Shown: in pieces, positions 1-42,060 of the stretch
Numbering within the stretch: the first letter of the stretch is position 1
How the letters are laid out: every line of letters starts with the position of its first letter
The notes under the pieces: generated by a model
The model's input: the letters and a program-made list of their open reading frames with translations, nothing else
What the model was told of the DNA's origin: nothing
Database searches by the model: none
Program-made: the position numbers and the translations under genes
UHGV virus genome: UHGV-0469413
DNA: 42,060 bases
Strand: one strand, 5' to 3'
Source of the DNA: a virus

Positions 1-21
1 GCGCATATAGGCTTATGGTTA
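1..21. repeat. Left copy of perfect 21-bp terminal inverted repeat (GCGCATATAGGCTTATGGTTA); candidate attP P' arm or element terminus
   Basis: Reverse complement of 42040-42060 is identical for 21 nt and symmetry breaks at nt 22. It overlaps the stop codon of the serine recombinase gene. Confidence 0.8.
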
Positions 22-1605
22 AGGACGCAAAGGAATCTTCGGGTATACCGTCAATTCGAAGTTTATATTATGTAAGTCTCCTTTTTTATTGCGCTCATTT
101 TTTACATAGACAATTCGATCTATGACATTTTTTAATAGTGCATTTTTCGCAGAGGCATCTTCCATGCTATCATATACATCGATGATATGGCGCACAGCAG
201 GCAAGAATTTAGTTCGCGCTTGTTCCTGCAATAATTCTCGTTCGTACTGTTCTTGAAGCTCCTGGAGGCTTTCGGTCGCCTCTGTAATCTGATCTGATAG
301 ACTTCTATTTCGTTCCAAAAACACTTCCGATGTATAAATCCCCTGCTCCAAAAGATCATATGTGGACAATAACTGCTTTTTGAGTGTTTCGATCCTGGCC
401 TCGGTATTTTTGATGGCGGACACGCGCAGGGAAAGCGCCGACACAAGAGGAGACTCCTTCTGCCGGAATGGAAGCTCGTAGCGATCAAGCCAGTCCTGCA
501 ACGCGACGAGGAGTTGTTCCTCTATCAAAAAGATAGGGGAAGATATATTATCACAATATCGATTAGGACACTTCATAACGGGATAGTTCACTTTCGTGTT
601 GCTGGCGGCTCGCGTCATAAGCGCACCACATTTCCCGCAGTAGACAAGGCCAGTAAAAGGATTCTGCAACACTTGATTTGAGGATATAGATATGTTCTTT
701 TTTTCGCGCATAATGGCCTGCGCCAATTCAAATATATCTTCGTCAATGATGGGATCATGAAGGGCCTTAATTTTCATACAGTTATCATAGTCCTTTGGCC
801 TCTTTTCAACCAATTCGCCATTGACGATCTTCTTCTCAACTTTTCTCCACCGCCAGCGAACCTTGCCGGTATAGGTAGGATTGGTTAGGATATCTTTTAT
901 GGTTGATCTGGACCACATGGTGCTATTGCGCGGCTGAATATGTAAGCTGTCCAATCTCTTGCTGATCAGATACATTCCCAGGCGCTTAAACTCCCCATTT
1001 TCTTGCAGCTCGCCCCTGGTATACAGATCGTAGATTAAGCGGACAATATCGGCCTCGCTCGGTACGATCTTTAGTGTGTAGCCCTTATCGTTTTTGATCC
1101 GCACGCGCTCATATCCATAGGGGGCTGAACTTGCGATATACTTTCCTTCCTCGACGGAGGCAATGCGTCCACGCTGTATACGACGATTTATGGTTTTGTA
1201 CTCGCGCCTGGACATAAAAAGCCCAAACTCGAAATACTCTTCGTCAAATTCATTCGATGGATCGTATATTTTAACCGGGGTAATAATTTTCGTATTGCTG
1301 AACTTAAATGCCTCGGCGACGGTTCCCTGATCCTTGGTGTCGCCTCGGGCAAGTCGTTCAACTTCCATGACAAGGACGCCTTCCCATAGCCCTTCTTCAA
1401 CTTCGCGAATAACCTGTTGCATCTTGGGCCTGGCAGCGATTGTCTCACCGGATACAATTTCCTTGTATATTCCAGTGACATTCAGGTTCATTTTTTTGGC
1501 AAGTTCTATTAATGTTTTTTCGTGCCGGGCAAGCGTTTCGCCTTCGCCACGGGCTTCGGCATCCATGTCGGCGCGGCTCTTTCGTAGATAGATTAAGTAT
1601 GGCAT
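19..1605 (-). CDS. int: Large serine recombinase (phage integrase, resolvase/invertase N-domain + Recombinase domain + zinc ribbon + coiled coil)
   Basis: 528 aa. N-terminal YLRKSRAD catalytic region. Recombinase-domain motif WSRSTIKDILTNPTYTGK. Zinc ribbon CGKCG...KCPNRYC. C-terminal coiled coil. RBS GAGGT before the ATG. Confidence 0.9.
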   Translation of the reverse strand: MPYLIYLRKSRADMDAEARGEGETLARHEKTLIELAKKMNLNVTGIYKEIVSGETIAARPKMQQVIREVEEGLWEGVLVMEVERLARGDTKDQGTVAEAFKFSNTKIITPVKIYDPSNEFDEEYFEFGLFMSRREYKTINRRIQRGRIASVEEGKYIASSAPYGYERVRIKNDKGYTLKIVPSEADIVRLIYDLYTRGELQENGEFKRLGMYLISKRLDSLHIQPRNSTMWSRSTIKDILTNPTYTGKVRWRWRKVEKKIVNGELVEKRPKDYDNCMKIKALHDPIIDEDIFELAQAIMREKKNISISSNQVLQNPFTGLVYCGKCGALMTRAASNTKVNYPVMKCPNRYCDNISSPIFLIEEQLLVALQDWLDRYELPFRQKESPLVSALSLRVSAIKNTEARIETLKKQLLSTYDLLEQGIYTSEVFLERNRSLSDQITEATESLQELQEQYERELLQEQARTKFLPAVRHIIDVYDSMEDASAKNALLKNVIDRIVYVKNERNKKGDLHNINFELTVYPKIPLRP

Positions 1606-1617
1606 AGAATTACCTCG

Positions 1618-2130
1618 TTAATAACATTTTGAGCATGGGGTATACCCCATATCTTCGGCTTCGGATCGCGGGATTTCTTCGGGAGCATTCATGTTGGAAC
1701 AACCTTGGCTAGAGTGATAACGTTTCCCCTTTGCTGTTACCCATACCATATCATTAAATCTTTTGCGCCCTTCATACACATCAAGGGCTGGTACATTAAG
1801 ATTTGAGTAAGGTTCATCTTGAGCAAAATTATATCCCCCTTCAAATCCATCTATAAAACCAAGGCTATATCCCTTTTTATATCCATCATCAAAACTTTCA
1901 TATCTTGATTGACCTTCAACAAACCCTTCATTATAACCAGCATCATAAGCAAGGTTGTCGTGGACTTGTTCGCCTTGCTCATATCCTTTTGAATACTCGG
2001 CGGAAGCACACGATGATAATTCAAATTCTAACCGCGCTTCATATCTATTTTGTTGGGACAATAGAGCGATAGTAAATGCAGCAATAATCAAACTCATAAC
2101 GCCCAGTATTGTAAATCTTCTTTTTTTCAT
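1618..2130 (-). CDS. Secreted or membrane-anchored protein with GY/GF-rich repeats and a C-terminal Cys motif (moron between int and repressor)
   Basis: 170 aa. N-terminal signal/TM segment MKKRRFTILGVMSLIIAAFTIALLS. Repeats of G[YF]xxG. C-terminal GKRYH..C...GYTPCSKC. RBS GGGGGA. Confidence 0.6.
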   Translation of the reverse strand: MKKRRFTILGVMSLIIAAFTIALLSQQNRYEARLEFELSSCASAEYSKGYEQGEQVHDNLAYDAGYNEGFVEGQSRYESFDDGYKKGYSLGFIDGFEGGYNFAQDEPYSNLNVPALDVYEGRKRFNDMVWVTAKGKRYHSSQGCSNMNAPEEIPRSEAEDMGYTPCSKCY

Positions 2131-2172
2131 AAAATCCCCCCAAAAATGTCAGTATCATATTTTGATAAAAGC

Positions 2173-2562
2173 TTAATTTTTTAATTGATTAATAATCTCA
2201 TTTCTTTTTTCTTGCTGTGCAGCAGTCAATCCGATATATTCAGCAATATCCTCAAGTGAATCTTCAATGTTACTAATTTTGAGGCCCATATCATATGTGC
2301 TATCCTGCAAATTGCCGATTTGCTTGCGAATGACAGCAACATCTTCTTTAGTGGCATAATTATCGGAAGTAGAATTTGTGGAAACAGTTGTTGCATTATC
2401 CGATGAGAGCATCGAGACTTGCTGTTGAAGGTCATTTACCTGTTGAGATAAATAAAAGTTTGAAAAAATTAAAAAGGCAACGCCGCATATTAATAGCAGA
2501 ATTAAAAAATATGAAAATCTTGGTTTATTATGTTCAATTTCATCATAATTATCTTTTCTCAT
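2173..2562 (-). CDS. Small membrane protein with coiled-coil region (possible superinfection-exclusion moron)
   Basis: 129 aa. One TM helix (FSYFLILLLICGVAFLIF). RBS GGAGGG. AT-rich relative to the phage backbone. Confidence 0.55.
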   Translation of the reverse strand: MRKDNYDEIEHNKPRFSYFLILLLICGVAFLIFSNFYLSQQVNDLQQQVSMLSSDNATTVSTNSTSDNYATKEDVAVIRKQIGNLQDSTYDMGLKISNIEDSLEDIAEYIGLTAAQQEKRNEIINQLKN

Positions 2563-2813
2563 AGTGATACACCCTCCAATTAATGGATTTATTTACCAGT
2601 ATTTCCTTTATTTTACATATTGTATAATAGTTTTGCACCCAGCCTCACCAATAGAAAGAGGTTGATCATTATGTCAAAGAAATACATATGTTACAGCAGG
2701 CACGAGATATACGCGATATACTATCGGGAGACTCGAATCATCTACTATAATATTGACTTCTGTGGCACGACTAAAATCATACTACTATTCTAATGACGGA
2801 CCGGCTGGGTGTT

Positions 2814-3269
2814 TTATCCTGCCGTTTCAGTGCGAACATCCACCGGCGGGAACTGGCGCTCTAACTCTTCGGATGTATTTGGTACACCGTCAAAAATAGA
2901 TTTCCTGGTTGGTATGCCGAAATTATCAAGGAAGCGATCCAGGAATTGCGTTCTAAGCTGTGGATCGATTTCAAAATAAGCCTTTAAAATTCCAAGCTCC
3001 CGATCAGACATTCCGTGATCCTTTGCGAACTTATCCAGGCTGAATACATTGGGTTGCATAGATTTTGGGCCGACTCCATCGCGCAACCATTTTTCGTTAA
3101 TAAGGAATGTTTGGCATATAGATTTAATGGTTACATCAGAAGCATTGTGGCCTTCCTGTTCAATATGGCTCACGCCTCTCTGGGTTAGACCGATTTTTTT
3201 TGCAAAGTCGCTTTGATTCAGCCCAGATTCTTTTCTCACATCTTTTATTCTGGAATTTATACTATTCAA
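2814..3269 (-). CDS. XRE-family HTH transcriptional repressor (cI-like)
   Basis: HTH_3 motif GLNQSDFAKKIGLTQRGVSHIE. Likely TTG start at 3269 preceded by AGGAGGTGA. The ORF track extends it to a TTG at 3320. Confidence 0.8.
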   Translation of the reverse strand: MNSINSRIKDVRKESGLNQSDFAKKIGLTQRGVSHIEQEGHNASDVTIKSICQTFLINEKWLRDGVGPKSMQPNVFSLDKFAKDHGMSDRELGILKAYFEIDPQLRTQFLDRFLDNFGIPTRKSIFDGVPNTSEELERQFPPVDVRTETAG

Positions 3270-3296
3270 AAAATCACCTCCTGAATTGAATATAGC

Positions 3297-3391
3297 AGTG
3301 AAGTCTAAAAAAGTCAACAAAAATAAAATATTATATTGACAAATAGCATTAAAGGCTATATTATTGAGATATAAAAGAAGTGAAGTCTAAA
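3297..3391. promoter_or_regulatory. Divergent lysis-lysogeny switch region: two 13-bp direct repeats (AGTGAAGTCTAAA at 3297-3309 and 3379-3391) flank a consensus TTGACA-17-TATTAT rightward promoter (3335-3363)
   Basis: Exact 13-bp repeat twice in the intergenic region between the repressor gene and the first rightward gene. -35/-10 hexamers are perfect with 17-nt spacing. Confidence 0.5.
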
Positions 3392-3407
3392 GAGAGGAGG
3401 AAACCAA

Positions 3408-3590
3408 ATGTCATGTAGAAGCGATACAGAAACCTTTTTGAACATGGAATTGCTGCCAGAAGCAGAGGAGATGGCAAAACTTTTAAAAGAAATACCGGTA
3501 GAAGCACAAAAGGCAATGTTTAACCAGATGATCGGAATGAAGATCATGGAGCAGATATATGATCCTGGTGGTGATAAGCGATCAGCATAG
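3408..3590 (+). CDS. Small early protein in Cro position (no recognisable HTH)
   Basis: 60 aa. Strong RBS AGAGGAGGAA 7 nt before the ATG. First gene of the rightward operon. Confidence 0.5.
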   Translation: MSCRSDTETFLNMELLPEAEEMAKLLKEIPVEAQKAMFNQMIGMKIMEQIYDPGGDKRSA

Positions 3591-3600
3591 GAGGGAGGAA

Positions 3601-4179
3601 ATGTTTTTAAGAAAGGAAAAAGAAAAGCCTGAGCAGATACAGGTTGTAATTAAAGAAGGGAACCGTTCTGACATCTTATGTATGGGAATCCCCGAAGGAA
3701 TAGCCTTTGTTTCCCGCCTATTACAGTTGGGAGCATTTAAGGTAGAGGTTACGCGCTCCCCGAAGTTTACGGGGAATCTGGATGAACTACTAAAAGAATT
3801 GACATCTGGAAACATTGAACACAATTCCGAACGGGCTACCAAAGAACTTGTAAAAAATGGGCAGAGGCCTAATGAACGGTATAATTTTTACAATATGGTA
3901 TCAGAGCAGTATGGAGAGCTGAGAAGAATAGACGCTATCGGGATTGTGGATTCCTTGAATAAGCAACATATTTTTGAATCCATTATTAAAAATAGTGAGG
4001 ATAAAACTTGGGAAGCTTCTCTTTATATAGCGGCAATGCTGAGAATCATGGGTGAAGTTATCAGAAATATCGATTATGATACCTTAACGCCAGATGAAAG
4101 ACGTATGCTGGGCGGGAATTTCATAAAAGACCTGGAAGGGCTGAAACGATATCTGGGAATAACAGCAGAGGCCCCATAG
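3601..4179 (+). CDS. Hypothetical early protein
   Basis: ATG at 3601 with RBS GGAGGGAGGAA. The track ORF begins upstream at 3559. Confidence 0.6.
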   Translation: MFLRKEKEKPEQIQVVIKEGNRSDILCMGIPEGIAFVSRLLQLGAFKVEVTRSPKFTGNLDELLKELTSGNIEHNSERATKELVKNGQRPNERYNFYNMVSEQYGELRRIDAIGIVDSLNKQHIFESIIKNSEDKTWEASLYIAAMLRIMGEVIRNIDYDTLTPDERRMLGGNFIKDLEGLKRYLGITAEAP

Positions 4180-4195
4180 AGGGGCCGGGAATTTT
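4170..4195 (+). terminator. Putative intrinsic terminator (GGCCCC-ATAGA-GGGGCC stem-loop followed by a short T-run)
   Basis: Perfect 6-bp GC stem between convergent genes. A similar GCCCCATAGGGGC hairpin recurs at 8481-8493. Confidence 0.35.
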
Positions 4196-4202
4196 ACAAC
4201 TA

Positions 4203-4622
4203 TCATAAGATGAGGCCAGCAAGCGCGATAAGAGAAGTAACAACCCAAGGAATCCAAAAAAGCCTTTGATTATGTAAATATTCGTTGATATAGGCGCTCC
4301 CAGCATATGAGGAAATTAAGTGAATGCCATGAGTATTGTTAAAACTGCCGAGAGTATCAGATTTTTCATAGCGACGCAATTCATTAAGTTCGTCCAATTC
4401 GAAAGAGGCGCTGCAAGTATACTCAATTAATCCACTATTTTTAAGAAACTCAATAGTGTTTAAAAATCGTTTTGAAAAGAATTGTTTCCGATATTGGAAA
4501 AATGGGAATGTAGGCTTGAAACGAAATTTCTTAGAGAATTTCGCCACTAAATCATCATAGCCAATAAAGGGGTGGCTGTCGATGCAGTATAGAATGTCAA
4601 AGCATTCTTTGGGAAGTTTCAT
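4203..4622 (-). CDS. Hypothetical protein with C-terminal TM segment
   Basis: 139 aa. RBS GGAGGAA. Confidence 0.6.
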   Translation of the reverse strand: MKLPKECFDILYCIDSHPFIGYDDLVAKFSKKFRFKPTFPFFQYRKQFFSKRFLNTIEFLKNSGLIEYTCSASFELDELNELRRYEKSDTLGSFNNTHGIHLISSYAGSAYINEYLHNQRLFWIPWVVTSLIALAGLIL

Positions 4623-4737
4623 AAAATTCCTCCGTCATATGTACTCGGCCTGGCGGGGCCTGTAAGTACATTATAAACGGGAGGGGAAGAAAAGGCAACA
4701 TGATGGACAATCAGTACCACATAAGATAGACAAGGAG

Positions 4738-4959
4738 GTGGTCTGTATGCCAAAAAGAAGAACTGTACCAATCGAGCAGGGAAATGTGGTACTAACGGTA
4801 GTCAAGAACGGCGCAAAGGTGTATTTCTGTGACGATTGCTGCCGGGATAAGACGGAAGAGGAAGTACAGGAAATCTTGCAAAGGACGGCTGATGAATTAC
4901 TCCCCAGGCTGCGAGCCGAGCACGAGCGCAGGCTGCGAGCCGGGACAGCTACAAAATAA
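4738..4959 (+). CDS. Small Cys-containing hypothetical protein
   Basis: 73 aa. RBS AAGGAGGTG. CDDCC motif. Confidence 0.55.
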   Translation: MVCMPKRRTVPIEQGNVVLTVVKNGAKVYFCDDCCRDKTEEEVQEILQRTADELLPRLRAEHERRLRAGTATK

Positions 4960-5006
4960 CAGGCCCGCCGCAAGGCGGAGCCGGTGGACAAGCCGAGGAG
5001 GATAAT

Positions 5007-5447
5007 GTGAAAAGCGCATGGATGTCGGAGCAGGGGAAAGACCTGCTGACCAAGGGTGAATATACCCAAACCATTGAAATGACCGAAAAACAGAACGTAA
5101 ACCTGAATCTGCTGGCCTATAAGGCCGGATATAGTAACCCCAAGGAAATGCTGGAGACGATGATAGGCGATCTCACCGGATGGGGAGAGACAAGCCCCTG
5201 CCCGGAGACTATGCGGCAGTGGTACGCGGACGCCCACGAAGAATCGCTGAAAACATATCATTTTCGCTTCTATCTGTACAACTACGACTACAACATGGAG
5301 CATCTGAACGATATGCTCTCTGACATGAACCAGTTCGAGGAGGACTACCAGAATTATCTTGATGAGAGCGACGGAATGATCACGGAACCGTGGGAGCGCT
5401 GCCTGGAGGTCGCCCGGGAAATCTATAATGAGGGAGGGTTCAACTGA
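5007..5447 (+). CDS. Hypothetical acidic protein
   Basis: 146 aa. GTG start after GAGGAGGAT. Confidence 0.55.
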   Translation: MKSAWMSEQGKDLLTKGEYTQTIEMTEKQNVNLNLLAYKAGYSNPKEMLETMIGDLTGWGETSPCPETMRQWYADAHEESLKTYHFRFYLYNYDYNMEHLNDMLSDMNQFEEDYQNYLDESDGMITEPWERCLEVAREIYNEGGFN

Positions 5448-5590
5448 TGAAATCAGCGAAATTCTGGCGCAAGCAGTTTTACGCCGCATGGCACGACGCG
5501 GAGTTCTGGAAGAGTTGGACCGTTGGCCTTGCCCTGATCAACCTGTTTTTGTCGGCCACAATCATCTATCTGTTATATTTTTGGAGGTGA
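5447..5590 (+). CDS. Small hydrophobic (1 TM) protein
   Basis: 47 aa. ATGA start/stop overlap with the previous gene. TM segment LALINLFLSATIIYLLYF. Confidence 0.4.
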   Translation: MKSAKFWRKQFYAAWHDAEFWKSWTVGLALINLFLSATIIYLLYFWR

Positions 5591-5594
5591 CAGC

Positions 5595-5873
5595 ATGTAC
5601 ATAATCGCGCACGAGCCTGATATCGGTATGATCAGGTTCTACAAGGGTAAGGAAAACGGAGAAAATCTGTTCACAAGCGGCGTGGGAGCAACAAAATATG
5701 CCATCAAATACAAAACTTTTGCCGGAGCTGAGAAGGCGACAAAGGAATTGAGGGAATTGCCGGGAGGTAAAAAGGCCAGATTGTTCATTATGCCGGAGGA
5801 AGTCTATGTGGCGTACGAAGAATGGGCTGATCGGCAGGCCACAAAGTTAAGAAAGGAAGCTGGAATAGAGTGA
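5595..5873 (+). CDS. Hypothetical protein
   Basis: 92 aa. RBS TGGAGGTGA. Confidence 0.6.
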   Translation: MYIIAHEPDIGMIRFYKGKENGENLFTSGVGATKYAIKYKTFAGAEKATKELRELPGGKKARLFIMPEEVYVAYEEWADRQATKLRKEAGIE

Positions 5874-6034
5874 GAAAAGACTGGTATCGCTGCGAGGGTT
5901 GCGGCTGTAGGCTGGACCCGGGAGAAGGGCGCATGTGCGATGAATGTCGTGAGGTACAGAAGATCAGATACAACCAGATCAAGGCCGAAAAAGACGGCCA
6001 GTACCGCATGATCCTGGCACATGCTTCAAAATGA
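5870..6034 (+). CDS. Small CxxC...CxxC zinc-ribbon protein
   Basis: 54 aa. GTG start overlapping the upstream stop. Two CxxC pairs. Confidence 0.35.
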   Translation: MRKDWYRCEGCGCRLDPGEGRMCDECREVQKIRYNQIKAEKDGQYRMILAHASK

Positions 6035-6128
6035 AGGAGGCCCCAGCGATACGCGGAATATCACCAGGGCCGGAAAAGTTACTACAATTAATATACCCCA
6101 AATCGCGGATTTTTTCAAGGAGAATTTC

Positions 6129-6887
6129 ATGAGAATTATCAACATAATCAACCTGAAAGGCGGGGTTGGTAAGACCACCACCGCCATGGAAATGGGATAC
6201 ATATTACATCATAAGTACGGGTACTCCGTGCTGCTGGTGGATAACGATAAGCAGGGCAATCTTAGTAGGGGAATGGACCTGTACACAGACAGCGGCATAT
6301 GCCCAACGGCCCGCCTGCTGTCAGGGGAGCCAGTGCAAGACCTGATCCACCACGACGGCATAGACACCATAGCCGCCAACATGTCCCTGCTGACCGTTAT
6401 CCACCGCCTGACCTCAAGGGGGCAGATCGTAACCAGCAGTTATCAAAGCCTGCGGAAAGCCAGGACCCAGGACGGGAAGCCATACGACTACGTGATCATT
6501 GACAACCCCCCGGACCTGGGGATCAACGTGATTAACGCCCTGATGGTCACCGACGACGTGATCATCCCCACCAAGATAGACCAGTGGGCGCTCGAAGGGC
6601 TGGATATCATCGGGGACCAGATCGCGGAGATCAAGCAGGTAAACCCTGGAATCCGCCTGGCGGAGGCATTGATAACCATGTACCGCAATACACCGGCCTG
6701 CGATGCCGGATTAGATTGGCTCCATAAGCACAACTACGGCGCTTTCGACACCGTGATCCGTTATAGCGAAAAGGCTGCGGAGTGCACCTTCTTCGGACAG
6801 TCCCTCCAGGAGTACAGTCCCAGGAGCGCAGCAGCCGTATCTTACCGCCGGTTCGTGGCGGAATATCTGAGGGGGACAAGCCAGTGA
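6129..6887 (+). CDS. parA: ParA/Soj-family ATPase
   Basis: Deviant Walker A KGGVGKTTTA near the N-terminus. ATG at 6129 with RBS AAGGAGAA. The track ORF starts upstream. Confidence 0.85.
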   Translation: MRIINIINLKGGVGKTTTAMEMGYILHHKYGYSVLLVDNDKQGNLSRGMDLYTDSGICPTARLLSGEPVQDLIHHDGIDTIAANMSLLTVIHRLTSRGQIVTSSYQSLRKARTQDGKPYDYVIIDNPPDLGINVINALMVTDDVIIPTKIDQWALEGLDIIGDQIAEIKQVNPGIRLAEALITMYRNTPACDAGLDWLHKHNYGAFDTVIRYSEKAAECTFFGQSLQEYSPRSAAAVSYRRFVAEYLRGTSQ

Positions 6888-7192
6888 AGGGAATCATAAC
6901 AGAGTATGACAATATCTGTGCCTGCTGCGGGAAACCTGCGGAAGCAGAACATCACTTGATTTTTGGAAAATCAAGAGACTTTTCGGAGGAAAACGGCCTG
7001 AAAATCCCATTGTGCCACAAGTGCCACAATATGGGGAAAACCCTGGAACGCATCCACGATAATTCCATGGCAGAGTGGCTATCCAAAGTTGTAGGACAGC
7101 TCGGATGGGAAAAACATGCGGTAGCCAGTGGCATGACCGAGAAAGAGGCGCGGGAAGCGTTTCAGCAGTGCCACGGTGAGAATTATCTTTAG
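6884..7192 (+). CDS. HNH endonuclease
   Basis: CACCG...EHHLIFG...LCHKCHN motif. GTG start overlapping the parA stop. Confidence 0.7.
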   Translation: MKGIITEYDNICACCGKPAEAEHHLIFGKSRDFSEENGLKIPLCHKCHNMGKTLERIHDNSMAEWLSKVVGQLGWEKHAVASGMTEKEAREAFQQCHGENYL

Positions 7193-7204
7193 GAGGCAAT
7201 AAGC

Positions 7205-8209
7205 ATGGGAAAGTGGTCCGTAATGGAATTGATCGGCATATCTGCCGACGACGAGCAAGATTTTCAGGAAATTATGCTCTCCCCTTACGAGGTGGAAGCA
7301 TCAGAAACCAATTTCTACAGTCAGGAAAACATCGAAGAGCTGGCGGACTCAATTCGCATGGTCGGCCAGCAGCAACCGACGGTACTGGGTCGCGTGGATG
7401 GCGTCTATAAGATCATCAGCGGTCACCGTCGCAATCTCGCCAATATCCATAATATCGAAACCGGGGCCTTCCCCCGTGATTATCAAGCAAAATATCTCTA
7501 CAAGGACATGACCCCGGCCATGCTGGAGCTGTCCCTGATCGTCGGCAACGCCTTCAATCGTCGCCTGACCCCCTACGAGGAGACGGAACAGGCCGCGCGC
7601 CTGAAAGCTGCGCTGATCCGCGCCCGAGACGAGGATGGGCTGGAGATCACCGGGAAACTGCGAGACGTGGTAGCCGACATCCTCCAGACCAGCCGCACGA
7701 AGGTAGCGCGCATGGACAAGATCAACAACAGTCTGGAACCGGAGGCCCGTGAACAGTTCAAAGCTGGGAAACTGGGGAAATCTGCGGCCTATGAGACGGC
7801 GAAACTGCCGGAGGAAGAGCAGCGCCAGATCGCTGCCCAGGCCGCAGCCGGAAAAGCGGTCAAACACAAGGAGGTTGCGGAGAAGGTGGCCGAAAAGAAG
7901 GCTGAACAGGCCGCAGCCCGCGCCGAGAAAGCCGCCAAGAAAGCGGAAGCAGCTCAGACAGCCGCCGCCCAGGCAGGACTCCAGGCAGAGCGCGCAGCGG
8001 AAAGCGCCGACACCAGCGCAACACTGACATCTGCCCACATGAATCCGCCGGAACCTGCTGAACAGCAGGAATGGACTACCAGGGATTGGGCAATCTACCA
8101 CCTCCGGGAGCTGATGGGCGTGGCAAGCTATATTACAGAGGATGATCTGATCGTATTGCAGGACATTTTAATGGCCGCGACAGGGAGGCGAGACAATGAA
8201 CGATGCTAA
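7205..8209 (+). CDS. ParB-like nuclease domain protein (IbrB-like), Ala/Lys-rich C-terminus
   Basis: ParB-N motif KIISGHRRNLA. RBS TAGGAGG. Confidence 0.8.
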   Translation: MGKWSVMELIGISADDEQDFQEIMLSPYEVEASETNFYSQENIEELADSIRMVGQQQPTVLGRVDGVYKIISGHRRNLANIHNIETGAFPRDYQAKYLYKDMTPAMLELSLIVGNAFNRRLTPYEETEQAARLKAALIRARDEDGLEITGKLRDVVADILQTSRTKVARMDKINNSLEPEAREQFKAGKLGKSAAYETAKLPEEEQRQIAAQAAAGKAVKHKEVAEKVAEKKAEQAAARAEKAAKKAEAAQTAAAQAGLQAERAAESADTSATLTSAHMNPPEPAEQQEWTTRDWAIYHLRELMGVASYITEDDLIVLQDILMAATGRRDNERC

Positions 8210-8474
8210 ACTGCGGGGCGCAATTACTCCCCGCGAAATTTCACAACTGCGGGCCAGACTTAGAGTAGGCCAGAAGATTCCTTGCCGCATTGAAATTGCC
8301 TGTTTTGGGCGCGGCGAGCGCGAACGCTTCTTCGAGGAGGCAATCCGCAAGCTGCCGGTCAAGCGCAAGTATCGCCACATTGTGGAGGTATCCGGCATGG
8401 GGATATACAGGGACACCACCATATCATACGCGGAGCTTGCCCTTCTGCTGCGCGCAGAGGGGAGAAGAATATAA
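8196..8474 (+). CDS. Hypothetical protein
   Basis: 92 aa. RBS GGGAGG. Overlaps the parB-like stop. Confidence 0.45.
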   Translation: MNDAKLRGAITPREISQLRARLRVGQKIPCRIEIACFGRGERERFFEEAIRKLPVKRKYRHIVEVSGMGIYRDTTISYAELALLLRAEGRRI

Positions 8475-8508
8475 TCATACGCCCCATAGGGGCGAGAAAG
8501 GGGTACAT

Positions 8509-9024
8509 ATGAAACACAACGATGGTTACATGGACCTGCTCGCAGCAGCATTTGATCACCCGGACGGTTTTGAGGTGATCGAAAATTCCAAGCATTTGAA
8601 TAATCGCCAGAAGCACATTTTACTGGCTTACTACCGCGACGGCAAGTCATACGCCGAAATTGGGGAAGAATTGGGAGTGGTCAGTGATCGCGTAAAGCAG
8701 ATTGCAAAGCACTCGATGGATCACGTTCGCATGACATTACTTTGCGCGTGCATGACCAGCATTAAGCGCCAGGAATATCAGCAGCCGGTACTTGAGTATG
8801 AGGGGATGAGCGTTCGGAGCCGTAACGCACTCATGCGCAATAAGCTCACATCTGCCACAAAAATCATGGAGTTTTTGCAGAAAAATAATGATATGGAGCC
8901 GGAAGAGGCCCTCATGCAGATGCGCAACGTGGGCCGGAAGAGCGCTCGTGAAATCTATCAGTATCTTGTGCAGCGGAACCTTTTCCTTCCCGCGGTGATT
9001 GAGCGCGGGAAAAAAGTAGCATAG
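8509..9024 (+). CDS. Sigma-70 region 4-type HTH protein with a C-terminal RpoA-CTD-like helix-hairpin-helix domain; candidate late-gene activator
   Basis: LNNRQKHILLAYYRDGKSYAEIGEELGVVSDRVKQI resembles sigma region 4. C-terminal MSVRSRNALMRNKLTS...MRNVGRKSAREIYQYL resembles alpha-CTD. ATG at 8509 with RBS AAAGGGGT. Confidence 0.6.
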   Translation: MKHNDGYMDLLAAAFDHPDGFEVIENSKHLNNRQKHILLAYYRDGKSYAEIGEELGVVSDRVKQIAKHSMDHVRMTLLCACMTSIKRQEYQQPVLEYEGMSVRSRNALMRNKLTSATKIMEFLQKNNDMEPEEALMQMRNVGRKSAREIYQYLVQRNLFLPAVIERGKKVA

Positions 9025-9064
9025 CATCAGCCCCGCCGGTTCAAGGCGGGGAGAAGGGAAAAAT

Positions 9065-9349
9065 ATGATACAACAACAGTTAAGTGAAATCTTTCTTGCA
9101 TTAGCGCATGGCCGCAGATCATACGGCGGATTTGTGCGATTGACTGATTTTGAAAATGAAATCCTGGAAGGCCATCGATTGATCAAATTACAGGCGGAAG
9201 CCGCGATTGAATCGGTGAAGGGGTTAGATAAGTCCGCAATACTGCCCAAGGTGACATACATAACATTGAAAACTGAGGATGAGGCATTGGTGGCTTGGTT
9301 TTTTGCAGAGGGGGACAAACATGGGGATGGAAGTATTCGCAAATTATGA
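9065..9349 (+). CDS. Hypothetical protein
   Basis: 94 aa. RBS GGGGAGAAGGGA. Confidence 0.5.
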   Translation: MIQQQLSEIFLALAHGRRSYGGFVRLTDFENEILEGHRLIKLQAEAAIESVKGLDKSAILPKVTYITLKTEDEALVAWFFAEGDKHGDGSIRKL

Positions 9350-9647
9350 GTGTGACGGACAAATCGAACTGACAGAGCCGCCAATGAAAAAAAGCGAATT
9401 ACAAGCATACCTGAAAAGCTTCAAGCGGGACGGAGAGGTAGCGGTGATTGTAGTGGACTCACGGGGCCGTAACCGCTACCCCGTCAGGGGGATAACGCGT
9501 GTCAAAGATATGGGTGATCCGGTAATCATCATCGATGTGGGGAACCCGGAAAATCTGGACACCGAAAACCTGGAGCACACGGACCTGTCAGACCAGATGC
9601 AGCTCGATCTATTGGGAGAGGAGGAACGGACCAATGGTAAGCATTAA
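9321..9647 (+). CDS. Hypothetical protein
   Basis: RBS GAGGGGGA before the ATG at 9321. Confidence 0.5.
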   Translation: MGMEVFANYECDGQIELTEPPMKKSELQAYLKSFKRDGEVAVIVVDSRGRNRYPVRGITRVKDMGDPVIIIDVGNPENLDTENLEHTDLSDQMQLDLLGEEERTNGKH

Positions 9648-9894
9648 TATGGAAATGCCAGCTGCGTGCAGCAAATGCAGCCTGTACGAATCGGGAGGAC
9701 ACAACCAGAACGGGCCATATGATGGAGCCTGCTATCTTGCCAAGCGTTGCATGATGGGACATAAGGTAACCCAGGGTAGGCCATTATGGTGCCCGCTAAA
9801 GCCAGCGGAGGGAGTGCCGGATACAATGGATCGCTGCTACCTGGGAAGCCCGTGCAGGTTTCAGACGCCAGTATTTAATAATTCACGGATTTAA
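9634..9894 (+). CDS. Small Cys-rich (putative zinc-binding) protein
   Basis: ATG at 9634 after GGAGAGGAGGAA. 9 Cys in 87 aa. Confidence 0.45.
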   Translation: MVSINMEMPAACSKCSLYESGGHNQNGPYDGACYLAKRCMMGHKVTQGRPLWCPLKPAEGVPDTMDRCYLGSPCRFQTPVFNNSRI

Positions 9895-9911
9895 CCGAGG
9901 AAGGGGAATAG

Positions 9912-10253
9912 ATGAATATGTATGAAAAAATCGCGGAACAGGATGTGCTGAAAGTATTATCTGACGCCTGTTTCTCCATTGATCCTCGTGACCCCTGTTT
10001 CAGGACCATTCCAAATATTGCATGGCTATTGCATACGAGCAACTACCAAGTTCGAAAGTATATGCGTAAGCTTGTTGCGCAGGGATTTGCGAAAAAAGTA
10101 TGCGTATATGTCTATGATGATTATAAGGATGTTGGTTTTCCACAAACAGGATACAGGCTAACTCTCAAAGGAAAAAGCACAGAGAAATACAAGGAAGTAG
10201 AAAAATATCACCGAGAAATTTTTGGTGAAGTTGCAATTATGCTAATGGACTAA
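9912..10253 (+). CDS. Hypothetical protein (possible winged-helix)
   Basis: 113 aa. RBS GAGGAAGGGGA. Confidence 0.55.
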   Translation: MNMYEKIAEQDVLKVLSDACFSIDPRDPCFRTIPNIAWLLHTSNYQVRKYMRKLVAQGFAKKVCVYVYDDYKDVGFPQTGYRLTLKGKSTEKYKEVEKYHREIFGEVAIMLMD

Positions 10254-10273
10254 ATCGTTATTTAGGAGAAGAA

Positions 10274-10807
10274 ATGACAGACAAAGAAAGAATTCTAATG
10301 GCTATAATTACAAGAATCATTCCGGGATTACTATACGGTTCTTTTGATAAAAAAGAAGAATACGTCAAGTCATATATGTTAAATCCTTCTGGAATATGTA
10401 AAGGGGATTTGGTTTTCGCCAACACTTCTTTAAATATCAATGATTTTGTGGTTGGATTTGTAGATCATGTAGAAAGTGATTGTGTTGTCATTAGGGAAAT
10501 CGGAAGTAATAGGCTGTGCAATTATTACAATGAATCCTTTTCTGTTATCAACAAAGAAAAGTTGGGATATGAGATATTAGAAGGGGTTCAGTATAAGATT
10601 TATCAGAAGGTAATTAAGGCATTTGGAAATTACACTAATTATCATACTAGATTTAAGTCTATTAGTTTCGATGGGAATATGTGTACTGTACAGGCAAGAA
10701 AAGCTTTTGAAAACGATTTGTTTTTTGAAGTATCATTCCCGTTTAACAGTAAAACCACAATCACCAGTATCGGAAAGTTGTTAAAAGAAAACGATTTATA
10801 TAATTAG
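10274..10807 (+). CDS. Hypothetical protein in AT-rich island (moron)
   Basis: 177 aa. The region 10258-10810 is markedly AT-richer than its flanks. Confidence 0.6.
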   Translation: MTDKERILMAIITRIIPGLLYGSFDKKEEYVKSYMLNPSGICKGDLVFANTSLNINDFVVGFVDHVESDCVVIREIGSNRLCNYYNESFSVINKEKLGYEILEGVQYKIYQKVIKAFGNYTNYHTRFKSISFDGNMCTVQARKAFENDLFFEVSFPFNSKTTITSIGKLLKENDLYN

Positions 10808-10831
10808 CATTCTTCACAGGAGGAAGTGAAT

Positions 10832-11263
10832 ATGAAAGCAATCACCGTATGGCAGCCATGGGCCGGAGCTCTGGCTGCCGGTATCAAAGAAAACGAGACG
10901 CGGAGCTGGCCCACCAAGTACCGGGGCCCGATCGCGATCCACTCGTCCATGAAAGCAATACAGCACACATGGAGCGACCTCTACATGAACGACGCGGCGC
11001 GGGAAGTAATCAGCAGGCGGCTGGAGCTGCCGGGAATATTCGACGGCCCGGCGACCTTCCCTATGGGCTGCATACTTGCCACCGCCGAGCTGGTGGACTG
11101 TATCAAGATAACGTCAGAGTATATCGCTACTCTGACGCCGGACGAGCTGGCCCTCGGCGATTACACGCTGGGCCGGTATGCGTGGAAGCTGGAGAACGTC
11201 AAGCTGCTGCCAGAGCCGATACCGGCAAAAGGCAGGCAGGGGCTCTGGAATTGGGAAAATTAA
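10832..11263 (+). CDS. ASCH (PUA-like) domain protein
   Basis: KAITVWQPWAGALAAGIKENETRSWPTKYRGPIAIHSS resembles ASCH. RBS CAGGAGG. Confidence 0.7.
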   Translation: MKAITVWQPWAGALAAGIKENETRSWPTKYRGPIAIHSSMKAIQHTWSDLYMNDAAREVISRRLELPGIFDGPATFPMGCILATAELVDCIKITSEYIATLTPDELALGDYTLGRYAWKLENVKLLPEPIPAKGRQGLWNWEN

Positions 11264-11328
11264 CATTTTGAGAATTAAGAAAGGAGCCGTTCCCCGGCCG
11301 GGAAAGTGTACACGGAACCTTTTAAAAA

Positions 11329-12456
11329 ATGGAAAAGAAAGAATTAGCCACCGAAGAGTGGAAGGCAGAGAAGCGAAAGAAGAAAGCCCAGATGATGGCT
11401 ATGCAGGCACTGCCGTATGAGGTGAAGGTAAAGCGGGCAGAGCGGCGGGCCATAGAGTATGTTGAGAAACTGGATGATATGGGACTGAGCGCCCATGTGA
11501 GTGTAGGAGGACTGGACAGCATTGTGCTGTTACTGTTCCTGCGGAATATAGGTATTGATGTGCCAGCCATATCGGTATCAGCACTGGAGGATAAGAGCAT
11601 ACAGAAGATTCATAGAGAGCTTGACGTGATTCCTATTCCTCCGGGAAAGCCCAAGGTACAAATTTTGCAAGAATATGGATTCCCAGTCATATCCAAGAAA
11701 GTTGCTGGAAGGATTGAAACACTACAGAAACCCACAGACAAGAACAAGACCGTTCGTCATGCGATCATAACCGGAGAGTGTGGGGCCCAGGGGCATTATG
11801 CGAAGAACAGTCGGATGAAGTTGCCGCAGAAGTGGCTGGAGTTATTCGCGGGCTACGAGAACGCGAACGAGGGGGTGAATTATAAGATAGCCCCATTCAA
11901 AGTGTCGAATAAGTGCTGTCTGTACATGAAGGAGCAGCCCTGCGACCGATGGGCAAAGGAGCATAATAGTCGTCCATTCCTGGGGTTGATGGCGTCCGAA
12001 GGTGGACAACGTGAGGAAGCCCTGACGGAGCACGGCTGCAATTATTTTGGGAAAGGGGTTATCCGAAGCGCGCCGTTCACACCATTTCTGAGACAGGACC
12101 TTTTGCAATTGGCGCTTGATCTGAAGGCACCGGTGCCGGAGATATACGGAACCATTGAACGAAAGCCAGATGGAACACTGTATACCACCGGAGCCAAAAG
12201 AACGGGCTGTAGTATGTGCGGTTTTGGGGTGCACATGGAGAATCGTCCTCATAGGTTCGATCAGTTGCGAGTCAGGAACCCAAAGGAATGGGAGTTCTGG
12301 ATGTACCGCTGTTGTACGGACCCGGAGACTGGAGAGAAATTCGGCTGGGGCCGGGTACTGGACTACATCGGCGTTGAGTGGGAGAATGTACCGGATGGAG
12401 TAGATTTGCCTGGGCAGATGGATTTTTTTACAGGAGGGTTTATTTCACAAAATTAA
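11329..12456 (+). CDS. PAPS reductase / phosphoadenosine phosphosulfate reductase family protein (IbrA-like, DUF3440-type)
   Basis: PP-loop-like SVGGLDS motif. About 375 aa, typical of phage IbrA-like proteins that pair with ParB-like IbrB. Confidence 0.75.
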   Translation: MEKKELATEEWKAEKRKKKAQMMAMQALPYEVKVKRAERRAIEYVEKLDDMGLSAHVSVGGLDSIVLLLFLRNIGIDVPAISVSALEDKSIQKIHRELDVIPIPPGKPKVQILQEYGFPVISKKVAGRIETLQKPTDKNKTVRHAIITGECGAQGHYAKNSRMKLPQKWLELFAGYENANEGVNYKIAPFKVSNKCCLYMKEQPCDRWAKEHNSRPFLGLMASEGGQREEALTEHGCNYFGKGVIRSAPFTPFLRQDLLQLALDLKAPVPEIYGTIERKPDGTLYTTGAKRTGCSMCGFGVHMENRPHRFDQLRVRNPKEWEFWMYRCCTDPETGEKFGWGRVLDYIGVEWENVPDGVDLPGQMDFFTGGFISQN

Positions 12457-12498
12457 TATTTAGCTGCCGACTGCTGAGTGTCGGAGAAAGAAGGAAAT

Positions 12499-12762
12499 AT
12501 GGGAAGTCAGGAATTTTTAAATATCTGCAAAGCGAAAGTAGCAGCTTATTTTAATGAACACTGTGAAAAAACAGACACGGTTGATATCACGGTGAATGAT
12601 GTGTATGTGGTTTGGTATTGCAAGACCTTACAGAACCATAAGGCATTGTTGTCAACAACTGCGGCTGATGGTATGTACTACGAAATGACCTTTAATGGTG
12701 ACAAAAATCAGATGTATATGGATGCCTATAAAAAATGGCAGAATGTCTGTTTCGATATGTAA
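12499..12762 (+). CDS. Hypothetical protein
   Basis: ATG at 12499 with RBS GAAAGAAGGAAAT. Confidence 0.5.
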   Translation: MGSQEFLNICKAKVAAYFNEHCEKTDTVDITVNDVYVVWYCKTLQNHKALLSTTAADGMYYEMTFNGDKNQMYMDAYKKWQNVCFDM

Positions 12763-12785
12763 TTTAAGATTTTCAGGGGAGAGAA

Positions 12786-12983
12786 ATGAATCATAACGAA
12801 ATGAACTATGAAAGAGGTTATCAGGCAGGAAGTCATATGATGATGAACAGTTTGCTTGAAGCAAGAAGGCTTCTTGAAACATCCGCAGAAGAAATCGAAA
12901 ACTGCTATGGAAAAGAAACCCTATTATCTAAAAGAATTAGAAACTTCTTAAATGGAGGTGATACCAATGCGGCATTATTATAA
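12786..12983 (+). CDS. Hypothetical small protein
   Basis: 65 aa. RBS CAGGGGAGAGAA. Confidence 0.5.
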   Translation: MNHNEMNYERGYQAGSHMMMNSLLEARRLLETSAEEIENCYGKETLLSKRIRNFLNGGDTNAALL

Positions 12984-13103
12984 GAAATCCAGAAGCACAT
13001 AAACAGGCGGCACACCCACCGCTCAAAGTAAGATGTGCCGCCCTTCCGTCTAAGGATAGTATACCATAAATGCCATCCTTGGACAAGCCGAGGGGGTAAG
13101 AAT

Positions 13104-14144
13104 ATGGATAATAACCAGACCGCAAAGAAGCATCTGATTGATAACGTATTAGTTGCAATGGCACAGTATTTGACCGCCGAAGTGCTCCAGATTTTGGAGC
13201 GCGTGCTGGCAGAGGAACTTGTGAAGGTAGTGATGGAAGAGATCACCACGCTGCCGGCAGAGGTCAAGGACAGCGTGGACGACCAGAACAAGTACATAAT
13301 TCAGCTCTTCTTATATAAGAAGAAAAAGCTGAAAGAAGGCACGAAATACAACTATCTCAATTCCATCAAGCGGCTGATCACCCTGATCTATAAGCCGCTG
13401 AACCAGATTGATGAGATTGACATATACAGATTCTTGGATTGGTACGAGAACCACAACGGTAACACGGGTAAGAAGAATCAGCCGGTCACCGTCAACAACG
13501 AGCGTCGGAACCTGTGCGCGTTCTATAGCTGGATGCGCAAGGAGAAGATGATCGCATATAACCCGGTCGAGTCAATCGAGCCGCAGAAAGTGATCCGCAA
13601 GCCCATCGACTATTTCCGGCCTGAGGAGATCGCCAAGCTGAAGGACGGCTGTGAGACCCTTCGGGAACGGGCCATCGTGGAAGTCCTGCGCAGCACCGGC
13701 GCACGTGTCGGTGAAGTCGTTGAAATCACCAAGGACATGATCAACTGGGAGACCGGTGATATCCTGATCCTGTCGGAGAAGGGGGAGCGCTACCGCACAA
13801 TCTACCTGGACCCGGAGGCCCGCTATCATCTGCACAAGTACCTTAACTCCCGGGAGGACTACACGCCGCAGCTCTTTGTTCACACGCGAAAGCCCTATAA
13901 GTCATTGTCAACCTGTGGGGTCCGCATGATCTTGAAAGACATTGCGGCGCGGGTTGACATAACATCAAGGGTCTATCCCCACAAGCTCAGAAAGACGTTG
14001 GGCATGAACCTCAAAAATAGCGGCGTTGACATCGGAACGATTCAGGAAATTTTGGGCCATGCAGGCCCGGAGGTGACAGCAGCATATTACGCTCAGTCCA
14101 CGCCGCAGACGTTGCGCCAGGTGCGGGAACGGACGGCAGCATAA
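13104..14144 (+). CDS. Tyrosine recombinase (XerC/XerD / phage-integrase family)
   Basis: Catalytic signature R (STGARVGEV), HKLRKT (H-x-x-R), LGH and the C-terminal AAYYAQ tyrosine. RBS AGGGGGTAAG. Confidence 0.85.
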   Translation: MDNNQTAKKHLIDNVLVAMAQYLTAEVLQILERVLAEELVKVVMEEITTLPAEVKDSVDDQNKYIIQLFLYKKKKLKEGTKYNYLNSIKRLITLIYKPLNQIDEIDIYRFLDWYENHNGNTGKKNQPVTVNNERRNLCAFYSWMRKEKMIAYNPVESIEPQKVIRKPIDYFRPEEIAKLKDGCETLRERAIVEVLRSTGARVGEVVEITKDMINWETGDILILSEKGERYRTIYLDPEARYHLHKYLNSREDYTPQLFVHTRKPYKSLSTCGVRMILKDIAARVDITSRVYPHKLRKTLGMNLKNSGVDIGTIQEILGHAGPEVTAAYYAQSTPQTLRQVRERTAA

Positions 14145-14250
14145 CATATATTTCCAATTTTCACCGCGGCCGCAAGGCCGCATCAAAACTCGATAAGCTT
14201 ATTAACATTTCGCCCCAGAGGGGTAACTATAATCATTTTTGAGGTGTCTT

Positions 14251-15024
14251 ATGTACAAGGAGCAGATCATCAGAGCAGGACGGACGGAGGAACACGCGCT
14301 CTACCACTCTATCCGCTACAACCAGAACGGAACCGGGAAGGGAGAGAAGCGCGCAAAGCGATCAAAGCCGACCAGTGAGCGTCAGGCATTGGTCAACCGG
14401 AAACGTGCGGAGCGTATCCTCACCCGCCTGCTCAATGCCAACTTTGGGCGGAATGATCTGTATGTGACGTGGACATTTGCGAAAGAAAACAGACCGGGGG
14501 ACCCTGAAAAGTTCAAGAAGATACTTGAAAGACTTTTAAAGGTCCTCCGCAAGCTGTTCGGAAAGCTGGGAATACCGCTGAGATATATCTGGGTGGGAGA
14601 GCGTGGGGAGCGAGGAGCAGAGCATATCCACATGGTTATGACTGGAATAGACATTCGTATGCTGCAACCGCTATGGCCCTACGGATACGTGACCTGTACC
14701 AACATGGACCCATCAGGCAGCTATCACAAGTTGGCTGCATATTTCATCAAGTACAGCGACAAGACTATGCGCACCGAAGGGCGGCTCCAGGGAAAGCGCT
14801 ACAACCCTTCCCATGGTCTGATCCACCCGGAGCCGGAAAAGACGAGAATACGCAAGCGCAAGACGTTCAGCGCGGATGATATCAAGGTCCCGGCGGGCTG
14901 GTATCTGGAGAGAGACACTGTAGAGTGCGGCATATCAGACGTGACAGGCTATGAATACCTGTACTACACGCTGGTTATGCTGCCGGATTACATACCTAAA
15001 AACACCAAGAAACTGAAATCATAG
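14251..15024 (+). CDS. HUH-superfamily rolling-circle replication initiator (Rep)
   Basis: Motif LYVTWTF followed by the HUH motif EHIHMVM. Confidence 0.6.
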   Translation: MYKEQIIRAGRTEEHALYHSIRYNQNGTGKGEKRAKRSKPTSERQALVNRKRAERILTRLLNANFGRNDLYVTWTFAKENRPGDPEKFKKILERLLKVLRKLFGKLGIPLRYIWVGERGERGAEHIHMVMTGIDIRMLQPLWPYGYVTCTNMDPSGSYHKLAAYFIKYSDKTMRTEGRLQGKRYNPSHGLIHPEPEKTRIRKRKTFSADDIKVPAGWYLERDTVECGISDVTGYEYLYYTLVMLPDYIPKNTKKLKS

Positions 15025-15028
15025 GACT

Positions 15029-15391
15029 ATGCCGAAAGAAAAGATAATCCATTGTCCATACTACGTGACAAGCAGCCGGAGCAACAAAGTGTATCCTACG
15101 ATCACTTGTAGCCCGATTGAAAATAACCTGGGGTTCGATATCCGCAACCAGGTTGTTTTCTCGTGCCACGAGGAGAAGCACAATTACATCGGCATATTCT
15201 GCGCGGATCAAGAGCTATATTCAACATGCCCGTATTATCGGGCAATCTATAAATACCAAAAAGGAGAACAAGATGAAAAAGAAAACAGGATTAAAGAGAC
15301 AGGCGCAGCGGGCAGAAACATTGTCAAAAATCGCCTGGGACCGAGTGCGCCAGAAAGAGCAGGCCAGAAGAACGGCCAGAGTGGAGGCTGA
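15029..15391 (+). CDS. Cys-rich protein (two CPYY motifs); the 3' third overlaps the next gene and may be non-coding
   Basis: HCPYYVTS...TCPYYRAIYKY. The ORF runs on in another frame over the 15273 start. Confidence 0.35.
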   Translation: MPKEKIIHCPYYVTSSRSNKVYPTITCSPIENNLGFDIRNQVVFSCHEEKHNYIGIFCADQELYSTCPYYRAIYKYQKGEQDEKENRIKETGAAGRNIVKNRLGPSAPERAGQKNGQSGG

Positions 15392-15548
15392 TTCCGCTAT
15401 CTGCATTATCAGCCTGTTGGCGGCGCGCCTTGGTGATGAGGTCAAGATCACCCGCCAGGAAATAGAGGAGGCCAGAAACAACGAATATGTCGCCCAACCA
15501 TTGGATGATGGCGGCTTTGTTCTGGTGCGCGCTGACCGGACACTATAG
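15273..15548 (+). CDS. Hypothetical basic protein
   Basis: RBS AAAAAGGAGAA before the ATG at 15273. Confidence 0.5.
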   Translation: MKKKTGLKRQAQRAETLSKIAWDRVRQKEQARRTARVEADSAICIISLLAARLGDEVKITRQEIEEARNNEYVAQPLDDGGFVLVRADRTL

Positions 15549-15653
15549 TGTGTGCGCCTGCGCGCATGGGTGTACGCGCGCGCGTAATTGAGAAGCAAGG
15601 GAGCCAGCAATGGCTCTCTTTTTTCATGCAAAGCCGGACAAAACCAGACAGAA

Positions 15654-15705
15654 AATGGGGTGGGGGCATCGACCGAAAAAATTCGATAAAATGGTTGACA
15701 GGAGG
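15654..15705 (+). promoter_or_regulatory. Conserved late-region motif copy A (AATGGGGTGGGGGCATCG...GATAAAATGGTTGACAGGAGG) immediately upstream of terS
   Basis: About 90% identical to 25938-25989. Core AAAATGGGGTGGGGGCATCG also at 19944-19963. Each copy ends in the RBS of the next gene. Confidence 0.5.
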
Positions 15706-15712
15706 TGAAGCA

Positions 15713-16255
15713 ATGGCGAGGCAGAGGTGGCAAGAGTGGGCAGAGAACGAAGATAACCTGTCTGTGCTGGCTGCATGGGCGCGGGCCGGGCAGACGGACG
15801 AGGAGATCGCCAAGGCGATCGGGATCAGCAGGTCCACACTGTCTGAATGGAAAAAGAAGCATGAGCCGATCCGCAAAGCCCTGTCAACTGGGAAGGATTT
15901 CGCAAACCGCCTGGTAGAAAACAGCCTGTTCAAGATGTCCCTGGGCTTCCACGTCACGGTGAAAAAGGCGTTCAAGGTCAAAACGGTTGAGTTTGGCCCG
16001 GACGGCAAACGCAAGAGCGAAAAGGAAGAGCTGCAAACCGCAGAGGAGACGGAATACATCAAGCCCGATACGCGGGCAATCATGTTCTACTTGAAGAACA
16101 AGATGCCAAACGAATACCGAGAAAAGCTTCTGCCATCAGAGGGCGGGGAGGATGGAGAAAACGTAGGCATGGTGATTATGAATGAGGCAATGGCCGGGCA
16201 GATCAAAAAATTGATGGAGGAGGAGAAGGAAAAGCAGAATGCGGAACAGAGATAA
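15713..16255 (+). CDS. terS: Terminase small subunit
   Basis: HTH-like AKAIGISRSTLSEWKKKHEPIRKAL typical of TerS. Sits directly upstream of and overlapping terL. Confidence 0.7.
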   Translation: MARQRWQEWAENEDNLSVLAAWARAGQTDEEIAKAIGISRSTLSEWKKKHEPIRKALSTGKDFANRLVENSLFKMSLGFHVTVKKAFKVKTVEFGPDGKRKSEKEELQTAEETEYIKPDTRAIMFYLKNKMPNEYREKLLPSEGGEDGENVGMVIMNEAMAGQIKKLMEEEKEKQNAEQR

Positions 16256-17726
16256 TCAATTTGACGCCAAGGAATACCTACGCAAGCACCCGGTTCTGTG
16301 GGCGCCAAATGAGCGCCAGCGGAAAATGATGTCCCGCATGGAGTATGAGGCGCTGTACGGTGGAGCCGCAGGTGGCGGAAAGACGGATTACCTGGTGGTG
16401 GAAGCACTGCGACAAGTCCATATCAGGCATTACAGCGCAATTATCCTAAGAAAGACATACCCGGAACTGGAGGACGTGATCAGCCGGTCCATGGAACTGT
16501 ACCCAGCAGCCGTGCCGGGCTGCAAGTATAACGAGTCCAAACACATGTGGAGATTTCCGAGCGGTGCAAGAATCTATTTCGGCAGTATGCAGCACACCAA
16601 GGACAAGTATCGATACCAGGGCCGACACTATGACTTTGTTGGATTCGACGAGTTGACCCATTTTACCAAAGACGAATATATGTATCTGATCTCCCGTAAC
16701 CGTTCGTCCGGCCCTGGACTTCGGGTGTATGTGCGGGCAACCGCAAACCCTGGAGGAGTCGGACACCACTGGGTGAAGCAGCGCTTTGTTTCCGCGGCAA
16801 AACCGGAGACTACCATCGTGGAAGAACTGGAAATACCTGTTCCCGGAGGCGGAACCACAAAGATCCCAAAGGACCGGATATTTATTCCTTCCAGCGTGTT
16901 GGATAACCCAGACCTGCGCAGAAACAACCCGGCCTATATGGCCTCTCTGGCTATGATGCCGGAGGCAGAGCGTAATGCCCTGCTGTACGGAGACTGGGAT
17001 GCATTCAGCGGCCAGGTGTTCTCTGAGTGGACCAACGACCCGGACAACTACGATACGCAGCAGTGGACCCATGTGATTCATCCCTTCAAGATACCGGATG
17101 GGTGGGAGATCATCCGGGGCTACGATTTCGGATACGCCAAACCGTTCTCTGTTGGCTGGTACGCAGTGGATTATAGGGGCTGTATCTACCGCATACGGGA
17201 GCTGTACGGCGGCATAGAGGGAGAGGACAACGTGGGAATCAAGATTGACCCCGCAGAGCAGGCCCGCCAGATTTGGGAGATAGAGGAGACGGACGAAAAC
17301 CTGAAAGGCCGGAGAATCACCGGAATAGCGGACCCATCCATTTTCGATAAGAGCCGCGGTGAATCAATCGCGGACATCATGGCGAAAGAGAGGGTGTACT
17401 GGAATCCTGGAGATAACCACCGGATCGCAGGAAAGATGCAGTATCATTACCGACTGGCCTTTGACGCGGATGGGCGCTCAATGTTCTACGTGTTCAACAA
17501 CTGTAAGAACTTCATCCGCACCTTTCCCAATCTGGTGTACGACGAGAAACACGTCGAGGACATCGATACAACACAAGAAGATCACATCTACGATGAGTGC
17601 CGCTATGTGCTCATGTCCCGTGTGATCGCAACCCGTAAGAACGTGAAAAAGCCGGTTGATCTGAATGATCCGCTTAACCAGCGGGCCGACGAGATCAAGA
17701 AAACATACCGGTTCATCCGAGTATAG
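16239..17726 (+). CDS. terL: Terminase large subunit
   Basis: Walker A GGAAGGGKTD. 495 aa. Position between terS and portal. Confidence 0.9.
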   Translation: MRNRDNQFDAKEYLRKHPVLWAPNERQRKMMSRMEYEALYGGAAGGGKTDYLVVEALRQVHIRHYSAIILRKTYPELEDVISRSMELYPAAVPGCKYNESKHMWRFPSGARIYFGSMQHTKDKYRYQGRHYDFVGFDELTHFTKDEYMYLISRNRSSGPGLRVYVRATANPGGVGHHWVKQRFVSAAKPETTIVEELEIPVPGGGTTKIPKDRIFIPSSVLDNPDLRRNNPAYMASLAMMPEAERNALLYGDWDAFSGQVFSEWTNDPDNYDTQQWTHVIHPFKIPDGWEIIRGYDFGYAKPFSVGWYAVDYRGCIYRIRELYGGIEGEDNVGIKIDPAEQARQIWEIEETDENLKGRRITGIADPSIFDKSRGESIADIMAKERVYWNPGDNHRIAGKMQYHYRLAFDADGRSMFYVFNNCKNFIRTFPNLVYDEKHVEDIDTTQEDHIYDECRYVLMSRVIATRKNVKKPVDLNDPLNQRADEIKKTYRFIRV

Positions 17727-17735
17727 GAGGTATAC

Positions 17736-19622
17736 ATGGACGAAGAGAATATTACAACAACGGAACAGCCAATCGGCACCAAAGAGATTGACGAGGCCCT
17801 TCAAACCCTGCTCCAGTACAAGCGCGATAAGCAGGCATTGACGGATCGGATCGTCAACGCAGAGGAGTGGTGGAAAAATAATCACTGGGACCGGTTCAGC
17901 AGTGCATCCAGTAATTCCAATGATACGCAGCCGGTCAGCGCCTGGCTGTTCAACAGCATTATTAACAAGCACGCTGACTTCATGGACAATTTCCCCTGTC
18001 CGGCTATCCTGGAGCGCGAGGAGAGCGACCGGGAGATCGCCAAAATGCTGTCCTCCGTGGTGCCGGTAATCCTGGAGCAGAACGGGTTTGAGCGGACTTA
18101 CTCGGAATGCTCCTGGGATAAGCCCAAGATCGGAACTGCAATCTATGGGGTGTTCTGGAACCCAGAGAAAGAGAACGGCCTGGGAGACATCGACATCAAG
18201 CACATGGACGTGATCAACATGTTTTGGGAAGCCGGGGTGGAGGATATCCAGAAGTCCCGCAATATCTTTACGGTCGAAATGATGGATCGGGACCTGCTGG
18301 AGGAGGAATACCCAGAAATCAAGGGCAAGACCCAAGCGGAAATCATCTATAAGCCGGAATATTTGTATGAGTCCAATTTGGACACCACCAATAAGGTGCA
18401 AGTAATCGACTGGTATTACAAAAAGCGCATACGCGCCGAAGTCAATGGGATCATGACCACGAAAACCATCCTGCATTACTGCAAGTTCATCCCTGGCGCG
18501 GTCTTGTACGCCACGGAAAACGACCCGGAAATGCAGTATACGGGCTGGTATGATCACGGAATGTACCCGTTCGTATGCGACGCCATGTTCCCGGAGAAGG
18601 GAAGCCCTGCGGGGTTCGGATACCTGGATATCATGGTCAATCCGCAAGAATATATCGACAAGTTGGACCAGGTGATCCTCAAAAATGCCATGCTGAATCG
18701 CCCCAGGTATTTCGTGTCGAACAGTGCAGGCATCAACGAGCAGGAATTTGCCGATATATCCAATGACTTTGTGCACTGCTCAGGCTCGGTTGATGAGTCC
18801 CAGATACAGCAGATCAAGGTCCCTCAGATGTCGGATGGTGTGTTCAAGATTCGCGAGGAGAAGATCGAAGAGCTGAAGGAGACATCCGGGAACCGCGACT
18901 TCTCCCAGGGCGGGACCACCTCCGGCGTGACCGCAGCAAGCGCCATTGCTGCGCTTCAGGAGGCCGGGAGTAAGCTTTCCCGCGACATGATCAAGAGCAC
19001 CTATACCGCATACTCCAGCACCGTCACAATGGTGATTGATCTGATCCGTCAATTCTACACGCTCCCGCGATGCTACAGAATCACGCAGCCCAATGGGGAA
19101 GCCCAGTATATCGAGCTGACCAATGAGAGTCTACAGCCACAGCAAGATAACATGATGGACGGGGAGCTTTCGGCCCGCAGACCGGTATTTGACATTAAGG
19201 TCGCGGCCCAAAAGGCCAGCCCCTACAGCCGGATCGCCAACAACGAGTTAGCCAAGGAGTTGTTCGGCATGGGCGTATTCAACCCGCAGATTGCGGATCA
19301 GGCAATGGCCGTGGTGACAATGATGGACTTCGACCGGCGCGACGAAGTCCTGAAAAAGATTCAGGAGAACGGCCTGATGTATCAACAGTTGCAGCAGATG
19401 CAGGCTGCTATGGTCCAGATGGCCGATATAATCGCGCAGACAACGGGAAACACCCAACTGCTGGACGCGGTGGGCCAGATGGCGGGACCGGCGCAGACCG
19501 GAATCAGCGTCAATCCGCAGCAGGTGAGAACCAATAGTCTGGGCGCGCCTGTAAGCACCGATAACAGCCAGGCAGGCCAGGCTCGCGAACGGGTTGCCAC
19601 GGCCACGGAGGTGCGAGCATGA
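17736..19622 (+). CDS. Portal protein
   Basis: 628 aa following terL. RBS AGGAGG. Confidence 0.8.
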   Translation: MDEENITTTEQPIGTKEIDEALQTLLQYKRDKQALTDRIVNAEEWWKNNHWDRFSSASSNSNDTQPVSAWLFNSIINKHADFMDNFPCPAILEREESDREIAKMLSSVVPVILEQNGFERTYSECSWDKPKIGTAIYGVFWNPEKENGLGDIDIKHMDVINMFWEAGVEDIQKSRNIFTVEMMDRDLLEEEYPEIKGKTQAEIIYKPEYLYESNLDTTNKVQVIDWYYKKRIRAEVNGIMTTKTILHYCKFIPGAVLYATENDPEMQYTGWYDHGMYPFVCDAMFPEKGSPAGFGYLDIMVNPQEYIDKLDQVILKNAMLNRPRYFVSNSAGINEQEFADISNDFVHCSGSVDESQIQQIKVPQMSDGVFKIREEKIEELKETSGNRDFSQGGTTSGVTAASAIAALQEAGSKLSRDMIKSTYTAYSSTVTMVIDLIRQFYTLPRCYRITQPNGEAQYIELTNESLQPQQDNMMDGELSARRPVFDIKVAAQKASPYSRIANNELAKELFGMGVFNPQIADQAMAVVTMMDFDRRDEVLKKIQENGLMYQQLQQMQAAMVQMADIIAQTTGNTQLLDAVGQMAGPAQTGISVNPQQVRTNSLGAPVSTDNSQAGQARERVATATEVRA

Positions 19623-20029
19623 CGAACGTATACATAACCAACGGGATGGGATACGCCCGCGTGAAGATCGAGGGACATGCCGGATATGGAGCAGCCAACC
19701 ACCTGCCGGAGGGCCATGATCTGGTATGCGCTTCCGTGTCCATTCTAGGACAGACCGCGATGCAGATCGCAATAGACATGGAGAGCGAGAAGAAAGTGAG
19801 CATTGCGCAAATGATCTGCACACCGGGTCTGATTGACCTGCGGATATTGCCGAAAAGCGCCCATGCTCAGGAGTTGCAAGACAAGATCGAGGCCATAAGG
19901 ACCGGCTTTGAAATCTTGTCAAGCACTTTTTCAGACTACGTGAAAATGGGGTGGGGGCATCGGGAAATAAAATCTGGTATGGTATACCCAGATGGCAAAT
20001 GCCTGGCTCTCGGGAAAGACCGTGAATAA
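19619..20029 (+). CDS. prp: Prp-family cysteine protease (ribosomal-processing protease homologue) for scaffold/capsid N-terminal trimming
   Basis: HAGY...DLVCASVS motif (His/Cys dyad). Located between portal and scaffold. Confidence 0.75.
   Translation: MTNVYITNGMGYARVKIEGHAGYGAANHLPEGHDLVCASVSILGQTAMQIAIDMESEKKVSIAQMICTPGLIDLRILPKSAHAQELQDKIEAIRTGFEILSSTFSDYVKMGWGHREIKSGMVYPDGKCLALGKDRE
19944..19974 (+). promoter_or_regulatory. Degenerate copy C of the conserved late-region motif, inside the 3' end of prp and ~90 bp upstream of the scaffold gene
   Basis: AAATGGGGTGGGGGCATCGGGAAATAAAAT shares the 20-nt core with copies A and B. Confidence 0.4.
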
Positions 20030-20053
20030 AAGACTCTCGGGAAAGACCGTGAA
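20007..20053 (+). repeat. Tandem 20-bp direct repeat CTCTCGGGAAAGACCGTGAA x2 (7-bp spacer) spanning the prp stop codon
   Basis: Exact duplication. The second copy leads into the scaffold RBS. Confidence 0.8.
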
Positions 20054-20065
20054 AGGAGAACCAAA

Positions 20066-20941
20066 ATGAGAAGAAAAATGTTACTTGCGAATCTGAGATT
20101 GTTTGATGGAGAAGGAGGCGCGGGAGCCGCCGCAGCCGCAACAGCACCGGCGGCAGAGGGAACCGAAACGGGAAGCGAAGCGGCAGAGGGGCAGGAAGCG
20201 GCAGAGGAAGAACCTGCGCAGCCGACGCCGGAGGAGCGCAAAGCGGCCTATGAGAAATTCAAGGCTGATTACAAGGACCTGTACAGTGAGGAGGTACAGG
20301 CCGAAATCAACCGCCGGTATCGAGAAAACCAGCAGCTCCATCAGCAGCTTGATTCCTACGGGCAGTTGCTTGACCTGCTGGGAGCACGATATCAGGTATC
20401 CGGTGGAAAGGTGGAGGACATTATCTCCGCCATTGAGAAGGACGACGCCATGTTTGAGGAGGCCGCAGCCAAGGAAGGGCTGACTGTGCAGCAGTACAAG
20501 GACATGCTGAATCTGCGCCGCCAGAACAATCAGCTCTTAAAGGCCCAGCAGCAGGCCGAACAGATTCGCCAGCGGGACCAGACCTGGGCCAGATGGAACC
20601 GGGAGGCAACGGAGTGCCAGCAGCAGTTCCCGAGATTCGACATGGATGCGGAATGCCAGAATCCCGAATTTGTCCGCCTCCTCGGCTCGGGAATCGATGT
20701 GACCACAGCTTATAAGGCGCTGCACTTTGACGAAATTAACCGCGGCCTGATCGCCACAGCAGAGAGCCAGACTAAAAAGAAGGTGGCAGACACAATCCGC
20801 TCCGGAGCGGCGCGGCCTTCTGAAAACGGAACAGGCAACGGAGCAGCCGCCAAACTCAAAGTGGATGTATGGAAGCTGAGCAAAGAGGAGTTCCGCAAAT
20901 TACAGGATCGAGTAGACAACGATGAAAAGATTGTGCTTTGA
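20066..20941 (+). CDS. Scaffolding protein (Ala/Glu/Gln-rich coiled coil)
   Basis: Composition and position. N-terminal LANLRLF|D resembles a Prp cleavage motif. Confidence 0.7.
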   Translation: MRRKMLLANLRLFDGEGGAGAAAAATAPAAEGTETGSEAAEGQEAAEEEPAQPTPEERKAAYEKFKADYKDLYSEEVQAEINRRYRENQQLHQQLDSYGQLLDLLGARYQVSGGKVEDIISAIEKDDAMFEEAAAKEGLTVQQYKDMLNLRRQNNQLLKAQQQAEQIRQRDQTWARWNREATECQQQFPRFDMDAECQNPEFVRLLGSGIDVTTAYKALHFDEINRGLIATAESQTKKKVADTIRSGAARPSENGTGNGAAAKLKVDVWKLSKEEFRKLQDRVDNDEKIVL

Positions 20942-20954
20942 CGAAAGGAGAACA

Positions 20955-21959
20955 ATGAACAGAACTATTAACAGAACCAGAGCCATTTTGAAGGTGAACC
21001 TGAGATTATTTGAGCTTAACACAACTGGCACTGATACGCTCAGCGCCGAGATGAAAACATTTTATGATCGGACCCTGATTGAAACGGCAGAGCCGAACCT
21101 GGTACATGATCAGGCGGCACAGACGAGAAATATTCCTAAGAACGGGGGCAAAAAGATTGAGTTTAGACGCTATAATCCGTTGGAGAAAGCCTTAACGCCG
21201 CTGACCGAGGGTGTAACACCTGAAGGACAGAAGATGAGCGTTACCACGCTGGAGGCAGAGGTTAAGCAGTACGGCGGATATATTTCCCTGTCTGACCTGC
21301 TGATCCTGACGGCAATCGACAAAAACATCCAGGAAGCCACCAAGATGATCGGCTCCCAGGCTGGACGGACTCTCGACACCATTTCGCGTGAGGTTATGAA
21401 CACTGGAACCAATGTGATTTTTGGTGATGGTACAGTGACCGCTAGAAATCAGATTACCGCGAACATGAAACTGACCGTCGATATGGTCAAGCGTGCGGTC
21501 AGAGCATTAAAGGTGCAGCACGCGGAGAAGATCAACGGACATTATCTGGGCATCATCCACCAGGATTGCGCCTATGACCTGACCAGCGACAAGGAGCGTT
21601 TTATCGATGTGATCAAGTATAAGAACCCGGAACGTATCTATAATGGCGAGATCGGAACCCTTGAAGATGTCCGTTTCGTTGAAACTTCGGAAGCCAAGAA
21701 GTTCGTGAGCGCCGGAGCGGATGGGATTGATGTATATTCCACACTGATCATTGGCGAAAATGCTTACGCAACAACGAAGGTTGAGGGCGGAGGATTGGAG
21801 ACAATCATCAAGCAGCTTGGAAGCGCTGGAACCGCTGATCCGCTCAACCAGCGCGCAACGGTGGGCTGGAAAGCCCTGAAAGTAACTGAAATCCTGACGG
21901 AACAGTATATGATCCGCATTGAAACGGCATCTACATTCAATGATCACGCCGCGAACTAA
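20955..21959 (+). CDS. Major capsid protein
   Basis: 334 aa after the scaffold gene. N-terminal VNLRLF|E motif shared with the scaffold. RBS AAAGGAGAA. Confidence 0.75.
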   Translation: MNRTINRTRAILKVNLRLFELNTTGTDTLSAEMKTFYDRTLIETAEPNLVHDQAAQTRNIPKNGGKKIEFRRYNPLEKALTPLTEGVTPEGQKMSVTTLEAEVKQYGGYISLSDLLILTAIDKNIQEATKMIGSQAGRTLDTISREVMNTGTNVIFGDGTVTARNQITANMKLTVDMVKRAVRALKVQHAEKINGHYLGIIHQDCAYDLTSDKERFIDVIKYKNPERIYNGEIGTLEDVRFVETSEAKKFVSAGADGIDVYSTLIIGENAYATTKVEGGGLETIIKQLGSAGTADPLNQRATVGWKALKVTEILTEQYMIRIETASTFNDHAAN

Positions 21960-21969
21960 GGAGGGGACT

Positions 21970-22308
21970 ATGGCTAGAAGCAAAATCGAAGCAACCACAG
22001 AGACTATTACTGCCGAGGTAATGGAAGACGAGAAAACCGTAGAAAAAGAAACTACGGTTGAGAATGCTATGGAGAAGGAGCCTCCCAAAAAGGAACCGGA
22101 AAAGACGGTAAGATTCAAACTGTTTAAAGATGGTGGAAAGTACAAAGGGGATAAATTCGTGGGTGTCAATGGAAAGGGATATTTGGTGGAACGCGGTGTA
22201 TGGGTTGATCTGCCGGAATCCGTCTACAACGTGCTGGCGCTGTCTGAGGAGCAGATTCAGGTAGCCGAGCGCGTGATGGAAGAAAGTCGGATGGTGGAAT
22301 ACAAATAA
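21970..22308 (+). CDS. Small Lys/Glu-rich structural protein (decoration or head-completion candidate)
   Basis: ATG at 21970 after AGGAGGGGA. The track ORF starts upstream at 21919. Confidence 0.5.
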   Translation: MARSKIEATTETITAEVMEDEKTVEKETTVENAMEKEPPKKEPEKTVRFKLFKDGGKYKGDKFVGVNGKGYLVERGVWVDLPESVYNVLALSEEQIQVAERVMEESRMVEYK

Positions 22309-22324
22309 TCTGGAGGTGGGATAG

Positions 22325-23608
22325 ATGATAACAGTCAGAGGACGGCAACTGGTGATCCCGAGAGACGAGAACGTGATTGGGACAACCTATGACGATCATT
22401 CTGAGGTCAGGCACTTCCTGATTGACCGTGTAACCACCGGCGGAATTGATCTGTCTCACCTCCATTTTCGCCTGGACCTGGAGTATCAAGGCGAGAAAAA
22501 GGACACAAGCCTGCTGGACGTTGAGGTACGAGAGGATAGTATCCTTCTGACCTGGACAATACCGCGCAGCTGCTTGGCAACTGCCGGAACCGTATGGATC
22601 GCCATTCGCGGATACGACGATAACGGCACAGTCAAGTGGGCCACAAACAAAGGGGCGGTATATGTCGAGGACACAATCGATACCCCTGGAAGTAACCCTC
22701 CGGGCCTGACGGAGCTGGAGCAGTTGGAGCGCCGGATCGAGGAAAAAACCGAAACGCTGGACGCCAACGAAGGAGAGCGCCAGCAGAATGAGACGATCCG
22801 GCAGGAAAACGAGCAGAGACGCCAGAACAACGAGGCAGAGTGGCAGAAGCAGGCAGAGGCGGCAATCAGCCAGGCCAACACCACCTTGCAGGGAGCCAAT
22901 GCCGCCATGGAGGCGGCGCAAGGATCGGAAACAAGTGCGGCTGAATCTGCTACAGCCGCAAACGCATCCAAGGAAGCCGCGGAAGGCAGCGCCAGCGCAG
23001 CAGAGGAGAGCGCGGCAGAAGCCCAGCGGATATCCCAGGGATTTGCGGGATTTGATGGCACAGCCCTGTCAGTCCCGGCGGTGGACGTGCAGGGGCTTGT
23101 AGGGCAGGCTGGAAGCACGAGCAACGTCCAAGCGCTGATGAACTATCTGGCCGTGAAAGTGGCGCAGGAACTGGTCAGCAACGAAGCACTGACCACAATG
23201 CTGCTGAACTATGTGACGAAATCATCCATTGTACAGACGGAGAGCACAGACCCCACCACGGTGCCCTCAAGCCCCTATTTCAAGCAAGTCGCTGATAAAC
23301 TAACTAGTGATTTAGGCGATCTTTCAACTGATCTATCCAATATCCATACAGAACTGACCCCGCTTAAATCCTATTACGTTAATAATATCAACAACAACAT
23401 AGTTAATAAGGTTAATATTGTGCTGTGGGATGCCAACACTGCGGATTCACCATTCAAGGCTGGCAATACCATCCGCGGTAATGGTTTTTGTATTACTTAT
23501 AGTTCTGGAGAACCTTACCTTTGCCAGCTCGCTATGGCCGTGGGAGACTCTAATTTGTTTACCCGACACCGCAGTCAGGAGGGATGGAGCGGATGGACTA
23601 CCAAATGA
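22325..23608 (+). CDS. Fibre protein (candidate head fibre given its position after the major capsid protein), with an Ala/Glu/Ser-rich coiled-coil shaft and a switchable C-terminal receptor-binding domain
   Basis: 427 aa. Coiled-coil shaft QANTTLQGANAAMEAAQGSETSAAES. The last ~100 codons lie inside the invertible cassette 23305-23915. Confidence 0.7.
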   Translation: MITVRGRQLVIPRDENVIGTTYDDHSEVRHFLIDRVTTGGIDLSHLHFRLDLEYQGEKKDTSLLDVEVREDSILLTWTIPRSCLATAGTVWIAIRGYDDNGTVKWATNKGAVYVEDTIDTPGSNPPGLTELEQLERRIEEKTETLDANEGERQQNETIRQENEQRRQNNEAEWQKQAEAAISQANTTLQGANAAMEAAQGSETSAAESATAANASKEAAEGSASAAEESAAEAQRISQGFAGFDGTALSVPAVDVQGLVGQAGSTSNVQALMNYLAVKVAQELVSNEALTTMLLNYVTKSSIVQTESTDPTTVPSSPYFKQVADKLTSDLGDLSTDLSNIHTELTPLKSYYVNNINNNIVNKVNIVLWDANTADSPFKAGNTIRGNGFCITYSSGEPYLCQLAMAVGDSNLFTRHRSQEGWSGWTTK

Positions 23609-23915
23609 TCAATCAGCAGCAATATAAGCAAAATTTATGGTGCACTGTTCGTTCATCATTGCTGTAGGTATATTACATAGCAACATACCATCCAAGTCTA
23701 GTAAGCCAAAAGAAGCAACCTTTGCATACCCCGTAATTTGAAAAGCAACTTTGTATTTAGGGCGCACTGCAAGCCCTGCTAATGTAAGGGGTGTTCCAGC
23801 CTGATTAGGAACAATAATACCGGAAACAAGGCAAATTTTTCCTAGTTGTCTACATTCAACACTAGCGCTGGTTAATCCCGCAGCATTGGCACCAAAATCA
23901 AATGCTAAATCACTA
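23305..23915. other. Invertible DNA segment (Mu G / P1 C / shufflon-like) bounded by 11-bp inverted repeats TAGTGATTTAG (23305-23315) and CTAAATCACTA (23905-23915). It carries two convergent alternative fibre C-termini that meet at the palindrome TGATCA (23606-23611).
   Basis: Both IR copies encode Ser-Asp-Leu in frame with the constant part of the fibre. Inversion would fuse the minus-strand cassette to codon 327. The cassette is AT-richer than the backbone. Confidence 0.7.
23609..23904 (-). CDS. Promoterless alternative C-terminal receptor-binding cassette (Sv'-like) of the fibre gene
   Basis: Open minus-strand frame AFDFGANAAGLTSASVECRQLGKICLV...CTINFAYIAAD* with no start codon. The stop abuts the plus-strand fibre stop. 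Confidence 0.6.
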
Positions 23916-23973
23916 TATTGAGTAGTAACTCATCCACCAACAACGCCCCGGATACTCCGGGAGAAAGGAATCT

Positions 23974-24384
23974 ATGAACGAGAAAATAAGACTAAAAAAC
24001 GGAAATGAGTATCCGCTGGCTATTGGCGGGACAAATTCTACGTCTACAACCCTGTGGTTGATCTTCCGGTCAGATGAACCGTTGGAGAATCTGATCGCTA
24101 CATTTTCAGACCCGGCAAACACGGAGCAGATCAAGACTATCAACGAGGATGGAAGCACGCTGGCCGTGTATGACGGCTACACGGTGCTGGACAACCCCAA
24201 AGCCGTGGATGATCATCGTCTGATTACGCCGGAGCAGTACGATGAAGAAGGTAATGTTACCTTGGCAGCTGTATATGGACGTGTGGCGCTCCTTGCGCTC
24301 TCTCGCCCCGCTGTGGAGGCTAAGGTGGAGCAGAATCGGGCCGATATTGATTTCTTGGCAATCATGACCGGTACAAACCTGTAA
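23974..24384 (+). CDS. Hypothetical protein (XkdW-like position)
   Basis: 136 aa. RBS GAGAAAGGAA. Confidence 0.55.
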   Translation: MNEKIRLKNGNEYPLAIGGTNSTSTTLWLIFRSDEPLENLIATFSDPANTEQIKTINEDGSTLAVYDGYTVLDNPKAVDDHRLITPEQYDEEGNVTLAAVYGRVALLALSRPAVEAKVEQNRADIDFLAIMTGTNL

Positions 24385-24395
24385 GGAGGTAATCT

Positions 24396-24530
24396 ATGAA
24401 CGTGAAAGCACTGGCCCAGAAATACTATCCCCGTCTGTGGGATATCGACCGTCTCAAAGTCCTGGTAGCCGCCGGGAAGCTGACGGAGGCTGACTACAAA
24501 GAGATCACGGGAGAGGAGTACAAGGTATGA
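24396..24530 (+). CDS. XkdX-family small protein
   Basis: 44 aa MNVKALAQKYYPRLWDIDRLKVLVAAGKLTEADYKEITGEEYKV. RBS AAGGAGG. ATGA overlap with the holin gene. Confidence 0.55.
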   Translation: MNVKALAQKYYPRLWDIDRLKVLVAAGKLTEADYKEITGEEYKV

Positions 24531-25018
24531 AAAAGGAATATATAATTGCCATCCAGGGGGCCGTGACCGCTGTGGTGGCCTATCTCTCGGATCGCTTGGG
24601 AGTCCTGTTCCCGGTAATGTGCATACTGGTATTCGCCATGGTAGCTGATTATTTCAGCGGAATGATGGCGAGCAAACGGGAAGCCTTGGATCACCCCGGT
24701 GATCCGGCTTACGGATGGTCCAGCAAAAAAGGCGCGAAGGGAATTATTAAGAAGGTAAGCTACTTGTGTGTGATCGCCGTTGCTATGATCGTAGATTACG
24801 TGATCGCCGTGGCTGCCGGATATCTGGATATCACAATGCCGGTGACGGCTTTCTTCGGCCTCCTGGTGACATTATGGTATATTTTGAATGAGCTGTTGTC
24901 CATCATTGAGAATGCCGGACGCATGGGCGGCCAGGTCCCGGAGTGGCTGCGCAAATATATCGCGGTCCTGAAGGACAAGATTGATAGAGAATATGATGCA
25001 GGTGATAAGGGAACCTGA
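24527..25018 (+). CDS. Holin
   Basis: 163 aa with multiple TM helices immediately upstream of the endolysin. Confidence 0.7.
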   Translation: MKKEYIIAIQGAVTAVVAYLSDRLGVLFPVMCILVFAMVADYFSGMMASKREALDHPGDPAYGWSSKKGAKGIIKKVSYLCVIAVAMIVDYVIAVAAGYLDITMPVTAFFGLLVTLWYILNELLSIIENAGRMGGQVPEWLRKYIAVLKDKIDREYDAGDKGT

Positions 25019-25117
25019 AGGAGGTGATCCAACATCTCCCACCGGATGGGTTAATACCGGACGATACATATACAACAGCCCTGGGGAGACTCAGGGCATT
25101 ATTTTTAGAGGAGGTTA

Positions 25118-25897
25118 ATGATGAAAGCAGTGGACAAGCTTCTGAGAACTGCCAGAGCAGAGAAAGGATATTTGGAGAAGCGTAGCAATGAGCAGCTCGA
25201 CGATAAAGCAGCCAACGCCGGAAATGGAAACTACACCAAGTACGCCCGCGACCTGTATCCGGCATTACAGGGACAGCCATGGTGCGATATGTACAATGAT
25301 TGGTGTTTCGTACAGGCATTTGGACGGATCGACGCCGAGCGGCTTCTGGGCGGCGGATTTAGCGCCTACACGCCTACGTCAGCACAATATTATAAGGATC
25401 GGGGCCAGTACCACAAGACCGATCCGCAGCGTGGCGATCAGATATTTTTCCGCGGCCCAGACCGGATTAACCACACCGGCATTGTGACAGATGTGACGAT
25501 GACCAAGGTGCGAACAATCGAGGGTAATACCAGTGCAGGTCCCGCGGTGATCCCCAACGGCGGTGCTGTCTGCGAAAAGGAGTACAGCCTGGACAACACC
25601 CGGATCGATGGATATGGACGGCCAGACTGGTCCTTAGTAGAGCAGCCGGAGTATATACCGGGTTGGCACCATGATAGCAACGGTTGGTGGTATGCTGATA
25701 CCCCGCAGAGCTATTACCGTAGCTGTTGGCAGATCATCAACCACCATAAGTATTACTTCAATCCGGATGGTTATGCAGTCACCAACTGGCAGGTAATCGA
25801 TGGGGATGATTATTACTTCGAACCACGCGCGGGCCATCCGCTGGAATGCGCATTGTATGTTGCGCCGGCTGGGAAACAGTACATAGGGGAGTTCTAA
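25118..25897 (+). CDS. Endolysin: N-terminal CHAP-like amidase/peptidase domain plus C-terminal CW_binding_1 (GW/YY) cell-wall-binding repeats
   Basis: Cys...His (PWCDMY ... INHTGIV) catalytic pair. Repeats GWHHDSNGWWYAD / KYYFNPDGYAVTNWQ / DYYFEPRAG. RBS GAGGAGG. Confidence 0.8.
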   Translation: MMKAVDKLLRTARAEKGYLEKRSNEQLDDKAANAGNGNYTKYARDLYPALQGQPWCDMYNDWCFVQAFGRIDAERLLGGGFSAYTPTSAQYYKDRGQYHKTDPQRGDQIFFRGPDRINHTGIVTDVTMTKVRTIEGNTSAGPAVIPNGGAVCEKEYSLDNTRIDGYGRPDWSLVEQPEYIPGWHHDSNGWWYADTPQSYYRSCWQIINHHKYYFNPDGYAVTNWQVIDGDDYYFEPRAGHPLECALYVAPAGKQYIGEF

Positions 25898-25903
25898 CAC
25901 ATT

Positions 25904-25929
25904 GGCAGGTCATTACGGCCTGCCTTTTG
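25904..25929 (+). terminator. Intrinsic terminator after the endolysin gene (GGCAGG...CCTGCC stem plus TTTT)
   Basis: 6-bp GC stem, 9-nt loop, followed by a T-run. Confidence 0.55.
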
Positions 25930-25937
25930 CGTGCGAG

Positions 25938-25989
25938 AATGGGGTGGGGGCATCGGCAAAAAAAATTAGATAAAATGGTTGACAGGAGG
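25938..25989 (+). promoter_or_regulatory. Conserved late-region motif copy B immediately upstream of the connector/tail operon
   Basis: AATGGGGTGGGGGCATCGGCAAAAAAAATTAGATAAAATGGTTGACAGGAGG, about 90% identical to copy A. Confidence 0.5.
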
Positions 25990-25997
25990 GAAATGCT

Positions 25998-26369
25998 ATG
26001 ACGCTTGGAAAATTAATAGAAAAGATTGTGGAACAGAAGGGACAGCAATATGACACGGGAATCCTGACGGACTGGGTGAACGAGATCGAGGGCCAGGCAG
26101 TGGACGAGGTGATCAACCAGGCAGAGGGCTACAATATCGCGTTCGTACCCTATGATTACGTTCAGGATGCGGAACGCACCTTGCGGATTCCAGATAGATT
26201 CCAGGACGTATACCTGAACTATCTGCACGCCAAGATCGACTTCGGAAACCAGGAGACGGAGCGCTACAACAACGACGTGGCAATGTATAACGCATCCTAC
26301 GAGGCATATGCGGCGTGGTTCCGGCGGGAGAATCGCCCTAAGAAGCGCGCCATGTTCTCAAAATTTTAG
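25998..26369 (+). CDS. Head-tail connector/adaptor-like protein
   Basis: 123 aa. First gene after the lysis cassette. RBS GACAGGAGGG. Confidence 0.45.
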   Translation: MTLGKLIEKIVEQKGQQYDTGILTDWVNEIEGQAVDEVINQAEGYNIAFVPYDYVQDAERTLRIPDRFQDVYLNYLHAKIDFGNQETERYNNDVAMYNASYEAYAAWFRRENRPKKRAMFSKF

Positions 26370-26378
26370 GAGGTGCCT

Positions 26379-27944
26379 ATGAGATTACCTTTTCTTCGCA
26401 CTGCACCCCAGGAGCAGAAAAAGCAGATCGGCCAATTCCTGGGCCTGAATAGGAATCTGATCATCAACGAGAACGAGTTTGCGGACATGCAGAATATGTC
26501 ATCGGATCGCTTTCCGGCCATCTGCACCCGCCGCCCGCGCGGCGCGGTCATGAAAACGCTGGGGAAACCGCACGGCCTGTTCCACAAGAACGGCCTGTGC
26601 TATGTTGACGGCACGAAACTGTATTACAAGGACCAGGCCGTGGCCGACGTGACCGACACCGACAAGATCATGGTAGGGATCGGGGCCTATATCGTGATCT
26701 GGCCTGACAAGATCATGTATAACACCGCTGACGGCAAGGTAACGCCCCTGGAGGTCACCTGGACGCAATTAGCCACGGCCACGTTCTCCTTGACCACCAC
26801 AGGCTCCACAATGGTCAAAATTGCCTGCACCGGGATCGGCAAGGCGTTCCAGCGGTACGACGCGGTTACTATATCCGGCTGCACCAATGAGGGATTCAAC
26901 AAGACCGCGGTGATCCAGGAGAAGGAGGACAACTACATCGTCGTGATCGGGGACCTGTCGGCCACCTTCACACAAGCCTCCGGCCTGACACTAAAACGCA
27001 CGGTCCCAGATATGGACTACGTCTGCGAGTCAGAGAATCGCCTGTGGGGCTGCTCCAGCGCCAATCACGAAATATACGCCTCCAAGCTGGGGGACCCCAC
27101 TAACTGGCAGGCATTCGAGGGAATCAGCACGGATTCCTACGCGGTTACGGTGGGATCGGATGGGGACTTCACCGGCTGCATATCTCACCTGGGATACGTC
27201 CTCTTCTTCAAGGGAGACACAATCCATAAGGTGTTCGGGAATAAGCCCAGCAACTACCAGGTGACCACCTCCACCCCCGTGCGTGGCGTCGCCAAGGGCT
27301 GCGAGCGGACTATCTGCATCGTCAATGAGACGTTGCTGTACGTCAGCCGGGACGATGTGTGCAGCTTCGACGGCGCACAGCCGGAGAGCATCGGGGAGGC
27401 CGTTAAGGGCCTGGGATTTGACGCCGGAGTAGCAAGCCACTACAACGGCAAGTATTATGCCTCCCTGCGCGACTCAGCGGGCCGCTGGGGCCTCTACGTC
27501 TATGACCTGGGCAAGGGCCTGTGGCATAAGGAAGATAGCCTCCACGCCCTGTATATGGCCTACGGCGAGGGCGAGCTGTATTGCATTGACGAACACGGCA
27601 ACCTCTTCACCATCACCGGCGATCGGCGGGAAACAATCACCTGGAGCCTCGAATCGGGTGATCTGATTGAGGGAAGCGTCGAGTATAAGCACGTCAAGCG
27701 CCTGATGTACAACATGATCATCACACCGGGGGCAGAAGTCAATGCCTATATCAGGTATGACGATGATCCCGATTGGAAGAAGATCAATACCTTCATCGGA
27801 AAATCTTACCGGACTCACATCATGACCGTGGTCCCCGGCAGGTGCCAGCGATACCGCATTCGCCTGGACGGGATCGGGGACGTGACGCTAATCGCGCTGG
27901 GAAAGGTAATCGGACAAGGAAGTGAAGTACATGGCACTCTATAA
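26379..27944 (+). CDS. Tail structural protein (tail tube or lower-collar candidate)
   Basis: About 520 aa. ATG at 26379 8 nt after AGGAGG. The track starts at the GTG at 26373 (MPMRL...). Confidence 0.5.
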   Translation: MRLPFLRTAPQEQKKQIGQFLGLNRNLIINENEFADMQNMSSDRFPAICTRRPRGAVMKTLGKPHGLFHKNGLCYVDGTKLYYKDQAVADVTDTDKIMVGIGAYIVIWPDKIMYNTADGKVTPLEVTWTQLATATFSLTTTGSTMVKIACTGIGKAFQRYDAVTISGCTNEGFNKTAVIQEKEDNYIVVIGDLSATFTQASGLTLKRTVPDMDYVCESENRLWGCSSANHEIYASKLGDPTNWQAFEGISTDSYAVTVGSDGDFTGCISHLGYVLFFKGDTIHKVFGNKPSNYQVTTSTPVRGVAKGCERTICIVNETLLYVSRDDVCSFDGAQPESIGEAVKGLGFDAGVASHYNGKYYASLRDSAGRWGLYVYDLGKGLWHKEDSLHALYMAYGEGELYCIDEHGNLFTITGDRRETITWSLESGDLIEGSVEYKHVKRLMYNMIITPGAEVNAYIRYDDDPDWKKINTFIGKSYRTHIMTVVPGRCQRYRIRLDGIGDVTLIALGKVIGQGSEVHGTL

Positions 27945-28863
27945 GCCAATACAGATAGATGGGGATGAGGATATCAAGGTCCTGATGAAGAAGCTCTACC
28001 GCTTCAACGAGGACCTGAGATTCACGATGTCCAATTTGGACCTCGAAGATAACTGCTCCGGCGTCCTGGACAAGATCGACGAGCGGGACGACATGCTCCG
28101 CACAATCAAGTGGGACGCGGACCAACTTCACATACAGTATGACGATCTGGAAACGGCCACCACCACCAGTCTGCGCCAGTCGGAGGACGCAATCAACCTG
28201 CTGGTAAGCCGCGGATCGGTGGTGGATACCCTGATCACCCGCCTGGACATCTACAAGGAGTCAATCACTCTGAAGTCCAAGCAGATCGAGATTGACGCCG
28301 ACAATATGACACTTGATCGGGCGGGCAATACCGTGTTTACGGGCAACGTAACCGGAGGCTCCATCTACATAGCCAATGGAAGGTTCTGGGTCAACCAGAA
28401 CGGGGATTGCTACATCGACGACGAGCTGATCACCGAAACCCTGAACCCGTCAGACGGAATTTTCGCGGCCAACTTAGAAGTGTACAACGACGAGGAGTAC
28501 GTGATCTACATAACCGACACGATCAACGCCGGGGAGGCATACATCAGCGGCGAGCTTAATTGCCGCCAGGTACGCCAGAGATCGGACCGGAGGGTCAAGA
28601 AGAACATAACCGGCCTGAACCAGTCGAAGTGCGCCAAAATCGTAAGCCAGTTGCAACCGAAATCATTCCGCTTCATTGACTCGGGAATCCCCTCCATCGG
28701 TTTTGAGGCCCAGGACGTGTACCGTATACAGGATGATCTCCCGCTCGTGGGCCGCAATGGGGCATACTTAGAAATCCCATATGGGAACTGCACGGCGCTT
28801 CTGGCGGGAGCGATCCAGGACAACCAACGGCGCATAGATCGCCTGAAAAGGATGGTGATGTAA
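27931..28863 (+). CDS. Tail fibre/appendage protein with C-terminal intramolecular chaperone (peptidase S74-like) domain
   Basis: C-terminal RQRSDRRVKKNITGL...GFEAQDV motif typical of self-cleaving IMC domains. A GTG start at 27922 is also possible. Confidence 0.65.
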   Translation: MALYKPIQIDGDEDIKVLMKKLYRFNEDLRFTMSNLDLEDNCSGVLDKIDERDDMLRTIKWDADQLHIQYDDLETATTTSLRQSEDAINLLVSRGSVVDTLITRLDIYKESITLKSKQIEIDADNMTLDRAGNTVFTGNVTGGSIYIANGRFWVNQNGDCYIDDELITETLNPSDGIFAANLEVYNDEEYVIYITDTINAGEAYISGELNCRQVRQRSDRRVKKNITGLNQSKCAKIVSQLQPKSFRFIDSGIPSIGFEAQDVYRIQDDLPLVGRNGAYLEIPYGNCTALLAGAIQDNQRRIDRLKRMVM

Positions 28864-29795
28864 TGGCATACTTTAATTGTCCAGTGACAACAACGGACGC
28901 CAATATGAAAAAAGTCAAGAGCTACCTCATGATGTTGAATCAGCAGTTGCAATACTGCTTCCAGAACATCGACCCGGAGGATAATTTCACCGCTGATTCC
29001 CTGCTGAAATATCAGGAAACCGATGAGAACATATCCCAACTGGAAGTGAGCATGAGCGGATTTATGTCGTTGTTCAAGAATTTACGAGACGATGTGGAAT
29101 CAAGCATTAAAGTGCTGAATGGTCAGATTGACCTGAAAGTCAGCGCCGAGGAATTGTGCTCAGAAATATCTATGACCACAGATACAATCACGTTTCGGAC
29201 AGGAAGCTTGATCATCGACACCACAAATTTCAAACTCCGTGCGGATGGATCGGCGGAGTTCTCCGGCTCAATCACCGGCGGGTCCATCAATATCAATGGC
29301 CGCTTCGTGGTCACCCCGCAGGGAACCGTAACGATCCAATCCACCACGTTTTCAAAGCAGATCACCACCAACGGCCTGCTGTATAGCAATTACATGCGCA
29401 TCGCTGGGGACGCCGATATCCACGGCTCCGTCAACTGTAGCGATCTGTACGCCTCAAAAGACGTGTCCTGCGAAACACTCTATCAGCGCTCAGACCGCCG
29501 CCTGAAAGATCACATCGAGGAGATACCGGATGAGACGGCCCTGGCCCTGGTACTTGGCATGAAACCCTCATCCTTCGCCTATAAGGAATCAGGGGAGCGA
29601 GCAATCGGTTTTGTGGCCCAGGACATTGACGAATTGCAGGACAGACTCGGCACCGCCCTTCCGCTGGTGGACCACAGCGGTGATTACATGTCGATCCCAT
29701 ATCCCAACTTAACGGCACTCCTGACCGGAGCCGTGAAGGCGCAGCAACGAGAAATCAAAGCACTCGAACAGAGAATAGGAGGAACAGCAGCATGA
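28863..29795 (+). CDS. Second, paralogous tail fibre/appendage protein with S74-like intramolecular chaperone domain
   Basis: YQRSDRRLKDHIEEI...GFVAQDIDEL. Same architecture as the upstream gene. ATAATG start/stop overlap. Confidence 0.65.
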   Translation: MAYFNCPVTTTDANMKKVKSYLMMLNQQLQYCFQNIDPEDNFTADSLLKYQETDENISQLEVSMSGFMSLFKNLRDDVESSIKVLNGQIDLKVSAEELCSEISMTTDTITFRTGSLIIDTTNFKLRADGSAEFSGSITGGSININGRFVVTPQGTVTIQSTTFSKQITTNGLLYSNYMRIAGDADIHGSVNCSDLYASKDVSCETLYQRSDRRLKDHIEEIPDETALALVLGMKPSSFAYKESGERAIGFVAQDIDELQDRLGTALPLVDHSGDYMSIPYPNLTALLTGAVKAQQREIKALEQRIGGTAA

Positions 29796-30010
29796 AAATA
29801 ACATATGAGGATACCCAAATAGCATCCCTCGAAACAATTCTAAATCAGATCAAGGTAACGGGAATCCAGCAGGCCAGATTACTTACAATGGCGGGCCAGA
29901 TCATTCAGGGCGGAGAACAGATTGAGGAGCCGAAGGAAGCGCTGCCGAAACGGCAGAGGAAAGCAAAACAGCTTGCAACGGAGCCTAAACCGGAGAAGGA
30001 GGTCAAATAA
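29792..30010 (+). CDS. Small hypothetical protein
   Basis: 72 aa. Translationally coupled to its neighbours. Confidence 0.5.
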   Translation: MKITYEDTQIASLETILNQIKVTGIQQARLLTMAGQIIQGGEQIEEPKEALPKRQRKAKQLATEPKPEKEVK

Positions 30011-31236
30011 TGGCAATAGGTAGTATTGTAGATTACCTCAATAGTCGTGGTCAAAATAGCAGCTACAACAGCCGTAAGAAGCTGGCGGAGCAGTACGGGA
30101 TCGCCGGATACACCGGCTCTGCCGCCCAGAATACACAGCTGCTTAATACGCTGCGCAGCGGATCGACAGCGCAGCAGCAGCCCCAGGCACCTGCCGGGGG
30201 AAACAACGTCACCATCACCCCTGCGGGGCCGTCTGAAAAGGCCAGCCCTGCACAAGAATATATCACAGGCTACAAGTACAATAAGTACACCCCGTCCAAC
30301 CGCGTCAATGACTACGCGGATAAACTGGAGGACCTGGAAAACTCCAAACCAGGCGACTTTTCCAGCCGATACGACGAGCAGATACAGAACATCATCAACA
30401 CAATCCAGAACCGCCCGCAGTTCGATCAGGGCCAGGTGTTCGACAGCGACTTGTACAAGCAGTACCGCGAACAGTATATCCAGCAGGGCAACAAGGCCAT
30501 GAGAGATACCATGGGCAACGCTGCCGCCCTCACCGGCGGCTATGGCTCTACCTACGCCACCGCAGCCGGGCAGCAGGCATACGACGGATATCTGAGCCAG
30601 TTTGGAGACAAGACCATGGATATCTATGACCGTGTGTACAACCAGTACCTCAACGAGGGCCAGGAATTGTATAACCAGCTCGGCATGTATAATAACCAGG
30701 ATAGCATCGACTATGGCCGCTACCGCGATACAGTGGGAGATTATTATAACGACCTGAATTACTACAGCAACCGCTATAACACGGAGTACGCCAATGACTT
30801 CGGGGAATACCAGACAGACCAGGACGCCATGCGTTGGGCCGAGCAGTACGCCTATCAAAAGACCCAGGACGCACTCGCTCAAAGCAACTGGAGAGAACAG
30901 TTCGACTACCAGAAAGAGCAGGACGCCTTGCAATATGCCCTTGCCCAGCAGCGGGCGGCGCGGTCTGGGGGCGGGGGATCAGGTAAAAGTGGGAGCGCAA
31001 CCCAGTTGACAGAGACGGAAGCCGAGCGTTATCTGGATTACGTTAGGCAGACATACGGAATCAACGCGGCAAATAAAGAATACAAAAATCTGGTGAGCAC
31101 CGGGGGAGTAACAGACAATAAAATGTCTCCAGAAATGGTAAAAGCAGCGCAAGCGGCCAATGTGCCAAATCTGGGGTACAACTATTCGGACGAAAACAGG
31201 CTGAAATACTTGATGAGCATGATGAACAGAAAGTGA
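30010..31236 (+). CDS. Virion protein with N-terminal CW_7 (Cpl-7-like) peptidoglycan-binding motif and a long Q/N/Y-rich low-complexity region
   Basis: SIVDYLNSRGQNSSYNSRKKLAEQYGIAGYTGSAAQNTQLLNTL resembles a CW_7 repeat. Residues ~150-300 are dominated by Q, N, Y and D. Confidence 0.55.
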   Translation: MAIGSIVDYLNSRGQNSSYNSRKKLAEQYGIAGYTGSAAQNTQLLNTLRSGSTAQQQPQAPAGGNNVTITPAGPSEKASPAQEYITGYKYNKYTPSNRVNDYADKLEDLENSKPGDFSSRYDEQIQNIINTIQNRPQFDQGQVFDSDLYKQYREQYIQQGNKAMRDTMGNAAALTGGYGSTYATAAGQQAYDGYLSQFGDKTMDIYDRVYNQYLNEGQELYNQLGMYNNQDSIDYGRYRDTVGDYYNDLNYYSNRYNTEYANDFGEYQTDQDAMRWAEQYAYQKTQDALAQSNWREQFDYQKEQDALQYALAQQRAARSGGGGSGKSGSATQLTETEAERYLDYVRQTYGINAANKEYKNLVSTGGVTDNKMSPEMVKAAQAANVPNLGYNYSDENRLKYLMSMMNRK

Positions 31237-31243
31237 GGCAGTT

Positions 31244-34200
31244 ATGGCATTATCTGAAAACGAAAAAAGGCGGTTTGAGAATCGATATAGGGGTATAGCC
31301 GATCAGAATAGTGATCCATTCGAATCATTACCTGATAGTGTGAAGGCAAGATTGTATAAGCGTAAAAGCACACTTGAAAAGAATGCAGGGGATGTACCGG
31401 CCAGTAAGCGAAAACACATCTATTCAGAATTTGGCACAGGGGTAGAGACGGAGTTCCGCAACAACCTTCCTGGGCTTGCTCAGGAATACGCACGTAAAAG
31501 GGCAGAGAGGGAGCGCACTCTGCCCCTTATCGGTGTGGGGGTATATGAAACAATGACCGGAAACAATATGCCCAGTTTGGCGCTGGAATACGCCCAGGAG
31601 CGGGCCGCACAGGGTTACAAGCGGCCCACATTACGGGACCCAGAGTTTGCGGTAGAGGTGGCACAGAACGCATATACAGGCTTTCAGGTGGCGCAGAGAG
31701 CGATGCAGGAAAGCCCATCCGCAAGAAGCACGGCGGCAGACTATGTAAGCCAGAGAAAGCCCTACAGCCTACGCCAAACCCCGTATGACCAGGACTTGCA
31801 AAAATATGCGCCTCAGAAAGTGGAAGAGAAGTCGAGGGAAAAAGACTTCCGAAATGTCGGATTCTACGACCACAACAACGAATTTGTACGCTTTGACAGC
31901 CTGGAACGGCAACCAGATTATAACGATATCGTGGCGCAATCCAAGCGCAACGGGAATCCCCTGGAGGACTATTATAATAATCCGATCAATAGAAGATTGG
32001 CTTCCATGGGGAAAACCGATGAGGATATTATAAGCCTCACAAACAACTTTGACAGCGCATCCAGCCGCACAAGAAAATACGCTCTCATGAGCGATCAGGA
32101 ACGGAATAATTACAATTACATCTATGGAAAAGCCGGAAAATCAGCTGCGGAGCAGTATTTGGACGCACTGCAAAGCACCATCAGCCAGCGTGGTGCTGCC
32201 GCCCAGTATGCAGAGAGCAAGGCAACGCCCGGCCTGCTGCGGGTGCCGTCCAATATTGGCAAATCCTTTGAAGGAGGCGCTAAAGGTGCAATCGAAGGAT
32301 TCGCCGCATTGCCGGACTTTCTGACGGGTACGGCAAAGGATTACGTCCCGAAAGAACATGAATATCTACAGAGCATGTTACTCGAAGAGGCCTCCTGGCC
32401 GGAAGGGCTGGCGTATAAAGCGGCGTCAGCTATTGGAAATATGGCCCCGTCAATCGCAACTGGAACGATTGCGGGGAAAGCTGCCGGAACCGGGAGTAGG
32501 CTTGCAAGATGGGCGGCAGGGGGAACAGCACAGGAGGCCATTTTTGCGACCCAAACCGCCGGACAAACATATAGAGAGGACATTATGGAGGGCCGACCGG
32601 TAGAAGGTGCCCAAACAAATGCGATCTTTACGGCTATAGATGAAGCCGCGACAAACTGGCTCCTGGGCGGTATATCAAGCCTTGGAGGCGGAACCGCCAA
32701 GAAGCTGCTTGGAAACACAAAAGTGGCGAAAGCCGCAAAACAGGGGATATCCAATGCATTGGCGAGAAATCCTGCAATAAGACGGGCCGTAATGGGAGCA
32801 ATGAACTATGGGGGAGATATGCTCTCTGAGGGCACACAGGAGGCGACACAGGACTTCACAGAGGCTATCAGAAAGCACCTTATCTATGGAGACAAACTGG
32901 ATTTGAAAGGAGTTGCCACCGATCCGCAGACCTGGGAAGATTTTCTTCTCGGCGCGATTACAGCCGGGACAATGAACGCGCCGGGGGCAATCGCAAATAA
33001 TGTCGCAATCAATCATTACGGAAAGAGCATAGACCATGATTACCGTGATGTGGCCGCTGGTATAGACACTCGTCCTGAGAGCTACGCAACGGCAGAGGAC
33101 CAGCAGCAAGCGGTGAACCTCCATAGCTTGGCACAAGAATACGCTGCCCGCCAGGCTAATAAAGAAACAATATCCAACCGTGACAAGGCGGAATTTGAGT
33201 TGCAGCTAGAGAGCTTCAACTACGGCGCACAGGCCCGTAAAAAGGCGCTGGATAGCATCTTTGCAGAGGACCAGGAACCACCTGCGCAGCAGAATCATGA
33301 GCCGGGAGGAGAACAGCCGGACGCCCCCGTGCAGAGGCCCACAATGAGCCAGAACAGCCCGGAAGCGGCCCAGATGAGGGAAGCTGCACCAACAGCTCAG
33401 AAGGTTGATAGCGTGGCGTATAATGCGCCGGAATCCAACGTTAGTGCATTGGAAGAATGGGCAAAACCGTTCGGAGCAGAAGGCCGGGAAGCCTTCAAGG
33501 CCGTATATGACGGCGAGACAGACCTGGGAGCGTATTACCGTGCATTTGGGCGCGCCTATAATATCGGTCGGTATAACATGGAGCCTACACCCCAGCAACG
33601 GGCAGAGGCGGCGGTGATCCTTGGAGTAGATGGTTTTTCTGAGGCTTTTAAGGCTGGAGTACATGATCAGCCGCAGATTCAGTATGACTCCAAAACCGGA
33701 TCGCTCAACGGAATGGTGAAGGGAGCGCCGAAAGAAGGCGGACTTGGGACTGTTGCCCAAAGTGCAACAGAAGCCCAGAAGAAGGTTGCGACACATATTG
33801 GAAAACTCACCGGCCTGCAAATAGACCTTGTGGATGGACTGAACAATCAAAATGCTGCGGCCTCTTACTCCAAAGGCAAGATTACCCTGTCAGTGAACAG
33901 CAGCGATTTCATGGGCTCGGCCGCCCATGAGTTGACACATTACATTAAGGACTATGCGCCGGATGCCTATCAGGTATATTCGGACCACGCGGTACGAGCT
34001 ATAACGGAGGCACAGGGCGTTGACCTTGAAACGATGATCAATGACTACATAAGCACGTATGAGCAGCAGACCGGCCAGCAGTTGAGCCGTGAAGAAGCCG
34101 TTGATGAAATTGTTGCCGACGCCACGCAAAAATTCCTGAATGATCCTGATTTCATCAACCGGGCGATCAAGGAAGATTCGACCATCGGCCAGAGAATTAT

Positions 34201-37200
34201 AGATTTCCTGACCGACGTAATCGACGCGATCAAAGAGCTGGTCAAAGTAGGAAGCACGCGCCGGGCAGCGAAAGCCCTGGAAGAGAACCTTCAATATTTC
34301 GAACACTGCCGCCAAGAATGGATGACTGGACTGGAGGAAGCCGGAGAACGCTATAAAGCAGGCTGGGAGACTGAAACAAAAGCGGAGCCTAAATATAAGC
34401 TTGAAAAACCGGATCAAGTAACGGATGAGAATATCGAACAGAATTATGAAACCGTCAGAAACATGGAACCTGTAGCAATCCTAAAGGGGACAGAATTTGA
34501 CCGAGGAGAAAAGACACTTCGGGATCAAGTGATGGATTATTATTCTTCTATCGGGAAGGTACATAACGATGTAGTCGGGGACATCTATCTGACCAAGGAT
34601 TCCGTGAAAGATGATATTGCGCATGGCGTTGGACGGGCAAAAGCTATTACATTTGCCGCTGTGCCGGATATTCTGAAACAGGGAAAGGTCCTGCAATATA
34701 ATAAGAACTGGAAAGATCGTGGATACGATTCGATTATTCTTGGAGCTCCGATTACCATAGAGAGCGGAAAAAACGTGGGGGATTATTATGGGCTGGCAAT
34801 CGTGAAGGTTTTGGACGATAACCGGCTATATCTGCACGAGGTATATGCGCAAAAAATGGAAGCGAATGTCCCGTTCAAGACCCCGGACCTGAAAACAGGC
34901 AATACACGGAGCGGCGACACTACACTTCCATCTATCTATAGTATATTCGGAAAGCTGTTAGAAGTCAATAACGGTCAGAAATATTATAGATTTTCAAACA
35001 GCGAAACACCCATGAGTGAATATGGACATGCTATGTTTTCAGAGAATGAGGGTAGTGTGTCTGGATATGGAGAAAACGAGTATATATACGATGGAAAAAA
35101 TGCGGTTCCGATAGAATCTCTTAAAGATTTAATTGTAAAGAAATGGGATGAAGCTATAGAAAACGGAATGGAGCCTATAGGATATGAAAATCTTACAGGT
35201 GAAGAGGTCTACCAGGAATTTGATCCATCTGATATTGTGATGAGTGCGCAGGCGTGGGACAATGGAGAATTATTAACATGGTTCTATGAAAATGTCGCAC
35301 TCGAAAATGATATAACAGCGGTTACAACAAAAGATGGTGCGATAGTATTCGACGAAAACCTGATAAAAAAGAAGATCGAAGAGGATATCAGCTACCAGCT
35401 CGAAGATGTGGATAATGTCGATGCCCGGGCGCTCCAGCAGGAAAACAAAACCCTGCGGGAAGCCAACGAACTGCTGAGGAGGGAGCTTGAATTGACCGGC
35501 AAGACAGAGCCGCGCCTGAGTGACGTTAAGAAGGTAGCTACGGAGCTGTTGAGGCAGCATAACAGCGATTACCGGCACGAAACCCTGACGCGAAACTTGA
35601 TCGGGCTGTATGAATATCTGCGCAGCGCCGACCAAGTGGACATGGCACAGGCTGCAGAACTGGCGGCGGGGATCGCCAAAGGCGTCCTTAAGAAGGCAAA
35701 ATCCACGTCAGAGTATGCGCAGCAGTATGAGGACTTACGGCAGCAGATCAGGGATACCAAGATTCAGATTACGGACCAGGATAAGGCCGATCTGATGAGG
35801 ATGGGAGGCTACAACAATTTCCGCAAGCAGTATTTCGGCAAGATGAAGCTGGGAAACGATGGTATATCGATTGACGCCTTTTACCAGGAACTGGCGGATC
35901 AGCATCCGGAACTGTTCGACGCGAACGTCACGCATCCGGCGGATCAGCTCATGGCTGTGGCAACTGCAATCGACACCATGACCGCCCAGGTAGCCAACCC
36001 ATACGGCGCGGACATGGACGAGATGTCTTACATCGTAGGCCAGGAAATCTTGCAGGCATATTCGAAGGTACGGGAAGTTCCGGCCACGTTCGCAGACAAA
36101 AAAGCCGCAGAGCTTCAGCAGGTGCGCCGTGATTATAATAAGAAAATGGCGGAATACAAGAACGACCTGAAAAAGAAGTATGATCAGGCGTTGAAAGAGG
36201 TATGGAGGGAGAACAGCTCCAAGATCGAGGAGCTGGCGAAGGAATACCGCGAATTAAAGGACGCACGCATGGTAGACCGCGCAGAATACCGTACTAAAAT
36301 GGAGCGGCTGCGCAACGACAAAAACTTGGCGCTGGCCGCCATGCAGCAGCGGCACCGTGAACAGCTCCAGCAGCGCAGGGACAGCCTGCGGGCCAGGGAA
36401 GCCAAAAAGCGTATTATCAAGGACACACGAGAAATGCATCGATGGCTGACAGAACCCAATGACAAGAAGCATGTACCGGAAAGCCTGAGAACCCCGGTGG
36501 CGCAGTTTCTCCTCAGCATAGATTTCAGTTCCGATTGGACTGATGAGAACGGAGGCCCAGCGCAGCGAACGATTGTCTGGAAGGACATAAGCAAACAACT
36601 AAATAATATCGTCGAAGCTGGTGGAGTCGTTCAGGAACCGGGAGAACAGCGGATTCTTAACGTCGATCCAGCCCTTCCCGAGAAAATCAACGAGCTTGCA
36701 GATAAAGTAAAACTTCTCCCGAGTCTGGATGAACTGGACGCGAACCAACTGGAGAGGTTGCAGGAAAGCGTCACGGCCATGAAAAAACTGATCCAAGACG
36801 CGAATCAGATGATCAGTAACGCCAATTACAGGAGCGTTGAAACCGCGGCCACAAGCTTCCTGTCGGATGTCAGCAAGAAGAAAGACGCGGTTGAATTTTC
36901 GGAAAATTCCTATGTGGGAAAAGGGAAGAACATGTTTCAAAATGACCTCCTGGACTCTAACAGCGCCTTCTACCGCATGGGGCCGGTAATGCGATCCATC
37001 TACCAGGAGATCAGAGATGCAGAGGATAGGCACACCGCCAACCTGGTAACTATGGAGCGATATTTTCGCGATACCTGCCAGGAGCTTGGGATCACAAAAG
37101 AGGAGCTGCGGGAATGGACCGGCCCGAAAGCCAAACAAATGACCTTCATAGTAGACGGGAAAGCTGTAAAAATGACAGCAGCCCAGCTCATGACTCTCTA

Positions 37201-42060: not shown

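What the first reader, a model, noticed from the sequence alone, without database searches (positions are those of the whole stretch)
23305..23915. Site-specific inversion cassette swapping the C-terminal receptor-binding domain of the fibre gene
The fibre ORF (22325-23608) enters a ~611-bp segment bounded by perfect 11-bp inverted repeats TAGTGATTTAG / CTAAATCACTA. Inside, a second promoterless, start-less ORF runs in on the minus strand. The two frames terminate head-to-head on the palindrome TGATCA. Both IR copies encode Ser-Asp-Leu in the fibre frame, so inversion would fuse codon 327 seamlessly to a different ~100-aa C-terminus (AFDFGANAAG...INFAYIAAD). This is the logic of Mu Gin/G, P1 Cin/C and shufflon host-range switches. 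No small Hin/Gin-type serine invertase gene is present. Candidate invertases are the internal tyrosine recombinase (13104-14144, Rci-like logic) or the large serine recombinase. The cassette is AT-richer than the backbone, suggesting a horizontally acquired receptor-binding domain.
Basis: seen in the sequence. Interest (0 to 1): 0.7.

Follow-up and report, generated by a model that had tools for sequence, protein, structure and literature searches.

The report
Swappable phage tail-fibre tip cassette
A gut-bacterium (Enterocloster) prophage carries a small DNA cassette that can flip or be exchanged to give its tail fibre a different receptor-binding tip, and it keeps a second, silent copy of such a cassette at the far end of its genome, so host range can be re-dealt from a stock of spare tips.

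Summary
Perfect 11-bp inverted repeats (23305-15 and 23905-15) bound two convergent tip-coding modules that meet at TGATCA, and both read Ser-Asp-Leu through the repeat.
- The start-less minus-strand frame differs from a relative's copy by 7 synonymous and 0 non-synonymous changes.
- It folds confidently (pLDDT 93) as a lactococcal-phage receptor-binding head.
- A sister phage pair (L069/L072) has 100% identical flanks and a 100% identical 509-bp cassette in opposite orientations.

The same 617 bp recurs, 100% identical, at 41416-42032, in a second, silent cassette site 14 nt from attP.
- Among near-identical phages that site holds at least 7 different module pairs.
- Whole cassettes occur inverted at the fibre locus of other genomes (99.9% over 666 and 800 bp).
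- Single modules re-assort exactly at the central TGATCA.
- At least 24 tip families were seen.

This exact cassette was only ever seen plus-expressed at the fibre locus. The invertase is not identified; the Xer-like tyrosine recombinase (13104-14144) is a candidate only.

Verdict: a new, two-locus variant of the known phage fibre shufflon kind (Gin/Cin/Min/Rin).

The parts
22325..23304 (+). Constant part of the fibre gene (codons 1-327): BppU-N-like anchor domain, long coiled coil, helical neck
   Evidence: ORF. AlphaFold model. Foldseek hits to TP901-1 ORF48/BppU and to 80alpha/NF5 baseplate proteins. Relatives align at 92-98% up to window 23314 and then diverge.
23305..23315 (+). Left border repeat IRL1 TAGTGATTTAG (encodes S328-D-L)
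   Evidence: It is the homology breakpoint in L017, L082 and L083.
23306..23608 (+). Module 1a, the expressed tip (SDLGDLSTDL...GWSGWTTK, 100 aa plus stop)
   Evidence: The same module is fused at 100% identity to an unrelated fibre in L005. The C-terminal beta domain has pLDDT about 90.
23606..23611 (.). Central palindrome TGATCA (overlapping stops; module junction)
   Evidence: It is present at the centre of every cassette of this lineage, including those where it is not used as a stop. Module homology breakpoints fall exactly on it.
23609..23914 (-). Module 1b, the silent alternative tip (SDLAFDFGAN...INFAYIAAD, 101 aa plus stop)
   Evidence: dN/dS = 0 (7 synonymous, 0 non-synonymous) against L001. 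Model pLDDT 92.6 with a lactococcal RBP-head fold. Homologues lie at fibre C-termini.
23905..23921 (+). Right border repeat IRR1 CTAAATCACTA, plus 6 nt (TATTGA) shared with the locus-2 copy
41416..42032 (+). Locus 2: a second copy of the same cassette, 100% identical. IRL2 is 41416-26; module 2a 41417-41719; TGATCA 41717-22; module 2b 41720-42025 on the minus strand; IRR2 42016-26. It is not fused to any fibre gene.
   Evidence: The site is hypervariable among otherwise identical phages. Contig L093 starts 30 nt (k-1) inside the repeat end.
40522..41418 (+). Last phage gene (298 aa; Cas8c/Csd1 N-terminal part plus an HTH-like tail). Its TAG stop is the first 3 nt of IRL2, out of frame with module 2a.
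42041..42060 (+). Left arm of attP (AACCATAAGCCTATATGCGC), 14 nt from IRR2. The other arm is window 1-20.
13104..14144 (+). Xer-like, arm-less tyrosine recombinase: candidate invertase, unproven
   Evidence: Pfam Phage_integrase plus SAM-like domain. NCBIfam XerA/XerD-like, below cut-off. It is present in all cassette-bearing relatives, but also in relatives without a cassette.
19..1605 (-). Large serine recombinase: the integrase acting at attP, and an unlikely invertase
   Evidence: Pfam Resolvase + Recombinase + Zn_ribbon_recom. It is adjacent to attP.

Best explanation
**What it is.** The 611-bp segment is one cassette of a two-locus, shufflon-like system. The system re-deals the receptor-binding head of a BppU-type tail fibre in a temperate, podovirus-like Enterocloster phage.

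**Anatomy of a cassette.**
- Each cassette holds two convergent modules coding for a tip.
- Each module begins at a short border repeat, (A)ATAGTGATTTAG. The repeat encodes N/x-S-D-L in the helical neck of the fibre.
- Each module ends at a central TGATCA.

**Proposed mechanism.**
- Conservative recombination between the two inverted border repeats flips the cassette. The constant 327-codon part of the fibre is then joined in frame to the other head.
- A second cassette site, between the last phage gene and attP, is not translated and serves as a store.
- Cassettes move between the store and the fibre locus.
- Single modules re-assort at the central palindrome.

**The window's own state.** Both sites of the window hold the identical pair. 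That is the product expected from a double crossover between the two non-allelic sites of two sister genomes (cassette exchange). Intramolecular inversions would not give it.

**Shown:**
- the anatomy;
- coding constraint on silent modules;
- the RBP-head fold;
- breakpoints exactly at the repeats and at TGATCA;
- the same cassettes in both orientations and at both loci across near-identical genomes.

**Inferred:**
- that a site-specific recombinase does this; the phage Xer-like tyrosine recombinase is the leading candidate, at about 0.4;
- that switching is frequent within a population;
- that locus-to-locus transfer is intermolecular.
For: **Borders**
- The 9-mer core occurs only at the 4 cassette borders.
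- Alignments of 3.6-10.5 kb from L017, L082 and L083 stop at window 23314.
- Locus-2 flanks are 100% identical in 10 contigs, while the interior differs.

**Inversion and exchange**
- L069 vs L072: flanks 100% identical; the 509-bp cassette is 100% identical but inverted between 16-bp IRs.
- L008 locus 2 vs L084 locus 1: 99.85% over 666 bp, reverse complement.
- L010 locus 2 vs L088 locus 1: 99.9% over 800 bp, reverse complement.
- Fibre proteins P0011, P0022, P0025 and P0008 carry tips that are silent at locus 2 elsewhere.

**Repeats match within each cassette.** The IR variant differs by lineage (GTG / GTA / GCA), yet both arms always match within a cassette.

**DNA-level constraint.** AGT-GAT-TTA is expected 0.24% of the time for S-D-L.

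**Coding constraint on silent modules.** dN/dS is 0-0.14.

**Function**
- The alt module has the TP901-1/p2/PSA RBP-head fold.
- Sister tips carry H-type lectin and Gp53-like_C domains.
- The fibre N-terminus is BppU-like.

**Central site.** Homology ends exactly at TGATCA in L009/L013 and in L012/L086. TGATCA is central in every cassette, even where neither module uses it as a stop.

**The duplicate is real.** Logan contig L093 starts k-1 = 30 nt inside the repeat end.
Against: - This exact cassette (plus/alt) was seen at the fibre locus in eight assemblies besides the window, from two phage backbones. It was always plus-expressed.
- No read-level evidence of mixed orientations within one sample could be obtained.
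- No invertase gene adjoins either locus.
- The tyrosine recombinase also occurs in relatives whose fibre has no cassette (L023, L035, L060, L076) and in phage phiCs5676-1, which has no such repeats. The phage also has ParA/ParB, so the recombinase may serve dimer resolution instead.
- The 18.7-kb inversion that intramolecular exchange between the loci would need was not seen in any of the 17 sequences that span a cassette together with its outer flank at either locus.
- TGATCA is common in the genome: 34 copies.
Confidence: 0.8

Rival explanations
1. Passive mosaicism. N-S-D/N-L is simply a conserved hinge motif. Tips are swapped, and occasionally inverted, by rare short-homology or illegitimate recombination (phage or host recombination functions, or template switching) and then sorted by selection. 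No dedicated invertase and no programmed switching are involved.
For: - No invertase adjoins the cassettes.
- The tyrosine recombinase is not specific to cassette-bearing phages.
- The window's own cassette is seen in one orientation only.
- A 6-bp TGATCA and 11-16-bp IRs could act as microhomologies.
- The same motif also joins tips to unrelated fibres (L003, L005).
Against: - The convergent, start-less, border-to-border layout recurs in every lineage.
- Both arms always match perfectly, although the repeat differs between lineages.
- Rare codons are invariant.
- Silent modules stay under purifying selection.
- There are exact inversion isomers with 100% identical flanks.
- An untranslated store is maintained next to attP in all 10 locus-2 contigs.
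Confidence: 0.13
2. The 617-bp unit is a small non-autonomous mobile element (MITE-like) with 11-bp terminal inverted repeats. It has inserted at two places, and the reading frames are incidental.
For: - Two 100% identical copies with sharp ends at the repeats.
- Copies at 'orphan' sites not fused to a fibre (locus 2; L006).
Against: - There is no target-site duplication.
- The ends are constant while the interior varies (at least 7 pairs at one site).
- The interiors are filled 97-100% by two in-frame ORFs that are under purifying selection and have an RBP fold.
Confidence: 0.03
3. Chance IR plus an assembly artefact. The second copy results from mis-assembly, and the minus-strand frame is a chance open frame.
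For: - An unrelated perfect 11-bp IR exists nearby (I9).
- The window ends 28 nt after copy 2.
Against: - The shared border is only 11 nt, too short to mislead a k-mer assembler.
- The window ends there because the prophage ends at attP.
- Locus 2 carries a cassette in every related contig.
- The independent contig L093 breaks exactly at the repeat end.
- There is strong comparative support for the frame.
Confidence: 0.02

Closest known systems
Rin shufflon of Bifidobacterium prophages (Mavrich et al. 2018, PMC6109161)
   Same: - A constant RBP N-terminal gene part joined to alternative C-terminal tips.
- 11-bp crossover sites.
- Tips resembling the TP901-1 RBP head.
- An arm-less, XerD-like tyrosine recombinase in the phage, in place of a Gin-type serine invertase.
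- A human-gut temperate phage.
   Different: - In Rin the recombinase gene flanks the array, and the Rv segments lie in one contiguous locus.
- Here the sites have a different sequence ((A)ATAGTGATTTAG against TTCCCTAACCC).
- The modules are paired head-to-head around a TGATCA.
- The candidate recombinase lies 9 kb away and is not shown to act.
- There is a second, silent cassette site 18 kb away next to attP.
- Sequence relatedness to Rin was not tested.
Mu Gin/G, P1 Cin/C and p15B Min tail-fibre inversion systems (own knowledge; cited in PMC6109161 and PMC9881135)
   Same: - Inversion joins a constant fibre part to alternative C-terminal receptor-binding parts.
- Min has several segments and many isomers.
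   Different: - Those systems use a small serine invertase encoded next to the segment, 26-bp sites and a Fis-dependent enhancer.
- Their segments carry a fibre-assembly gene.
- None of these features is present here; the repeats are 11-16 bp.
R64/IncI shufflon with Rci (own knowledge; PMC5430464 listed)
   Same: - A tyrosine-recombinase logic with short asymmetric sites of which only one side is conserved.
- Swaps the C-terminal tips of an adhesin (PilV).
   Different: - The target is a pilus adhesin on a plasmid.
- The segments are contiguous and Rci is adjacent.
- No remote store exists.
- Only weak hits to tyrosine-type DNA invertase subfamilies, far below cut-off, in NCBIfam.
Expression-site / silent-archive antigenic variation (Neisseria pilE/pilS and similar; own knowledge)
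   Same: One expressed locus, plus unexpressed stored variants elsewhere in the genome that replace the expressed part.
   Different: Those systems use RecA-dependent gene conversion over homologous tracts. Here the exchange points are discrete sites of 6-16 bp, and whole units are exchanged or inverted.

Membership tests
Gin/Cin/Hin/Min serine-invertase switches | Small (~190 aa) serine invertase gene next to the invertible segment | tested here: not met
   Only a 528-aa large serine recombinase is present, at the attP end. No other Resolvase-domain protein was found among the ORFs of 90 aa or more.
Gin/Cin/Hin/Min serine-invertase switches | 26-bp crossover sites with a 2-bp core, and a recombinational enhancer | tested here: not met
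   Identity between the arms is 11 bp (up to 16 bp in sister lineages) and does not extend further. An enhancer was not searched for.
Gin/Cin/Hin/Min serine-invertase switches | Constant N-terminal fibre part joined in frame to alternative C-terminal parts by inversion | tested here: met
Rin-type tyrosine-recombinase RBP shufflon | Rc/Rv organisation with short (~11 bp) repeats ahead of each variable tip | tested here: met
   The repeat sequence differs from rix.
Rin-type tyrosine-recombinase RBP shufflon | Arm-less XerD-like tyrosine recombinase encoded beside the array and responsible for inversion | tested here: inconclusive
   A Xer-like recombinase exists. It lies 9 kb upstream and also occurs in cassette-less relatives. 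Its activity cannot be tested here.
Rin-type tyrosine-recombinase RBP shufflon | Variable tips resemble the lactococcal TP901-1 RBP head | tested here: met
   Foldseek: the top 17 hits are TP901-1, p2 and bIL170 RBP heads (Listeria PSA gp15 ranks lower), TM up to 0.69, from a model with pLDDT 92.6.
R64 shufflon (Rci) | Rci-family recombinase and sfx sites (7-bp core plus a conserved 12-bp arm) | tested here: not met
   NCBIfam gives Xer-type best hits only. The hits to tyrosine-type DNA invertase subfamilies are far below cut-off. The sites are unrelated in sequence.
MITE / non-autonomous transposon | Terminal inverted repeats with a target-site duplication and a non-coding interior | tested here: not met
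   No duplication at either copy. The interior is fully coding and under selection.
Programmed (phase-variable) inversion in general | Both orientations coexist within one clonal population | not testable with these tools
   Only assemblies are available. Indirect hints: many contigs break 55-62 nt after the repeat or inside the cassette (L005, L016, L017, L082, L083).

The most novel reading that the evidence does not exclude
The phage runs a natural cassette-exchange system with two classes of crossover site:
- asymmetric border repeats (ATAGTGATTTAG);
- a symmetric central site (A-rich / TGATCA / T-rich).

Border-by-border recombination inverts cassettes. It also swaps whole cassettes between the fibre expression site and an attP-proximal silent archive, through intermolecular double crossovers between replicating genomes or co-resident prophages. 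Centre-by-centre recombination re-pairs single heads.

Together these would give a combinatorial, population-wide library of at least 24 receptor-binding heads, shared in trans even with unrelated prophages in the same cell (L005).
Probability: 0.35. Interest if true: 0.8.

Novelty: new variant of a known kind. Interest (0 to 1): 0.66.

Why it matters
Switching of fibre tips by DNA inversion is textbook for Mu and P1 and has been proposed for bifidophages. It has not been described for the abundant temperate phages of gut Lachnospiraceae; none was found in GenBank phages, PLSDB or the paper library searched here.

What would be new for a phage:
- a remote, untranslated cassette store beside attP;
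- exchange of whole cassettes between the store and the expression site;
- precise re-pairing of single heads at a 6-bp palindrome.

If the enzyme is identified, the system gives three things:
- a tractable handle on host-range plasticity of gut Firmicutes phages;
- an explanation for assembly breaks in their fibre genes;
- a compact natural recombinase/site pair (11-bp sites) with obvious engineering use for swapping receptor-binding domains.

Tried and rejected
- **Annotated relatives.** Megablast of the fibre region against GenBank phages, of the locus-2 flank against PLSDB, and tblastn of the fibre against phages all found no match. There is no annotated relative.
- **Search for the inverted junction of this cassette.** The alt-module border pattern is absent from IMG/VR. 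In JGI metagenomes it has 3 hits, all in the plus-expressed orientation and all on the L001-type backbone. A word-based protein search with the alt module found no fusion to the window-type fibre.
- **Large 18.7-kb inversion between IRL1 and IRR2.** It was not seen in any locus that spans a cassette and its outer flank. It is therefore not favoured as the route between the loci.
- **Linking the tyrosine recombinase to the cassettes by co-occurrence.** Of 65 IMG/VR loci with a homologue, 10 have a recognisable cassette, counting one contig that ends at its border repeat, and 4 with complete fibres have none. The 55%-identical homologue in Clostridium phage phiCs5676-1 sits in a genome without such repeats. 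The result is inconclusive.
- **Second binding arm or dyad symmetry around the repeats.** None was consistent (by eye).
- **TGATCA as a rare, site-like word.** Rejected: it occurs 34 times in the window. Only its central position in every cassette is special.
- **Head-fibre reading**, suggested because the gene follows the capsid gene. Rejected: the N-terminal domain matches BppU and baseplate proteins.
Full report
**1. The observation**

The reported features are all present.
- TAGTGATTTAG (23305-23315) and its reverse complement (23905-23915) form a perfect 11-bp inverted repeat.
- The 427-codon ORF 22325-23608 runs through the left arm.
- A frame on the minus strand is open from 23929 to 23612 and has no ATG.
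- The two stops overlap in TGATCA (23606-23611).
- Both arms read AGT-GAT-TTA = Ser-Asp-Leu.
- GC falls from 0.60-0.65 in the shaft to 0.38-0.45 in the cassette.

An 11-bp IR alone is weak evidence; one search lists another by chance. Two further numbers make it strong. The 9-mer core occurs four times in the window, only at cassette borders, against 0.23 expected. The codon triplet used would be expected 0.24% of the time from this phage's codon usage.

**2.

The cassette plus six bases (617 bp) is repeated, 100% identical and in the same orientation, at 41416-42032. It lies just after the last phage gene, a 298-aa Cas8c-like protein whose TAG stop is the start of the repeat and is out of frame with the module.

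The window is a whole prophage.
- A large serine integrase sits at the left end.
- In contigs L010, L013 and L014 position 42060 continues into position 1 across a 10-nt centre, GTATACATTT, flanked by 20-bp perfect inverted arms. This is attP.
- In L007-L009, L011 and L012 the sequence passes there into a host GH18 gene.
- The host is Enterocloster (L083, E. lavalensis KCTC 15153).

Copy 2 therefore lies 14 nt from attP.

**3. The gene and the modules**

The constant part of the protein is modelled as an N-terminal beta domain, a 110-residue helix and a helical neck that runs across the S-D-L junction. A confident C-terminal beta domain follows. The N-terminal domain matches TP901-1 BppU (ORF48) and the baseplate proteins of 80alpha and NF5. 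This is a tail/baseplate fibre, not a head fibre.

The silent minus-strand module behaves as a receptor-binding head.
- It is modelled at pLDDT 92.6.
- Its best 17 structural neighbours are receptor-binding heads of lactococcal phages TP901-1, p2 and bIL170; Listeria phage PSA gp15 and adenovirus and reovirus fibre knobs also match, lower in the list.
- HMMER over 1.8 billion proteins finds distant homologues at the extreme C-terminus of fibre-like proteins, some joined at ...VNSDL.
- In L003 a close copy is fused in frame to a different fibre (...KALKDDITELYSDLAFDFG).
- Against the L001 copy the module has 7 synonymous and no non-synonymous differences.

Other tips of the family carry H-type lectin and Gp53-like C-terminal domains.

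**4. Comparative evidence for recombination at the repeats**

- Contigs L017, L082 and L083 align to the window for 3.6-10.5 kb at 92-98% identity. All three alignments end at 23314, inside the left repeat.
- Fibre homologues share ...PYFKQV[TA][DG]KL[TI]SD[LF] and then carry unrelated tips.
- At locus 2, ten contigs have flanks 97-100% identical to the window (nine of them at 99.9% or more). Between TAGTGATTT and AAATCACTA they hold at least seven different cassettes of 560-1079 bp.
- Each of these cassettes consists of two convergent, start-less ORFs (63-188 aa) that begin S-D-L/F at the repeat and fill 97-100% of the interval.
- Clustering 47 module instances gives 24 families.

**5. Inversion and exchange**

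- In a sister lineage, L069 and L072 have 100% identical flanks (2831 and 248 nt). Their 509-bp cassette is 100% identical but in opposite orientation between 16-bp repeats, AAATAGCAATTTAGCA.
- In the window's own lineage, the locus-2 cassette of L008 is the reverse complement (99.85% over 666 bp) of the fibre-locus cassette of L084. L010 and L088 show the same relation (99.9% over 800 bp).
- Tips that are silent at locus 2 in one genome are the expressed tip in another (P0011, P0022, P0025, P0008).
- The repeat differs between lineages (AATAGTGATTTA, AATAGTAATTTAAC, AAATAGCAATTTAGC), yet its two arms always match within a cassette.
- Silent locus-2 modules have dN/dS of 0.04-0.14. They are evidently translated often enough to be selected.

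**6. A second exchange point**

Modules also re-pair singly.
- The GDIQ... head is paired with different partners in L009 and L013.
- The GFQFYATLE... head is paired with different partners in L012 and L086.
- In both comparisons homology starts exactly at the central TGATCA.

TGATCA lies at the centre of every cassette of this lineage and of L038 and L041. That includes cases where neither module uses it as a stop (L012, L006, L038, L041). The word itself is common in the genome (34 copies), so only its position is telling. Whether it is a true crossover site or a selected microhomology is open.

**7. How it most likely works**

Conservative recombination between the inverted border repeats flips a cassette and changes the head. 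This is shown at family level and inferred for this cassette.

Locus 2 is an untranslated store. Transfer between the loci is shown by the shared cassettes, but the route is inferred.
- The large inversion that intramolecular recombination between IRL1 and IRR2 would produce was never seen.
- A double crossover between the non-allelic sites of two sister genomes predicts genomes with the same cassette at both sites. That is what the window shows.
- An independent k=31 contig (L093) begins 30 nt inside the repeat end, as expected if that sample has the duplicate. Contig L004, from a sample whose locus 2 holds a different cassette (L012), runs straight through.

The plus head is also found, 100% identical, on an unrelated fibre of another prophage. 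That prophage lies in a genome which also carries a window-like prophage (L005 and L060). This suggests action in trans.

**8. The enzyme**

No small serine invertase is present. The Xer-like tyrosine recombinase (13104-14144) is found in every cassette-bearing relative.

Against it as the invertase:
- It also occurs in relatives without a cassette.
- It occurs at 55% identity in Clostridium phage phiCs5676-1, which lacks such repeats.
- The phage has ParA/ParB and appears as a stand-alone 41.7-kb contig (L010), so a dimer-resolution role is a live alternative.

I put the tyrosine recombinase at about 0.4. The remainder is split between a host or other invertase and recombination without a dedicated enzyme.

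**9. Limits**

- This exact cassette was seen at the fibre locus only in the plus-expressed orientation. The eight assemblies besides the window represent two backbones.
- No read-level data could be examined, so the switching frequency is unknown.
- Many contigs end 55-62 nt after the repeat or inside the cassette (L005, L016, L017, L082, L083). This fits heterogeneity or duplication within the sample but does not prove it.

**10. Comparison and novelty**

In logic this is Gin/Cin/Min. In detail it is closest to the Rin shufflon of bifidophages: 11-bp sites, TP901-1-like heads and an arm-less tyrosine recombinase (PMC6109161). Programmed inversions in tail-fibre genes are a recognised class (PMC9881135).

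It is not a member of the serine-invertase family, because the defining features were tested and not met. Membership of the Rin type is undecided because the recombinase link is unproven.

Four features have no described counterpart in the papers found:
- the head-to-head pairing of modules around a palindrome;
- the remote silent site at attP;
- cassette exchange between the sites;
- the identical duplicate in this genome.

Hence: a new variant of a known kind.

Noticed in passing
window 40522-41418 (+): The last phage gene encodes the N-terminal ~240 aa of Cas8c/Csd1 (Pfam PF09709, E 3e-19) fused to an HTH-like C-terminal tail. It is 100% conserved in more than 20 contigs. It may be a phage decoy or regulator aimed at type I-C CRISPR.
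   Followed up: partly
window 1-20 and 42041-42060: The window ends are 20-bp perfect inverted repeats: the two arms of attP (AACCATAAGCCTATATGCGC / GTATACATTT / GCGCATATAGGCTTATGGTT). The 10-nt centre is missing from the window. The prophage sits in a GH18 gene.
   Followed up: yes
window 6021-6887 and 7205-8209; L010: The phage has ParA- and ParB-like genes and occurs as a stand-alone 41.7-kb contig in GCA_023708325.1. It may be maintained as a plasmid as well as integrated.
   Followed up: no
window 15651-15705, 19942-19973, 25935-25989: Three copies of GAAAATGGGGTGGGGGCATCG...AAAAAAT (two of them extended to 55 nt, ending TTGACAGGAGG), each ahead of a block of structural genes. They may be late promoters or regulatory elements.
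   Followed up: no
window 39657-39966: Two ~84-nt direct repeats with TTGACA / TATTAT promoter-like boxes, between the 2804-aa gene and ORF 40168.
   Followed up: no
P0013 (fibre homologue); L012 locus 2: The tip of P0013 is a chimera. The first ~110 aa come from L012 module 2a, joined at ...LLKNAN/IYYAS... to the last ~65 aa of module 2b. The long tips are therefore two-domain units that also recombine internally.
   Followed up: no
L011 locus 2 (cassette positions 365-386): Two TGATCA copies 16 nt apart at the module junction (cggTGATCActttgcaataTGATCAtac), as if each module had brought its own copy.
   Followed up: no
L006 492-1142 (IMGVR_UViG_3300045988_177705): An unrelated phage backbone carries a cassette with the same repeats, a plus-like head and a third head type. 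The cassette is not fused to any fibre. It lies between a small-terminase-like gene and a LexA-like gene at the contig end, so it is another 'orphan' store.
   Followed up: partly
circular junction, minus strand (window 1605->19, attP, 42060->41720): In the circular form module 2b lies directly downstream of the integrase gene, on the same strand and in the same frame, separated from it by two stop codons. An ATG lies 5 codons before S-D-L and has no obvious ribosome-binding site.
   Followed up: no
L085 1946-3121: A relative carries an IS110-family insertion between the Rep gene and the small-terminase gene.
   Followed up: no
window 31244-39658: A 2804-aa virion-associated giant protein. Its length varies among relatives (2620-2804 aa), and assemblies often break within it.
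   Followed up: no
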